From: an uncultured Bacillota bacterium
GTDB lineage: Bacteria; Sysuimicrobiota; Sysuimicrobiia; Sysuimicrobiales; Segetimicrobiaceae
Direction of reading: 5' to 3'
Length of the DNA stretch: 64,000 bases
Assembly (NCBI GenBank): GCA_963804645.1
Contig: CAWDRG010000004.1
Coordinates: 64,001 to 128,000 of the forward strand
Shown here: one piece after another, positions 1 to 64,000 of the stretch
Layout: each line of letters starts with the position of its first letter
How positions within the stretch are numbered: position 1 is the stretch's first letter
Made by a program: the position numbers and the translations under genes
Notes under the pieces: generated by a model
Databases searched by the model: none
What the model was told of the DNA's origin: nothing
Seen by the model: only the letters and a program-made list of their open reading frames with translations

Positions 1-292
1 TCGTCGAAGCGAGCGGGCGGGCGTTGGGGGAGCCGTCCTTGGCCTAGAGTCCACTCCCGTCTGTAACGCGTGGAAGTGGGGCATTTGAGGTAGGAGGAGC
101 GAAACAAGGGTTCGTCGAACGCCGGAGAGTTTGGGCATGTCGCTGGTGTATGGACGCCGGGCGTAGTGCGTCGGTTGGCGCCGACACTGAAGACGGCCGG
201 AATCGGCAAGTTGTTGCGCGGCGAGGGACGCGATCCGCAACCGCGTGCTGGGTGGGACCACTCATTGGGGAACGACCTGGGGGTCAAGCTCC

Positions 293-2167
293 GTGAAACA
301 CACCGTAACGCTAAGAATGATCGCAGGCGCACTGCTCCTCGTGCTGGTGGTCGGCCTGGTGTGGACGCCGGCACCTGCGGCCGGCCCGCCGGCGGTTACC
401 AACATTTCCGTTTCTGAGTCGGGCGGGACGTCTCGAGCTCGGCATCCAGGCGACCGGACCGGTCGCGTACCGTAGTTTCACCCTCGGTGATCCCGATCGG
501 ATCGTGGTCGACGTCCATGATGCCACGGACGGGCTCCCCCGCGATGTCCTGTCGGTCAAGAAGGGGCCGGTCGACATGATCCGCGTCTCGCAGTTCACCG
601 ACCGGCCGCCGGTGGTGCGTGTGGTGTTCGTCCTCGTTCGGCCGGCCGCGGCCGACGTGTTGATGGCGGCTCCGTCGACCGTGATGGTCGCGTTCGGGGG
701 CCCGAGAGCCGACCGCCGCGGCGCCGTCGTCTACGCCCCCGGCCGTGCCTGCCGCGGGCGGGATCCCCGCGGCTGTGACCTCGGGCATTACGGCGACACC
801 CGCCCCCTCCCATGTGCCGCTTCGTGCCGTCAGCGCGGGCCCGCCCGGCATTGACGTGGTGCAGGGGCAGATCGGGACCAGTACCGGGCCGAGCGGCATC
901 CTGCTCAACTTGGACCTGCGCAACGCGTCGCTGCCGGACGTGATCGACGCGCTGGCGCGGCTGTGCGGCATCAACATCGTGACGGACAGTTCCATCGCCG
1001 GGCAGGTGACGATTCACCTGGTCGGCGTCACATGCGAGGAGACGCTGACGTTCCTGCTCGAGGCGAACTCACTCGGGTCGCGCCGGATCGGGGATACCCT
1101 GATCGTCGAGCCGGCGTCCAAGCTGGCGCCGCCGCCGGCGGGACCGATCGTGGTGGTGTATCGCCTGCAGTATCTGCAGCCCCCAGTCTCCAACGTGGAG
1201 CCGCTCGTGGGGTCGGTTGGCGCGACGTCCGCGGGAGGGTCCGGCGTCTCGGGAGGCGCGGGGCCGGTCCAGAAGAACGTCCAGGCGCTCGTGGCGCTGT
1301 TCCAAGGCACCGGCGCAGGCATCGGGTACGACGACCGGACGAACTCGCTGATCGTGACGGGGACGCCGGATCAGCAGGCCGCCGTCCAGGCGCTGCTCCG
1401 TCAACTCGATGTGCCGCTCAGTCAAGTCCTGGTCCAGACGCTGGTCGTCGACATCACGAGCCGATTCGATATCCGACCTCGGCGTGGAGTGGTCGCTCGT
1501 GTCTGGCAGCGTGTCGACGCCGTTTGAGTTCAGTGAAGTCTCGGCGCCTCCGGCCGGCTTCCTCGCGATCCAGCCAATCCTGCGGGACGCGCTGTTTGCG
1601 AAGATCCACTTGTTCATTCAGCAGGGACACGCCAAGGTGCTGAGCGATCCGCAGATCGCGACGTTCGACGGCCAAGAGGCCCTCATCTTCGCCGGCGACC
1701 AGATTCCGATCACGAACACGACGACTGCGGGGAACCCGCCGGTCACGTCAGAGACCATCACGTTTCAGCCGATCGGGGTGACGCTGAAGGTCGTGCCGAA
1801 GGTGAACGCGGATCGGACGATCAGCGTGTCGGTGCACCCGGTGGTGACCACCGCGACGTCATTTACGCCCCCGACCCCGACGAACCCGAACGGGCTGCCG
1901 AACATCTCGATCCGGGAAGCGGTGACCCAGCTGACGGTGGCGGACGGTGACACGATCGTCATCGGCGGCCTGATGAAATACTCGGACGTGAAGACGATGA
2001 CCAAATTGCCGTACTTCGGCGATCTGCCGTTCATCGGCGCGCTGTTCCGTCTCCAGAACACGTTGCACACGGAGACAGAAGTGATCATCATCATGACGCC
2101 GACCATTCTGGCCACCGCGACCCCGGCGCGCGCCCGCGGCGCCCCCGGCCCCGACCCGTCGCACTGA
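293..2167 (+). pseudogene. pilQ: Type IV pilus secretin PilQ (signal peptide + AMIN + N0/N3 + secretin domain), split by 3 frameshifts (~430, ~705, ~1460), possibly sequencing errors
   Basis: Four consecutive frames join: signal peptide MIAGALLLVLVVGLVWTPAPA; AMIN-like FTLGDPDRIVVDV...IRVSQF; N-domains LDLRNASLPDVIDALA and YDDRTNSLIVTGT; secretin core AKVLSDPQIATFDGQEALIFAGDQIP...IGVTLKVVP...DGDTIVIGGL...LPYFGDLPFIGALFR. Confidence 0.85.
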
Positions 2168-2270
2168 TGTTCCGGCGGGTCTCCGCGCGGCGCGGCAGCC
2201 GGGGATTGATCGTGTGGAATAGGATCGGAGAGCATCCACGCATTCGCCGCGACGGCCGCGCGGGGGCGTC

Positions 2271-3071
2271 GTGGAGCGACTGGTCGGCCTCGCCGCGCGG
2301 TGGTCCTCACGGCGGGCGCGGTCGGTCTCGCTCCCGCGGCTGCTTAGACCAGCGCCCACGACCTCGTCATGTCGGGGTGGCACGCATACCAGGCCGGAGC
2401 GCTGCCGCAGGCCAAAGAGGCGTTTCTCGACGCCGCCGAGGAGGCCCCGACGTGGGCGACCCCTGCGGTGTGGCTCGGTGCCGTGCTTGTCGCCCAGGGC
2501 GAGCGGACCGTGGCGGCACGGTGGTTCCAGTGTCCCACTCGCGCGCCATCCTACGATGGCGGAAGCTGGCTACGCGACCGAGTGGCTGGCGCGGCTCGGG
2601 ATCGCGGTGTCACGGCCGCGGTGGCAGGTCGGCACGCTCGAGGGGCTCACGGGGTTCGTGCACGCGACAAACCCGTCGTTGTCCGTCGATCAGGCGCGGT
2701 GGGTCGCGAATGCGATGCGTACCGCGGGGGCCCACGAGGGCGTCGAGGTCAACATCCTGGCCTCCGTCGTCTATATCGAGAGTCGGTTCAATCATCAATC
2801 GATCTCCTCGGCCGGGGCGATGGGGCTGGGGCAGCTCATGCCCGGCACCGCCGCCGGGTTGGGCGTCGATCCCCGGGACCCATGGGGAAACGTGGTCGGC
2901 GCCGCGCGGCTGCTGCACGAAGACATCACCGAGTTTCACAGCGTGCCGCTCGGGCTGGCCGCGTATAACGCGGGCAGCGGCGCGGTCGAGCGCTGGGGCG
3001 GCATTCCGCCGTACCCCGAGACGCAGTGGTATGTGTGGGCCGTGCTGTGGATCCGAGATGGGCTTGCGTGA
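2271..3071 (+). pseudogene. TPR-like + soluble lytic transglycosylase (SLT), disrupted (in-frame TAG 2345-2347, frameshifts near ~2297 and ~2530); start uncertain
   Basis: SLT motifs IESRFN, SSAGAMGLGQLMPGTA, LAAYNAG, GGIPPYPETQWYV. The signal-like VVLTAGAVGLAPAAA and TPR-like GWHAYQAGALPQAKEAF...WLGAVL lie in another frame. Confidence 0.8.
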
Positions 3072-3162
3072 CGGGCCCCGCGCTGACTGAGCGGCGGACC
3101 CCGTCACACGGGATGCACGTAATCCGGTCTCGGCGCGCCTCGAGGACGTAGCCGAGCCGCCG

Positions 3163-4745
3163 ATGGCGAGTTCGCCGCTCGCGCATCCGGGCGTGGCGGC
3201 TGTCCCGAAGCGGGGCCCGCTCGCCGAGGCGCCGATCGCCCGATGGGAGTTCTACTCCCTGCTGGGGGTATGTGTCCTGGCGCTCGGCATCCGGGCGCAG
3301 CTTCTCGGGATTCGTCCGCTGTGGTATGACGAAGCGTTCAGCCTGAGCGTCGCGCGGCGCAATGTCTCCGATATCTGGGCCTATGTCGGCGCCGTCGACA
3401 CGCATCCGGTCGGGTATTACGCGCTGCTGCACGTCTGGATCCGGTGGTTCGGGACCAGTCTCTCGGCGATGCGCGCGCCGTCGATGATCCTGGGCATGGG
3501 CGCGGTCGCGCTGACGTGGTTTGTCGGACGGCGGCTGTTTTCTCCGGCGGTCGGCGTCGTCGCGGCCGGGCTCGTCGCGCTGCACCCGTATCAAATCTTC
3601 AGCAGCAACGAGATGCGGATGTACCCGCTCCTGACGGTGCTCTCGCTCATCTCCACGTGGCTGGTCTCGCGCGCCGTCGAGGTGCCGGGCGACCTGCGGC
3701 GATGGGTCGCCTACGGGATCGGCACGGCGCTGCTCGCGTACACGAGCTACTACGCAATCCTGCTGGTGGCCGCGCAGGTGCTGTGGATCCTGCTGTCGCT
3801 GCCGCGCCGGCAGGGGGTCGCCCGGCTGGCGCTCGCCGGTGGCGTCGCGCTCGCCTGCTATCTTCCGTGGTTTCCGGCCGTCATGGCGCTCGGTGGCCGG
3901 CTGCCGTGGGCCTGGCGGGTGCCGCCGGACGTGTACTATGTGGCCAGCCTGATGACGTCCCAGACCTTCGGCACGTACCTGTTCAACACGGGTACCTATT
4001 TCACGATCGGCCATCTGCCGCTCGTCGACTACCCGCTGCTGACCGTTCCGTTCGCGGCGCTGCTCGGGTTCGGTGTCATCGCGCTCCACCGGGCCAACCG
4101 GTGGGGCGGGGGGCTCGTCGCGGCGTCCTGGCTCGTGCCGCTCGCGCTGGTGCTGGTCGTGTCGTACGCGATGCACCTCCAGTTTGCGTTCCCCCGACAT
4201 CTCGTGTTCATCGAGCCGTTCGCCGCGCTGCTGCTGGCGGGCGCGGTCGTGCACGCGGGCGACGCGTTCTCCGGGCGTGCGCGGGCGCTGGCGTCGCTGA
4301 TCGCCGCGTGTCTCATCCTGACATACGTGATCCCTGCGGTCGCGAACGTCCAGGACCGGCAGATGATGGACTTTCGGTGGGATCTCGCGGCCAAGTACCT
4401 GCAGGTGGAGAGCCGGCCGCAGGATGCGACGGTGTACCTGCCCGCCTCGATGGCCCTGCCGCTCACGTACTATCCCAGCCCCTCGGGGCCAGCGCGTACG
4501 TGCCGCTGTCGTCGTTCCACTGGACCGAGCGCGGGGCGGCTCCGGCGGTGCAGGCGGCGATCGAGACCCTGACCGCGCGCGCCTACCCGAGGATCTGGTT
4601 CGTGTTCAGCGACCCGTGGCCAACCGGCACGGTCGAGGCGGTTGCCGCCGGGCTGGGGCGCGCGGGCTATCGGGCGGGGCCCGTCCAGGATTTTCGCCGC
4701 TTGTGGGTCGCCGTGTTTTTCCGCGGCGCCGCGCCGGCGCGGTAA
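3163..4745 (+). pseudogene. GT-C fold membrane glycosyltransferase (PMT/GT39-like), copy 1, one frameshift near 4480
   Basis: RPLWYDEAFSL and HPVGYYALL motifs, many TM helices. The C-terminus RIWFVFSDPWP...FRRLWVAVF is in the next frame and aligns with the intact paralog at 29029-30681. Confidence 0.8.
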
Positions 4746-4759
4746 GGGCGCCGGGACGG

Positions 4760-5527
4760 TCACCGGCACGCGGCTGCAGCGCGCTGGCGCTCTGTGCGAG
4801 CCCCGTGTCCGGACGGGTGCGGTAGTACCACGTCCAGATCCCGATGACCACGTTCGCGTCGTTGAGGACCGGGGACCCGCTGTTGCCGGGCTGCGGCGCG
4901 CCCTGAAACTGCACCTCAAACAGGTTGGTTCGGTCCGGCGCCAGGCGCGGCTGCAGCGCTTCGCCGACGGCCGTCCACTCCGAGGCGATCGGCGAGAGAT
5001 GCCCGAACCCCGTGACGCGGACGTGCCCGCCCGGCGTGGGGCCCCCGCCGACCATGAGCGCCGCAAATGCGGGCAGCGCGCCGCGGTGCGCCGTCCCCGC
5101 GGTCAGGAACTCACCTCCCGGGAAGCGATAGCCCCAGGTCGTGAAGCGGAACGTCGATGGGCCGAGCTTGATTTCGGCGACGTCGCGGCCGAGCGGGACC
5201 CCGGTGAGCGGCGGCGGCTGTGTCGGGTCGTACGGGAGGGCCGACGCGCACACGACGCTGGCCGAGTAGAACTCCTGTCCCACGAGCGCCAGCAGCTGAT
5301 AGCGGTCCGGGTGCTGCGCGGAGGGATATACGACGTGGCTGGTCGTGACCGCCGTGCCGTCCGGGGCGACGAAGAACGCGCTGCCCGCGATGCCGGGTCG
5401 CGACGTCGCGGTCTCCACGTTGATCACTTGGAACACGCTGGCGCCCCGGGTCAAGCGGCTGCGCGCGCGCCGCGAGACTGAGCGCGAGCACCAGCCCGGC
5501 GACGAGCGGCCCGCGGACGCACGTCAC
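4760..5527 (-). pseudogene. Secreted trypsin-like serine protease; frameshift between signal peptide and catalytic domain, C-terminal end uncertain
   Basis: Catalytic triad motifs VTTSHVV, RDVA, PGNSGSPVLN; signal peptide LVAGLVLALSLAARA in the adjacent frame. Confidence 0.7.
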
Positions 5528-5766
5528 CGCGCGCGCCGCGCGGGCGCGGCGCCCGGCCTGCCGCCGCGCACCCGGATCTCTGCCCAGCTCTGCGTGCGTC
5601 GTCGCGATCACCCCCGATGGTGCGTCGCTCGGTTCTCACCGCACGGCCGGGCGTTCCTGCGCCGGGCGGTGCACCGCGTGGACCGTTCCAGTCCACCCCG
5701 CGTGCGCACCGGCGGCGGTCCGCCGCGCAGGAAAGACACGGCGCGGAGGAGTAGTGGGTCTACCCG

Positions 5767-6459
5767 ATGAGTACCGACGGCCCACGTATCTTGGTCGTGG
5801 ACGATGAGTTGGCGATCCGGCGCTTCCTCCGCGTCTCGTTGACCGCGCACGGCTACCGTGTGTTCGAAGCGCAGCGCGGCCAGGAGGCGCTCGAGACGGC
5901 GGCGGGTCTGCGACCGGACTTGATCATCCTCGATCTGAGCCTGCCCGACGTCGACGGCATCGAGGTGACCCGCCAGCTCCGCGAGTGGTCCAAGACGCCG
6001 ATCGTGATCTTGTCCGTGCGCGGCCAGGACGACGACAAGATCGCGGCGCTCGACGCGGGGGCCGACGATTACCTGACGAAGCCGTTCAGCACCGGCGAGC
6101 TCCTCGCGCGGATCCGCGTGGGGCTGCGCCACGCCGCCGCGCCCGCCGACGACGCGGTCATCACGGCGGGCGATTTGGTCGTGGACGTGGCGCACCGCGC
6201 CGTGACCGTCGGCGGCCGGCCGGTCTCGCTCACCCCGATCGAGTACTCGCTGCTCCGCGCGCTGGCGCTGCACGCCGGGAAGGTGCTGATCCACCGGCAC
6301 CTGATGCAGGAGGTCTGGGGGCCCGGCTACGACCCGGACACGAACCTGCTGCGCGTGAACATCAGCAAGCTCCGCCACAAGATCGAACCCGATCCGGCCC
6401 GGCCCCGCTATATCCTGACCGAGCCCGGGGTCGGCTACCGGCTGCGTGTGGCGAGTTGA
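5767..6459 (+). CDS. kdpE: OmpR-family response regulator KdpE
   Basis: ILVVDDE, PDLIILDLSLPD, GADDYLTKPF, IEPDPARPRYILTEPGVGYR; adjacent to kdpD. Confidence 0.9.
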   Translation: MSTDGPRILVVDDELAIRRFLRVSLTAHGYRVFEAQRGQEALETAAGLRPDLIILDLSLPDVDGIEVTRQLREWSKTPIVILSVRGQDDDKIAALDAGADDYLTKPFSTGELLARIRVGLRHAAAPADDAVITAGDLVVDVAHRAVTVGGRPVSLTPIEYSLLRALALHAGKVLIHRHLMQEVWGPGYDPDTNLLRVNISKLRHKIEPDPARPRYILTEPGVGYRLRVAS

Positions 6460-6477
6460 CGGGGTGCGCGCGCGTGA

Positions 6478-9213
6478 ATGCGTGCCCTCGGGAGCGGGGT
6501 AGGCGTGGCGCGCGTCCTCGAGCCTGAGCGGCCCCGCCCCGAGGCGCTGCTGGAGCAGGCGGAGACGGAGGAGCGCCACCGCCGCCACGGCAAGCTGAAG
6601 GTGTTTCTCGGCTACGCGGCCGGCGTGGGCAAGACCTACGCGATGCTGGAGGCGGCGCGTGTGCAGCTGGCGCACGGCCGCCGCGTGATGCTGGCCTACG
6701 TCGAGACCCACGGGCGGGCGGAGACCGAGGCCCTGCTCCAGGGCCTCGAGGTGCTGCCGCGCCGGCGCGTCGAGTACCGCGGCGTCGTGTTGGAGGAGCT
6801 CGACCTGGACGCCGCGCTCGCCGCGTCCCCGGAGCTCGCGATCGTCGACGAGCTGGCCCACACGAACGCGCCCGGCTCGCGGCATCCCAAGCGGTACCAG
6901 GATGTCGAGGAGATCCTGGCGGCCGGGATCGACGTCTATACGACCCTCAACGTGCAGCACATCGAGAGCCTGAACGACGTCGTCGCACAGATCACCGGCG
7001 TCACGGTGCGCGAGACGGTGCCCGACCGGATCGTGGAAACGGCCGACGAGGTGGAGCTCGTCGACGTCTCACCGGACGAGTTGATGCAGCGCCTGCGGGA
7101 GGGCAAGGTGTACGTGCCCGAGCAGGCGACCCAGGCGGTGCAGAAGTTTTTCCGCCCGGGGAACCTGACGGCGCTGCGCGAGATCGCCCTCCGCTATCTC
7201 GCCGGCCGGGTCGACCATGCGATGCGGGCGTATATGGGCGCCCACGCGATCTCCGGGCCGTGGCCGGCGGGGGAGCGCGTCCTCGTCTGCATCGACGACA
7301 GCCCGATCGGCGAGCGGCTGGTGCGCGCGGGCCGGCGCCTCGCGTCCGGGCTCGACGCGGAGCTGATCGTCCTCCACGTGGAGACGAGCAGGGACGCCGC
7401 GCTCTCGGAGCCGGCGCTCGACCGGATCGCGCGGACGCTGCGCCTCGCCGAGGAGCTCGGCGCGCGGACGGTGACGCTGCCCGGCTCCGACCCCGCCGAG
7501 GAGATTCTCCGGTACGCGCGGGCCCAAAATGTCAGCAAGATCCTTGTCGGGGTCTCGCACCGGCCCACCTGGTATCGATGGTTTCGGGGCTCGGCCGCCC
7601 GCCGGATCCTCGCGGGGAGCGGCGCCATGGACGTGTACGTCGTCGGCGGGTCGGTGGATGCCCCGGCGCCCGCGCGGCCGATGCGCGTCCGGACGGCTCC
7701 GCGCGCGCCGTATCTCTACAGTCTCGTGATCGTCGGTCTGGTGACGATCGGCTGCGTGCTGGTGCGGCCGTTCATCGCGCCGGCGAATCTCACCATGCTC
7801 TACCTGCTCGCGGTCGTGGCGGTGGCGGTGCAGTGGGGCACGGGGCCCGCGGTCGTCGCCGCGACGCTGGGCGTGCTGGCGTACGATTTCTTCGTGGTGC
7901 CCCCGCGGCTGTCGTTCGATGTGACCGACACGCAGTATCTCTTGACGTTCGCGGCGCTCCTCCTGGTCGGGGTGGTGATCAGCAACCTCGCCGGGCGGGT
8001 CCGGGAGCAGGCGCAGGCGGTGCGCCGACGCGAGGCCTACACGACGATGCTCTACGCGCTGAGCAACGATCTGGCCGCGGCCCGGGACGTGCCGAGCATC
8101 GTGGACGCGGTCGCGCGGCAGATGGCGGCGACATTTGATCGGGACATTACCGTGCTGCTGCCGTCCGGGGAAACGCTCCGGCCGGCGTTTGTGGCGCCGG
8201 GCTTTCCGCTCGATCCGAACGAGCTGGCGGTCGCCACCTATGCGTTCCGGCACGGGGAGCCGGCGGGGTACGGCACCGACACGCTGCCCGGGGCGCGCGG
8301 ACGCTACCTGCCGCTCAAGACCGCTCAGGGCGTCGTCGGCGTGCTGGGCATCCGGCGGCCGCCGGACACCGATGAGCCCCTGACGCCCGAGCAGCGCCGG
8401 CTGGTGCAGGCGTTTGCCAACCAGGTGGCGCTCGCGATTGAGCGCGCGAACCTGGCCGACGTGTCCCGGCGCCTCGATCTATCGCGCGAGACCGAGAAGC
8501 TGCAGTCGGCGCTGCTGAACTCGATCTCCCACGATCTGCGCACCCCGCTCGCGTCGATCACGGGGGCGTTGAGCAGCGTGCTCGACGCGGACGCGGTGCT
8601 CGACGCGCCGACGCGGCGGGAACTGCTCGAGGCGGCCCGCGAGCAGGCCGACTATCTGAATCGGTTGGTCGGGAACCTGCTCGAGATGACGCGGCTCGGC
8701 GGCGGGGCGGTCAAGCTGCGGCTCGAGCGGGTGGACATCGAGGATCTCGTCGGCGCCGTTCTGACGCAGATGGGGGACGCCCTGGACGGACGGGACGTGC
8801 GGATCGTCGTCGAGCCGAACCTTCCGCAGATTCCGATGGATTTCGTGCTGATGATTCAGGCGCTGCTGACCATCGTCGACAACGCGGTCCGGTACACGCC
8901 GCCGAACACGCCCATCGACGTGCGCGCGTGGTATGAGGAGGGCGAGGTCCGGATCCAGATCGGGGATCGCGGGCCCGGGGTCCCGCCGAACGAGGTCGAC
9001 CGCATCTTCGACAAGTTCCACCGGATCCGCCGGCCCGGTGATGCCGGCGGGGTGGGCCTGGGGCTGACGATCGCGGCCGGCATCGTCGAGCTGCACGGCG
9101 GCCGGATTCTCGCGGAAAACCGGCCGGGGGGTGGGCTGGCGGTGACGGTGGTGCTGCCGCAGACCGCGCCGCGCCGGTCCTCGGAGGCGGACGCCGCCGC
9201 GGCGGGCGGCTGA
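6478..9213 (+). CDS. kdpD: Sensor histidine kinase KdpD (alternative start GTG 6505)
   Basis: GKLKVFLGYAAGVGKTYAML, VDELAHTN, RHPKRYQDV, Usp domain, 4 TM, GAF, SISHDLRTPL H-box, HATPase. Confidence 0.95.
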   Translation: MRALGSGVGVARVLEPERPRPEALLEQAETEERHRRHGKLKVFLGYAAGVGKTYAMLEAARVQLAHGRRVMLAYVETHGRAETEALLQGLEVLPRRRVEYRGVVLEELDLDAALAASPELAIVDELAHTNAPGSRHPKRYQDVEEILAAGIDVYTTLNVQHIESLNDVVAQITGVTVRETVPDRIVETADEVELVDVSPDELMQRLREGKVYVPEQATQAVQKFFRPGNLTALREIALRYLAGRVDHAMRAYMGAHAISGPWPAGERVLVCIDDSPIGERLVRAGRRLASGLDAELIVLHVETSRDAALSEPALDRIARTLRLAEELGARTVTLPGSDPAEEILRYARAQNVSKILVGVSHRPTWYRWFRGSAARRILAGSGAMDVYVVGGSVDAPAPARPMRVRTAPRAPYLYSLVIVGLVTIGCVLVRPFIAPANLTMLYLLAVVAVAVQWGTGPAVVAATLGVLAYDFFVVPPRLSFDVTDTQYLLTFAALLLVGVVISNLAGRVREQAQAVRRREAYTTMLYALSNDLAAARDVPSIVDAVARQMAATFDRDITVLLPSGETLRPAFVAPGFPLDPNELAVATYAFRHGEPAGYGTDTLPGARGRYLPLKTAQGVVGVLGIRRPPDTDEPLTPEQRRLVQAFANQVALAIERANLADVSRRLDLSRETEKLQSALLNSISHDLRTPLASITGALSSVLDADAVLDAPTRRELLEAAREQADYLNRLVGNLLEMTRLGGGAVKLRLERVDIEDLVGAVLTQMGDALDGRDVRIVVEPNLPQIPMDFVLMIQALLTIVDNAVRYTPPNTPIDVRAWYEEGEVRIQIGDRGPGVPPNEVDRIFDKFHRIRRPGDAGGVGLGLTIAAGIVELHGGRILAENRPGGGLAVTVVLPQTAPRRSSEADAAAAGG

Positions 9214-9226
9214 GGGCGGGGGACTG

Positions 9227-9652
9227 TCAGGATGCCGCGCGCTGGCAGGCGCGGCACAGGCCGAGCAGGTCGACGCGATGTCCCTTCACGAGAAATCCGC
9301 TGGCGCCGAGGCGCGCGCCGGTGAGGGACTCCAGGACGCAATCGGAGAGCGCCTCGACCGCGCCGCACCGTTCGCAGATCAGGTGGTCGTGGTGCCGGTC
9401 GGCGAGCCCGAAGTGCGCCGCGCCCCGCAGGTCCATCTGCTCGACCACCCCGGCGGTCCGCAGCCGCTCGAGGATGCGGTAGACGGTCACAAGCCCGAGC
9501 CCCCGGGTCCGCCGGTGCGCGCGCTCCCAGATGTCCTGGCACGTGGCGAGGTGTGAGCCGGCCGCGAGGGCCTCCAGAATCGCCACGCGCTGCGGGGTCA
9601 CCCGCAGCTTCGCGCGGCGCAGCACGTCCGTATATCGATCCTTGGCGGTCAT
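9227..9652 (-). CDS. Fur-family transcriptional regulator (Zur/PerR/Fur-like)
   Basis: LRVTPQRVAIL, GLVTVYRIL, HHDHLICERCG, GLCRAC. Confidence 0.9.
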   Translation of the reverse strand: MTAKDRYTDVLRRAKLRVTPQRVAILEALAAGSHLATCQDIWERAHRRTRGLGLVTVYRILERLRTAGVVEQMDLRGAAHFGLADRHHDHLICERCGAVEALSDCVLESLTGARLGASGFLVKGHRVDLLGLCRACQRAAS

Positions 9653-9750
9653 GCAGGCGGCTCCGTGGGCCCGTCGTCTGGTTCGTCGATCCGCCGGTCC
9701 CCCAGGGCGTCCGGTCGGCGCCGGGGGCGGGGGCAGGGCGGAGTCGGACG

Positions 9751-10134
9751 CTATCCGGCCGGCACCGCGCTGCGTCGAATGGCCTCCACGATTTCCGACA
9801 CCGGCTGATCCTTGATCAGGAGCCCCTGCAGGCCGCGTTCGCCGACTTTCGCCACGTCCAGCGCGCCGGCGTAGGCCGTCAGGATGAAGATCTTCGTCCC
9901 GGGGACGTCCCGCATGATTGCGCCGGCGGCCGAGAAGCCGTCGAGCCCGGCCATGCGAAAGTCCATGAGCATCACGTCCGGCCGCAGCGACCGCGCGAGC
10001 TGCACGCCTTCGCGGCCGCTCGCGGCCTCCCCGATGACCTCGATCCCGGGCTGAAGGCGGAGCGCCTTGACCAGGCGGGTCCGGTACTCCGTGTTGTCGT
10101 CGACCAGGAGCACTCGAATCGTCTCGCCTACCAT
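9751..10134 (-). CDS. Stand-alone receiver-domain response regulator
   Basis: IRVLLVDDN, PDVMLMDFRMAGLDG, ILTAY, LIK; no output domain. Confidence 0.85.
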   Translation of the reverse strand: MVGETIRVLLVDDNTEYRTRLVKALRLQPGIEVIGEAASGREGVQLARSLRPDVMLMDFRMAGLDGFSAAGAIMRDVPGTKIFILTAYAGALDVAKVGERGLQGLLIKDQPVSEIVEAIRRSAVPAG

Positions 10135-10195
10135 CGGTCCGCTCCCGTCTCGGCGTCCGGGCCGGACGAAACCCCCGGGTGGCCGTGGAAAGGCA

Positions 10196-10882
10196 TCATC
10201 GCGCTGTTCCGCCCGACGGCGGCACGAGCCCCGACTTCAGGGCGTAGACGGCCGCCTGCGTTCGGCTGTTGACCTGGAGCTTCTCCATGATGTTGCTCAG
10301 ATGGTTCTTGACCGTGCGCTCGCTGATGCCCAGGTTGGCCGCGATCTCTTTGTTGGCCAGTCCCGCGGCGACGTGCTGGAGGATCTCGACCTCCCGCTGC
10401 GTCAGCGGGGTGACGAGGGGCACGACCTCCTTGATGTCTTCCGTCGCGCGGGCGAACTCTTTGAAGATCTTCGCGGCCATCGCCGGCGCGATCAGGCCTT
10501 CGCCCTCCGCCACCACCCGCACGGCGCGCAGCAGTTCCTCGGGCGACGAGTCCTTCAGCAGATAGCCCATCGCCCCCGCTTTGATCGCCTCGAACAGAAA
10601 CTCCTCGTTCGTGAACACGGTGAGGATGATCACCCGGCTCCGGGGGCTCGTGGTCTTGATGACGCGGGCGACCTCGATCCCGGACGGGCCGGGCATCGAC
10701 ACGTCGAGGAGCACGATGTCCGGGGCCAGCTCTTCCACGAGGCGCAGCGCCTCGTGCCCCGACGACGCCTCCCCGACGACCTGGAGCTCGGGCGCCGCGT
10801 CGAGCAGCCGTCGCACGCCCTGGCGGAACAGCGCGTGGTCGTCCGCGATCAGAATCCGAATCGGTGGCGGTGCGTCAGCCAT
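10196..10882 (-). CDS. NarL/LuxR-family DNA-binding response regulator
   Basis: IRILIADDH, PDIVLLDVSMP, GYLLK, LTQREVEIL...GLANKEIA...TVKNHLSNIMEKL...RTQAA. Confidence 0.93.
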   Translation of the reverse strand: MADAPPPIRILIADDHALFRQGVRRLLDAAPELQVVGEASSGHEALRLVEELAPDIVLLDVSMPGPSGIEVARVIKTTSPRSRVIILTVFTNEEFLFEAIKAGAMGYLLKDSSPEELLRAVRVVAEGEGLIAPAMAAKIFKEFARATEDIKEVVPLVTPLTQREVEILQHVAAGLANKEIAANLGISERTVKNHLSNIMEKLQVNSRTQAAVYALKSGLVPPSGGTAR

Positions 10883-12989
10883 CTGAACCCCCTGATCCTC
10901 CGAACGGAATCTCCAGCACAACCGTGGTGCCGCGATTCGGCGCGCTCTCGATCTTGAGCGTGCCGCCGACCAGCGCCGCGCGTTCCTGCATGGAGGTCAG
11001 ACCCAAATGATACCCTGTTTGGGTGGTCGTGCGATAGGCCTCGAGGTCAAAGCCGACGCCGTTGTCGGCCACGCGGATGGCACAGTGGCGGTCGTCGGAC
11101 TCCGCGTGGATCGCCGCGGTGCTCGCGTGCGCGTGGGCGTCGACGTTGACCAGCGCCTGCCGTGCGATCGCCAGCACCGCCTGCCGCACGGCGGGGGGCA
11201 GGGTGGAGTCGTCGCCGGTCGAGATCACGGTGACGTCGAGCTCATGGCGGCGCTGAAACTCCCGCGCGAGGTTGCCGAGCGAGTGGAACAGCCGCTGATC
11301 CACGGGGACCGGCCGCCGCAGGTCGGCCAGAAACTCCCGCAGTTCCCGCATGCCCTGCTCGAGCAGGGTGCGCGTCTCTTTGAGTTCGGCCCCGACGTGC
11401 GCGGTGTCCGCCTGAGCGGTCATCGCCGTCAGGTCGGTCTGCAGCAGCGCCGTCGCGAGCGTCTGTGCCAGGCCGTCGTGGATCTCGCGCGCGATCCGGC
11501 GGCGCTCCTCGACGGCTCCGATGTCCGCGATCCGGTGCGCGGTGGTCGCGGTGTCCACCGCGGCCGCTACGTGCGCGCCGATCGCCGCCAGGAGGGCGCG
11601 GTGCCACCGGCCTTCGATCGCGATGCCGAGCCCGAGCGCGCCGATCGTCCGCTCGCCGATGCTGAGCGGCACGCACGCCACCGACGTGTCGGAGGCGCCG
11701 GGCATGCGGGCGACCCGGATCTCGTTCCGCGTCGTGGAGGCGATGAGCTCGGGCAGGAGGCTCCGCGCCGCGGCCCCGCCGATGCCGCGCACGGCGACCA
11801 CCTCGATGTTGCCGGTGTCCTCGCGCTCCGTGGCGAGCAGGGCGAACGACGCCGGGGTGAGGGAGCGGACGAGGTCGAGTAGCGCGGGCCAGATGACGGT
11901 CGGGTCGCGCGTGAGCGCATAGCCGACGCGCGCGTACCCGCCGGCCAGCTCGTGCAGCGTGAAGGCAAACACGCGCTCATGCTGGGCGCGCGCCAGGAGC
12001 CCGGCGGCGCACTGGGCGACGAGTTCTGCCGCTTCCAGCGTCGTCACGGTGAATTGGCGCCCCGTGACCGAGCGGTTGAGGTTGAGGAGCCCGACGGTTT
12101 CCCGGTTGACGACGACCGGGATGCACATCGAGGACGTGATGCCCTCGCGCTCGAGATGCACCGGCAGGGCGACCCCCGGGGTGAGCAGCACCGCGCGTCC
12201 GCCCTGGGCGACCCAGCCGGCGATCCCTTCGCCCAGCCGCGACCCGGCTTGGCGGTGTGCCTCGCTCAATCCGTGCGAGGCGAGGACTTCCAGGTGCTTG
12301 GCCGTCGGGTCCAGCAGCATGAACGACCCGCTGTTCGCGTGGAAGTGCGTCACCGCCGTATCCAGCACGTGCTGAAGGGCGGCCTCGGCCGTGCCTCCGG
12401 CGGCGGCGATGTCCTTGATCGTCGTCAGCGTGCGCGAGACGCCTCTTTGTTCGTCGAAGCGCCGCGCGGCCTCGGCGCCGAGGCTGGCGGTGGCGATCAG
12501 CGTCACCCAGAGGAGGCACCAGGAGATCCAGCGGTCGGGAAAGATCGACCCCGGCGCCAACGGGAACTGGCCGCCGGCCAGGACCGTCGCCATCGCGAGC
12601 CCGCCGAGCTGGCCGGCGAGAATCCCGGTGGCCACCGCGAGGAGGAAGCCGAGCAGCACGAACTCGACCGGAAATCCCGTGACGTGTGCGCCAACGACGA
12701 GAAAGAGCGCGTCGAACGGGAGCATCCAGCGCGCGGCGTCCGCGGCCCGCACCGGATGCCACACCCCGTAGGCGGTGAACGCCGTCATGTAGACGGCGGC
12801 CGCCCCGTACAAGAGAAAGTACAGGCGCGGAGGCGGGCTCGGCGAGGTCGCCGGGAACAGCGCCGCGAGCACGAACAGCAGCACCAGCACCAGCAGCCGG
12901 ACCACCGGGACCGCGTACACCGCGGCCTGCAGGTCGTCCAGCAGCACGGCGTGCCCCTTCGGCATGAGGCGTGCTCGGCTGGTTACCAT
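10875..12989 (-). CDS. Membrane-bound GAF-domain HisKA_3 sensor histidine kinase
   Basis: N-terminal TM bundle, two GAF-like domains (GEGIAGWVA; VACVPLSIG), EERRRIAREIHDGLAQ, DNGVGF, GLTSMQERA. Confidence 0.9.
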   Translation of the reverse strand: MVTSRARLMPKGHAVLLDDLQAAVYAVPVVRLLVLVLLFVLAALFPATSPSPPPRLYFLLYGAAAVYMTAFTAYGVWHPVRAADAARWMLPFDALFLVVGAHVTGFPVEFVLLGFLLAVATGILAGQLGGLAMATVLAGGQFPLAPGSIFPDRWISWCLLWVTLIATASLGAEAARRFDEQRGVSRTLTTIKDIAAAGGTAEAALQHVLDTAVTHFHANSGSFMLLDPTAKHLEVLASHGLSEAHRQAGSRLGEGIAGWVAQGGRAVLLTPGVALPVHLEREGITSSMCIPVVVNRETVGLLNLNRSVTGRQFTVTTLEAAELVAQCAAGLLARAQHERVFAFTLHELAGGYARVGYALTRDPTVIWPALLDLVRSLTPASFALLATEREDTGNIEVVAVRGIGGAAARSLLPELIASTTRNEIRVARMPGASDTSVACVPLSIGERTIGALGLGIAIEGRWHRALLAAIGAHVAAAVDTATTAHRIADIGAVEERRRIAREIHDGLAQTLATALLQTDLTAMTAQADTAHVGAELKETRTLLEQGMRELREFLADLRRPVPVDQRLFHSLGNLAREFQRRHELDVTVISTGDDSTLPPAVRQAVLAIARQALVNVDAHAHASTAAIHAESDDRHCAIRVADNGVGFDLEAYRTTTQTGYHLGLTSMQERAALVGGTLKIESAPNRGTTVVLEIPFGGSGGSDG

Positions 12990-13110
12990 TTCATCAGGGC
13001 GCGCACCCGGCGGTGAGCGCGGCGTGCGTCATGCGCGGCAGACCTGGGGCGGCGGGTCTCGGGGCGACTGAACCGGTTGAGCTTATGGGGCGCACCCGTG
13101 GGGCGCGGCA

Positions 13111-13686
13111 CTAGCGCAGCGCAAATGCGCGGAGGCTGAGTTCCGCCCGCAGGATCGGCGTCACGGTGGGGGCGGCGCCCTGCTGGAGGGGTTCCTTCGT
13201 GACGCTCACGCTGTCGACCGCGATCAGCCGGGGGAGGCCCTCGGTGGTGTGCAGGAACTCGATGATCTGCGGCCACGTGCCGCGGACGATCATCGTGAAG
13301 CTCAGCGCCTGGACCAGCGGCGACCCCGGGAGGGCAGTGGCAGGGACGCCCTGCGGGAACTCCAATTGGACGAACTGGCCTCCGGCGCCGTCGATTCCCT
13401 GGACCAGCAGCGCCACGATCTGCGGCAGGGCGAGATCGCTCGGGATCTGCTGCTCGGCCCGCTGGAGCGCGGCGACGGTCGCGGCGTGCTGGGCTTTGGC
13501 TTGCGGCAGCCGCGCCGCGGTCGACTGGTCCTGGCTGAGCTGCTGGCTGGACGCCGCCACCTGGCGCTGGGCCGCCTGCAGCCGTGCGACCGCCGGCCGG
13601 AAGAAGACGAGCACGAGCACCACGACAATGGCCAGCGCGGCGCCGACCGCAACGATCGTGATCTCACGTCCGGTGAGCCGCCTCAT
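13111..13686 (-). CDS. pilO: Type IV pilus assembly protein PilO
   Basis: N-terminal TM + coiled coil, GTWPQIIEFLHTTEGLPRLIAV; follows pilM-pilN. Confidence 0.8.
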   Translation of the reverse strand: MRRLTGREITIVAVGAALAIVVVLVLVFFRPAVARLQAAQRQVAASSQQLSQDQSTAARLPQAKAQHAATVAALQRAEQQIPSDLALPQIVALLVQGIDGAGGQFVQLEFPQGVPATALPGSPLVQALSFTMIVRGTWPQIIEFLHTTEGLPRLIAVDSVSVTKEPLQQGAAPTVTPILRAELSLRAFALR

Positions 13687-14243
13687 GGGGTCACCGGACG
13701 CTGGGCGACATTCGCTTCGAACTCGAACGAATAGGTGCGATCACCCTCGATGACCCCGCTCGACTCGCGGGCGTAGGGCAACTGCACGTTGCTGAGAAAC
13801 TGGGCGCTTGACAGCTTGGCGGCCAGCGTCGGTACCGAGGTGTCGGTCAGCGTGCTCCCGTCGATCAGAATCGTATGGTTGGATGCCTTGACGGTCTCGA
13901 ACCACACGTCTTCAGGCACGAGATTGGTCACCGAGGTCAGGGTCTCCGCCCACGGGAACACCGTCGTGCGCACGCTTTCAAAGGACTGCTCGCGCCCCCG
14001 CAGGTTGTTGGTGTCGGCTTCGAGCTGCCGCACCGCGTTCGCGTCCTGGCGCACGGCGGCGAGCTGCTGCTCGAGCGAGCGCTCCTGCGATTCGAGCCGG
14101 TTCGTTTGGGTCAGGATGAGGGTGTACGCGAGCACGATCGGCACGACGGCGACGATGATGCCGATCGCGCGAAACCGCTGCAGCCGGCGCTGACGCCGCG
14201 CCTCGATCAGGCTTGCTGGTAGTAGGTTTGGGGAGAACTCCAC
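13683..14243 (-). CDS. pilN: Type IV pilus assembly protein PilN
   Basis: PNLLP N-terminal PilM-binding motif, TM, coiled coil, W...VPEDVWF. Confidence 0.85.
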   Translation of the reverse strand: MEFSPNLLPASLIEARRQRRLQRFRAIGIIVAVVPIVLAYTLILTQTNRLESQERSLEQQLAAVRQDANAVRQLEADTNNLRGREQSFESVRTTVFPWAETLTSVTNLVPEDVWFETVKASNHTILIDGSTLTDTSVPTLAAKLSSAQFLSNVQLPYARESSGVIEGDRTYSFEFEANVAQRPVTP

Positions 14244-14255
14244 GGCCGTGCCTCC

Positions 14256-15224
14256 TCAGGCGACCTTGCGTAGCGCCAGCCCCGCCGCGACGGCGAGGGG
14301 CGCATCGTGATCGAGCAGCTCCTGCGAGATCCCACGTCCATGCGTAAACAGCGAGAGCGGCGCGCCGAGTTCCGTCGGCACGCCGAGTTCTGCGGCGATC
14401 ATCTCGGCCAGCCCGGGTCGAAGCGCCCCGTCTCCACTCAGGACCGCGCGCGCCACCGACTGCCCCTGCGTCTGGGCCTGGAAGTAATCCACAGACCGGG
14501 ACAGGCCCACCAGCAGATTCTGGAGGGTCGGGGCGTCGTCCGCGGCGGCCGCGACCGCGTCATCGGGAGCCGACTCGGACAGGTGCATGCTCCCCACAGG
14601 AATGCTCCGGCAGATCAGCGGCAGACCGTTCTGTACGATCACCAGTTCGGTATTCTCGGCACCCACGTCGATTGCCGCGGTAGGCTGGGGCGTGTCGCCG
14701 AGCGTGCGCGCCAGTGCCAGGGCGGTCGCCTCGATCGCGACGACCTCCAGGCCGGCCTGCGTCATGATTTGGTAGTAGGCCAGGGCTTCCCGCTCGGGGA
14801 CGGCCGCCATCAGGACGTCGAGATGCCGCTGGGGCCCGGTCTTGACCTCCCGGACGACCTGCGCATCCACCACGGCGTCCTCGATCCTTAGTGGAAGGTG
14901 CCGCTCCGCCTCCCACTTGACGGCCGCCTTAAGTTCCTCCGCCGGCATCGGCGGAAACGTGAGGTTGCGGATCAGGACGTTGCGGCCGCCCATCCCGATC
15001 ACCGCCCGGCTGCCCCGCAGTTTGGCTGCGGAGACGACCTGGCGAATGGCGGTCACCACGGCGTGGGGCGCCACGACCATCCCGCCCTCGATGGCCCCCT
15101 CGGGCGTGGCAAAGACGCTCGCGTAGAGCAGCTGAGGCTTACGCCCCGGCCGCACCGCCGCGATCTTGATCGACCGCTTGCTGATGTCTACACCGACCGT
15201 CGACGCGTTGCCTCCGAGCGCCAC
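14256..15224 (-). CDS. pilM: Type IV pilus assembly protein PilM (actin-like)
   Basis: VGVDISKRSIK, FPPMPAEELKAAVKWEAERHLP, AIDVGA, LSGDGA, AVAAGLALR. Confidence 0.9.
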   Translation of the reverse strand: MALGGNASTVGVDISKRSIKIAAVRPGRKPQLLYASVFATPEGAIEGGMVVAPHAVVTAIRQVVSAAKLRGSRAVIGMGGRNVLIRNLTFPPMPAEELKAAVKWEAERHLPLRIEDAVVDAQVVREVKTGPQRHLDVLMAAVPEREALAYYQIMTQAGLEVVAIEATALALARTLGDTPQPTAAIDVGAENTELVIVQNGLPLICRSIPVGSMHLSESAPDDAVAAAADDAPTLQNLLVGLSRSVDYFQAQTQGQSVARAVLSGDGALRPGLAEMIAAELGVPTELGAPLSLFTHGRGISQELLDHDAPLAVAAGLALRKVA

Positions 15225-15340
15225 GGCTTCCCCCCGGCGGGGCCGTTTGGCCCCACCCGCTCACATATTCGCCGTCCCGGCGTGATTTTCCCTGCCGCCT
15301 GGGTACGGGCCGCCGGATGTTGTGGGCCGTTACACTTGAG

Positions 15341-16717
15341 TCAGTTTCTGCCGAAACCTTCGCTGAAGTAGGTGTCGGACGCCGGCGTCGCGCCGTACCC
15401 TCCGGCCGACTCGCTCTGCTGGTACCCACTCTGCATGCCCACTGAAGTGCCCTTGCGCAGGACGATGGCCCCGGCGGCATGGTTGAACGAGAGATATCCG
15501 TATCCGCTCGAGGGTCCCGCGCCGAGACCAGGGGCCGCAGCGTTCACGTCCTGCGTCGGCTGGATGCTATATGAGGTCGTCAACCCTGCGGTCGCCTGCA
15601 CGCAGCTGGTGGAGAGCGACCGGACCTCCTGGTACGGGCCCGGATCGATCACGACCACATCCCCGGCGTTGAACGGACAGAAGTTCAGAATCGGGTTCGT
15701 GACCGTGATGGATGACGCGCCGGCCGACGCGGGCTGCTGGAGCACGCTCGCGTTCGGCATCGTCTCGACCGGGGTCCCCGCGCTTTCCGCCGTGGCGACG
15801 GCGGGTGAGACGGCGAGCGTACACGTCGCGCTGGACGGCGCGGCGGTCGAGACGCCGGTCACCTGCAGCGGCCCGACGGGCGAAGACTGCGGGCTAATAT
15901 AGACGAAGTTCCCAATCGTGAAGGGGCAGGCGTTGTTCTGCTCCGACACGGAGACCACCGTGGAGCCCGCCGAGGTGTTCGAGGACAGCACGGAGCCAAA
16001 CCCCGGCGCCGAGAATCCCGTGATGCTCGCGTTCTCCGTGCCGCCGCTCTGGCTCACGAACCGGCCGACCCCGTAATTGGTGGTGGGGGCGGGGATGCTC
16101 GACGTGATGTAGTAGTTGGTATACCCTGCCACGGTGGCCGGCACGACCAGGGCGCCCCACGGATAGCTGTTCTTCAGGTTCGTCTGGAAATTCAGGGTGT
16201 AGGCGACCTGGTTGCCGTAGGCCGTCCAGTTGCCGCCGACGTTCACGTTGCCGATCTGACCGTTGTAAACGCACGACCCGGCCTGGGAGATTGCCGCGTT
16301 GGTCAGCAGGATGTTCTCCGACGTCGAGCTGAGCGTTTGGGTGCCGGAGTAGATCGTGACCGGCAAGCCCGGGGCCAAGCCGTTCGCGTTGTCGACCAGG
16401 GCGGAGGAGGCGCCCGAGACCGCCGACTGGCACAACGCGCCGATCACCTGGATCTGGAGCGTCGGCGTGTACGTCGCCTGGCCCGAGTAGGACGGGGTGA
16501 TCGTCACAAACGAGGATTCTTGGAGGTCGGCGATGAGCCGTGACATGCCGGCGCGCGGGTTCTGCTGGGCTTCCAGCTGCCCCTGCAGCAGCGCCAAGCC
16601 GCGGTCCAACGCGTTCAGGAGCTCGTAGGTGCCGATCGCGAAGATCACGAGGATCACCGTGCCGATCAGCAACTCGATCAGCGTATAGCCCCCTTCGTGC
16701 CGTCTGCTGATCATCAT
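15341..16717 (-). CDS. Large minor pilin (PilW/PulJ-like) with three internal beta-rich repeats
   Basis: Class III signal GGY|TLIELLIG, E5, hydrophobic helix, RAGMSRLIADLQ; start placed at ATG 16717. Confidence 0.75.
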   Translation of the reverse strand: MMISRRHEGGYTLIELLIGTVILVIFAIGTYELLNALDRGLALLQGQLEAQQNPRAGMSRLIADLQESSFVTITPSYSGQATYTPTLQIQVIGALCQSAVSGASSALVDNANGLAPGLPVTIYSGTQTLSSTSENILLTNAAISQAGSCVYNGQIGNVNVGGNWTAYGNQVAYTLNFQTNLKNSYPWGALVVPATVAGYTNYYITSSIPAPTTNYGVGRFVSQSGGTENASITGFSAPGFGSVLSSNTSAGSTVVSVSEQNNACPFTIGNFVYISPQSSPVGPLQVTGVSTAAPSSATCTLAVSPAVATAESAGTPVETMPNASVLQQPASAGASSITVTNPILNFCPFNAGDVVVIDPGPYQEVRSLSTSCVQATAGLTTSYSIQPTQDVNAAAPGLGAGPSSGYGYLSFNHAAGAIVLRKGTSVGMQSGYQQSESAGGYGATPASDTYFSEGFGRN

Positions 16718-16728
16718 CCCGCTCCCCG

Positions 16729-17310
16729 TCAGAAGAAGTTGTGCCGCATGGTAATCACCGTGTAGGTCCGGGTCAGCGGAGTGGTGAGCGAGCCGGGACT
16801 CGCCGGCTCCGTCCATGTCACGACCACCGTGACGATCGTCAGGCTCGGGTTGCCGTTCCCGCTCGCGGTCGGGTAGTTGCACGGATTGCTGGCAACCCCC
16901 TGGCAGTTCGTGGCGCTGATCGTCAGCGTGTACACGACGTTGGCCGCGCTGGCGGTGATCTGGTTCGTGCCCACGCTTCCCCCCTGGTTGGTGTTGAGGC
17001 AGAGGGTGTTGGCGGTCCCGCTGACCGGCGTGAGGTAGGTGAAGCTCTTCAGCTTCATGTCCTCGATGCATTCCTGCGCGAACCGCGCCGCGAAGCTCGT
17101 ATTGCGCCCGGCCTGCGCGTTCAGGCCGGCAAGGGGATAGTACTCGGCGGTCGTGAACGCCAGAAACGCGAACATCGCGACGGCGATCGTGATTTCGATC
17201 AGGGTGAACCCCGCGACCGCCGCCGGCACGGGGGGCCGCTCTGACCGGGCACAGGCAGACAACCGCCTCTGACCGGCATCTGAGACGCGCCGAGGCGGGT
17301 GCGTGTTCAT
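16729..17310 (-). CDS. Minor pilin (PilV-like)
   Basis: AG|FTLIEITIAVAMF prepilin motif; AQECIEDMK, IVTVVVTW. Confidence 0.8.
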   Translation of the reverse strand: MNTHPPRRVSDAGQRRLSACARSERPPVPAAVAGFTLIEITIAVAMFAFLAFTTAEYYPLAGLNAQAGRNTSFAARFAQECIEDMKLKSFTYLTPVSGTANTLCLNTNQGGSVGTNQITASAANVVYTLTISATNCQGVASNPCNYPTASGNGNPSLTIVTVVVTWTEPASPGSLTTPLTRTYTVITMRHNFF

Positions 17311-17494
17311 GGTTGTCGAGGCACGGTGTCCGGTCGCATTGGGTCGCACCGCTCCCCTGGGTGTCCGCCGGCGCTCCCGCAATCGGGATCGGTCGCCGAC
17401 GGCGCGGCCAACACAAGCCGCCAACCGCCAATATTCGGGTCGACCGCCCCCGAATTCCTGCCGGCACGGTCCGGGGCTCGCCTTGCCGCCGTCC

Positions 17495-17992
17495 TCAGCA
17501 TGCCTTCGGGATGCACGTCATGGTCACGGTGTCCCGCGTCGACCCGGTGAGGAACACGGTGACGGTGAAGGTTTCCCCGTTCTCCAGGCCCGCGTTCGTG
17601 GAGGGGAACGAAACCATCGCCTGACCCAACCCCGACGCGGTGGTGGAGGCCGACTGGATGTAGGGGCTTGTCCCGGTGCCGGTGGTGAACCTCCAAAACT
17701 TCCCGTTCGGCTCGGTGAACCCGATCCCCGTATTCGTGAAGCAGTTGATGCCGGTGGTCGTCACGAGACTGGGATAAGTATTCTGCTGGTAGCACGAATA
17801 CTCGAGCGCCGCCCACTCCTTGGCCATGGTGTTGCCCTCGGCGATCGCGGCCGCGTTTCGCGCCCCCAGATACGACGGGAGCATGATGGCTACCAGCAGG
17901 GCCAGGATGGCTGACGCCATGAGCAGCTCCATCCACGTGAAGCCGGAGTCGTCGGCGAGGACGTCCGCGAGGCGTCTAGACGGCATGCCCAT
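17495..17992 (-). CDS. Type IV pilin, paralog 2
   Basis: SG|FTWMELL prepilin motif, LPSYLGAR; similar to the adjacent pilin. Confidence 0.85.
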   Translation of the reverse strand: MGMPSRRLADVLADDSGFTWMELLMASAILALLVAIMLPSYLGARNAAAIAEGNTMAKEWAALEYSCYQQNTYPSLVTTTGINCFTNTGIGFTEPNGKFWRFTTGTGTSPYIQSASTTASGLGQAMVSFPSTNAGLENGETFTVTVFLTGSTRDTVTMTCIPKAC

Positions 17993-18031
17993 GTTTTCGC
18001 GCGGTGCCACAAGAACCCCTGGGAAACCACA

Positions 18032-18060
18032 GGAGCCTCCGCCCACGGGGCGGAGGCTCC
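18032..18060 (-). terminator. Stem-loop directly downstream of the major pilin (terminator or mRNA stabiliser)
   Basis: Perfect 13-bp inverted repeat GGAGCCTCCGCCC-N3-GGGCGGAGGCTCC, followed on the minus strand by TGTGGTTT. Confidence 0.7.
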
Positions 18061-18078
18061 ACAGCGAGTCGGTGTGGC

Positions 18079-18546
18079 CTAGCAGCCGACCGGAAGGCAT
18101 GTTGCGCTTGATTGTCCTTGGCTCGTGCCGCTGACGAACATCGTGACGGTGTAGGTCTCGCCGTTCTCAAGCCCGACGTTGTTGGACGGCCATGACACGG
18201 TCAGGTCCGGAGCGGTGGTGCCGGATACCGTGCCGACGTTGTAGGTCGCGCCCGGGGTGCCGGAGACCCAGTTCCAGTACTTGCCCGACTGCTCGTTGAA
18301 CCCGATCGCCGCGTTGCTCGCGCATGCGTTCACGGTCAGGTTCTGCAGATAGCAGCCGTAGGCCAGGGAGCGCCACTCCTGCGCCATTCCGTTCGCCTCA
18401 TCGATCGCGGCTTTATTGCGGGCGCCGAGATAGGACGGCAGGGCGAGGGCGACGAGTAGAGCCAGCACCGCCGCGACCACGACCAACTCAATTAGCGTGA
18501 AGCCCTCTTCATGTGCACGTGCGCTGCGAACCATCCGATTCAACAT
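18079..18546 (-). CDS. pilA: Major type IV pilin candidate
   Basis: EEG|FTLIELVVV prepilin motif; own promoter upstream and a strong hairpin downstream, as typical of a major pilin. Confidence 0.85.
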   Translation of the reverse strand: MLNRMVRSARAHEEGFTLIELVVVAAVLALLVALALPSYLGARNKAAIDEANGMAQEWRSLAYGCYLQNLTVNACASNAAIGFNEQSGKYWNWVSGTPGATYNVGTVSGTTAPDLTVSWPSNNVGLENGETYTVTMFVSGTSQGQSSATCLPVGC

Positions 18547-18639
18547 CGATCCGTTCCCCCCTTTGTCTCTTCGCGGCGATCGCTGGAGCTTGCAGTTTCT
18601 CAGCGCCAACCGACACGACACCTCTTGTCCCTCATACAG

Positions 18640-18704
18640 AGACTAGGTGATATCGTTGTACCCTGGCAATGGGACTTTCGGCGTCATCTGGTACCAAAGG
18701 ACTA
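18640..18704 (-). promoter_or_regulatory. pilA promoter: conserved double box + -35 TTGCCA, 18 bp, -10 TAGTCT
   Basis: Minus strand TAGTCCTTTGGTACCAGATGACGCCGAAAGTCCCATTGCCA...TAGTCT; same layout recurs before pilB and the orphan pilin. Confidence 0.6.
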
Positions 18705-18766
18705 GGTCAAAAACTGCGTGAACACTGCTCACTAAACCGAGCGGTGGGCCGGGTCGCGCGCGGCGC

Positions 18767-19978
18767 CTAGTGGATCGCGCTCAGCAGGCGCCAGAGCGGC
18801 GAGAGAATCGAGACGGCGACGAAGCCGACGATGCCGCCGACGGTGACGATCATCACCGGTTCGAGAATCGAGGCGAATCGGTCCACGGTGTTGCCGACCT
18901 CGCGGTCGTAGAAGTCGGCGATCTTGTCGAGGCTCTCTTCGAGCGCGCCGGTCTGCTCCCCGACGGCCACCATGTTCCACAGCATCGGCGGGAAGAGGGT
19001 GTTCTGGCTCAGCGACGCGGAGATCGACTGCCCCTCTCGCACGTTGACCGCCGTGCTCTCCACGGCCTGCGCGACGATGGCGTTGCCCGAGGCGCGGGCG
19101 ATAATTTCCAATCCCTGGACGATCGGGACGCCGCTGCGGATGATCATGGCCAGCACGCGGGTAAACCGGGCGAGCGCGATCTTCTGGACGAGCTTTCCGA
19201 CCACGGGGATATTCAGTAGCACCATGTCCACGACGCGCCGCCCGCCGTTCGTGCGCCGCATCGCCGTGATGGTGCCCACGATCGCGAGAAACACGGCGAG
19301 GCCGATGTACCAGTACTTCTGCGCCCCCTTGCTGAACGCGATGAGGATCTGGGTCGGCAGGGGCAGCGTGACGTTGAGCGTGTCGAACAGCGTCGTGATC
19401 GTGGGGAGCACGAAGAACACCGCGCCCAACCCGACCGCGATTGAGAGGCCCATGACGACGGACGGGTACGCGGCCGCGGTCTTGATGCGCTGGATCAGCT
19501 CCATGTCCCGCTCGACGTAGTCCGCCAGGTAGTTGAGGACGCGGTCGAGCGAGCCGGCCGCCTCGCCGGCGCGCACGGTGTTGACGTACAGCGGGCTGAA
19601 GATCGCCGGATACTTCGCCATTTCGCCCGACAGCGTGCCGCCGCCCTCGATGCCGATGCGGACGGCGTCGAGCACGTCGCGCAGCCGCAGGCTCTCGGTT
19701 TGGCGCGCGGCCACTTCGAGCCCCGTTACGAGCGGGAGGCCCGAGCCGACCATCGTCGCCAGCTGCCGCGTGAAGACGACCAGAAACTGCCGCGGCACCC
19801 CGGTCATCGTCCGCACTTGCTCGCCGACCGACGGGGCGACGATCTGCTCGCGCAGCAGGGTCGGCATGTAGGACCGCTCGCGCAGCTGCGCGACCACCGC
19901 GCGTTCCGAGTCGGCCTGGATCGTGCCTTCGATCATCCGGCCGCTCTGATCTCTCGCTCGGTACTGGTACACAGGCAT
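18767..19978 (-). CDS. pilC: Type IV pilus inner-membrane platform protein PilC
   Basis: FTRQLATMVGSGLPL, AGEAAGSLD, YPSVV, MVAVGEQTGAL, LEPVMIV. Confidence 0.95.
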   Translation of the reverse strand: MPVYQYRARDQSGRMIEGTIQADSERAVVAQLRERSYMPTLLREQIVAPSVGEQVRTMTGVPRQFLVVFTRQLATMVGSGLPLVTGLEVAARQTESLRLRDVLDAVRIGIEGGGTLSGEMAKYPAIFSPLYVNTVRAGEAAGSLDRVLNYLADYVERDMELIQRIKTAAAYPSVVMGLSIAVGLGAVFFVLPTITTLFDTLNVTLPLPTQILIAFSKGAQKYWYIGLAVFLAIVGTITAMRRTNGGRRVVDMVLLNIPVVGKLVQKIALARFTRVLAMIIRSGVPIVQGLEIIARASGNAIVAQAVESTAVNVREGQSISASLSQNTLFPPMLWNMVAVGEQTGALEESLDKIADFYDREVGNTVDRFASILEPVMIVTVGGIVGFVAVSILSPLWRLLSAIH

Positions 19979-19993
19979 CGGCGGCTGTCCCCC

Positions 19994-21328
19994 TTACGCG
20001 GGTCCCGGTTCCGCCCAGGGTACGACGGGCTCGGTGGAGACAGCCCGGCGTGACGCCAGCGCGGCGGTGATGCCGACAAACGTCCAGAAGACATTCGCGG
20101 GCCCGATGTGCGTCCACCCGAACTGGGCCCACACCAAGTAGGCGAGGAGCCCGCAGCCCAGCCCGGCAGTAAAGCGCACGTCCGCGGCCGGCAGCGCGCG
20201 CGTCCACACGATCCGCGCGACGGACTGCAGGGTCAGCAGCCATACCCAGGCGTACGCGGCCAGCCCGGCGAGGCCCGTGCTGAACGCGATGTGCAACACG
20301 TCGTTGTGGGCGATATCCACGATCACGTCGTCACTGCCCATCACCCGCCGGTACTCGTCGGTGCCGATCCCCGGGAGCCGGCCGGCGAGATTGTTGAAGC
20401 CCCAGCCGAACAGGGGCCGCTCCTCGATCAGGGGGATCACGTGCGTCCAGATGTAGAACTTCTGCCTGAGCGACGTGTCCCCTGTATTGAACGATGACAG
20501 CGCCCGGGTGGCGAGCGGGATCGGCTGGGTCGGCATCATCACCGCCGTGATCGCGGCGAACAGCCCCGCCAGGATCAGGAGCCGGGGGGTGCGGTCGCCG
20601 CCCCACAGCAGCCACGCGAGCACCGGGACGACGAACGCGAAGGGGATCCACGCCGCGCGCGTTTCCGAGGCGAGGAGGGCGGCGTACAGGACGCTCGAGA
20701 CGCCGGCGAGCGCCCACCACCGCGGGCCGCGGGTCCCGACGGCCACCGCGATCGCGACCGGGAGCACCAGGCACAGGTAGCCGCCGAGGAGAATCGGGTT
20801 CGCGAGCGTGCCCCATCCGCGCGGGCCAAACTGCAGGCCGACCCCGCCGATCCACAGCGCGAGCGGCACGAGGTAGTATTGGCCGATCGCGAGGATGCAC
20901 ATCAATGTGCCGGTGGCAAACACCCCGTAGAGCACGATCCGGATCTCGCGCGGCGTGAACCGGGCGACGGCCAGGGCCGTGCCGACATAGGCGGCGTACA
21001 CCGGCAGCCCCTCGCCGCGGATCGAGGTGGGGAAGAAGCTGACTTTGAAGTTGGCCGAGAACACCGTGGCGAGCGTTGCCAGCAGGAGAAACGTCAGCGC
21101 GGGCACGTCGAGCGGCATCGGCTCGATGCGGCCCCCCGCTCGCGCGTAGGCGAAGACGCCGAGGGCTAGACCGACGACGACCAGCGTGGCCGCGGTCGCC
21201 TTGAGGTCGTTGGTCGGGAGCAGGAGGCTGATCGCCGAGAACGCCACGACGCTGCCGACGGCCAGCCAGCGTCCGACGGCCTCCTCGGCCGTGCCCGCCG
21301 CGAACGCGAGCACCCGGCTACTCGACAT
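19994..21328 (-). CDS. O-antigen ligase / O-oligosaccharyltransferase-like (Wzy_C) membrane protein
   Basis: ~12 TM; GTLANPILLGGYL, SETRAAW, ERPLFGWG, AHNDVLHIAFSTGLAG. Confidence 0.8.
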   Translation of the reverse strand: MSSSRVLAFAAGTAEEAVGRWLAVGSVVAFSAISLLLPTNDLKATAATLVVVGLALGVFAYARAGGRIEPMPLDVPALTFLLLATLATVFSANFKVSFFPTSIRGEGLPVYAAYVGTALAVARFTPREIRIVLYGVFATGTLMCILAIGQYYLVPLALWIGGVGLQFGPRGWGTLANPILLGGYLCLVLPVAIAVAVGTRGPRWWALAGVSSVLYAALLASETRAAWIPFAFVVPVLAWLLWGGDRTPRLLILAGLFAAITAVMMPTQPIPLATRALSSFNTGDTSLRQKFYIWTHVIPLIEERPLFGWGFNNLAGRLPGIGTDEYRRVMGSDDVIVDIAHNDVLHIAFSTGLAGLAAYAWVWLLTLQSVARIVWTRALPAADVRFTAGLGCGLLAYLVWAQFGWTHIGPANVFWTFVGITAALASRRAVSTEPVVPWAEPGPA

Positions 21329-23030
21329 CGACGACCCGGGTGACCCGCAGCACCTCTTCCATCGTGGTGACACCGCTGGCGACCTTCAACAGGCCGTCGT
21401 CCCGCATCGTGCGCATCCCGGCCTGCTGGGCCGTCTCCAGGATCTCGGTCGCGGACGCGCGGCGCAGGATGAGCTGCCGGATCGGGTTGTTCACGACGAG
21501 CATCTCGAAGATCCCGGTACGTCCCGCGTACCCGGTGTACCGGCAGTACACGCAGCCGACCGGTTCGTGGATCTTCACCGTCACGTCCGGGCCGAGGGCC
21601 GCGCGGATTTCCGTCTCCGCGGCCTCGACCGTGCTGGCGGCGGCGGGGCGCTTGCAGTGCGGGCAGAGCACGCGGACGAGCCGCTGCGCGATCGAGGACA
21701 CGAGCGAGGACGTGATCAAGAACGGCTCGATGCCCATGTCGAGCAGGCGGGTGGCGACCGACGGCGCGTCGTTGGTGTGGATTGTCGAGAACACCAAGTG
21801 TCCGGTGAGCGAGGCGTGGATCGCGATCTCCGCGGTCTCGACGTCTCGGATCTCGCCGACCATGATGATGTCGGGGTCCTGCCGGACGATGGCGCGCAGG
21901 GCCGTCGCAAACGTCAGGCCGGCCCGCGGATTCACCGCCATCTGGTTGACGCCCGGGATCTGATACTCGACCGGGTCCTCGACCGTGATGATGTTGTCGT
22001 CGAGCGTGTTCAACTGCGCGATGCTGCTGACGAGCGTCGTCGTTTTTCCGCTTCCGGTCGGGCCCGAGACCAGGATGATGCCCCACGGCAGCCGGATCAA
22101 CCGCTCGAAGCGCTCGCGCAGGTCGGGCCCCATACCGATCTGCTCGAGCGACAGAATGGTATCGGCTTTGTCGAGGAGCCGCAGCACCACGCGCTCCCCG
22201 TGCACCGTGGGGATCGAGGACATCCGGACGTCGACGGTCTTGCCGTTCCCCGCCATCTGGAACGAGCCGTCCTGCGGCGCCCGCCGCTCCGCCACGTTCA
22301 TCCGCGCGAGCACCTTGAAGCGTGCGATCAGCGGGACGGAGGCGTTGCGCGGGATCGTCATCACCGTCTGCAGGATGCCGTCGATGCGGTACCGCACGCG
22401 GACCGACGTCTCCATGGGCTCGATGTGGATGTCGCTCGCCCGGTCCCGCATTCCCCGCGACACGATCAGGTCGGCAAGTCGGATGACGGGCGCGTCGGTG
22501 CGCTCGAGCGCCGAGCCGACGTCCTCGTCTTCCTCCGCTTCCGAGATCGCGCCCGGCCGGGCGGCAATCTCTTCGAGCAGGCCCTTGGCGCGGTCGCCCA
22601 TGCCGTACGAGATCTCGATCGCCGACGCGATCTCGGTTTCCGTCGTGACCACCGGCGCGACGATCATCCCGGTCGCGATCGCGACGTCGTCGAGGGCCAC
22701 GACGTCCAGCGGGTCGGACATCGCGAGCATCAGCCGCGTACCCTCGCGGCGGATGGGAAGGACGCTGTACTTGCGGGCGAGCGATTCGGGGAGCAGCGCG
22801 ACGGCCGCCGGATCGATGTCCTGATGGCGGAAATCCATCATCGGCAGCTCGAGCTGGTGGCTGAGGCCGTGGGCGATCTGGTCCTCGCTGACCCCGACCG
22901 CGACCAGGGCACGACCCAGCCGCTCACCGGTGCGCTGCTGTCGTTCGAGCGCCTGGTTGAGCTGCTCCGGGGTGACCAGTCCCATCTCCGACAGGACTTC
23001 CCCGATGCGCTTGCGCTGCTGTCTCACCAT
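21318..23030 (-). CDS. pilB: Type IV pilus assembly ATPase PilB with N-terminal MshEN motif
   Basis: ASDIHIEP, GPTGSGKTTT, TVEDPVEY, RQDPDIIMVGEIRD, TGHLVFSTIH, CPHC/CVYC Zn site; RIGEVLSEMGLVTPEQLNQALERQ. Confidence 0.95.
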   Translation of the reverse strand: MVRQQRKRIGEVLSEMGLVTPEQLNQALERQQRTGERLGRALVAVGVSEDQIAHGLSHQLELPMMDFRHQDIDPAAVALLPESLARKYSVLPIRREGTRLMLAMSDPLDVVALDDVAIATGMIVAPVVTTETEIASAIEISYGMGDRAKGLLEEIAARPGAISEAEEDEDVGSALERTDAPVIRLADLIVSRGMRDRASDIHIEPMETSVRVRYRIDGILQTVMTIPRNASVPLIARFKVLARMNVAERRAPQDGSFQMAGNGKTVDVRMSSIPTVHGERVVLRLLDKADTILSLEQIGMGPDLRERFERLIRLPWGIILVSGPTGSGKTTTLVSSIAQLNTLDDNIITVEDPVEYQIPGVNQMAVNPRAGLTFATALRAIVRQDPDIIMVGEIRDVETAEIAIHASLTGHLVFSTIHTNDAPSVATRLLDMGIEPFLITSSLVSSIAQRLVRVLCPHCKRPAAASTVEAAETEIRAALGPDVTVKIHEPVGCVYCRYTGYAGRTGIFEMLVVNNPIRQLILRRASATEILETAQQAGMRTMRDDGLLKVASGVTTMEEVLRVTRVVDVE

Positions 23031-23093
23031 GCCCGAGTCACCATACCGGTCCTGTCAGAGCCACCCGCCCGCCGTGGATTCGCCGCCGACTGT

Positions 23094-23157
23094 AGGCTAC
23101 GCCTTCTTGGTTTCCGCCGCAATGGGCTGTTCGGCCGGGTGGCGGCCAAATGCCCTA
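23094..23157 (-). promoter_or_regulatory. pilB promoter: conserved double box + -35 TTGCGG, 17 bp, -10 TAGCCT
   Basis: Minus strand TAGGGCATTTGGCCGCCACCCGGCCGAACAGCCCATTGCGG...TAGCCT. Confidence 0.6.
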
Positions 23158-23190
23158 CCCGCGCTCCCCGCGGACACCGGGGCCGCCGCT

Positions 23191-24546
23191 TCATCCGGGC
23201 ATCACGACCATCTTGGGATCCGTGCCGATCGCCCGCCCGTCAAGTTCCGCAGTAATCTGCCGCTCGGGAGTCCCCCCCATCTCGATTATTATACCCCGTG
23301 GCGCCTTTCCGTGGACGTCTACGGCCCGGACGGCGGGCCGGTCGGGCTGCTCCGACTCCGCCACGACCACCCCCACGAGGCCGTCGTCCAGCCGGACCAC
23401 GGTGCCGACGGGAAAGAGGCCCCAGGCCTGCACGAACGCCGCGACGAGCCCCGGATCGTACGTCGTGCCGGCCTCGGCTAGCAGCGCGCGCATCATCGCG
23501 TGCGGGCGGCGCCGGGGCAGGGGCGCGCGTGCGCTCGTTTGCGCGTCATACGCGTCCGCGATCGCGACCGCGCGCGAGAAGGGGTGCTGCGCGAGATAGC
23601 CGCCGCGTTCGTGGGCATGGTGTTCCAACGCGGCGACCGTGGCGGCCCGATCCCACCCGGTCGCGTCGCGGAGGAGGTAGGCCCCGGCGTAGGCGTGCCA
23701 CGGCTCGGCGTGCTCTCCGCCCGCGACGGGGACGCGCTCGGAGGCGGCGAACCCGAGGTCGTGCAGATAGCCGGCGAGCCCGAGCGCCTGCAGCGCGCGG
23801 TCGGTGAGGCCGGCCTGCGCCCCGAGCATGAGACACAGGATCGCGACGTTGACGGCATGGTACGGGCTGTCCTCGCTGTGTTCGCCGGAGGCCACGAGCC
23901 GGGCGACGTCCGCCCGAGACCGCGCGAGGACCTGCACGAGCGCCTCGATGACGAACTGCGCGCGGAGCGGGTCCAGCGTGCCCTCGGTCCGGGCGTCGGC
24001 GGCGGTCTCTGCATACGTTTCCGCCGCCCACCGGTACAAGTCCACCGGGGTCCCGTGCACGACGTCTTCCTGCGACGAGCCCCACATCTTGGGCGGTCCG
24101 AAGACGATCTGCGTGATCCCCGACGCCGCGACGGCGTCGCGGAGCCCGCCTTCCATAATGAGCTCTTCGGGTTCCATCGCGAACAGGGCCGCGGTCCGCG
24201 CGAAGTCGTCGCGGGTCACGCCGCGGAGCAGATCGAGACTGCCCACCCCGTGCGCGACCGCGTGCGCCGTGAACTCGGCGATGAAGAGGGGATCGGCCGT
24301 GAGCGGTTGGCGGTTGGCGAGCACCGTGCCTCCCCAGATGTCGTAGCGGATCGCGCGGCGGTGCTCGAGCGCCGTCGCGGCCACGCCGGCCAGTGAGTCG
24401 AGCGCGGACATCACGGTCGGATGCCCGGGCGGGTAGAGTCGGGTGTTCCGTCCGGCGGAGACAAACAGCTTGAGAATCGACAGCAACTGCCGGTGCGGGA
24501 TCTCGGGCGGGTGGGCCGCCAAGCGTGCGGGGTCGCGTGTTGCCAT
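23191..24546 (-). CDS. HD-GYP-like protein with a degenerate GYP loop
   Basis: YHAVNVAIL, AGYLHDLG, HAYAG, EHHAHERGGY, IADAYDA, FPVGTVVRL; ATG overlaps the stop of the upstream HEAT gene. Confidence 0.8.
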   Translation of the reverse strand: MATRDPARLAAHPPEIPHRQLLSILKLFVSAGRNTRLYPPGHPTVMSALDSLAGVAATALEHRRAIRYDIWGGTVLANRQPLTADPLFIAEFTAHAVAHGVGSLDLLRGVTRDDFARTAALFAMEPEELIMEGGLRDAVAASGITQIVFGPPKMWGSSQEDVVHGTPVDLYRWAAETYAETAADARTEGTLDPLRAQFVIEALVQVLARSRADVARLVASGEHSEDSPYHAVNVAILCLMLGAQAGLTDRALQALGLAGYLHDLGFAASERVPVAGGEHAEPWHAYAGAYLLRDATGWDRAATVAALEHHAHERGGYLAQHPFSRAVAIADAYDAQTSARAPLPRRRPHAMMRALLAEAGTTYDPGLVAAFVQAWGLFPVGTVVRLDDGLVGVVVAESEQPDRPAVRAVDVHGKAPRGIIIEMGGTPERQITAELDGRAIGTDPKMVVMPG

Positions 24547-26423
24547 CACGGCACCGGCGACGCGCCGGTCCGCCGCGCGCGAGTTTGAATTTCGCGGATC
24601 GCCTCTTCGGCGGCGCGGCGGAGCGTGCGCTGCTTCGGGGACATCAGCGGCATCGACGTTCTGACGAACGGTTCGAGGGCCGGCAGCGCCTCGGGCGTGC
24701 CGATCTGGCCCAGCGCCACGATGATCTCGAGGTGGACCGCGAACTCGTGCGGCAGGGGCTCGTGGCCGCTCAGCGCCTCGACGAGGAGGGTCTGGGCCTC
24801 GGGCGTCCCGACGACGCCGAGCTGCGCCGCGACGGCCCGGCGCGTTTCCGGGTCCGCTTCCAGCAGCGTCGCGCTGACCAGCGCCATCGCCTCGGGGGTG
24901 CCCCAGGTGGCGAGGACGCGAACGGCTTCGCGCCGCACGCGCAGGTCCGAGTGCTGCAGGAGGCGTCCGATCTGCCGCAGCGTCCCCGGCTCGTGCATCT
25001 CTTCGAGCACGTCGACGGCGCCGCGGACGAGCCGCCAATCAGGATCGCCGAGCCGCGCAGTGACCGTCGCCAGGTCGGCGCGGCCCATGCGCGCCGCCGT
25101 TCGACAGATCGCTTTGCGCACCGTTGAGCGCTCCTCGGTGGCCAGGGTATCCAGCAGGACCGGCAGCAGATCTTCCCGCAGCGCGTCCCAGAACTCGTCG
25201 ACCGCCGCGGTGGCCGCTTCGCGGTCGCCCGCCGACGCCGGGTCGACGAACCGCATCATGAGTTCGCGCGGCAGGAGCTTTCGAAGGTACGCATGCCCGG
25301 CCGCCGCGTCGTGGTGCTGCAGCGCATCGTGCAACTCGATGAACAGCCGTGCGAGTTGCCCCAAGTCGCGATCCATCGGCAGGTAGGTCATCTCGCGTTC
25401 GATCGCCGTTTTGACCGGCTCCGCCGCCTCCGGCCGGGTCACGCTCAGCACGTTCGACAGAGCGCGCATGCCCTCGAGCCGGATCCCGGCCTCGTCGACA
25501 TCGGTCAGCTCCGAGGTTTCGGGGGGCGCGGGCAGCGCGGTCTCGACCGGCAGCACCTCCGCCGAGTCGTTCGGTGCGGTCGGGACCGCCGCGTCGCCGG
25601 CGCTCTGGAGCGCCGCGGCGAGCGGATCCTCTGCGGCGCGCCGCGCGATCAGCGCCCGCAGCGCATCCGCGTCGGGTCCGACAGACGCCGCGAGCGCCTG
25701 GGCCACGTTCCGGTACAGGCCCGGCCGGTCCTGAGGCAGTGCGTTGACGATCGCGCGCTCGGCGGTGCGCAGCCCCGCGTAGGCGGCTTCGGCGCGATCC
25801 GGCGGCGCAGCCGAGGCGCCGGAAGCGAGCAGGGTGCTGAGCAGGCGCACGGCCTGCTCCGGATCGTGCAGCGGCTGGGGCATGTCTTCGCGCCGCGGCC
25901 CGCGCTCAACGGAGCGATCGAGCGCGACCGGAATGTTCGGCGGCGCCTCAAGGCGGTCGGCGACCGCCCCGGTCTCCTGGAAGCTGATGTGCTCGACCTT
26001 GCGGTCGCGTAGCAGCGGGGCGAAGCCTCCGGCGGCCTGCACGCTGCCGATGGGCATCGTTAAGATGGTGAGGAAATGCTGAATCTCGTCCGCGTCGACC
26101 CCCCGGAGGAACGAGAGGCGCTTGACGCCGCGGGAATCGAGGCTGAACACAAGCGGCGTGACCGTGGCATCTTCGCGGACCTGATCCTCGAAGTCCAGGA
26201 CGAACGACGAGCGCCGGACTTCCAGCACGAGGGGGCCGTACTGCTCGATGTACCTGTCCACCGTCTCGAGGAATCGGTCGACCGGTTCCATCGTGTTGCG
26301 GTGCTGGAAGCTGTAGAGCTGGCTGGCCTTCAGGGCGGTCGCGAGACGCCTGAGCGCCAGCTGCGCCTCCCGGAGCCGGTCGGCACCCTCTGCAGGGCCG
26401 GATGCCTGCACCGTGTAGGCCAT
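24546..26423 (-). CDS. HEAT-repeat protein with an uncharacterised N-terminal domain
   Basis: C-terminal PBS/HEAT repeats (LGDPDWRLVRGAVDVL, HSDLRVRREAVRVL, IIVALGQIGTPEALPAL). Confidence 0.8.
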   Translation of the reverse strand: MAYTVQASGPAEGADRLREAQLALRRLATALKASQLYSFQHRNTMEPVDRFLETVDRYIEQYGPLVLEVRRSSFVLDFEDQVREDATVTPLVFSLDSRGVKRLSFLRGVDADEIQHFLTILTMPIGSVQAAGGFAPLLRDRKVEHISFQETGAVADRLEAPPNIPVALDRSVERGPRREDMPQPLHDPEQAVRLLSTLLASGASAAPPDRAEAAYAGLRTAERAIVNALPQDRPGLYRNVAQALAASVGPDADALRALIARRAAEDPLAAALQSAGDAAVPTAPNDSAEVLPVETALPAPPETSELTDVDEAGIRLEGMRALSNVLSVTRPEAAEPVKTAIEREMTYLPMDRDLGQLARLFIELHDALQHHDAAAGHAYLRKLLPRELMMRFVDPASAGDREAATAAVDEFWDALREDLLPVLLDTLATEERSTVRKAICRTAARMGRADLATVTARLGDPDWRLVRGAVDVLEEMHEPGTLRQIGRLLQHSDLRVRREAVRVLATWGTPEAMALVSATLLEADPETRRAVAAQLGVVGTPEAQTLLVEALSGHEPLPHEFAVHLEIIVALGQIGTPEALPALEPFVRTSMPLMSPKQRTLRRAAEEAIREIQTRARRTGASPVP

Positions 26424-26471
26424 ACCGTTCTCACGCGGCCGGGAGCTGCTGACGTCCGGAGGTGCCGTCCC

Positions 26472-27296
26472 TTACGGGGCGGCCGGACTGGCGTCGCTCG
26501 CGACGAACCGCGCGCTCTCCTCCGAGGAGATCCAGACCCGCGTCATGCCGTAGACGACGTAGCGGAGGTACCCCGAGGTCGAGAGGTAGTCGGTCTCGGC
26601 TGAAAACGGATGCAGGTGGCGAACATCCGGGAGTCCGGTGACGCCGGCCACCCCCGGGATCGTCGTGATGGTGGCATCAGTTGGGCCGACCCGCTGCGGG
26701 ACCGTCCCCGGGAGGGGGGCGGTCGGACCCGCCGTCACGGCCCCGGCCGGCGCCGCGACCGAACTCACGGACGGCGCGGCGGGCACCGACTGCGGCTGCG
26801 GCGCCGCGAGCGGCGCGAAAACCATCACGGCGGCGACCGCGCCGTGTTCGAGCCCGAAGCCGAGCCCAAGCGAGCTGTAGAGCACGCCGGGCATGCCCTC
26901 GACCGCGCCCGCGGTGGAGGTGGTGCCCAGCGCGTGCGTGAGGCTGGCCGCGGGGGTTCCAATGTGGATCCCGTCGATGTCGACTAAGACGCTGTTCGTC
27001 GTGGTCAGGGCCACCACCACGCCGTTGGTGACGTACGCGGTGATGCCGTAGGGGTCGAAGACGTAGGCCAGGGTTCCGTCCGTCCCCGCGAGCCGCACTT
27101 GGGTGACCGGTCCGAGCCGCGAGATCACCGAGTTGATATCAGCGCCGAGTGCGATGCCGCCGACCGATGTCCCTGGCACGACCCCAGTCGGGCTGTCGGC
27201 GTGCACGGCAAACGGCGTCCGGTACGGCAGGGCGCACAGCGCGAGTGCCACGCAGGCGCCGGCCACTAAGATTAAGACGCGCGGCGACCCCATCAT
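26472..27296 (-). CDS. Secreted hypothetical protein with two tandem GIxLG-type repeats and a Pro/Ala linker
   Basis: Signal peptide; GGIALGADINSVISRLG and DGIHIGTPAASLTHALG repeats. Confidence 0.6.
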   Translation of the reverse strand: MMGSPRVLILVAGACVALALCALPYRTPFAVHADSPTGVVPGTSVGGIALGADINSVISRLGPVTQVRLAGTDGTLAYVFDPYGITAYVTNGVVVALTTTNSVLVDIDGIHIGTPAASLTHALGTTSTAGAVEGMPGVLYSSLGLGFGLEHGAVAAVMVFAPLAAPQPQSVPAAPSVSSVAAPAGAVTAGPTAPLPGTVPQRVGPTDATITTIPGVAGVTGLPDVRHLHPFSAETDYLSTSGYLRYVVYGMTRVWISSEESARFVASDASPAAP

Positions 27297-27320
27297 CGGT
27301 TCCCCCCGCTCGGTCTGGGC

Positions 27321-27385
27321 TCGACTGGTGCCGTGTCGTATAGTATGATCGTGGCCATTATATCGCGTCATCCGGTTTCGTGCCA
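27321..27385. promoter_or_regulatory. Divergent sigma70-type promoter region
   Basis: Plus strand TCGACT-17-TATGAT (27321-27349) facing pilD; minus strand TATAAT at 27357-27362. Confidence 0.45.
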
Positions 27386-27476
27386 GTCCAAACGCCTAGG
27401 CATAATGGGGGCGGTCACAAGACAGTATGTCTGGGAGCGAGCGCACGGCCGGTAGGACCCCGGGGGCGTCGGCGGC

Positions 27477-28226
27477 ATGACCGGCGCGACCCTGCTGCTC
27501 TCCTTCATCCTCGGCGCCATGTTCGGCAGCTTCGCAAACGTGCTGATTCACCGGTTGCCCTACGGGGAGTCGATCGTCGCCCCACGGTCTCACTGCCCCG
27601 CCTGCTTCACGACGATCGCCCCCTGGGACAACGTGCCGATCCTGAGCTTTCTGGTGCTGCGCGGACGATGCCGGAGCTGCGGGGCGCCCATTCCGGTCCG
27701 CTATCTCCTGGTCGAGGTCACGATGGGCCTCCTCGCGGTCGCGGTTGTCGCGCACTTCGGCCTGACCCTCGACGCCTTCCGCTTCGGACTCCTGGCGTTC
27801 CTGCTGCTGGTGGTCGTCTGGACCGACATCGAACACGGGATCATCCCGAACGCAGTTACCTATCCGGGAATCGTGTTGGGCCTGGCGTCCAGCGCGCTCG
27901 CCGGTGTGGGGCTGTCGGCGCTCGAGGCGGCCGCGGGCGCGGCGGCCGTGTTTCTCGCGATCTCGATCGTCAGTCGCGGCGGCATGGGCGGCGGTGACGT
28001 GAAACTGGCGGCGATGATGGGGGCGTTTCTCGGCGGCCCGGCGATCATCGTCGCGTTGTTCTTGGCCGTCGCGCTGGGGGCGCTGGTGGGAATCGTGCTG
28101 ATCGTCCTGCGCCTGAGGACGCGGAAGCAGACCATCCCGTTCGGTCCCTCGCTGGCGGTGGGGGCGCTGATCGCTGTCTTTGCGGCTAACGATCTGGTAA
28201 GATGGTATATAACCTGGTTGTGGTGA
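27477..28226 (+). CDS. pilD: Prepilin peptidase/N-methyltransferase
   Basis: GSFANVLIHRLP, SHCPAC, GRCRSC, TDIEHGIIPN, GMGGGDVKL, IPFGPSL. Confidence 0.95.
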   Translation: MTGATLLLSFILGAMFGSFANVLIHRLPYGESIVAPRSHCPACFTTIAPWDNVPILSFLVLRGRCRSCGAPIPVRYLLVEVTMGLLAVAVVAHFGLTLDAFRFGLLAFLLLVVVWTDIEHGIIPNAVTYPGIVLGLASSALAGVGLSALEAAAGAAAVFLAISIVSRGGMGGGDVKLAAMMGAFLGGPAIIVALFLAVALGALVGIVLIVLRLRTRKQTIPFGPSLAVGALIAVFAANDLVRWYITWLW

Positions 28227-28245
28227 CGCCGGAGGTCGGACTGCC

Positions 28246-28974
28246 GTGCTGAATCGGATTCGCGAGTTTTCATATAAGCAACCGGCTGCGACTGCCGTGA
28301 TCGCGTTCCTCCTGATCGGCGTGGCGTTCTTCCGAATTTATCAGACGGCGAACAAGCGAGTGCCGTCCGCGCCGCCTCAGGCCGTCGTGCCCGCCACTCC
28401 GAACCCCAGCACCGCGGCGACCGCCCCTGGCGGTGTGCCCGCCCCGTCGACACCGCCAACGTCAGGCGTGCCGCTGCCGCCCGGGGTCGGCGGGACACCG
28501 ACGTCCCCGTCGGGCGGACTCCCGCTTCCGCCGGGATCGTCCGCGGCGAACGGGGCAGCGCCGGCGGCAAGCGCTGGTGCAGCGGCCGGCCGGCCGGATC
28601 CGTTCGAGGCGCCCGCGGGCTACGTATTCGTTGGGTCGGGGCCGACTCCGAGCAGGCCCGCCGCCGGAGGATCGCGGTCTGGAGCCGGGCTCCCGCCCGT
28701 GCCGCCGCTGCCGCCGGGCCTCGGTGGGGGACCCGGAACGTCCTCGCCCACCGCATCGGCGCCGCCGGCGCCGCTGTACCGTCTGACCGGGGTCCTCGGC
28801 GGACCGCGGGCGGTCGCAATCTTAGTGGATAAAGACGGAAGTCATATCGTGTCCGCCGGAGACGTGCTCGCGCCCGGCGTGCGGGTGCTGGCGATCGACC
28901 CGCTGCACGGCGTGGTGCAGTTGGATCAGTACGGCTCGACGGTCGAGGTGCGTCTGGCCGCGCCCGCAGGTTAA
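28246..28974 (+). CDS. PilP/GspC-like protein (TM anchor, Pro-rich linker, beta-sandwich)
   Basis: GRPDPF motif; YRLTGVLGG..AVAIL...IVSAGDVL..GVRVLAI. Confidence 0.6.
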   Translation: MLNRIREFSYKQPAATAVIAFLLIGVAFFRIYQTANKRVPSAPPQAVVPATPNPSTAATAPGGVPAPSTPPTSGVPLPPGVGGTPTSPSGGLPLPPGSSAANGAAPAASAGAAAGRPDPFEAPAGYVFVGSGPTPSRPAAGGSRSGAGLPPVPPLPPGLGGGPGTSSPTASAPPAPLYRLTGVLGGPRAVAILVDKDGSHIVSAGDVLAPGVRVLAIDPLHGVVQLDQYGSTVEVRLAAPAG

Positions 28975-29028
28975 ATGAGCGGGCGGGCTGGATGACGGCT
29001 TCGCCGCGGGCGTGACTCTCCGCAACGT

Positions 29029-30681
29029 ATGACGGCGCCGAGTTCGGAGGGGGCGCCGCCCGTGGCAGCGGATGGCGGCGCGGGCTGGTCCGCGGGCGCG
29101 CTGGTGCAGCCGCCGGCGGTCGGCGCGGCCGGGACCGTGTGGGTGCGGTGCCCCGCAGTGCTCGTTCGGTACTGGGAGCCGCTCGCGCTGGGCGCGGTGC
29201 TGGTTGTTGCGTGCGCCCTTCGATTCGACCTCCTGAGCGTCCGGCCGCTGTGGTTCGACGAAGCCTTCAGCCTCAACACCGCGAGACAAACGTTTTCGGC
29301 GCTGTGGGAGTTCTTCAAGACGAACGACTCCCACCCGATCGGCTACTACGCACTGCTCTCCGCGTGGATCCGTTGGTTCGGGACCGGGCTCGCGGCGATG
29401 CGCATGTTGTCGCTCTTGTTCGGCGTCGCGGCCGTCGCGCTGACCTGGGCCGTCGGCCGGCGGATGTGCTCGCCGCAGATCGGGGTCGTCGCCGCCGCGC
29501 TGGTCGCGCTGCACCCGTACCAGATCTTCAGCAGCAACGAGCTGCGGATGTACGCGCCGCTCACCGCGCTGGCGCTCGTCTCCACGTGGTGCGTGTGGCG
29601 CGCGGCGGACCCCGGCGCGCCGTGGTGGCGGTGGGCGCTGTACGGGACGAGCGTCGCCGCGATGGGCTACGTGAGCTACTACGCGTGGCTCCTCGTGCCG
29701 GCGCAGGTGCTGTGGCTGGCATCCGTCCTGCCGTGGAGGCGGGCGGCGGTGTGCGCGGGGCTCGCCGGCGCGGTGGCGCTCGCCTGGTACGCGCCGTGGA
29801 TCCCCGTGATTGTGACGCTGCCGCAGCGCCTGCCGTGGGCGTGGCGCACGCCGGTGAATCCGTACTGGCTGGCGAGCCTCCTGACGTCGCAGACGTTCGG
29901 GACGTACCTGTTCGATACGGGGAGTTACTTCACGATCGGCCACGTGCCGTTCCCGACCTATTCCGTGCTGCTGTTTCCGTTCGGCGTGCTCCTCGCGGTC
30001 GGCGTCGCGGTGCTCGGCCGTGTGAACGGGCGCGCGCGCGGGCTCATCGTGCTGTCGTGGCTCCTGCCGATCGTTCTGGTGGTCGTGGTGTCGCTCGCAG
30101 TGGGCCGGCAGTTTGCGTTTCCTCGCCATCTCGTGTTCGTGGAACCGTTCGCGGCCCTGCTGCTCGCCGCCGGGATCGTGCACGCGGGCGGCGCCGCGCG
30201 CCCCGGGTCTCGCGCCCGGCTGGTGCTGCCGCTGATCGCCGGCGGGTTGGTGCTGGCGTTCGCCATCCCGGTGGTCGCGAATGTGAACGACGCGTCGATG
30301 CTGCCGTACCGCTGGGACCTCGCGGCGCAACTGGTCCGCACCGAGATCCGCCGCGGCGATATCATCGTGTACTTCCCGGGCGTCATGTCGGAGCCGCTCG
30401 ACTACTATTACCAGCCGCGCGCCCCCCAGTTGTTTGTGACGCCGTCATCGCACGGATGGACGGAGCGCGACATCGAGCCGGGCATCCGGGAGGCGATCGC
30501 CCTGATCGTAAAAGGATCGTACCGGCGGGTGTGGCTGGTGTTCAGCACGCCCTGGCCGCCGGGCAGCCTCGAGGCGTTCTCGCGTGGGCTCGAACACGTG
30601 GGCTACCGGCAGGGCTCGCTCTCGGACTTCCGCGAGGTGTGGGTCGCCAAGTTCGACCGCACCGCCGCGGCCGTGCGGTAG
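29029..30681 (+). CDS. GT-C fold membrane glycosyltransferase (PMT/GT39-like), copy 2
   Basis: RPLWFDEAFSL, HPIGYYALL, SNELRMY, multiple TM helices. Confidence 0.85.
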   Translation: MTAPSSEGAPPVAADGGAGWSAGALVQPPAVGAAGTVWVRCPAVLVRYWEPLALGAVLVVACALRFDLLSVRPLWFDEAFSLNTARQTFSALWEFFKTNDSHPIGYYALLSAWIRWFGTGLAAMRMLSLLFGVAAVALTWAVGRRMCSPQIGVVAAALVALHPYQIFSSNELRMYAPLTALALVSTWCVWRAADPGAPWWRWALYGTSVAAMGYVSYYAWLLVPAQVLWLASVLPWRRAAVCAGLAGAVALAWYAPWIPVIVTLPQRLPWAWRTPVNPYWLASLLTSQTFGTYLFDTGSYFTIGHVPFPTYSVLLFPFGVLLAVGVAVLGRVNGRARGLIVLSWLLPIVLVVVVSLAVGRQFAFPRHLVFVEPFAALLLAAGIVHAGGAARPGSRARLVLPLIAGGLVLAFAIPVVANVNDASMLPYRWDLAAQLVRTEIRRGDIIVYFPGVMSEPLDYYYQPRAPQLFVTPSSHGWTERDIEPGIREAIALIVKGSYRRVWLVFSTPWPPGSLEAFSRGLEHVGYRQGSLSDFREVWVAKFDRTAAAVR

Positions 30682-30801
30682 CGCGGCGGACTCCGAGCCG
30701 TGGCGGACGCGGCACCGCTCGTGCCCCCGTCGATCGGCGCCGCGGCGAGTCCCGTGCGACGTCCGTACATGATGCGCGCGGCGCACACGCGTCTCGCCGC
30801 G

Positions 30802-30837
30802 TTGACACTCGCGTCGGTCGAGTGTTATTCTTTTTCT
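30802..30837 (+). promoter_or_regulatory. Overlapping intrinsic terminator and sigma70 promoter
   Basis: Hairpin GACACTCG-N7-CGAGTGTT followed by ATTCTTTTT; the same bases give TTGACA (30802)-18-TATTCT (30826) with an extended TG. Confidence 0.6.
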
Positions 30838-30993
30838 GCGTTCGCGCCCGCCGGGACTGCTTCGTCGTGCTTCACGGGCACGCGTGCTCGCTGGAGGCGG
30901 TGAAGTTGGCGAGGGAAGTTCCCCCGCGTCCGGCGGGCTTCGAGTTCGGTGGGACGATGCGGCGCGGCGATCGAGACGCAAGGGGGTTCCACG

Positions 30994-31311
30994 GTGGGTG
31001 AGGACGAGGACGTCATCAAGTTGCTCGACGAGGACGGCGCGGAGCACGAGTTCAGCGTGGTGGACGTGCTCGACGTCGGGGAACAGCGTTACGCGATCCT
31101 GCAGCCGGTTTCCGCGGGTCAAGACGCCGACACGGCCGTGATCTTTCGCATGGAAGACGAGGCGCTCGTGACGATCGAGGACGACGCCGAGTTCGAGCGG
31201 GTGCGTCAGGCGTTCGAGGAGTCGCACGGCGACGAGGACGAAGCGCCCGCGGACGACTCGGGCGCGGACCACGAGCATTCCTCGGAAGACCACGGATCGA
31301 CCGCGCACTAA
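30994..31311 (+). CDS. DUF1292 (YrzB-like) acidic protein
   Basis: IKLLDEDGAEHEF...YAILQP...IFRME...LVTIEDDAEFERV. Confidence 0.8.
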   Translation: MGEDEDVIKLLDEDGAEHEFSVVDVLDVGEQRYAILQPVSAGQDADTAVIFRMEDEALVTIEDDAEFERVRQAFEESHGDEDEAPADDSGADHEHSSEDHGSTAH

Positions 31312-31327
31312 CCCGGAGGCGCACGCG

Positions 31328-31816
31328 GTGCACCCCTGGCTGCAGCCCGCGGCTCGGCACGACACGATCTACGACGTCGATCCGCGGCAGCTCACCGCGC
31401 GGGGTCTCCGGGGCCTGATCCTCGACCTCGACAACACCCTGGTTCCGTGGGGGGTCCGCGAGGCCCCCGACGCGCTCGGCGTCTGGGTGCAGGGCGCCCG
31501 CGCCGCCGGCCTGCAGCTGTGCATCGTCAGCAACAACGGGGGCGCCCGCGTCGTGGCGCTCGCGCGCGCCCTCGAGGTGCCGGTGCTGACGGACGCGTGG
31601 AAGCCGCTCCCCGGCAAGCTGCGGCGCGCGCTCGCGATGATGGGCACCACCACCGAGACGACCGCGCTGGTCGGCGATCAGGTGTTCACCGACGTGCTCG
31701 GCGGAAACGGCCTCGGGCTGTACACGATTTTGGTCCGCCCGCAGGGTGGCCACGAGTTCGTGCTGACGCGACTCGTGCGGATGGTGGAGCGCGTCGTGCT
31801 CCGGGGTATGCGGTGA
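31328..31816 (+). CDS. yqeG: YqeG-family HAD IIIA phosphatase
   Basis: LDLDNTLVPW, IVSNN, KP, VGDQVFTDVLGGN. Confidence 0.85.
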   Translation: MHPWLQPAARHDTIYDVDPRQLTARGLRGLILDLDNTLVPWGVREAPDALGVWVQGARAAGLQLCIVSNNGGARVVALARALEVPVLTDAWKPLPGKLRRALAMMGTTTETTALVGDQVFTDVLGGNGLGLYTILVRPQGGHEFVLTRLVRMVERVVLRGMR

Positions 31817-31844
31817 CCCGCGCGCATCGACGGTGGGACCTCTG

Positions 31845-32915
31845 ATGGCCGACCACCTTGCGCGGACGCGCCGCTACCTCGCCGACGCGGGCGTGGACGG
31901 CCTGCTGTTGTTCAAGCCGGAGAACCGACGCTACGCCACCGGGTTCACGGGGTCTGCGGGCCTCGCGTGTGTGACCGCGGGTGACGCGCTGCTCGCGGTC
32001 GACTTCCGCTATTACGAGCAGGCCGCCGCGCAGGCGCCCGCGTGTGAGGTGCTGCGCGCCGGGACGGACGTCGTCGCGGCGCTGGCCGAGGCGGTGCGGT
32101 CGCGCGGGGCGCGGCGGGTGGGGTTCGAATCCGAGTTCGTCCCGTTCGCGCACGTGGAGCGCTGGCGCGGCAAATTCGCCGCCAGCGAGCTCGTGCCGCT
32201 GGGCGACGTGGACCGGCTGCGGTGGGTGAAGGACGACGCCGAGATCGCCGCGATCCAGCGCGCCGCGGAGCTGGCGGACGCGGGATTCGCCCACATGCTC
32301 ACCGTGCTCCGCCCCGGCATCACCGAGCGCTGGGCCGCGGCCGAACTGGAGATCTTTCTGCGGCGCGCGGGCGCGGAGCGCCTGTCGTTCGAGACGGTGT
32401 TCGCGAGCGGACCGCGGTCGGCGCTTCCGCACGGCCGGCCCACCGATCGCGTGCTCGCGGCGGGGGATTTTGTGACGATGGACTACGGCCCGGTGATCGA
32501 GGGGTACACCGCGGACTGCACGCGGACCGTCGTGCTGGGCGGGCCCGACGCCCGGCAGCGCGAGATCTACGCCCTGGTGCTCGAGGCGCAGCGGGCGGCG
32601 CTTGCCGCGGTGCGGGCCGGTGTCTCGTCCCGCGCGGTCGACGCTGCCGCGCGGAGCGTCATCGAGGCCGGCGGATACGGGGACGCCTTTGGGCACGGCC
32701 TCGGCCACGGGATCGGCCTCGAGATCCACGAAGGGCCATCGCTATCGCAGCGGATGGACGTGCCCCTCGAGCCCGGCATGGTGATCACCATTGAACCGGG
32801 GGTGTACGTCCCGGGGTGGGGCGGCGTGCGGATCGAGGACGACGTGGTGGTGACGTCCGACGGCGGGCGGGTGCTCACGCACGCGCCGAAGGACCTGCGC
32901 ATCCTGTCGGCCTGA
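31845..32915 (+). CDS. Xaa-Pro aminopeptidase (M24B, YqhT/PapA-like)
   Basis: SALPHG, DYG..YTADCTRT, FGHGLGHGIGLEIHEGP, TIEPGVY, GVRIEDD; upstream of efp as in Firmicutes. Confidence 0.9.
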   Translation: MADHLARTRRYLADAGVDGLLLFKPENRRYATGFTGSAGLACVTAGDALLAVDFRYYEQAAAQAPACEVLRAGTDVVAALAEAVRSRGARRVGFESEFVPFAHVERWRGKFAASELVPLGDVDRLRWVKDDAEIAAIQRAAELADAGFAHMLTVLRPGITERWAAAELEIFLRRAGAERLSFETVFASGPRSALPHGRPTDRVLAAGDFVTMDYGPVIEGYTADCTRTVVLGGPDARQREIYALVLEAQRAALAAVRAGVSSRAVDAAARSVIEAGGYGDAFGHGLGHGIGLEIHEGPSLSQRMDVPLEPGMVITIEPGVYVPGWGGVRIEDDVVVTSDGGRVLTHAPKDLRILSA

Positions 32916-33064
32916 CGCCGTTCCCGGCTCGTTCGCGGCGGGATGCCGCGATGCCGCAGCCGCGGCCAGCGCCCGAATCTCGACGGTGATCAAGGCGCCG
33001 CGCGCGATCGTGCGCGCATCGCTCCGGTGTCGCGGTCGCCGGGAGCGATGACCGGCCCCGTTGA

Positions 33065-33094
33065 TTGACAAGCCGCACCGGCGGTCGGTACACT
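33065..33094 (+). promoter_or_regulatory. sigma70 promoter of efp
   Basis: TTGACA-18-TACACT, RBS GAGGTG at ~33100. Confidence 0.7.
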
Positions 33095-33112
33095 CGCGTG
33101 AGGTGATGCTTC

Positions 33113-33673
33113 GTGATCTCGAGTAATGATTTCCGCTCCGGCGTCCACTTTCTCCTCGACGGCGACTTGTACGTGGTCGTCGAGCAGCAGCACGTGAAGG
33201 TCGGCCGGGGCCCGGCCTACGTCAAGGCGAAAATCCGCAACACGAAAACCGGCGCCACCACGGAGCGGACGTTCCGTGCCGGCGAGCGAGTGCCGCTGGT
33301 CTATCTTGAGAAGAAGACGATGCAGTATCTCTACGGCAGTGACGACGAGTATGTGGTCATGGACAAGACCAACTTCGAGCAGATCTCGCTCCCGGCCGCG
33401 ATCTTTGGGGACGCGGTGCGGTTCCTGCGTGAAAACATGGACGTGACGGTGGTGTTCCACGAGGACACCCCGATCGGCGCGGAGCTGCCGACCGCGGTCG
33501 ACCTGCGGATTACGGACACCGCGCCGGGCGTCCGCGGCGACACCGTGAGCGGCGGCAGCAAGCCGGCAACCCTGGAGACGGGGGCGGTGGTACAGGTGCC
33601 GCTGTTCGTTGAGACCGGGGAGACGATTCGCGTCGATACCCGCACCGGGACCTACCTCGAACGCGTCCGCTGA
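33113..33673 (+). CDS. efp: Elongation factor P (Arg-type loop)
   Basis: ISSNDFRSG, HVKVGRGPAYV, MQYLY, PGVRGDT, KPATLETG, VPLFV, VDTRTG. Confidence 0.95.
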   Translation: MISSNDFRSGVHFLLDGDLYVVVEQQHVKVGRGPAYVKAKIRNTKTGATTERTFRAGERVPLVYLEKKTMQYLYGSDDEYVVMDKTNFEQISLPAAIFGDAVRFLRENMDVTVVFHEDTPIGAELPTAVDLRITDTAPGVRGDTVSGGSKPATLETGAVVQVPLFVETGETIRVDTRTGTYLERVR

Positions 33674-33720
33674 CGGCCGTCTCAACCCGCGCCGGGCCAG
33701 GGCCGGCGCACCGAACAGGC

Positions 33721-33785
33721 TAGGGCATAGGTACCGGCTCGCCGGCGAAGTTCCCATTTACCCGGTGCCCCTCCGCGTCTATTCT
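33721..33785 (+). promoter_or_regulatory. Orphan pilin promoter: conserved double box + -35 TTTACC, 17 bp, -10 TATTCT
   Basis: TAGGGCATAGGTACCGGCTCGCCGGCGAAGTTCCCATTTACC...TATTCT. Confidence 0.6.
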
Positions 33786-33825
33786 GAGTGCGAAAGAGGG
33801 TCGAGACAGGGCGGGGGGACTGGCA

Positions 33826-34299
33826 ATGCGGCGGCGGGCGGAGGCAACATCGGCGGAGCGGCAGGCAACCGGGCGCGGATTCCACCTGATCGAGATCCTG
33901 GTGTGCTCCGCGATCCTCGCACTGCTAGTCTCGCTCATGATGCCCGCCTACTTGAATGCCCGGAACAACGCCGCCGTCGACGAGGCCAGCGCCATGGCCC
34001 AGGAGTGGCGGACGCTCGCCTACGGCTGTCACCTCGCACACCCGAACGACCCGACCGCCTGCTTGAGCAACACGCAGATCGGATTCAACGAGTCCGCCGG
34101 GAAGTACTGGAACTGGACGCCCGCGCGGGCCACGTACAAGCTGATCGCGGTCCCCAGCGACGAGGGCGGCACGGACCGCGCGATCGTGGTGTCGTGGCCG
34201 TCGGCCGACGCCGGCATCCTGAACGGCGAGACCTTCATCGTCAGCATGAACTGGAACACCGGACAGGCGGCCACGGCCTGCGTGCCGGTCGGCTGCTAA
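33826..34299 (+). CDS. Type IV pilin, paralog 3 (outside the main cluster)
   Basis: RG|FHLIEILV; MAQEWRTLAYGC, IGFNESAGKYWNW, NGETF, CVPVGC shared with pilA. Confidence 0.85.
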   Translation: MRRRAEATSAERQATGRGFHLIEILVCSAILALLVSLMMPAYLNARNNAAVDEASAMAQEWRTLAYGCHLAHPNDPTACLSNTQIGFNESAGKYWNWTPARATYKLIAVPSDEGGTDRAIVVSWPSADAGILNGETFIVSMNWNTGQAATACVPVGC

Positions 34300-34352
34300 G
34301 AGCCCGGGACGCGGCGCGCCCCGGGGGGAGCGCGACCGCGTCCACCGGGCTC
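34300..34352 (+). terminator. Long GC-rich hairpin directly after pilin 3
   Basis: GAGCCCGG/CCGGGCTC and GGACGCGG/CCGCGTCC nested inverted repeats; no U-tract. Confidence 0.45.
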
Positions 34353-34501
34353 GACGCTCGCGGGTCGGCCCCCGACATTCGCCCGGGTTCGTCCGCTGCT
34401 CGCCCGAGGCGTCGTCCACGCCGCGGTGCGGCTGTCTGCGCCACGGTGCGGATGTCGTGGTGGAGACGCGGGTCCCCGACGGACGGACGGGACGGACGGC
34501 G

Positions 34502-35795
34502 GGTAGTGTACGGTATTGTGTGTAAAAGCAGGAGCCCGAAAAGAGAGGGCGTACCCCGACCTGACCAACCATAAGGAGGGATACGCCCATGGCCAGTGTG
34601 CGACCACTGACCGATCTCACCGTAGCCGATCTCTGGAAGGAGGTCAAGGATGAAGCGACCCTGTGGGGGGATGTCTCCCGAGAGACGCTCCGCACGGTCA
34701 AGCTCTTGCTGGAGAACCGGATGCATGACGAGTTGATCAACCATCTGAATGCCGGCCGGTACACTCGGAATCCGGACCGGCAGGGGTATCGGAATGGCGT
34801 CTACCGCCGCCGCTTGGTGACGACGTGGGGCACCATCCCCGATCTCCATATTCCCCGGGCCCGCCAGAGTGGGTTCCAGCCCTCGGTGCTCGGCCGCTAT
34901 CAGCGCCGCACCAGTGACGTCAACGCGCTCGTCCGCGCGGTCTTCCTCGGCGGCCTCTCCACCCGCCAGGTCGGGCCCGTCCTCGCCAAGCTCCTCGACG
35001 ATGTCGTGAGCCCCACGACCGTCTCGACGATCACCCGGGCCTTGGATCAAGCCGCGGCGGCCTTCCACCACCGGACGCTGGACGATCACTATCAGTATCT
35101 GTTCCTCGACGCCGTCAGCCTCCGGGTGAAAGGGCTCGCGGGGAGCAAGCGCCGCTTGATTCTCGTGGCCTACGGCATTCGGCCGACCGGGCAGCGGGAC
35201 CTGATCGACTTCCGGCTGGCCCGCTACGAGACCCAAACCACCTGGGAAGCCTTTCTCACGACGCTGGCCTGCCGCGGGTTAGTCGGGAAGCAGTTGCAGC
35301 TGATTACGACGGACGGCCAGCGGGGCCTCCATGCCGCCCTCGATTTGGTCTATTCGGACGTCCCGCGCCAAGCGTGCTGGGTCCATGTCCTCCGCAACGT
35401 GGCCAATCGGCTGCGGGTCAAGGACCGGGACGCGTGTCTGCGCATGGCGCGCCGAATCTATCAGGCGCCGACCGCCCACGCCGCGCGCCGCCTCCTGCGC
35501 CAGTGGGTCCAGGCCTGGCAGGCCACCGCCCCCGCGGCGGTCGCCTGTCTGACGCGCGAGGAGGACGCTCTGCTCAGCTTCTATGCCGTCAACGAGGCGG
35601 ACTGGCGCCGGGTGCGCACGACGAACGCGATTGAACGGGTGTTTCGCGAAGTCCGCCGGCGCACGCGCCCCATGACGTGCTTCACGAACGTGGCCAGCTG
35701 TGATCGGATTATCTATGCGATCGTTCAGGCTCTGAATGTCCGGCAGGCGAGGCGCTCTCTCTCACGGGAATTTACACAAAACACTTGACACTACC
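34502..35795 (+). mobile_element. IS256-family insertion sequence, complete (1294 bp)
   Basis: Imperfect 25-bp terminal IRs GGTAGTGTACGGTATTGTGTGTAAA vs GGTAGTGTCAAGTGTTTTGTGTAAA (reverse complement); 9-bp target duplication CGGACGGCG at 34493-34501 and 35796-35804. Confidence 0.92.
34589..35788 (+). CDS. IS256-family (Mutator-like) DDE transposase
   Basis: YRNG, IPRAR, GLSTRQV, YLFLDA, ITTDG, QACWVH, RTTNAIER.FREVRRRTR. Confidence 0.95.
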   Translation: MASVRPLTDLTVADLWKEVKDEATLWGDVSRETLRTVKLLLENRMHDELINHLNAGRYTRNPDRQGYRNGVYRRRLVTTWGTIPDLHIPRARQSGFQPSVLGRYQRRTSDVNALVRAVFLGGLSTRQVGPVLAKLLDDVVSPTTVSTITRALDQAAAAFHHRTLDDHYQYLFLDAVSLRVKGLAGSKRRLILVAYGIRPTGQRDLIDFRLARYETQTTWEAFLTTLACRGLVGKQLQLITTDGQRGLHAALDLVYSDVPRQACWVHVLRNVANRLRVKDRDACLRMARRIYQAPTAHAARRLLRQWVQAWQATAPAAVACLTREEDALLSFYAVNEADWRRVRTTNAIERVFREVRRRTRPMTCFTNVASCDRIIYAIVQALNVRQARRSLSREFTQNT

Positions 35796-35831
35796 CGGAC
35801 GGCGGCGCGTCCGTCGGATGGGATTGTGTTG

Positions 35832-35840
35832 TGGTATAAT
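35832..35840 (+). promoter_or_regulatory. Extended -10 promoter of rpsO
   Basis: TGGTATAAT about 80 bp upstream of the rpsO ATG. Confidence 0.7.
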
Positions 35841-35921
35841 AAAGCGTCGTGAAGCGGGGACATGCGCAGCTCCGGCGGTGTCTCGGCCGATCGTCGTGTC
35901 CTATCTTGGGAGGTGGAGCAC

Positions 35922-36197
35922 ATGAGTACCGAAGGTGAGGGCAGTCCGCACGCGTTGTCGCCCGCAGAGTTCCGGAGGCACCCAAACGACAGTGGCTCCC
36001 CGGACGTGCAGATCGCCCGGCTGACCGAACGCATCAATCACCTCAGCGAGCATCTGAAGATTCACAAGAGCGATTTTCACTCGCGCCGCGGATTGCTCCG
36101 GATGGTCGGGCATCGGCGGCGGCTGCTGACGTACCTGAGCGACCACGACCTCGCGCGCTACCGGGCGATCGTGGAGCGCCTCGGGCTGCGGCGGTAG
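35922..36197 (+). CDS. rpsO: 30S ribosomal protein S15
   Basis: [50 protein letters not shown]. Confidence 0.95.
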
Positions 36198-36287
36198 CGC
36201 AGCGGCAGCCGGACGGCGTCCGTCTCGGGGCGACGCCCCGGCCGGCCGAGGGGTGTGGGAGAGCGGGATGAGGAGGGCAGCGCGCGG

Positions 36288-38540
<2,253 letters not shown>

Positions 38541-38564
38541 TCGACGCACGGGAGCCTGGCGTGA

Positions 38565-38590
38565 GAGAAGCCTCCGCGAGGAGGCTTCTC
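38565..38590 (+). terminator. Stem-loop after pnp
   Basis: Perfect 11-bp stem GAGAAGCCTCC-GCGA-GGAGGCTTCTC; weak U-tail. Confidence 0.6.
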
Positions 38591-38653
38591 GGTTATCGGC
38601 GAGACCGCGCGCAGCGCGCGGATCAGCAGGCGGACGGAGGCGCGGCGGGTCGT

Positions 38654-39949
38654 ATGGTCGTGGATCAGGCGCTGTACAGGCGGACGGAACTGCCGAACGG
38701 CCTCGTGGTGCTCACCGAGCCGATGGATCACGTGCGCACCGCCTCGCTCGGGGTGTGGATCGGCGCGGGCTCGCGCCACGAGCAGCGGGCGCAGATGGGG
38801 ATCTGCCACTTTATCGAGCACGCGTTGTTCAAGGGCACCGCGACCCGGTCCGCGCTCGAGATCGCCCAGGCGATGGACGCGATCGGCGGCCACCTGAACG
38901 CGTTCACGGACAAGGAGCACACCTGCTACTACCTGCGCGTCCTGAGCAACCATCTGGATGACGCGATGGCCGTCCTCGCTGACATGCTGCTGCACCCGGC
39001 GTTCGAGCCGGAGGCGCTCGAGCGCGAGCGGCAGGTCATCCTCGAAGAGATCCACATGTACGAGGATGCGCCCGACGACCTTGTGCACGATCTGTTCGCG
39101 TCGTCGATGTGGCCCGAGCACCCGCTCGGATGGCCGATCGCGGGTATCCACGAGACGGTCGCCCGGCTCAGCCGCGCCGATTTGATGGGGTTCCTGGGCG
39201 CGTACTGCCGGCCGAACGTGTCACTGCTGGCCGCGGCCGGGCGCCTGTCGCACGACGCGATCGTCGAGCTGGCCGAACGCGCGCTCGGCGCCTGGGACGG
39301 CCGGAGCGTCCCGACGGCGGTGTCGCCGCCGGTCACGCGGGCGGAGGTGGCGTTTCGGCACAAGGACATCGAGCAGGTGCACCTGTGTCTCGGCGTCCCG
39401 GGGTTTCCGCAGGCGCACCGCGACCGGTACGCGCTCGCCGTGCTGGACACGATCCTCGGCAGCGGGATGTCCAGCCGGCTGTTCCAGGAGATCCGCGAGG
39501 AGCGCGGGCTCGCGTACTCGATCTCCACGTACCACGCCGCGTACCGGGACGCCGGCGCGTTCGTGGTGTACGCCGGCACGAGCCCGGCGAGCGCGCGCGA
39601 AGTCGTGCACCTCGTGCTCGAGAATCTGGCGCGCGCCCGCGATGGACTCGACGCCGCGGAGATTGCCCGCGCGAAGGAGTCGCTGAAGGGCAGCCTGATG
39701 CTGGATTTGGAAACGCCGGGGAGCCGGATGAGCAAGCTCGCCCGCTCGGAGCAGTACTTCGGGCGGCAGCTCAGCCTCGATGAGATCATCGGCGCGGTGG
39801 ACGCGGTCACCCGCGACGACGTCCGGCGCGTCGCGGGCACGCTGTTCGTCCCCGACCGGGTGACGCTGGCGGCGATCGGGCCGTTCGACGAGCACCCCGG
39901 GCTGGCCGGGAGCCTGGACGCGGAGGTGCGTGCGCATGCCGGAGCATAG
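38654..39949 (+). CDS. M16-family zinc peptidase (MlpA/YmxG-like)
   Basis: HFIEHALFKGT (HxxEH), LNAFT, GMSSRLFQEIREERGLAYS. Confidence 0.92.
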   Translation: MVVDQALYRRTELPNGLVVLTEPMDHVRTASLGVWIGAGSRHEQRAQMGICHFIEHALFKGTATRSALEIAQAMDAIGGHLNAFTDKEHTCYYLRVLSNHLDDAMAVLADMLLHPAFEPEALERERQVILEEIHMYEDAPDDLVHDLFASSMWPEHPLGWPIAGIHETVARLSRADLMGFLGAYCRPNVSLLAAAGRLSHDAIVELAERALGAWDGRSVPTAVSPPVTRAEVAFRHKDIEQVHLCLGVPGFPQAHRDRYALAVLDTILGSGMSSRLFQEIREERGLAYSISTYHAAYRDAGAFVVYAGTSPASAREVVHLVLENLARARDGLDAAEIARAKESLKGSLMLDLETPGSRMSKLARSEQYFGRQLSLDEIIGAVDAVTRDDVRRVAGTLFVPDRVTLAAIGPFDEHPGLAGSLDAEVRAHAGA

Positions 39950-40742
39950 GGTCGTGATCGCCGGCGCGGCCGGCCGGATGGGCCGGGCCGCGGTGCGCGC
40001 GGTCGCGCGGCGGGACGACATGGAGCTCGTGGGGGCGCTCGGCCACACGGCGGCGGTCGGGCAGGACGCGGGCGTCGTCGCCGGGGCCGGTGCGCTCGGC
40101 GTGTCGATTGGCAGCGACCTCACCGCGCTGATGGCGAGCGCGCGTCCGACGGTGCTCGTCGATCTCAGCCGCGGGGAGCCGGCCGCGGCGCACGCCGAGG
40201 TCGCGCTCGCCCGGCGCGTGCCCGTCGTGATCGGCGCGACCGGGCTGCGGGCGGACGATCTCGCCCGGTTGTGCGAGCGAGCCCGCGCCGAGCGCGTCGG
40301 GGTGCTGCTCGCGCCGAACTTTGCCCTCGGGGCGCTCCTGATGATGGAGTTCGCGCAGCGGGCCGCGCGGTTTTTCCCGCACGTGGAGATCACGGAGCTG
40401 CACCACGACCGCAAGCGCGACGCGCCGTCCGGCACGGCCGCGCGCACGGCGCACCTGATTGCGGCCGCCCGCGGCGACGCCCCCGCGCCGGCCGTCGCCG
40501 AGGTCGAGATGGTTCCGGGCGCGCGCGGCGGCGTGATCGACGGGGTGCACGTGCACAGCGTGCGGCTGCCGGGCCTCGTGGCGCACCAGGAGGTGCTGTT
40601 CGGCGGTCCCGGGCAGACGCTCCTGATCCGGCACGACTCGATGAACGAAGAGTCGTTCATGCCGGGCCTCTTGCTCGCCATCGAGCGCGTCGGCGGGCTG
40701 CACGAGTTGGTGGAGGGCCTTGAGCATGTGCTCGACGGGTAG
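39936..40742 (+). CDS. dapB: 4-hydroxy-tetrahydrodipicolinate reductase
   Basis: GAAGRMG, IGATG, APNFALG, ELHHDRKRDAPSGTA, HSVRLPG. Confidence 0.95.
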   Translation: MPEHRVVIAGAAGRMGRAAVRAVARRDDMELVGALGHTAAVGQDAGVVAGAGALGVSIGSDLTALMASARPTVLVDLSRGEPAAAHAEVALARRVPVVIGATGLRADDLARLCERARAERVGVLLAPNFALGALLMMEFAQRAARFFPHVEITELHHDRKRDAPSGTAARTAHLIAAARGDAPAPAVAEVEMVPGARGGVIDGVHVHSVRLPGLVAHQEVLFGGPGQTLLIRHDSMNEESFMPGLLLAIERVGGLHELVEGLEHVLDG

Positions 40743-40772
40743 GAGCCGCGGCGCGGACGCAGGAGGTGGAGC

Positions 40773-41798
40773 ATGGCGGGCTATCGGGTAGCGGTCGTGG
40801 GCGCCACGGGCGCCGTGGGACGCGAAGTGTTGGAGATCCTCGAGGCGCGCCACTTCCCCGCGGCCTCGGTGCGGGCGATCGCGTCCGCGCGTTCGGCGGG
40901 GAAGCGGCTCGGCGGGCTCGTCGTCGAGGCGATCGCGCCGTCCGTGTTCGAGGGGATCGACCTGGCGATCTTCGACACGCCGGATGAGGCGGCGCGCGAG
41001 TGGGTGCCCGTGGCCGTGGAGCGGGGGGCGCTCGTCATCGACAACTCGGCGGCGTTTCGGATGGCGCCCGATGTGCCGCTCGTCATCCCCGAAGTGAACC
41101 CGGAGGCGCTGCGCCGCGCGCCGCGGCGGATCATCGCGAACCCGAACTGCACGACGGCGACGATCGCGGTGCCGCTCGCGCCGCTCCACCGCGACGCCGG
41201 GCTCGTCCGCCTGATCGCGTGCTCGTACCAGTCGGTCTCCGGCACGGGGCAGGCGGGGCTTGAGCAGCTGTGGGCCGAGGTGGGGACGGCGGCGCGTACT
41301 GGCGTGCCGCCGGACGCGCCCGGCGGCACGGCGTTTCGGCAGCCGATCGCCATGAACATTCTGCCCGCGGTCGGCTCGTTCCGCGGCGACCACACGAGCG
41401 AGGAGCTGAAGGTGGAGGCGGAACTCCGGAAGATGCTCGACGCCCCGACCCTCGTCGTGGGCGCCACGTGCGTGCGCGTGCCGACGCTCCGCGCGCACGG
41501 GGTCGCGGCCCACGCGGAGTTCGCCCGGCCGCTGTCGGCCGAGCGGGCGCGCGCGCTCCTGGCGGAGGCCCCCGGCGTGGAGGTCGTGGACGCCGCCGGC
41601 GACGGACGCGTCCCGACGGCGCTGCTCGCGGCGGGCACGGACCCGTGTTTCGTCGGCCGGATCCGCGTCGACGGCGCGGGGATGCTCGCGTTCTTCGCGG
41701 TGGCCGACAATCTCCGCAAGGGCGCGGCGCTCAACACCGTGCAGATCGCCGAGGCGGTCGTGCGCGACGGCATCCTGCTCGGTGCCGCGGCGTCGTGA
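40773..41798 (+). CDS. asd: Aspartate-semialdehyde dehydrogenase
   Basis: GATGAVG, IDNSAAFR, IANPNCTT, YQSVSGTG, CVRVP, DNLRKGAALN. Confidence 0.95.
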   Translation: MAGYRVAVVGATGAVGREVLEILEARHFPAASVRAIASARSAGKRLGGLVVEAIAPSVFEGIDLAIFDTPDEAAREWVPVAVERGALVIDNSAAFRMAPDVPLVIPEVNPEALRRAPRRIIANPNCTTATIAVPLAPLHRDAGLVRLIACSYQSVSGTGQAGLEQLWAEVGTAARTGVPPDAPGGTAFRQPIAMNILPAVGSFRGDHTSEELKVEAELRKMLDAPTLVVGATCVRVPTLRAHGVAAHAEFARPLSAERARALLAEAPGVEVVDAAGDGRVPTALLAAGTDPCFVGRIRVDGAGMLAFFAVADNLRKGAALNTVQIAEAVVRDGILLGAAAS

Positions 41799-41918
41799 GC
41801 GCGGCGGCTCGGCAGGAGCGGACGCCGCGCATCCGGAACGTTTGAGGAAGACCCGCGCGCGTCGCGCGGGAAGCCGCGGCGAGTGGGATCGCCGCGAGCG
41901 TGGGGAGGTGGGGAAGCG

Positions 41919-42806
41919 ATGGCCGAGTTCGGACGCGTGATCACCGCCATGGTTACACCCATGGACCGCACCCTTGCGGTGGATTACGACAAGGCGGCGG
42001 CCCTCGCGAAGCGCCTCGTCGAGGGGGGATCCGACGGCCTCGTCGTCGCCGGAACGACGGGCGAGTCGCCCACCCTCACCGATGAGGAGCGGATCCGTCT
42101 GTTCCGGACCGTGAAGGAGGCGGTCGGCGGCGGCACCGCCGTGATCGCCGGCACCGGCACGTACGATACCGCGCACAGCATCCATTTGACGGAAGAGGCC
42201 GAGCGGGCCGGATGCGACGGCATCCTGCTCGTCAACCCGTACTACAACAAGCCGTCACAGGAAGGGCTGTACCAGCACTTCAAGGCGATCGCGGCCCGGA
42301 CGCACCTGCCCGTCATGCTCTACAATATCCAGGGCCGGACGGCGGTGAACTGCGAGCCGCAGACGATCGCGCGGCTGGCCGAGGTCCCGAACATCGTCGC
42401 GGTCAAGGAGGCGAGCGGCAGCCTCGATCAGATGTCGCAGATCCGCAAGCTGACCCCGCCGTCCTTCAAGCTGTACAGCGGCGACGACTCGCTGACGCTG
42501 CCGCTGCTGGCCGTCGGAGGATCGGGCGTCGTGAGCGTCGCCTCGCACGTCGCCGGCCGTGAGATCGGCGAGATGATCGACGCGTTTTTCGCGGGGAACG
42601 TCCGCCGCGCCACCGAGCTGCACCTGCGCCTGTGGCCGCTGTTCAAGGTGCTGTTCATCACCTCGAACCCCACGCCGGTCAAGGCCGCGCTGGCGCTGAC
42701 GGGATTCGACTGCGGCGGCCTGCGGCTGCCGCTCCTCGAGGCGACGCCCAAGGAGCGGGAGCAGATCGCGGCGGTCCTCAAGCAGTTTGCGCTGGTGGCG
42801 GCCTGA
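41919..42806 (+). CDS. dapA: 4-hydroxy-tetrahydrodipicolinate synthase
   Basis: TAMVTP, GTTGESPTL, PYYNKP, LYNI.GRT, VKEASG, SGDD. Confidence 0.95.
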   Translation: MAEFGRVITAMVTPMDRTLAVDYDKAAALAKRLVEGGSDGLVVAGTTGESPTLTDEERIRLFRTVKEAVGGGTAVIAGTGTYDTAHSIHLTEEAERAGCDGILLVNPYYNKPSQEGLYQHFKAIAARTHLPVMLYNIQGRTAVNCEPQTIARLAEVPNIVAVKEASGSLDQMSQIRKLTPPSFKLYSGDDSLTLPLLAVGGSGVVSVASHVAGREIGEMIDAFFAGNVRRATELHLRLWPLFKVLFITSNPTPVKAALALTGFDCGGLRLPLLEATPKEREQIAAVLKQFALVAA

Positions 42807-43405
42807 CCGAACAGCGCGCGCCGTCCACGACCGACCGGCTCGGAGCCCTGCACAGCCGGATCCGCCGGTGCCGCCGCTGCCCGCTGTGGCAGACCCGGAC
42901 GCACGCGGTGCCGGGTGAGGGGCCGGCGCGGGCCCGGGTCGTGTTCGTCGGGGAGGGACCGGGCCGGCAGGAAGACGCGACCGGGCGGCCGTTCGTCGGG
43001 CGGGCCGGGCAGCTGCTCGACGCGCTGCTGCAGCACGCGGGCCTCAATCGGGGCGAGGTGTACATCACGAACGTTCTGAAGGACCGGGCGGCGACACCCG
43101 GATCGCCCCCGCGCGATCGGGCGCCGGCGCCCGCAGAAGTGCGCGCGTGCGCGCCGTGGCTCGATGCGCAGCTGCGGCTGATCCGTCCTCGGATCATCGT
43201 CACGCTCGGCCGGCATTCGCTCGACGCCTTCTTGCCCGGGCTGCGCATCGCGGACGTCCACGGACGTCCCCAGCGGCGCGGCGGGCGCACGATCCTGCCG
43301 CTGTACCATCCGTCGTACGCGCTCCACAATCCGGCGGTCCGCCCGATCCTGTTTCGGGACGTCCGCGCCCTCCGCACGCTGATGCGGGGGCGGGCGAGCC
43401 GCTGA
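42803..43405 (+). CDS. Family 4 uracil-DNA glycosylase (start uncertain, CTG 42803 assumed)
   Basis: CRRCPL, VPGEG, FVGEGPG, GRPFVGRAG, ITNVLK, YHPS. Confidence 0.85.
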   Translation: MTEQRAPSTTDRLGALHSRIRRCRRCPLWQTRTHAVPGEGPARARVVFVGEGPGRQEDATGRPFVGRAGQLLDALLQHAGLNRGEVYITNVLKDRAATPGSPPRDRAPAPAEVRACAPWLDAQLRLIRPRIIVTLGRHSLDAFLPGLRIADVHGRPQRRGGRTILPLYHPSYALHNPAVRPILFRDVRALRTLMRGRASR

Positions 43406-45228
43406 TGCCTGCGGCGCCGAACCCCGGGCAGGGCCGCACGGCCCCCGGGTCGTCCGCGCCGTCGCGGCGCCGCGGGCGGACCCGGCGGCCGCGGACCGCG
43501 GACCGTCCGGCCCAGGCGCGTCCCGCTCAAGAGCGTCCGGCTCAGGCGCGTCCGTCTCAAGAGCGTCCGGCTCCGGCGCGCGCGTCGGGACCGACGATGC
43601 AGATCATCCCGCTCGGGGGCCTCGGCGAGATCGGCAAGAATACTACGGCGTTGCGGGTCGGCCAGGACGTCCTCGTCGTCGACGCCGGCCTCTCGTTCCC
43701 GGACGAGGAGATGCCCGGCATCGACCTGGTGATCCCCGACTATCGGTTTCTTGCCTCCGGCGGCACGCTGCACGGGATCGTCCTCACCCACGGCCACGAG
43801 GACCACGTGGGCAGCCTGCCGTTTCTGCTGCAGACCGCCGCGGCGCCGGTCTACGGCACGCCGCTGACACTCGGGCTCGCGCGGCGCCGGGTGCAGGAGT
43901 CGCCGAACACTCCGAAGATGGTCGAGGTCCCGGTGGCGCCGCGCCAGCCCGTGACGATCGGCCCGTTCGAGGTCGAGTTCGTGCACGTGAACCACAGCAT
44001 CCCGCAGTCGAGTTCCGTCGTCGTGCGCACGCGGGCGGGGACCGTGATGTGGACGAGCGATTTCAAGTTCGACCAGACGCCGATCGGCGATCAGCCGACG
44101 GACTTCGCGCGCCTGGCCGAGATCGGGGAGGCTGGCGTCGACGTCCTGCTGATGGACTCGACGAACGTCGAACGTCCGGGCTACGCGCCGTCCGAGCGCA
44201 TGGTCGGGGCGGCCCTCGACGCGATCTTCGCGCGCGTGCCCGGCCGCGTGCTGGTGACCACGTTTGCGAGCAACGTCCACCGCGTGCAGCAGGTGATCAC
44301 GACCTCGGCGCGCCACGACCGGAAGGTCGCGCTGGCCGGGCGCAGCATGGTGGACACCGTCACGATCGCCTCCGAGTTGGGCGCGCTCGACGTGCCCCGC
44401 GGGATCCTGATCCCGCTCGAGGAGGTGCGGAGCCTTCGCGACCGCAACGTGACGATCCTCACCACCGGCAGCCAGGGCGAGCCGCTGTCGGCGCTGACGC
44501 GCATGGCGATGGGCCAGCACCGCACCGTGACGATCAAGACCGGCGACACGGTGATCTTGTCCGCGACCCCGATCCCGGGCAACGAGGGCATGGTGGCGCG
44601 GACGATCGATCATCTCTACCGGCAGGGGGCGGAGGTGATTCACGGCGCCTCCGTGCACGCGTCCGGCCACGCGTGTCAGGAAGAGCTGAAGTTGATGCTG
44701 ACCCTCGTCCGGCCCCACTTCTTCGTCCCGGTCCACGGCGAGTACCGCCACCTCGTGCTCAACCGGCGGCTGGCGGCGACGGTGGGCATCCCGGAGGAAC
44801 GAAGCCTGCTGATGGAGAATGGGCAGGTGGTCGAAGTGGGCAATGGGCGCATGGCGCGGGCCGGGACGGTCGAGCACGGGTCGGTGCTTGTGGACGGGCT
44901 CGGCGGCGTCGGCGCGGTCGTGCTGCGGGATCGCCGGCAGCTGGCGCAGGACGGGGTGCTGATCGCGCTGGTCGCACTCGACCGGCAGTCCGGCGAACTG
45001 CTGATGGATCCGGACATCGTGTCCCGCGGATTCGTGTACATGCGGGAGTCCGGCGAGCTGATCGAGGAGTGCAAGCGGCGGATCAAAGCGGCGGTCGCCC
45101 GCTGTCGGGAACAGGGCACGCCGGACTGGTCCGCGGTGAGAGCGGCGATACGGGAGGTCTTGGGGAAGTACCTGTTTGAAAAGACACGGCGTCAGCCGAT
45201 GATCCTACCGATGCTCGTAGAAGTGTAA
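43405..45228 (+). CDS. rnj: Ribonuclease J with a low-complexity N-terminal extension
   Basis: PLGGLGEIGKN, THGHEDHVG, HSIP, DFKFD, FASNVHR, TGSQGEP, HASGH, PVHGE. Confidence 0.95.
   Translation: MPAAPNPGQGRTAPGSSAPSRRRGRTRRPRTADRPAQARPAQERPAQARPSQERPAPARASGPTMQIIPLGGLGEIGKNTTALRVGQDVLVVDAGLSFPDEEMPGIDLVIPDYRFLASGGTLHGIVLTHGHEDHVGSLPFLLQTAAAPVYGTPLTLGLARRRVQESPNTPKMVEVPVAPRQPVTIGPFEVEFVHVNHSIPQSSSVVVRTRAGTVMWTSDFKFDQTPIGDQPTDFARLAEIGEAGVDVLLMDSTNVERPGYAPSERMVGAALDAIFARVPGRVLVTTFASNVHRVQQVITTSARHDRKVALAGRSMVDTVTIASELGALDVPRGILIPLEEVRSLRDRNVTILTTGSQGEPLSALTRMAMGQHRTVTIKTGDTVILSATPIPGNEGMVARTIDHLYRQGAEVIHGASVHASGHACQEELKLMLTLVRPHFFVPVHGEYRHLVLNRRLAATVGIPEERSLLMENGQVVEVGNGRMARAGTVEHGSVLVDGLGGVGAVVLRDRRQLAQDGVLIALVALDRQSGELLMDPDIVSRGFVYMRESGELIEECKRRIKAAVARCREQGTPDWSAVRAAIREVLGKYLFEKTRRQPMILPMLVEV
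43504..43578 (+). repeat. Five imperfect 15-bp coding tandem repeats (RPAQA/RPAQE)
   Basis: cgtccggcccaggcg cgtcccgctcaagag cgtccggctcaggcg cgtccgtctcaagag cgtccggctccggcg. Confidence 0.85.
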
Positions 45229-45308
45229 CCGCAGCCGAACGCAGGCGCCCGGAGTTGGCCGACCGGACCAGTAGACGCAGCAACCGATCGCACCAGAGGA
45301 GGACGCAC

Positions 45309-47873
45309 GTGGCCAGACGGAAGCCGTCCCGCGGCGGCTGGGCGTTGCCTCTCGGGGCCGCGATGACCGCGGTCGCCGTGTTGATCGTCGTCAGCCTCGT
45401 TCCACAGCAGCACGCGGTGGTGCCCCGGTGGTTCGCCGCCCGCCTCGGGCAGGCGTTCGGGCTCGGGGTCGACGTGCTTCCCGTGATACTCGGCGTGTTC
45501 GGGCTCTTCTTTGTCATGCGCCGGCAGGTGCGGCTGACGTCCCAGCTGCTCGGCCTGCTCCTCGGGTATGCCGTGCTGCTCACGGCATTCCACCTTCGAT
45601 ATCCCGCCGGCAGCGAGTGGCTTGCGGCGTTCGGACGCAAGGGCGGCGGCTACGTGGGCGCGGCGTTCGCCGTCGCCCTCCGTCGGGCGCTGGGGGAACC
45701 GGGACTCTGGACCGCGGTCGTGCTGGGTGCGGGAGTCAGCCTTGTGTTGCTCTCGGGCGCGTCGTTCCACGACGCTCTGTGGCTCGCGCTCCGGGGACTG
45801 CAAGCGCTCGGGCGCCTCGCCCTCCAGGGACTGTACCGTCTGTCCACCGGCATGGCGGCCGTCTTCGTCTTCCTCTACCGGCGTGGCGGTCCGGCGCTCG
45901 CGTCCGTCGTCCGCCGGGTCGCCCGGGCCGGGTGGGCCGCGAGCGACGCGCTGGCCAGATGGACCGGGGCGGTCGTGCGCGAAGGCGTCCGGCGGATGCT
46001 GGCGGCGCGTCAGGCGCGCCCGCAGACGGCCGGACTGGATCCGATCCTCGCGTCGGCGGGCGGGATCGCGGTCGACGCGCGCCGCCCGGCGTTTGAGGCC
46101 GACACGCACAGCGCCACGCGGGAGGCCGCGGACACTCTCCACCTCCCGCGTCCGTCCGAGGACCGGTCGGCCGCCGCGCCGGAGCCGGGGCCCGAGGATG
46201 TCGGTGAGGACGCGGCGCTCGCGCAGACGCTGGACGCCGAACTCCAGGCGCCGCCGGAGGCGGCAGTCCACGACGCGGAGCCGGAGGAGCCGGTGCCGCC
46301 GGCCGCGGAGATCCCCGTGACTGCCGAGGCGGCCGCGGCGAAAAGCGGAAGGGCGGCGGGTGCGTCGCGGCGCCGGAAGGTCGCGGTCGTGCAGGAGGCG
46401 CTGCCGTTTCCCCCGGCGGCGGCCCGCGCGTATACGCTGCCGGATCTCTCGCTCTTGGACGCGTTCGCGGCGAAGGCCAAGGCCGGCAAGGTGGATCCCG
46501 AGGAGGTCGCGCGCGCCCTCGAGCGGACGCTCCAAAGCTTCGGCGTCGAGGCCAAGGTCATTCGGTGGGAAGCCGGCCCGGTGGTGACGCGCTACGAGCT
46601 GCAGCCCGCGCCCGGGGTCAAAGTCCAGAAGATCACGAGCCTGCAGAACGACATCGCGCTCGCACTCGCGGCGAGCAGCGTGCGCCTGGAGGCCCCGATC
46701 CCGGGGAAGTCCGCGGTCGGCGTTGAGCTGCCGAACGAGCGTGCCAGCCTCGTCCACCTGCGCGAGGTCCTCGCGAGCGACGAGTTCCGCGCGGCGACCT
46801 CGCCGCTCGGCGTCGCGGTCGGCAAGAGCACCTCCGGCGCGCCGGTCGTGGCGGACCTCGTCGCGATGCCGCATCTGTTGATCGCAGGCGCGACCGGCGC
46901 CGGCAAGAGCGTCATGCTGAACGCGATGATCGCGAGCATGCTGTTCCGGTCGACACCCGAGCAGGTGCGGTTCTTGATGATCGACCCGAAGCGGGTGGAG
47001 CTGACGAACTACAACGGGATCCCGCACCTGTTGAGTCCGGTGGTGACCGGGCCGCGGGAGGCGGCGGCGAAGCTGCGCTGGGCGATCCAGGAGATGGAAG
47101 GCCGGTACGAGATGTTTGCCAGCGACGGTGTGCGCAACATCCAGGCGTTCAACGCGCAGCACCCCGACCGCCCCCTCGCGTACATCGTGATCATCGTCGA
47201 CGAGCTCGCCGATCTGATGATGGTCGCGCCAGCGGACTTCGAAGAGATTATCTGCCGGCTGGCGCAGATGACGCGCGCCACCGGGATCCACCTGCTCGTC
47301 GCCACGCAGCGGCCGTCCGTCGACGTGATCACCGGCCTCATCAAGGCCAACATTCCGTCGCGGATCGCGTTCGCGGTGAGCTCGCTCGTGGACAGCCGCA
47401 CGATCCTCGATCACCCCGGGGCGGAGCGGCTTCTCGGGAAGGGCGACATGCTGTTCGCGCCGATCGGCGCGACCCGCCCGATGCGCGTGCAGGGGGCGTT
47501 CATCAGCGACGCCGAAACCGAGCGGCTCGTCGAGTTCTGGCGGGCGCAGGGGGAGCCGGCGTATGTGGAGGCGCTGCTCGCGGCGACCGAGCCGGCGCCC
47601 GCGGAGGAGGGGGCGGGGGACGACGCGCTGCTCGTCGACGCGGCGCGTCTCATCGTGCGGTCCGGGTACGCGTCGGTCTCGCTGCTGCAGCGCAAGATGC
47701 GGATCGGCTACGTCCGGGCGGCCCGTGTCGTCGATCAACTGGAGGAAAAAGGGATCGTAGGGCCGTCGCAAGGCAGCAGCCCCCGCGACGTGTTGGTGGG
47801 GATCGACGACCTGGAACGCGTGCTCCGCAGCGGCGTCCAGCGGCCCGCGGCCGACGGCGACGACGAGGCCTAG
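45309..47873 (+). CDS. ftsK: DNA translocase FtsK/SpoIIIE
   Basis: N-terminal TMs, PHLLIAGATGAGKS, IDPKRVEL, VDELADLM, ATQRPSVDVITG, gamma domain SLLQRKMRIGY. Confidence 0.95.
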   Translation: MARRKPSRGGWALPLGAAMTAVAVLIVVSLVPQQHAVVPRWFAARLGQAFGLGVDVLPVILGVFGLFFVMRRQVRLTSQLLGLLLGYAVLLTAFHLRYPAGSEWLAAFGRKGGGYVGAAFAVALRRALGEPGLWTAVVLGAGVSLVLLSGASFHDALWLALRGLQALGRLALQGLYRLSTGMAAVFVFLYRRGGPALASVVRRVARAGWAASDALARWTGAVVREGVRRMLAARQARPQTAGLDPILASAGGIAVDARRPAFEADTHSATREAADTLHLPRPSEDRSAAAPEPGPEDVGEDAALAQTLDAELQAPPEAAVHDAEPEEPVPPAAEIPVTAEAAAAKSGRAAGASRRRKVAVVQEALPFPPAAARAYTLPDLSLLDAFAAKAKAGKVDPEEVARALERTLQSFGVEAKVIRWEAGPVVTRYELQPAPGVKVQKITSLQNDIALALAASSVRLEAPIPGKSAVGVELPNERASLVHLREVLASDEFRAATSPLGVAVGKSTSGAPVVADLVAMPHLLIAGATGAGKSVMLNAMIASMLFRSTPEQVRFLMIDPKRVELTNYNGIPHLLSPVVTGPREAAAKLRWAIQEMEGRYEMFASDGVRNIQAFNAQHPDRPLAYIVIIVDELADLMMVAPADFEEIICRLAQMTRATGIHLLVATQRPSVDVITGLIKANIPSRIAFAVSSLVDSRTILDHPGAERLLGKGDMLFAPIGATRPMRVQGAFISDAETERLVEFWRAQGEPAYVEALLAATEPAPAEEGAGDDALLVDAARLIVRSGYASVSLLQRKMRIGYVRAARVVDQLEEKGIVGPSQGSSPRDVLVGIDDLERVLRSGVQRPAADGDDEA

Positions 47874-47927
47874 CGCCGTGGGCGGCTCCGCAGGAACACG
47901 CCGGGCCGTCCAAGAACTGCGCGCGCG

Positions 47928-48899
47928 ATGAGCACCGTGGGCATCGGCGTGCGGTTGAAGAACGCGCGGCAGGCGCGCGGGCTGTCGCTCGAGGACATCG
48001 AGGCCGCGACGCGGATCCGCCGCCGGTACCTAGAGGCACTCGAAGAGGAGGCGTTCGACCGGCTGCCGGCGCCGGTGTACGTCAAGGGCTTCCTCGGCGG
48101 CTACGCCACGTATCTCGGATTCTCGCCGGACGAGATCCAGGAGATGTATCGGGATCTCGAGGGCGAGGTGCATCCGGGAGAGGCCCCGGTCGACGTGCGG
48201 ATCACGCCCGTGACCCCGCACTCGCGGGTCCGGCGCACCGTCCTGATCCTCTCGCTGATCGTGCTCGTCGCGGCGTACTTCTCGTACGTCGCGTACATCC
48301 AGTTCCGGCAGTTCGTCTCCACCCCCGCCGTACAGGCGCCCGCGGCGGTCTCCGGCGTCTCCGCCTCCGCGCCGTCGGCGGCCGCGCCCGTCCTCACCGG
48401 CCAGGTACCGGCGCCCGTGTCCGGGACCACCGCGATTGCCCCGCCGCCGACGGTGTCGGGTAGCGCCGCGGCTGCCGTCCCGTCGACGGTCTCCGGGACC
48501 GCCCCGGCCGCCGGCCCATCCACGCCGTCTGCGAGCGGGCAGGTGCCACCTCCGCCGACCTTCACGGTGACGGTGTCGGGCAGCGCACCGTCTCCCGTGT
48601 CCGCTGACGCGCCGGCGCCGGCCGCGCCCGCGGTGCCGCCGATGGTGGTCGCGGGCCCCGTGGTCGTCATGGTCGACGCATCGGACCGCTCCTGGGTCCG
48701 GGCGGTGGCCGACGGGGTGACGGTCTTCGAGGGGTTTCTCAGCGCGGGGGATCACCAGGTCTGGCAGGCGAACCACCAACTGAGCCTCCGCGTCGGGAAC
48801 GCGAGCGCCGTGACCCTGACCGTCGATGGCCAGTCGGTGGGCCGACTGGGGAATCCCGGAGACGTCGTCGACCGGGTCTTCACCGCCGCGCCGAAGTGA
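47928..48899 (+). CDS. rodZ: RodZ-like protein (HTH, TM, DUF4115)
   Basis: LKNARQARGLSLEDI...TRIRRRYLEALE...YVKGFL; C-terminal SWVRAVADG...LRVGNAS. Confidence 0.85.
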   Translation: MSTVGIGVRLKNARQARGLSLEDIEAATRIRRRYLEALEEEAFDRLPAPVYVKGFLGGYATYLGFSPDEIQEMYRDLEGEVHPGEAPVDVRITPVTPHSRVRRTVLILSLIVLVAAYFSYVAYIQFRQFVSTPAVQAPAAVSGVSASAPSAAAPVLTGQVPAPVSGTTAIAPPPTVSGSAAAAVPSTVSGTAPAAGPSTPSASGQVPPPPTFTVTVSGSAPSPVSADAPAPAAPAVPPMVVAGPVVVMVDASDRSWVRAVADGVTVFEGFLSAGDHQVWQANHQLSLRVGNASAVTLTVDGQSVGRLGNPGDVVDRVFTAAPK

Positions 48900-48955
48900 G
48901 CGTCCCGCCGGGCGCGGGGAGCGCGCCGCCGTCGCGCGCAGAGAGGGAGACTGCG

Positions 48956-50203
48956 ATGATCAAGGCCGAGATCGTGTCGGTGGGGACCGAGCTGCTGCTG
49001 GGGCAGATCGTCGACACCAACGCCCAGTTCATCTCCACCACGCTCGCGGATTTGGGCATCGCGGTCTACTACCGGTCGACGGTCGGCGACAACCTCGGAC
49101 GCGTCCAGGAAGTGTTCATGCAGGCGCTCGGCCGCGTCGACCTCGTCGTCTCGACCGGCGGGCTCGGTCCGACCGACGACGACCTGACGGTGGCGGCCGT
49201 CGCGCAGGCGCTCGGGCTCCCGATGGAGCGCAACGAGGAGGCGTGGGCGCACGTCCAGGAGTTCTTTCGCCGGCGCCACCGCCCGCTGACCGGACAGCAG
49301 ATGAAGCAGGCGATGCTGCCGCACGGCGCGCGGATGATCCCCAACACGCGCGGCAGCGCGCCCGGCGTGATCATCGAGCACGAGGACAAGACGATCGTGT
49401 TCACCCCCGGGGTCCCGCGCGAGATGAAGGGCATGATGACTGATCACGTCGTGCCCTATTTGGTCGAACGCGGCCTGGCCGGAAGCACCGTCATCCGGTC
49501 CCGGGTCGTCCGCATCACCGGGCTCGGCGAGTCCGGGGTCGAGGACCGGCTCCGCGATCTGATGCGCGCCAGCACGAACCCGACGATCGCGCCGTACGCG
49601 CACACCGGCGAGTGCCACGTGCGCCTCACCGCGCACGGGACCGCGGCGGAGGTTGGCCCGCTGCTCGATCGCGTGGAGCAGGAGGTGCGCGAGCGCCTCG
49701 GCGACGCGATCTACGCGGTCGGCGAGGAGACGCTCGACGAGGCCGTGTCCCATCTGCTGGCGCGCCGCGGCGTGTCGATCGCCGTCGCGGAGTCGTGCAC
49801 CGGCGGGCTGATCGCGCACCGGCTGACGCTGACGCCCGGCGCGTCCGCGTACCTGGACGGCGGCGTCGTCGCGTACAGCAATGCCGCGAAGGGACGCTGG
49901 CTCGGGGTCCCCCAGGCGCTGATCGACCGGCACGGCGCGGTCAGCGGGGAGGTCGCGCGGGCCATGGCGGAAGGCGCGCGGACGCAGGCGGGGACCGATC
50001 TCGCGATCTCGACGACCGGCGTCGCCGGGCCCACGGGCGGGACCGAGGCGAAGCCGGTGGGTCTGGTGTTTCTCGCGCTGGCCCACGCGGAGGGCACGGA
50101 GGTGCGGGAGGTGCGGTTCGGCACCGAACCTGGGCGGACCGGCATCCAGTACCTCGCCTCGCAGACCGCCCTCGACATGATCCGCCTGCATCTGCTCCGG
50201 TGA
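48956..50203 (+). CDS. cinA: Competence/damage-inducible protein CinA
   Basis: VGTELLLGQIVDTN, GGLGPTDDDLT, PGVPREM, AESCTGG, GAVS.EVA.AMA, TGVAGP. Confidence 0.95.
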   Translation: MIKAEIVSVGTELLLGQIVDTNAQFISTTLADLGIAVYYRSTVGDNLGRVQEVFMQALGRVDLVVSTGGLGPTDDDLTVAAVAQALGLPMERNEEAWAHVQEFFRRRHRPLTGQQMKQAMLPHGARMIPNTRGSAPGVIIEHEDKTIVFTPGVPREMKGMMTDHVVPYLVERGLAGSTVIRSRVVRITGLGESGVEDRLRDLMRASTNPTIAPYAHTGECHVRLTAHGTAAEVGPLLDRVEQEVRERLGDAIYAVGEETLDEAVSHLLARRGVSIAVAESCTGGLIAHRLTLTPGASAYLDGGVVAYSNAAKGRWLGVPQALIDRHGAVSGEVARAMAEGARTQAGTDLAISTTGVAGPTGGTEAKPVGLVFLALAHAEGTEVREVRFGTEPGRTGIQYLASQTALDMIRLHLLR

Positions 50204-50209
50204 GCGTCC

Positions 50210-50800
50210 CTGCCGACGACCAACCGGCATCGGATCTTCGTCGCGGTGCCGATCGCCCCGGAGCTGCGCGACGCCGGGGCAGCGCTTCGCGCGGCGCTCG
50301 GCCCGGTCGCGTCGCAGCTGCGGTGGGTGGACCGGGACGGGCTGCACCTCACGCTGCGGTTTCTCGGCGAGATCGCACCCGCGGAGGTGGAGCGTGCCGT
50401 GGACGCGGCGCGCGCGGCCGCGGCGTCGGCCGCTCCGTTTTCGATCGCCTTGGCAGGCGCGGGGGCATTCCCGTCTCTTCGCGAGCCCCGTGTGCTGTGG
50501 GTCGGGATCTCGGAGGGGGCGGCGCCGCTCGTGACGCTCGCGCGCTCGCTGGAGGCCGCGCTGGTCGCGCGGCGGTTTCCGGTTGAGGCGCGTCCGTTTC
50601 AGCCGCATCTCACGGTGGCGCGCGCACGGTCGGCCGGCCGGCCTCCAGATCTGCGCGCCCAGGCGTCCACGCTGTTCGCGCCGGATGCGCCGGTGATCGG
50701 CGTGCAGCGGGTCGAGGCGATCGTCGTCGTCGAGAGCACGCTGGGTCCTAGGGGACCGGCGTATCGGGAGGTATCTCGCGGGGCACTCGGAGGACGGTAA
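50210..50800 (+). CDS. thpR: RNA 2',3'-cyclic phosphodiesterase (start uncertain)
   Basis: RIFVAV N-terminus, two 2H motifs HLTLRFLG and PHLTVAR. Confidence 0.88.
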   Translation: MPTTNRHRIFVAVPIAPELRDAGAALRAALGPVASQLRWVDRDGLHLTLRFLGEIAPAEVERAVDAARAAAASAAPFSIALAGAGAFPSLREPRVLWVGISEGAAPLVTLARSLEAALVARRFPVEARPFQPHLTVARARSAGRPPDLRAQASTLFAPDAPVIGVQRVEAIVVVESTLGPRGPAYREVSRGALGGR

Positions 50801-50860
50801 TCCTGACAGCAATGGGTCTACGTCCGTTGACGTCATGACGTGGCCAATCAACTTAGTGGC

Positions 50861-50889
50861 TTGACAAACGAACATATGTTTGGTAAGTT
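50861..50889 (+). promoter_or_regulatory. recA promoter with a Gram-positive-type LexA (Cheo) box in the spacer
   Basis: TTGACA (50861)-17-TAAGTT (50884) with extended TG; CGAACATATGTTTG at 50869-50882 vs consensus CGAAC-N4-GTTCG. Confidence 0.85.
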
Positions 50890-50942
50890 TGGACCAACTT
50901 AAACAGCCAAAACCGCTCCATCACAGCGGAAGGAGACGCAGC

Positions 50943-52034
50943 ATGAACGAGCGACAGCGAGCCCTGGATCTCGCCCTGACCCAGATCGAGAAGCAGTTTG
51001 GCAAGGGATCGATCATGAAGCTCGGCGAGCACCAGGCCAAGCTGACCGTGGACATTATCCCGACCGGTGCGCTTGCGCTGGACGTGGCGCTCGGAGTCGG
51101 CGGCGTGCCGCGCGGGCGGGTCGTAGAGATTTACGGGCCTGAGTCCTCGGGGAAGACGACGCTCGGGTATCACATCATCGCGGAGGCGCAGCGGGAGGGC
51201 GGCGTCGCGGCGTTCATCGATGCGGAGCACGCGCTGAATCCCGAGTACGCCCGCAACGTCGGCGTGGACATCGACAACCTCCTGATCTCCCAGCCGGATT
51301 CCGGCGAGCAGGCGCTCGAGATCGCGGAGATGCTCGTGCGCTCGGGCGCGATCGACGTGGTGGTCGTCGATTCCGTCGCGGCCCTTGTGCCCCGGGCGGA
51401 GCTGGAAGGCGAGATGGGCGACGCGCACGTCGGACTGCAGGCGCGCTTGATGTCCCAGGCGCTCCGCAAGCTCGTGGGGGCGATCAACAAATCGCGCACC
51501 ACCGTCATCTTCATCAACCAGCTGCGCGAGAAGGTTGGGGTAATGTTCGGCTCGCCGGAGGTCACGTCCGGCGGCCGGGCGTTGAAGTTTTACGCATCCG
51601 TGCGGCTGGATATCCGGCGCATCGAATCGATCAAGTCGGGCGACCAGGTGCTCGGCCAGCGCGTGCGGGTGAAGGTCGTCAAGAACAAATTGGCCGCCCC
51701 ATTCCGCGACGCCGAGCTGGAGATCATCTTTCCCCGCGGCATCAGCAAGGCGAGTAGCCTGATCGACGTGGCGACGTTGCAGGGGATCATCACCCGGACC
51801 GGCACGTGGTTTTCGTATAAGGATATGCGGCTCGGGCAGGGCCGCGACAACGCGCGCGAATTCTTGGAGAATAATCCCGAGCTGGCGATTGAGATTGAGG
51901 CGCGGACGCGCGAGAAGCTGGGGCTGACCCGTTCCGTCGCATCGGTGAGCGCCGCCGTGGCGGATGCGTCCGAGAACGGGGATGCCGGGACCGCGGCACC
52001 GAAGCCGGGTTCCGCGCGGGCCCAGCGGTCATAG
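50943..52034 (+). CDS. recA: Recombinase RecA
   Basis: [65 protein letters not shown]. Confidence 0.99.
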
Positions 52035-52108
52035 ACCCCACGACGAGCAGTCCGGGGGGCGCGAGTCCGGGCGAACGCCGGACCGCGCGACGATGACGAG
52101 GTGCGCTG

Positions 52109-52858
52109 TTGCGTAACGGCAGGCGGGCGCGACCGGCGATCCGATCGGATCGCCGGTTCGTCGCGTCGGGCGATCCGCATCACGAACCCCTGACGGTCGC
52201 CGCGATTCGGGACACCGCGGGGACCGGGGCCGGCGGGGAGTGGCGCGTCGTGGTGCTCTCGGATGGACGGACGCTTCGCGTCGACGGGGAGGAGATCGCC
52301 CGCGCCGGTCTCACGTCCGGCGAGCCGATCGCTTCCGATCTAATCGAGCGTCTTGCGGCGCGGGACGAATACTGGCGAGCGCGGGAGACGGCGGTGCGCC
52401 TGCTGGCCGCGCGCCCCCGCAGCACCGAGGAGCTCCGCGCCCGGTTCCGCCGGGACGGGGTGGCGGACGCGCAGGCGCAGGCGGTGCTGACGGATCTCGC
52501 CGCCTGCGGGTATCTGGACGATCTCGCGTTCGCTCGCGCGTGGATCGAGTCGCGGCTCGGCCGGAATCCGTGCGGGTCCGCACGGCTGCGCGGGGAGCTG
52601 CGTCAGCGTGGCATCGCGCTTGCGGTGATCGAGCAGGCGATCCGGGAGGCCTACGGCGAAGAAGGGACCTCCGTGGGAGAAGAACGAGATGCCGCCGCCG
52701 TCGTGGAGCGCCGCAGCCGCGCCTACGCGTCGCTGCCGCCGGAGGCGCGCGCGCGCCGGCTGGCGCGGTTCCTGGAGCGCCGGGGGTTTGCGCCGGGGAC
52801 GATCGTGCGGGCGCTCGGCACGATGAGCCGCCGCCGTACGGAGCACGCCGATGAGTAA
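52109..52858 (+). CDS. recX: RecA regulator RecX (start uncertain)
   Basis: AVRLLAARPRSTEELR, GYLDDLAFA, G..RLRGELRQRGI, FLERRGF. Confidence 0.9.
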   Translation: MRNGRRARPAIRSDRRFVASGDPHHEPLTVAAIRDTAGTGAGGEWRVVVLSDGRTLRVDGEEIARAGLTSGEPIASDLIERLAARDEYWRARETAVRLLAARPRSTEELRARFRRDGVADAQAQAVLTDLAACGYLDDLAFARAWIESRLGRNPCGSARLRGELRQRGIALAVIEQAIREAYGEEGTSVGEERDAAAVVERRSRAYASLPPEARARRLARFLERRGFAPGTIVRALGTMSRRRTEHADE

Positions 52859-55800
52859 TCGTGGGGCCGCGCGCGGGCCGTTTGATCAGCTCGGCCTCGG
52901 CCTGCCCGTGGATGCCGAGGGTGCGCCGCCGGCGGAGCCCGAGGCCGTTCCCGATACCGCGGATGTGCCGCGCCAGGTCGACACCCGCGTGGAGCGTGCC
53001 GCGCGATTGGCCGGCGTCGCCGTGGCGGAACCGCTGGCACCGTCGGGACGGGACCTGCTCGCGCCCGCCGAGGGGGTGTTGGACGGCCTCACGGAGGAGC
53101 AGCGCGACGCGGTGACCCATGGGGACGGTCCGCTGCTCATCGTGGCCGGCGCCGGAACGGGGAAGACGACCGTCCTGACCCGACGTATCGGCCACTTGAT
53201 CACGACGCGCGCCGCGCGTCCCGAGCAGGTGCTGGCGCTGACGTTCACCGACCGCGCGGCCGCCGAGATGGAGGAGCGGGTCGACCGGCTCGTCCCGTAC
53301 GGTTACACGCAGGCGTGGATCAGCACGTTTCACGCCTTCGGGGACCGGGTGCTGCGCGAGCACGCGCTCGACCTCGGGCTCCCGCCGGACTTTCGCGTGC
53401 TCAACCGGGCCGAGCAGGCGATCTTCATTCGGGAGCGGCTGTTCGAGTTTCCGCTCGATCATTTTCGTCCGCTCGGGGACCCGGCCCGCTACGTCGGCGC
53501 GCTCATCGCGCTGATCAGCCGCGCAAAGGACGAAGACGTCTCGCCGGACGAGTACGCGGTGTACGCGGACCGCCTGACCGCGGAGGCCGCGGCGGCCCCG
53601 GACGACGCGGTGCTCGCGGAGCGCGCCCGGCAGCAGCGGGAGCTCGCCGCGGCGTACCGCACGTACCAGGATCTCTTGGCCAAGGAAGGGCGCCTGGACT
53701 TCGGGGACCTGATCACGCTGACCGTCCGGCTGCTGCGCCAGCACCCGGCGGCGCTTGCGCGCTACCGGGAGCAGTTCCACCACATCCTCGTAGACGAGTT
53801 CCAAGACACCAACTACGCGCAGTTCGAGCTGGTGAAGCTGCTCGCCGGCACCCGGCGCAACCTCACCGTGGTCGCCGACGACGACCAGGCGATCTACCGC
53901 TTCCGCGGCGCGTCCTACAGCAACATCACGTACTTTACCGAGGCATACGCGGACGCGCGGACGGTCGTGCTGACCCGGAACTACCGGTCGACCCAGTTCA
54001 TCCTCGACGCGGCGTACCGGCTGATCCGCCACAACGATCCGGACCGGCTCGAGGTCCGCATCGGGATCGACAAGCGCCTCCACGCCGTCGCGGGGCCCGG
54101 CGTGCTGCCCCGCCACCTGCACTACGACTCGCTCGGCGCGGAGGCCGACGGGGTGGCCGACCGGATCGCGGAGCGCGTCGCCGCGGGCGCCTGGCGGTAC
54201 CGGGATGTCGCGATCCTGGTGCGGGGCAACAAGGACGCCGATCCGTTCCTCCGCGCGCTCAACCTGCGCGGCATCCCGCACCTGTTCTCCGGGACGCGCG
54301 GCCTGTACGACCGCGAGGAGATCCGCCTCGTGACGTCGTTCCTGCGCGCGCTCGCCCATCCCGACGACAGCCTGTCGCTGTACCATCTCAGCGCGTCCGC
54401 GCTGTACGAGTTTCCGTCGGCGGATCTGGCCGCGTGCATGAGCTACGCCAGCCGGAAGCACCGGTCGCTCGGACACGTGTACCGCCACCTCGACCGGATC
54501 GAGGACCTCGGGCTCACGCGCGACGGGCGAGCGGCCGCGGTGAAGATCGTGGACGACCTCGACGCGATGGCCCGCCTCGCGCCGCGCTACCCCACCGGGC
54601 GCGTGCTGTACGAATATTTGGTGAACCGCACGGAGTACATCGGACGGCTCGCGTCGTCCGAACGCCCCGAGGACGAGCAGAAGGTCGCCAACATCGCGAG
54701 GTTCTTCGACATCGTCGCGCGGTTCGGTGATGTGGCGCCGGTCGACCGTGTCCCGGCGTTCGTCGCGTACCTCGACCTCTTGATCGACGCCGGGGACGAT
54801 CCGCCGACCGCCGAGGCCGAATCCGACGCGGACGCGGTGCGGGTGCTCACGATCCACAAGGCCAAGGGCCTGGAGTTTCCTGTGGTGTTCCTCGTCAGCC
54901 TCGTGACCGACAAGTTTCCGTCGCGGGGACGGCGCGATCCGCTGCCGCTGCCGGACGCGCTGATGAAGGACCTGCTGCCGAGCGGGGATTTCCACGTCGA
55001 GGAGGAGCGGCGGCTGTGCTACGTCGGGCTGACGCGCGCCGGGCGGGAGCTGTTTCTGACGAGCGGCACGGACTACGGCGGCGCGCGGCCGCGGAAGGTG
55101 AGCCGGTTCGTGCTGGAAGCGCTCGACGTGCCGCGCGCGGCACCCGAGCCGGTCCGCGCGTCCGCGGTCCAGGCGGTGGAGCGCCATGCGCCTCCGGCGG
55201 AGCCGGACGCGCCCACGCTGATCCCGCTCGACCAGGACGCCGTGCTGCAGCTGTCGTTCCGGCAGGTCGACGACTACATGACCTGCCCCTACAAGTACCG
55301 GTACATCCATCTCCTGCGCGTGCCCGTGCTGCGGAACCACCAGGTCGCCTACGGGTCGGCGCTGCACGAGGCCGTCCAGGAGTACAACCGGCGCAAGGCG
55401 CGGCACCAGCCGGTGACCGCCGATGACCTCGTGGCCCACTTCGAGCGCGCGTGGGTGAACGAGGGGTTTCTCAGCCGGGAGCACGAAGACCAGCGCATGG
55501 AGGCCGGCCGGGAGGCGGTCCGACGGTTCTTCGCGTATCAGGAGGCGAGCGGGACCGTGCCGACCTTCGTCGAGCGCGAGTTCCGGTTCGCGGTCGGCCA
55601 AAACGTCCTGCGGGGGCGGTGGGACCGCGTGGACGTGCGGGGCAGCGAGGTCGTGATCATCGATTTCAAGAGCACCGACGTGCGGGCGGAGCGGGACGCG
55701 GACCGCCGCGCGAAGGACAGCGAGCAGCTGTCGATCTACGCGCTGGCGTACGAGGCGGTGTTCGGGCGGCAGCCGGATCGGGTCGAGCTGCATTTCCTCG

Positions 55801-55985
55801 GGCGCGAGGTGGTTGTGGGGCACGCGCGGAAGACAGAAGCGGACCTCGAGGCCGTGCGCACGATGATCCTCGAGGCCGCGGCCGGGATCCGCGCGCAGCG
55901 GTTCATCGCGACGCCGGATCCATACCGCGCGTGTCCGTACTGTGCGTTCAACCAAATCTGTCCGTTTACGGCGGCGGCCACATGA
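52851..55985 (+). CDS. UvrD/SF1A helicase fused to a C-terminal Fe-S PD-(D/E)XK nuclease (AdnA/AdnB/AddAB-like, single chain)
   Basis: AGAGTGKT, VDEFQD, DDDQAIYRFRGA, NYRS, TIHKAKGLEF, EERRLCYVGLTRA; nuclease TCPYKY, GRWDRVD, IIDFKS, QLSIYA, CPYCAFNQIC. Confidence 0.92.
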   Translation: MSNRGAARGPFDQLGLGLPVDAEGAPPAEPEAVPDTADVPRQVDTRVERAARLAGVAVAEPLAPSGRDLLAPAEGVLDGLTEEQRDAVTHGDGPLLIVAGAGTGKTTVLTRRIGHLITTRAARPEQVLALTFTDRAAAEMEERVDRLVPYGYTQAWISTFHAFGDRVLREHALDLGLPPDFRVLNRAEQAIFIRERLFEFPLDHFRPLGDPARYVGALIALISRAKDEDVSPDEYAVYADRLTAEAAAAPDDAVLAERARQQRELAAAYRTYQDLLAKEGRLDFGDLITLTVRLLRQHPAALARYREQFHHILVDEFQDTNYAQFELVKLLAGTRRNLTVVADDDQAIYRFRGASYSNITYFTEAYADARTVVLTRNYRSTQFILDAAYRLIRHNDPDRLEVRIGIDKRLHAVAGPGVLPRHLHYDSLGAEADGVADRIAERVAAGAWRYRDVAILVRGNKDADPFLRALNLRGIPHLFSGTRGLYDREEIRLVTSFLRALAHPDDSLSLYHLSASALYEFPSADLAACMSYASRKHRSLGHVYRHLDRIEDLGLTRDGRAAAVKIVDDLDAMARLAPRYPTGRVLYEYLVNRTEYIGRLASSERPEDEQKVANIARFFDIVARFGDVAPVDRVPAFVAYLDLLIDAGDDPPTAEAESDADAVRVLTIHKAKGLEFPVVFLVSLVTDKFPSRGRRDPLPLPDALMKDLLPSGDFHVEEERRLCYVGLTRAGRELFLTSGTDYGGARPRKVSRFVLEALDVPRAAPEPVRASAVQAVERHAPPAEPDAPTLIPLDQDAVLQLSFRQVDDYMTCPYKYRYIHLLRVPVLRNHQVAYGSALHEAVQEYNRRKARHQPVTADDLVAHFERAWVNEGFLSREHEDQRMEAGREAVRRFFAYQEASGTVPTFVEREFRFAVGQNVLRGRWDRVDVRGSEVVIIDFKSTDVRAERDADRRAKDSEQLSIYALAYEAVFGRQPDRVELHFLGREVVVGHARKTEADLEAVRTMILEAAAGIRAQRFIATPDPYRACPYCAFNQICPFTAAAT

Positions 55986-57133
55986 GCGTTCGGATCCTGC
56001 ATACCTCAGACGTGCACCTCGGCGCGACGTTCAAAATGCTCGGCGCGCGCGGACGGGAGCAGCACAAGCAGCTCCAGCAGACGTTCGCGAACGTCGTCTC
56101 GCTGGCGATCCAGGAGCGCGTCGACGTGGTGCTGATCGCCGGCGACCTGTTCGACTCCGTCGCCGCGGCCCGCACCGAGGCCGGATTTGCCGGGGCGCAG
56201 TTCGAGCGCCTCGGGGCCGCGGACATTCCGATCTGCGCGATCGCCGGGAACCACGATCCGCTGGACGAGGGCAGCGCCGGGCTGTGGCGCGACCTCGAAG
56301 CGCGCCATCCGCACCTGCGGGTGTTCGGGCCCGATCTCGAGGTGCGGACGCTGCGCGAGCGGGATGTGACGATCGTGGGGCGGTCCGCCGCGCACCGCGT
56401 GTCCGCACGGAGCCCGCTCACCGGCCCGTCGGCTCGGGCGGGCGGCGTCCCGGCGCCTCGGACGACCAAGTACCTGGTCGGGGTATTTCACGGCAGCGTC
56501 CAGCGCCCCGACTTCGAGTCGAAGTTCGGCCTGATCACGCCGGAAGAGATCGCGGCGAGCGGCCTCGACTATCTCGCGCTCGGCGATTGGCACTCGGCGC
56601 TCGACGTCTCGTCGGGCGGCGTTACCGCGTGGTACAGCGGGGCGCCCGAGATGATCGACGTCGATGAGAGCGCGTCCGGCAACGTGCTGCTGGTGACCCT
56701 CAGGGCGCCCGGGCGCGCCGAGGTCGAACGGCGGCGCGTCGGCCGGCGCCGCGCCGCGCGCCTCGATCTCGATCTCGTCACCGCCGGCGGGGCGGCCGGG
56801 GTGGAGCGGGCGATTCGGGAGCGCGCGGATACCGACCTTGCGCTTCAGGTGACGCTGTCGGGGCTGGTCGCCGTCGGGGAGCGGTTCGACGTCGCGCGGC
56901 TGCGGGAGGATCTGCGCTCGGAGTTCTTCCGGCTGGAGATCCGCGACGCCTCCCAAGTGCGCGCGGACGACGCGGATCTCGCGGAGTACCCCGAGGGCAC
57001 CATGCTCGGCCGGTTCGTCCGCCGGATGCGCGACGAGATCGCTGCGCGGCAGGGCGAGGAGCGCACCGTCGCGGAAGACGCGCTCGCCTATGGGGTGGCG
57101 CTGCTGCAGGGTCGGACGGGGGTCCTCGGATGA
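55982..57133 (+). CDS. Mre11/SbcD/YhaO-like metallophosphoesterase nuclease
   Basis: HTSDVHLG, AGDLFD, AGNHD, FHG, YLALGDWH, YSGAPE; ATGA overlap with the helicase. Confidence 0.9.
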   Translation: MSVRILHTSDVHLGATFKMLGARGREQHKQLQQTFANVVSLAIQERVDVVLIAGDLFDSVAAARTEAGFAGAQFERLGAADIPICAIAGNHDPLDEGSAGLWRDLEARHPHLRVFGPDLEVRTLRERDVTIVGRSAAHRVSARSPLTGPSARAGGVPAPRTTKYLVGVFHGSVQRPDFESKFGLITPEEIAASGLDYLALGDWHSALDVSSGGVTAWYSGAPEMIDVDESASGNVLLVTLRAPGRAEVERRRVGRRRAARLDLDLVTAGGAAGVERAIRERADTDLALQVTLSGLVAVGERFDVARLREDLRSEFFRLEIRDASQVRADDADLAEYPEGTMLGRFVRRMRDEIAARQGEERTVAEDALAYGVALLQGRTGVLG

Positions 57134-59280
57134 TCATCCGGCGGCTGCGTGTGCGGCGGTTCCGCAAGCTCGTCGACCAGGACTTCGTGTGCGGGCCCGG
57201 ACTGAACGTGGTGCGCGGGCCGAACGACGCCGGAAAATCGACGCTGCACCTGGCGTTCTCCGCCGCGCTGTTCCCGTCGCTGCCGCGGGAAGTGAAGTCC
57301 TACGGACCGTGGGGCGAGGATCATCCCGGCGAGATCTCGGTGGAGTTCGAAAGCGACGGCGACACGTTCCGCCTGCGGAAGGACTTCGCCGGGCGCAAGA
57401 TCGTCCTCGAGAGCAGCCGGGAGACGCTCGAGGTCCCCAAGCTGATCGAGGCGCGCATCGGCGAGCTCGTCGGGGTGTCGAGCGTGAACCTGTTCCGGTC
57501 GACGCTGCACATCGGCCAGTGGGAGCTCAGCGCGCTCGATGAAGGGGCGCAGCGCGAGATCGGCAGCCGGCTCTCGCGGATCGTCACGGGCGGAGACACG
57601 GATGGGGTGCGCGTCCTGAGCGATCTCGAGAAGTACATCGCGGAGCAGGAAGTGGGGCTGACGCGCCCCGCGAAGAACCCCGGGCCCCTGAAGCGCGAGC
57701 ACGACGAACTCGCGAGGCTCGCGGAGCTGCGGTCGCGCCTCTCGGGCGAGGTCCAGGACACGGAGCGGGCGGCCGCCGAGCGCGACCGCCTCGCGGAGCG
57801 CTGCGCCGAGGAGGACAGTCAGGTGCGCGCCGACGAGGCCCTCGCGGAGGCCAACCGGCGCCTGCGCGAGGTCGACCAGCAGTGCGAGGTGCTCTCCCGC
57901 CGCGCCGAGGAACTGCAGGCGGGGCTCGCGCAGGCCGACGCGGCGTCGAACGAGCTGGCCGCGGCGGTGACGGAGGTGGAGTCGCTGGAGCCCGCACCGG
58001 ACCCTGCCGCGGCGGAGGCCCTCCGCGCCGGCGTGGTGCGTGAGAAGCTGCTGCAGGAGGCGATGGACGAGGCCGAAGAGGCGGCGCGGCTCGTGATCGG
58101 GGACCGGCCGGGGCGCAGCGCGCTGGCGTCGTCGGCGCCGCGGCCGGCGTGGGCGGTGTTCGGTTTGGTGGCCGCCGGGGCCGCCATGGCGGTCGGGCTG
58201 ACGCTGCTGCTCACCGGCCACGCGTACTGGGGCACGGCGACCGTCCTCGGCGGGGCGCTGCTTGCGGTCATCATCGGATTCGCGGCATGGGCGAGCGTCA
58301 CCGAGGGCCGGTACCGCGAGCGCGCGGACGCTGCGGAGAAGACACTCGCGGCCAGGCGCCGCGACGTAGAGGATGCGGCCGAGACGACGCGCGCGCAGCT
58401 GATGGCGCTCGGGGCGACGTCGGTGGCCGACGCGCTGGGACGGGCCGCGCGTGCCGAGGAGGCGCGGCAGAAGCGCGACGCCGCCCAGCGGGTGCTCGAA
58501 GGCCTCCAGCGCGGGCGCGACCGCGAGGCCATCACGAAAGAGCTGTCCCAGACCCTCGTCAACCTCGGGGTCGCCCGAACCGTGCGGGAGGACCCGGAGC
58601 TCGCGCTGAAGCGGCTGGATCCCGCGGCCTACCAGCGCCTCGGGGGCGAGGCGAAGCAGCGGCGCGAGGGGTTGGAGCGGATGAAGCGCGACCTCCAGCG
58701 CCTCGAGGGGCGCCTCGCCATGCAGTCCCGGTACTCGGATCTCGCGGCGGTGGAGGAGCAGATCGCCGAGCTCGAGGCGCGCGCCGCGCGCCGGGCGCGC
58801 CAGATGAACGCGCTGCGCTTGGCCCGCAACGTCCTCGACGCCGCCCACCGCGAGACGGTGGTGTCGGGGAAGGCCGTGCTCGAGGAGCACGCCGGCCGCT
58901 ATCTCCGGGAGCTGTCCGGCGGGGCCTACGAGCGCATCCAGGTGGACGAGCAGACGCTGGCTCCTCGGGTGTGGGTCGGCGGGCCGAAGGAGTGGGCGGA
59001 CGTCGAAGCCCGCGAGGTCGGCAGCGCGGGCGTGCACCAGTGCTATCTGGCACTGCGCCTTGCGCTGGTCGACGTGCTCTACGGCGACCGGAAGCCTCCG
59101 CTGTTTCTGGACGATCCGTTCCTGGCGTACGATGCGGACCGCCAGGCCTCCGCGATCACGTGCCTGCAGGCCATCGCGCGCGACCGGCAGATCTTCTTGT
59201 TTACGTGCCGCGACGCGTACGACGCGGCGGCAGACCGTCTGATCGTGCTGGGCGGCGGGGAGCGGGTCCCGGCGGGGTAA
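57130..59280 (+). CDS. Rad50/SbcC/YhaN-like SMC-type ATPase with a central transmembrane hairpin
   Basis: Walker A GPNDAGKST, coiled coils, hydrophobic 58150-58299, signature-like SAG..QCYLALRLA, Walker B LFLDDPF, LFTC. Confidence 0.88.
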   Translation: MIIRRLRVRRFRKLVDQDFVCGPGLNVVRGPNDAGKSTLHLAFSAALFPSLPREVKSYGPWGEDHPGEISVEFESDGDTFRLRKDFAGRKIVLESSRETLEVPKLIEARIGELVGVSSVNLFRSTLHIGQWELSALDEGAQREIGSRLSRIVTGGDTDGVRVLSDLEKYIAEQEVGLTRPAKNPGPLKREHDELARLAELRSRLSGEVQDTERAAAERDRLAERCAEEDSQVRADEALAEANRRLREVDQQCEVLSRRAEELQAGLAQADAASNELAAAVTEVESLEPAPDPAAAEALRAGVVREKLLQEAMDEAEEAARLVIGDRPGRSALASSAPRPAWAVFGLVAAGAAMAVGLTLLLTGHAYWGTATVLGGALLAVIIGFAAWASVTEGRYRERADAAEKTLAARRRDVEDAAETTRAQLMALGATSVADALGRAARAEEARQKRDAAQRVLEGLQRGRDREAITKELSQTLVNLGVARTVREDPELALKRLDPAAYQRLGGEAKQRREGLERMKRDLQRLEGRLAMQSRYSDLAAVEEQIAELEARAARRARQMNALRLARNVLDAAHRETVVSGKAVLEEHAGRYLRELSGGAYERIQVDEQTLAPRVWVGGPKEWADVEAREVGSAGVHQCYLALRLALVDVLYGDRKPPLFLDDPFLAYDADRQASAITCLQAIARDRQIFLFTCRDAYDAAADRLIVLGGGERVPAG

Positions 59281-59334
59281 CGGCAGCTCCATTCCCGCGC
59301 CGTTTCGGCGCGGTGGAATGACGGACGTCGTTCG

Positions 59335-60060
59335 CTATCGCGAGGCGAGCACCCGGATGTCGGTGACCAGGTCGTTCGGGTCGAAGTTCCCCGGCAGGAA
59401 GAGCGTGATCTTACCCGAGGGATCAATCACGTAGACGATCGCGGTGTGCCCGACCTGGTCGGGTGTGGGCGCGGCCGCGGCCGACGCCGCGGGGTTGACC
59501 TCCTTGGCATCGCTGCCCACGTAATAGTGGGCCCACACCGGCTGAAGCTGGGCGAACGTCCCCCGCAGGTACGTCAGTTCTCCGCGCACGTGGTGGGCGT
59601 CCAAGAACCCCCGCACGGCCTCGGGCGTGTCGCCGTTCGGGTCGACGCTGACCGCGAGGAACGCGGTGTGGGCCGCGGTCGGGCCCAACTGCTCGTAGGT
59701 GTGGTGTAACGCGTCGGCGATCAACGGGCACACGTCCGGGCAGTGCGCGTAGAGAAACGTCATCACGACGACTTTCCCGCGGGAGTCGGAGAGGGAGACC
59801 GCCCGGCCGTCCTGGTCGGGCAGCCGGAAGTCGTACGCCGCGATCGGGGGGTTCAGGAGCGCGCCGGCGAGCGCCGGCGGCGCAAACCGGGACCGCAGGG
59901 TGGCGCCGGTGGCCGCCACCGCGGCCGCGACGACGACCGCCAAGGCGACGTACAGCCAGCGGCTGTCTCGGCGGGGCTCCTGTGCTGCGGGTGGGGTCTC
60001 GGACGGAGCGCCCTCGGGGGCCGCCCCGCCGGGTTCTGGGCCGGTCGACAACGAGATCAC
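59335..60060 (-). CDS. SCO1/SenC copper chaperone
   Basis: TM anchor, FLYAHCPDVCP (CxxxC), SVDP..DTPE, VGHT.IVYVIDP. Confidence 0.92.
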   Translation of the reverse strand: MISLSTGPEPGGAAPEGAPSETPPAAQEPRRDSRWLYVALAVVVAAAVAATGATLRSRFAPPALAGALLNPPIAAYDFRLPDQDGRAVSLSDSRGKVVVMTFLYAHCPDVCPLIADALHHTYEQLGPTAAHTAFLAVSVDPNGDTPEAVRGFLDAHHVRGELTYLRGTFAQLQPVWAHYYVGSDAKEVNPAASAAAAPTPDQVGHTAIVYVIDPSGKITLFLPGNFDPNDLVTDIRVLASR

Positions 60061-60202
60061 CTCTTTCTGAGTTCACGCTAACAAGCGTTGCCGCGGGGTG
60101 TCAAGGCGCGGTCGGGCGAGCGGGCCCGTCCGAAACCCACGCCGGTTCGCGGCCTGGCACGAGGCTGGAGCGGTCCGGGAGCCGGCGCCGTTTCCGCCGC
60201 CA

Positions 60203-60232
60203 TTGACCCCCTCCGGTCGCGCAGGATACAAT
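60203..60232 (+). promoter_or_regulatory. sigma70 promoter of rny
   Basis: TTGACC-18-TACAAT in an AT-rich patch. Confidence 0.6.
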
Positions 60233-60335
60233 AATGTGTGACATTGTGTTAAATATCGCAGCAGAGAGCCGGCCGGCAATTGCGGGCCGAGACGGAGGGG
60301 TCGCAGAGACGCAGCGGACCTGAGACAAAAGGGAG

Positions 60336-61895
60336 GTGACCACCACGAGCGCCGTAGTGTATGTGCTGGCGGGCGCGGTCGGGTTGGCAGGTTTCCTCCT
60401 TGGTTACTTTCTGCGGAAGTTCGCCGGCGAGGCGAAGATTGGGACGGCGGAGACGGCGGCTCAGCGCATTCTGGAAGACGCGAGGGCCGAGGCGCACAGG
60501 GAGGCAGAACGGCAGCAGCGGGAAGCACTCCTGGAGGCCAAGGACGAGGCGTTTCGCCTCAAGCGGGACGCCGAACGCGAAATTCGGGATCAGCGGGCCG
60601 AAGTGCAGCGCCTGGAACGGCGGCTGGTTCAACGGGAAGAGAACCTCGACCGCAAGTTGGAGGCGCAGGAGAAACGGGAACAGACCCTCGCGCAGCGTGA
60701 GCAGGAGGTCGCCAAGGTTAGGAGCGACATCGAGGAAGTGCACCAAGCGGGTCGCGCGGAGTTGGAACGGGTCAGTGGGTTGACCGCGGAGCAGGCCCGA
60801 GGGGAACTGCTCCAGCGGGTCGAGGCGGAGTCCAGGCACGACGCGCTCCAAACGGCCCGAAAGATCGAAGCGGAAGTCAGAGACGACGCCGAGCGGCGGG
60901 CTCGTGAGATCCTGGCGCTCGCGATTCAGCGGTGCGCGGCGGATCACACCGCCGAAGTGACTGTGTCGGTGATTCCCCTGCCGAACGACGAGATGAAGGG
61001 GCGGATCATCGGACGCGAGGGGCGGAACATTCGTTCGCTCGAGAGCCTGACCGGTGTGGATTTCATCATCGATGACACCCCGGAGTCCGTGACGCTGTCG
61101 TCGTTTGATCCGATCCGGCGTGAGATCGCGAAGATGACGCTGGAGAAGCTGCTGGCCGACGGGCGCATTCACCCGGCCCGGATCGAAGAGATGGTCGAGA
61201 AGTCCCAGCGCGAGGTCGACGGCCGCATCCGGGAGGCCGGCGAGCGGGCGGCATTCGAGGCTGGGGTGCACGGTCTGCATCCCGAGGAGCTGAAGCTGCT
61301 CGGGCGTCTGAACTTCCGGTTCAGCTACGGGCAGAACCTCCTGCAGCATTCGATCGAGGTCGCGCTGCTCGCAGGCTTGATGGCGACGCAGCTGGGCGCC
61401 GATCCGGAGATCGCGCGCCGGGCGGGATTCGTGCACGACATCGGCAAGGCCCTCACCCACGAGGTCGAGGGGACCCACAGCGACATCGGCATGGATATCG
61501 CCCGGCGGTATCACGAGCCGCCCCAGGTGCTCAACGCGATCGCGTATCACCACGGCGACGCGGAGGCGGAGTGCGTGGAGGCGGTCCTCGTGGCGGCCGC
61601 GGACGCGATTTCGGCGTCCCGACCGGGGGCGCGCAAAGAAACCGTGGAGATGTACGTCAAGCGGCTGGAGAACCTGGAGCGGATCGCCACATCGTTCGTC
61701 GGCGTGGAGCGCGCGTACGCGATTCAGGCCGGGCGTGAGATCCGCGTGCTGGTCAGGCCGCTCGAGATCGACGATTCGAGTGCCGCGGTGCTGGCGCGGG
61801 CGATGGCCAAGAAGATCGAGGAAGAGCTCGAATACCCGGGGCAGATCAAGGTCACGGTGCTGCGCGAGACGCGCGCCATCGAATACGCCAAGTAG
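60336..61895 (+). CDS. rny: Ribonuclease Y
   Basis: N-terminal TM, coiled coil, [45 protein letters not shown]. Confidence 0.97.
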
Positions 61896-61974
61896 TCGGG
61901 CACGGGACGTGCGCGGGCGGGGGATGGGCGGCGGCTCATCCCCCGACGCGTGCGTCGCGGAAAGGGAGCGGATC

Positions 61975-62763
61975 GTGCGGATTCTCTTCATCGGGGACGT
62001 CGTGGGGAAGCCGGGCCGGCGGATCGTCACCGCGCTCCTCCCCGCGCTGCGCCGGGAGGCCGGCGCGGACCTCGTGATCGCGAACGGCGAGAACTCGGCC
62101 GGTGGGTTCGGCATCACCCACGAGACGTTCGAAGACCTGCTCGCCGCGGGTGTCGACGTGGTCACCGGGGGCAACCATACCTGGCACGCCCGGGACAGCG
62201 CGGCGTTGCTCGACAGCGATCCGCGTCTGCTGCGTCCTGCCAACTACCCCGCGGGCACCCCGGGCCGCGGAGCCGGCGTCTTCCACACGAACGGCGTGCC
62301 GCCGGTGCCGGTCGGCGTGCTGAACCTTGAAGGGCGCGTCTTCATGCAGCCGCTCGCGTCGCCGTTCGAGCGGGGACGAGAGGAGGCCGCGCGGCTTCGT
62401 GCCGAGGCGGCGGTGGTGGTCGTCGACTTCCACGCCGAGGCCACGTCGGAGAAGATCGCGCTCGGGTGGTACCTGGACGGCCGCGTCTCGGCGGTGCTCG
62501 GCACGCACACGCACGTCCAGACCGCCGACGAACGGGTCCTGCCGGACGGCACCGCGTTCATCACGGACGTCGGCATGACGGGCCCGCGCGACTCGATCAT
62601 CGGCATGGCCCGGGAGGAAGTGCTTCAGCGGTTTCTGACCCTCCTGCCCGCGCGGTTCGAGGTCGCCGGGGGCCCGGCGCAGCTCAGCGCCGTGGTGGTC
62701 GACGTCAACGAGCAGACCGGCCGGGCGCGCGGGATCGAGCGGGTGAGCCGGACCCAGGCGTAG
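61975..62763 (+). CDS. ymdB: YmdB-family metallophosphoesterase
   Basis: LFIGDVVGKPGR, NGEN.AGG.G, TGGNH, RPANYP, DFHAEATSEK, GTHTHVQTAD, TDVGMTGP. Confidence 0.93.
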   Translation: MRILFIGDVVGKPGRRIVTALLPALRREAGADLVIANGENSAGGFGITHETFEDLLAAGVDVVTGGNHTWHARDSAALLDSDPRLLRPANYPAGTPGRGAGVFHTNGVPPVPVGVLNLEGRVFMQPLASPFERGREEAARLRAEAAVVVVDFHAEATSEKIALGWYLDGRVSAVLGTHTHVQTADERVLPDGTAFITDVGMTGPRDSIIGMAREEVLQRFLTLLPARFEVAGGPAQLSAVVVDVNEQTGRARGIERVSRTQA

Positions 62764-62957
62764 CCGGGGGCGGGCCGCCCCAGGAAGGGGGGCCGCCGCG
62801 GGGCCGGAGGCGGTGGGGGAGGGGAGGCGGGCATCCCCTCCGGCACGCCCGCCGGGGAAGGATTCCTGGAAATGCCCGCGAAGCAACCCAGTCCACCGGC
62901 GCCCGTGCCGGACAGACGCAGTCACAGCAATGGACGCCCCCGAGGAGGCTTGCGCGC

Positions 62958-63218
62958 ATGGACGTGCTCAAAGTAGCAGCCAAGTCGAACCCAACCGCAG
63001 TGGCCGGAGCCCTGGCCGGTGTCGTACGGGAGAAGGGCACGGCTGAACTCCAGGCGATCGGGGCCGCCGCGATCAACCAGGCCGTGAAGGCGATCGCGAT
63101 CGCGCGCGGCTATGTTGCTCCGGCCGGGATGGACCTGGTCTGCGTTCCCGCCTTTGCGGACGTGCAGATCGACGGGGAGGATCGAACCGCGATCAAGCTG
63201 ATCGTCTCCCCCCGATAG
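62958..63218 (+). CDS. spoVS: Stage V sporulation protein S homolog
   Basis: MDVLKVAAKSNPTAVAGALAG...QAIGAAAINQAVKAIAIARGYVAP; RBS GAGGAGG. Confidence 0.93.
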   Translation: MDVLKVAAKSNPTAVAGALAGVVREKGTAELQAIGAAAINQAVKAIAIARGYVAPAGMDLVCVPAFADVQIDGEDRTAIKLIVSPR

Positions 63219-63228
63219 GAGCCCCCTC

Positions 63229-64000
63229 ACGCGGATCGATCTGCATACGCACAGCACGGCGTCCGACGGCGTGCTGACCCCCGCACGCCTCCTGCAGGAG
63301 GCGCAGGCGCGGGGGGTCCAGGTGCTCGCGCTGACGGACCACGATACCACGGACGGGCTCGCGGAGGCCGCCGCCGCGGGCCGAGCGCGGGGGATCGACG
63401 TAATCCCCGGCGTCGAGATCAACACGGACGTGGGTCCGCACGAGGTGCACATCCTCGGCTACTTCGTCGATCACACCCGCGCCGCGTTTCAAGAGTTTCT
63501 CGGGAGGATGCGGGACGGCCGGATCGCCCGCGCGGAGGAGATGGTGCGCCGGCTCGCCGCGCTCGGCGCGCCCGTGTCGTGGGAGCGCGTCCAGGTCATC
63601 GCGGCGGGGGCCGCGGTCGGTCGACCGCACGTCGCGAGGGCGCTGCTCGAGGCCGGATGGGTCGGCACGAATCAGGAGGCGTTCGCGCGGTACCTCGGGC
63701 GGTCGGGCCCCGCGTACGTCGCACGGCTGAAGCTGACGCCGGAAGGCGCCGTCGAAGAGATTCGCCGGGCCGGCGGCGTGCCGGTCCTGGCGCACCCGGG
63801 CTGGCCGCAGAGCGGCCCAATCATCGAGCGGGTGCCGCAGCTGGTCGCGCACGGGCTGGCCGGAATCGAGGCCTACTATCCGGATCATACCGCCGAGATG
63901 ACTGCGGCCTACCTCGATGTGGCCCGCCGGTATGGGCTTGTGGTGACCGGCGGGACCGATTACCATGGTGGGGGGATCGCGACACGGGTGCCGCTCGGGA
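63229..64000 (+). CDS. PHP-domain phosphoesterase (TrpH/YciV-like); runs off the window end, start codon non-canonical or uncertain
   Basis: Translated by hand: RIDLHTHSTASDG, ALTDHDT, IPGVEI, VHILGY, GRPHVA, VLAHPG, TGGTDYHG. Confidence 0.85.

Follow-up and report, generated by a model that had tools for sequence, protein, structure and literature searches.

A probable damage-inducible DNA-end processing operon joining recA-recX to a one-chain helicase-nuclease and an SbcF/SbcE-type pair

Archaea encode the motor and nuclease of long-range resection, HerA and NurA, together with the Mre11/Rad50-type pair in a single operon, and the locus analyzed here follows the same operon logic. In Bacillus subtilis, addB-addA-sbcD-sbcC is described as a putative operon, in which an Mre11/Rad50-type pair immediately follows, on the same strand, the genes of a helicase-nuclease for end resection (PMC1533848). 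SbcE and SbcF, a further pair of B. subtilis, are reported to function in double-strand-break repair (PMC2811018), and yhaONM is assigned to the LexA regulon in Bacillus (PMC2731908). A preliminary description of our locus treated SbcCD and YhaON as systems apart from end resection, which overlooks both the addB-addA-sbcD-sbcC arrangement (PMC1533848) and the LexA control reported for yhaONM (PMC2731908).

In an uncultured soil bacterium, recA, recX and the genes for a helicase-nuclease, an Mre11-like phosphoesterase and a Rad50-like ATPase lie head to tail and tightly packed (Table 1), within core-chromosome surroundings that comprise ftsK, a rodZ-like gene, cinA and ligT upstream and rny (RNase Y family score 728 bits), ymdB and spoVS downstream. 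Whereas AddAB consists of two chains and SbcC possesses a zinc hook, the Bacillus arrangement is matched here by a single helicase-nuclease chain and an SbcFE-type pair, with recA-recX leading. The likeness to the archaeal operon is organisational only, because an SF1A helicase fused to a PD-(D/E)XK nuclease replaces the hexameric FtsK-like ATPase and NurA, and the Rad50-like protein is without a zinc hook.

Table 1. Features of the locus, numbered by position in the window (the whole 64,000-nucleotide stretch of DNA that was analyzed)
Feature	Coordinates	Strand	Basis or remark
recA promoter	50861..50889	+	-35 TTGACA 50861-66, 17-nt spacer, TGG-TAAGTT with -10 at 50884-89
LexA-type (Cheo-like) box CGAACATATGTTTG	50869-82	+	inside recA promoter spacer
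recA	50944..52034	+	TIGR02012 549.5 bits vs cut-off 325; PF00154 E = 3.5e-138
recX	52109..52858	+	start uncertain, TTG 52109 or GTG 52240; RecX_HTH1, HTH2 and HTH3 all above cut-offs
One-chain helicase-nuclease, 1044 aa	52851..55985	+	UvrD-helicase + UvrD_C + PDDEXK_1 (Pfam)
Mre11/SbcD-like phosphoesterase, SbcF/YhaO type	55982..57133	+	Metallophos 4.8e-13
Rad50-like ABC ATPase, SbcE/YhaN type, 716 aa	57130..59280	+	AAA_23 39.2 bits, AAA_27 25.9 bits, each above cut-off
GC-rich hairpin	59290..59320		between ATPase stop and convergent SCO1/SenC gene
SCO1/SenC gene	59335-60060	minus	between ATPase gene and rny, convergent

The gene identities and the stop-to-start coupling originally claimed are borne out by family profiles and by overlaps of 8, 4 and 4 nt, the first between the recX TAA (52856-58) and the helicase ATG (52851), the others at ATGA sequences joining the helicase gene to the Mre11-like gene (55982-85) and the latter to the ATPase gene (57130-33). 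The recA-recX-...-rny gene order was also correctly described, save that a minus-strand SCO1/SenC gene precedes rny here. The hairpin between the two convergent genes (-28 kcal/mol, z = -1.89) is a possible terminator for both, with modest support, as 10 of 200 shuffled sequences fold equally well and a U tract is missing. Weak support for expression comes from a metatranscriptome library with short contigs that agree with the recA, helicase and Mre11-like genes to within 0-1 differences, where DNA carry-over is possible, and no RNA contig of that library bridges a gene junction. For recA itself, a TTG start at 50880 in the ORF list was set aside, as a ribosome-binding site, GGAAGGAGA, precedes the ATG at 50944.

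The LexA-type box that had been placed upstream of recA is real. It differs by one base from the GAAC-N4-GTTC palindrome; the exact palindrome has a single match in the window, lying inside rny, against a chance expectation of 0.74. The promoter around the box has a weak -10 element, agreeing with the consensus at three of six positions by our own reading, and a consensus promoter scan of the window did not list it. Given the mismatch to the palindrome and the promoter's absence from the scan, the case for the box draws on conservation and on other SOS genes and not on the single site. Boxes of this type also lie upstream of a lexA ORF (C13, 64 nt), uvrA (87 nt) and dinB (16 nt), and ahead of a ku gene, in the same genome. 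Among relatives, the box is found upstream of recA in 14 of 15 recA-recX-helicase loci; where recA has relocated, it stands ahead of recX-helicase in all five loci, and it is upstream of none of three recA genes unlinked to the helicase gene.

The two distal genes appear to encode a pair of the YhaO/YhaN (SbcF/SbcE) kind, judging from an AAA_27 head and from a coiled coil that has no CxxC hook and carries a hydrophobic hairpin at its midpoint, so that the original view of the pair as something apart from YhaON is not borne out. The Mre11-like protein scores just below the cut-off for SbcD (TIGR00619, 75.4 versus 77.65 bits), and its family profile matches Mre11 (1ii7, 1.5e-17) and SbcD (6s6v_A, 2.8e-17). 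In 30 aligned homologues D10, H12, D55, H91, H170 and H204 are invariant, and N90 and D202 are at least 90% conserved. The Rad50-like family profile matches Rad50 heads at 2.6e-30, the ATPase motifs are conserved throughout the phylum, and an AF2 model (pLDDT 83) consists of an ABC head, two long helices and an apical helix pair, with Rad50 (7zr1) as the top Foldseek match. No CxxC (zinc) hook is present in the Rad50-like protein; the hydrophobic hairpin lies at approximately residues 343-390, and central hydrophobic 19-mers occur in all 30 family members, two of them in 23.

B. subtilis YhaN, at ~960 aa, is longer than the 716-aa ATPase described here. The nearest Bacillales locus found, in Paenibacillus (L058), agrees at 30-32% over the two head halves, the Bacillus proteins themselves being compared by description. 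By that comparison, the phosphoesterase gene lies directly upstream of the ATPase gene as in SbcF/SbcE, and the AAA_27-type head, missing CxxC hook and hydrophobic central domain are as reported for SbcE (PMC2811018). Like yhaO-yhaN-yhaM, for which SOS control and a LexA site before the first gene are reported (PMC2731908), the pair may be under SOS control, here indicated by the box, known from sequence. It differs from that operon in standing behind recA-recX and the helicase-nuclease gene, without a promoter of its own, and in having no yhaM-like gene after it.

The helicase-nuclease consists of a low-confidence tail (residues 1-70), a PcrA/UvrD-type SF1A motor (~75-790) and a PD-(D/E)XK nuclease (~800-1040), with Pfam matches to UvrD-helicase (1.3e-78), UvrD_C (1.3e-41) and PDDEXK_1 (1.4e-33). 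An AF2 model (pLDDT 72.6) yields Foldseek matches to PcrA, UvrD, AddA, AdnB and RecB. Walker A, DEFQD, the DxK motif, QxxxY and four cysteines (C812, C1028, C1031 and C1037) are invariant in all 36 aligned orthologues. Equivalog scores fall far under their cut-offs for PcrA (445 versus 911) and UvrD (337 versus 1144), as does the RecB family score (156 versus 696), and neither the AddA nor the AddB family model is met. PcrA/UvrD/Rep helicases are nonetheless the best sequence and fold matches for the motor, which keeps all helicase motifs; in contrast to those enzymes, ~250 additional C-terminal residues form the four-cysteine nuclease, for which AdnB is the only solved protein matched by sequence (E = 8e-4, PDB). 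Mycobacterial AdnB has the same order, with a RecB-type nuclease C-terminal to a UvrD-like motor, and a similar chain length (~1050-1100 aa), but AdnAB pairs two such chains as a heterodimer and a second chain was not found in this genome. Fold matches likewise recall RecB, with a single nuclease domain tethered to an SF1A motor, whereas another UvrD-family nuclease chain was not found in the genome.

The search for partners agrees with the description of a single-chain enzyme with no second Add- or Adn-type subunit elsewhere. Family-profile searches of the genome recovered two UvrD-family loci, the second being PcrA-like and without a nuclease, a single PDDEXK_1 match and a single SbcD-like match, but neither AddB nor a second UvrD-type nuclease subunit; because the assembly is in 22 contigs and 96.8% complete, these absences fall short of proof. 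Most genomes of the phylum likewise have just two UvrD-type matches, the helicase-nuclease orthologue and a PcrA-like gene. The genome also has RecJ, a RecQ-like helicase and two Ku genes, so that DNA ends could be handled by means other than this operon.

Unwinding by a motor of the PcrA/UvrD type generally requires a partner or dimer, which speaks against resection by one chain. The motor might instead dismantle RecA filaments or keep them in check, or act on reversed forks, with the nuclease trimming flaps; the SbcFE-like pair would then clean hairpins or ends independently, having no more than the SOS promoter in common with it. Anti-recombinase activity is known for PcrA and UvrD, and the motor is closest to these two in the PDB (1pjr, 320 bits, and 279 bits), well above AdnB (6ppu_B, 184 bits), AddA and RecB. 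In addition, recX immediately precedes the helicase gene in all the arrangements found and remains with it when recA moves, and the helicase gene keeps its place behind recA-recX where the adjacent pair is gone. The constancy of recX is weak evidence, however, since recA can part from the module at just two points. A separate PcrA/UvrD-like gene is also present in nearly all genomes of the phylum, so the PcrA/UvrD role is already filled, although in this assembly that gene is split over two frames. Moreover, the fused iron-sulfur-type PD-(D/E)XK nuclease, with its invariant catalytic residues, is the feature by which resection enzymes of the AddAB, AdnAB and RecB types are recognized. We consider control of filaments or forks unlikely, and favor DNA-end processing.

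The distribution of the genes bears on whether end processing is a shared task. By our own reading of coordinates in 94 genomes of the phylum Sysuimicrobiota/CSP1-3, a helicase orthologue occurs in 90, adjoining recA-recX in 67 and the ATPase gene in 56, so that the synteny of the trio holds in much of the phylum. Beyond it the pair is widespread (seen in 68 of 80 loci) and stands alone, the helicase-nuclease being beside it in just 2 loci, both of this phylum's type, and the helicase-nuclease family is found elsewhere too, for example in two Chloroflexota genomes, also alone. The two modules thus appear to be joined only in Sysuimicrobiota/CSP1-3.

That each module exists alone would also be expected if, in a single lineage, three independent repair functions had come under a strong SOS promoter with no mechanism in common. 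Consistent with such a neighborhood, the modules are apart in ~25 genomes of one family of the phylum, where rny and not the pair comes after the helicase gene and the sole SbcFE-like pair lies elsewhere without a box, indicating that the helicase-nuclease does not need an adjacent pair; a HAD hydrolase or a WYL-domain ORF is inserted between the modules in some families, and the SCO1 gene separates the ATPase gene from rny in the window. Against it, overlapping stops and starts are retained across four families, with an overlapping start (-8, -4 or -1) possible at the recX/helicase junction in 11 of 16 loci, a -4 overlap of helicase and Mre11-like genes in 8 of the 12 loci without an inserted gene, and -4 or -1 between Mre11-like and ATPase genes in 14 of 17. 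One genus (three genomes, 94-99% complete) is without both the helicase-nuclease and the ATPase, and pairings of the same kind exist independently, SbcFE-like genes adjoining recC in a Variovorax genome and addBA-sbcDC being a putative operon in Bacillus. A mere neighborhood therefore seems quite improbable. Degradation of phage or foreign DNA by a module resembling Gabija or Lamassu-like systems, in which a UvrD-type helicase-nuclease is combined with an ABC ATPase and a phosphoesterase, is very improbable, for although PADLOC matches the motor to GajB (3.8e-96) and the ATPase weakly to LmuB and GajA, and Lamassu and JetABC chains are among many SMC-like Foldseek matches, the PADLOC matches are confined to the generic motor or Walker A region, with none for the phosphoesterase, and the genes sit in a housekeeping block between recA-recX and rny, are inherited throughout the phylum with an ATPase tree that groups by host family, and share an operator type with the upstream regions of lexA, uvrA and dinB.

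The locus is thus probably a core-chromosome operon for DNA-end processing that is induced by damage. LexA would bind the CGAAC-N4-GTTTG box within the recA promoter, and DNA damage would relieve repression; the five genes from recA through the SbcF/SbcE-like pair would then be read as a single transcript, the overlapping stop and start codons coupling translation. The Mre11-like/Rad50-like pair would recognize DNA ends and clean or open them, a membrane-inserted tip of the Rad50-like coiled coil possibly replacing the zinc hook. The PcrA-type motor of the one-chain enzyme would track 3'->5' on one strand while its iron-sulfur-type nuclease cuts to leave a 3' tail, substituting for AddAB, AdnAB or RecBCD, of which searches for AddB and for UvrD-family nuclease chains gave no sign in this genome, and RecA would then load, tempered by RecX. 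Contacts between these proteins are conceivable, and the helicase-nuclease and the pair may form one resection machine. Both principles of the operon already have Bacillus precedents, in addBA-sbcDC and the LexA-controlled yhaONM; the protein families are known ones, arranged here in a manner specific to the lineage, and the locus is a good lead for functional work.

The recA-recX operon of this uncultured Sysuimicrobiota bacterium appears to extend into three further genes, which encode a helicase-nuclease, an Mre11-like phosphoesterase and a Rad50-like ATPase, and each is joined to its predecessor by an overlap. The recX stop overlaps the helicase-nuclease start by 8 nt, ATGA overlaps mark the helicase-nuclease/Mre11-like and Mre11-like/ATPase junctions, and these overlapping junctions are widely retained among the loci of relatives. 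The surroundings are those of the core chromosome, with ftsK, a rodZ-like gene, cinA and ligT ahead of the operon and rny, ymdB and spoVS behind it. A scan for intrinsic terminators from recX to the ATPase stop returned none except one weak site inside the helicase gene (53443), which was taken as chance. The SCO1/SenC-family gene that precedes rny in the window looks like a local insertion, because rny directly follows the ATPase gene in two relatives (loci L005 and L096).

Features of the recA operon and its flanks (window positions), with the two lexA genes of the same genome (positions on contigs C13 and C9)
Feature	Position	Strand	Remarks
recA promoter	TTGACA 50861-66, 17-nt spacer, TGG-TAAGTT 50884-89	+	read from sequence
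LexA (Cheo)-type box CGAACATATGTTTG	50869-82		in spacer of TTGACA/TAAGTT; CGAAC-N4-GTTCG inverted repeat, one base off palindrome
recA	ATG 50944-52034	+	TIGR02012, 549 bits
recX	52109 or 52240 (alternative starts)-52858	+	three RecX HTH domains
helicase-nuclease, 1044 aa	52851-55985	+	UvrD-helicase + UvrD_C + PDDEXK_1
Mre11-like phosphoesterase, 383 aa	55982-57133	+	calcineurin-type, nearest SbcD and Mre11
Rad50-like ATPase, 716 aa	57130-59280	+	AAA_23 + AAA_27
GC-rich hairpin	59290-59320		between ATPase gene and rny; z = -1.9, no U tract
SCO1/SenC-family gene	59335-60060	-	PF02630, 6e-25; between ATPase gene and rny
rny promoter-like site	60203-60232		promoter scan; rny's own
lexA	C13:56385-56984		259 bits
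lexA	C9:347478-348077		203 bits

Residues ~75-790 of the helicase-nuclease form a complete SF1A motor, nearest to PcrA (1pjr, 320 bits) and UvrD and then to AdnB (184 bits), AddA and RecB, and the last 250 residues match a single domain among solved proteins, the nuclease domain of AdnB (E = 8e-4). The Walker A, DEFQD and later helicase motifs are invariant in 36 aligned orthologues, as are, in all 36, the nuclease residues D925, D938-x-K940 and Q959xxxY963 and four cysteines (C812, C1028, C1031 and C1037). With one N-terminal and three C-terminal cysteines around the D...DxK...QxxxY core, the pattern suggests an iron-sulfur arrangement of the Cas4/AddB type; with the cas4 model the score is 46.4 bits, short of the cut-off of 65. 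A fold search with an AF2 model (pLDDT 72.6; residues 1-70 and 669-770 are of low confidence) has PcrA and UvrD at the top, with AddA, AdnB and RecB matching over the full length. The protein lies far under the equivalog cut-offs of PcrA, UvrD, AddA and RecB, scoring 212 with addA_Gpos against a cut-off of 708.

The preliminary description had envisaged a resection machine built on one motor-nuclease chain, and in agreement with a single chain no second Add or Adn subunit was found in the genome (5.3 Mb in 22 contigs, 96.8% complete). There are two UvrD-family loci, namely the helicase-nuclease and a nuclease-less PcrA-like gene, one PDDEXK_1 locus and one SbcD-like locus. A whole-genome search with the addB_Gpos and addB_alphas models found no AddB partner, and no AdnAB-type second motor-nuclease chain was found in the genome besides the helicase-nuclease. 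AddAB consists of an AddA-type chain over its cut-off together with an AddB partner, whereas the operon enzyme shows neither feature. AdnAB is a heterodimer of two UvrD-like motor-nuclease chains, whereas this genome has one such chain, which is like those of AdnAB in having a motor and then a RecB-type nuclease at its C-terminus. The orthologue and the PcrA-like gene are all that turned up across the phylum, and neither AddAB, AdnAB nor a RecB-type enzyme was found in the source genome. The genome also has RecJ, a RecQ-like helicase and two Ku genes, and hence other routes for DNA ends. The PcrA/UvrD-like gene (contig C17:482441-484671) is split over two frames, changing near residue 240-269 of the alignment; it is intact in relatives, and the split would reflect either a frameshift or an assembly error.

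The phosphoesterase and the ATPase resemble Mre11 and Rad50 at a distance. The phosphoesterase shares motifs I-V with Mre11 and SbcD but remains under the SbcD family cut-off (TIGR00619, 75.4 against 77.65, over profile positions 2-93 only), and its family profile matches Mre11 and SbcD at ~1e-17. Across 30 sequences the metal-binding motifs (D10-x-H12, G-D55, G-N90-H91, H170 and G-D202-W-H204) are either invariant or conserved to 90% or more; motif V reads GDxH in this family and GHxH in Mre11 and SbcD. Throughout the phylum the ATPase retains its Walker A, Q-loop, signature-like, Walker B and D-loop motifs, and its family profile finds Rad50 heads (2.6e-30) and, less strongly, SbcC. An AF2 model (pLDDT 83) consists of an ABC head and two long helices, with a helix pair at the apex, and its best Foldseek hit is Rad50 (7zr1, 1.5e-13). 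Rad50 and SbcC are marked by an ABC head that an antiparallel coiled coil interrupts, and family profile, model and Foldseek all agree with this for the operon ATPase. Rad50 and SbcC carry a CxxC zinc hook at the apex, whereas the operon ATPase sequence contains no CxxC and its apex is a hydrophobic helix pair. At its midpoint the ATPase has two strongly hydrophobic 19-mers (0.49 and 0.53 of the length), and all 30 aligned family members have at least one such midpoint segment, 23 of them two.

The available text of Krishnamurthy et al. describes Bacillus subtilis SbcE (YhaN) as most like SbcC, with the CxxC absent and a unique, hydrophobic and insoluble central domain, and gives it an SbcD-like partner, YhaO (SbcF), and a role in double-strand-break repair (PMC2811018). 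The operon ATPase is likewise AAA_27-type (PF13514, 25.9 bits against a cut-off of 22, residues 1-48 only), CxxC-less, hydrophobic at its midpoint and encoded directly after a phosphoesterase gene. The tip of the coiled coil in the SbcE/SbcF family is a membrane-type hairpin. By these features the pair may be filed as SbcF/SbcE-like, the sequence tie to Bacillus being indirect, through one Paenibacillus locus.

Taken alone, the box in the recA promoter is weak evidence for an operator; an exact GAAC-N4-GTTC pattern search of the window did not match it, and a consensus promoter scan of the window did not include the recA promoter among its sites. Support comes from other sites in the same genome and from relatives. 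Boxes stand 64 nt upstream of the lexA ORF on C13 (of the two lexA genes, the only one found with a box upstream), 87 nt upstream of uvrA, and 16 nt upstream of both dinB and an Rv2578c-type radical SAM gene, and a near variant lies upstream of an intein-containing dnaB (947 aa, L127:4052-6895, which matches intein-containing models). In all, the raw count of box-type motifs is 26 sites in the 5.3-Mb genome, with neighbouring ORFs examined at nine. One of the two ku ORFs has a CGAAC-N4-GTTCG box 51 nt upstream (C9:692830), and end joining may therefore share an SOS-type operator with the operon. The GTTTG half-site of the recA box is conserved among relatives, with CGAAC-N4-GTTTG immediately ahead of recA in 14 of 15 recA-recX-helicase loci for which upstream DNA was available (the exception is L096). 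Where recA is elsewhere, as in two families, the box stands ahead of recX-helicase (5/5 loci), and it is missing upstream of the recA genes unlinked to the helicase (0/3 examined); the operator thus travels with the module, and LexA would be expected to bind it. Separately, a 20-nt repeat with a GAAC-N4-GTTT core occurs in about eight copies and both orientations in the genome, at ~35633 in the window and on contigs C1, C2, C9, C13 and C17, one copy lying ~170 nt upstream of the lexA box.

In one metatranscriptome library, short contigs match parts of the recA, helicase and Mre11-like genes with 0-1 differences, so the organism was present in the sample. Most of the helicase gene and almost the whole of the ATPase gene lie outside these contigs, which bridge no junction; they are compatible with expression of the operon genes, DNA carry-over being possible.

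Linkage of the three genes, which the preliminary description had taken from a single locus, was surveyed in 94 species genomes of the phylum, all of one order, with counts read from coordinate tables, and it holds in most of them. Of the 94, 90 have an orthologue of the helicase-nuclease (identity of 59% or more); the four genomes without it are one that is 65% complete and all three of one genus (94-99% complete), which also lack the ATPase. In 56/90 genomes the ATPase gene follows the helicase gene at a distance of 1.1-1.9 kb; the two are separate in ~25, all of one family, and ~9 are at contig ends. The helicase gene lies one recX-length downstream of recA in 67/90, is separate in 10 and has no call in 13. 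Both counts include the unpublished genomes G017 and G025, and without them are 55/88 and 65/88.

Four arrangements are found among the fetched loci: recA-recX-helicase-Mre11-like-ATPase(-rny); recA-recX-helicase-rny, with the Mre11-like/ATPase pair elsewhere and without a box; recX-helicase-HAD hydrolase-Mre11-like-ATPase with its own box, recA being 6-17 kb off or on another contig; and a version of the first in which a WYL-domain ORF precedes the Mre11-like gene. In a FastTree phylogeny of 71 ATPase sequences (local SH-like support, several long branches; 'Candidatus Fervidifonticultor tertius', Sysuimicrobiota, formerly CSP1-3, is included), all in-phylum copies form one clade with support 100, beside Chloroflexota, and the stand-alone pair is a within-phylum paralogue of the linked pair. 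Five genomes of one family carry both linked and stand-alone pairs (loci L104, L106, L107, L110 and L111 versus L103, L105, L108, L109 and L112), and sister genera and genomes with the second arrangement retain the stand-alone pair only.

Several loci bear additional features. The HAD hydrolase gene lies between the helicase-nuclease and Mre11-like genes in one family (L083:5528-6283, also L084-L087), and its products share 43% identity with a Chloroflexota HAD hydrolase (L132:11308-12108) across 134 aa (E = 1e-16). The hydrolase may be a recurrent partner of the helicase-nuclease, for example an end phosphatase; a search of the source genome for an orthologue gave generic HAD matches only. 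The WYL-domain ORF occupies the same position in one family (genome G092, L096:6804-7262), and WYL regulators are known from DNA-damage responses. In several relatives (L005, L119 of genome G024 and others), recA matches fall in two pieces within 720-750-aa frames, which suggests intein-containing recA genes; the recA of the window has no intein.

Outside the phylum the pair is common and its association with the helicase-nuclease is not. A scan with one genome per species confirmed 316 relatives of the ATPase, of which the 80 best loci were analysed. Among these 80, the Mre11-like gene is directly upstream of the ATPase gene in 68, from many phyla, the remainder being mostly cut by contig ends; the helicase-nuclease is beside the pair in two only, both of this phylum's type (L005 and L023), and one Anaerolineales locus has a weak helicase match upstream of the pair. 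The other neighbours at these 80 loci are unrelated housekeeping genes, except in Variovorax, where an HTH-WYL regulator (L060:7550-8539), an SbcFE-like pair and recC stand in that order. Two Chloroflexota genomes encode an orthologue of the helicase-nuclease (51-53% identical) far from their pair, with neither recA nor recX within 8 kb of it in either genome; in one of the two, a HAD hydrolase gene directly follows the helicase-nuclease. A language-model look-up placed the same three-domain architecture in clusters of Nitrospirota, Chloroflexota, Acidobacteriota, Bacteroidota, candidate phyla and others; the clusters are no more than leads, and AddA-type chains may be among them.

The likeliest reading, favoured with some reserve, is that of an SOS-induced DNA-end-processing operon. 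What the sequences show are the intact motifs, the conserved coupling, the operator that accompanies the module and the linkage across the phylum; in the proposed picture, DNA ends would be cleaned or opened by the SbcFE-like complex and resected by the one-chain helicase-nuclease, and RecA would then be loaded under the control of RecX. The regulation, a single transcript, the activities and their polarity and any protein-protein contact are predictions of the same reading. A role in the control of RecA filaments or of forks is the main rival and is considered unlikely, even with a PcrA-like motor and the constant adjacency of recX and the helicase gene in its favour. Equally improbable is the boldest form of the end-processing proposal, in which the one-chain enzyme would resect ends self-sufficiently, as a third type of solution next to RecBCD and the two-chain AddAB and AdnAB, and would be physically assembled with RecX and a membrane-tethered Mre11/Rad50 complex of the SbcFE type. 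A known anti-phage system was rejected, PADLOC giving only generic partial matches to GajB, LmuB and GajA and none for the phosphoesterase.

The operon is not a new kind of system. Both of its principles are known from Bacillus, in the putative addB-addA-sbcD-sbcC operon (PMC1533848) and in yhaO-yhaN-yhaM, for which another study reports LexA-regulon membership and a site upstream of yhaO (PMC2731908), and these two facts remove much of the novelty. What is new is that a resection-type enzyme occurs as a single chain for which no partner was found, joined to an SbcFE-type pair, with both in a recA-recX operon. A literature search, with subscription journals outside its scope, found no paper dealing with a UvrD/PD-(D/E)XK enzyme that is both one-chain and part of a recA operon, and a term search of the available text of papers on this phylum met no mention of helicase or nuclease genes.

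Placement in a recA-recX operon under an SOS-type operator gives a family of ~1000-aa UvrD plus PD-(D/E)XK proteins a testable function, double-strand-break resection, with a confirmed orthologue in two Chloroflexota genomes. On the boldest reading, and if the look-alikes in Nitrospirota, Acidobacteria and others are true relatives, the same function would hold for a helicase-nuclease family that is widespread and still uncharacterised. The arrangement also links the SbcE/SbcF family, itself poorly understood, with RecA and a resection enzyme within one natural operon. According to the available text of the Bacillus study, biochemistry of SbcE and SbcF failed because the proteins were insoluble (PMC2811018), and the arrangement found here would aid the design of such experiments. 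Were the physical assembly real, one SOS-induced machine would hold broken ends at the membrane, resect them and hand them to RecA.
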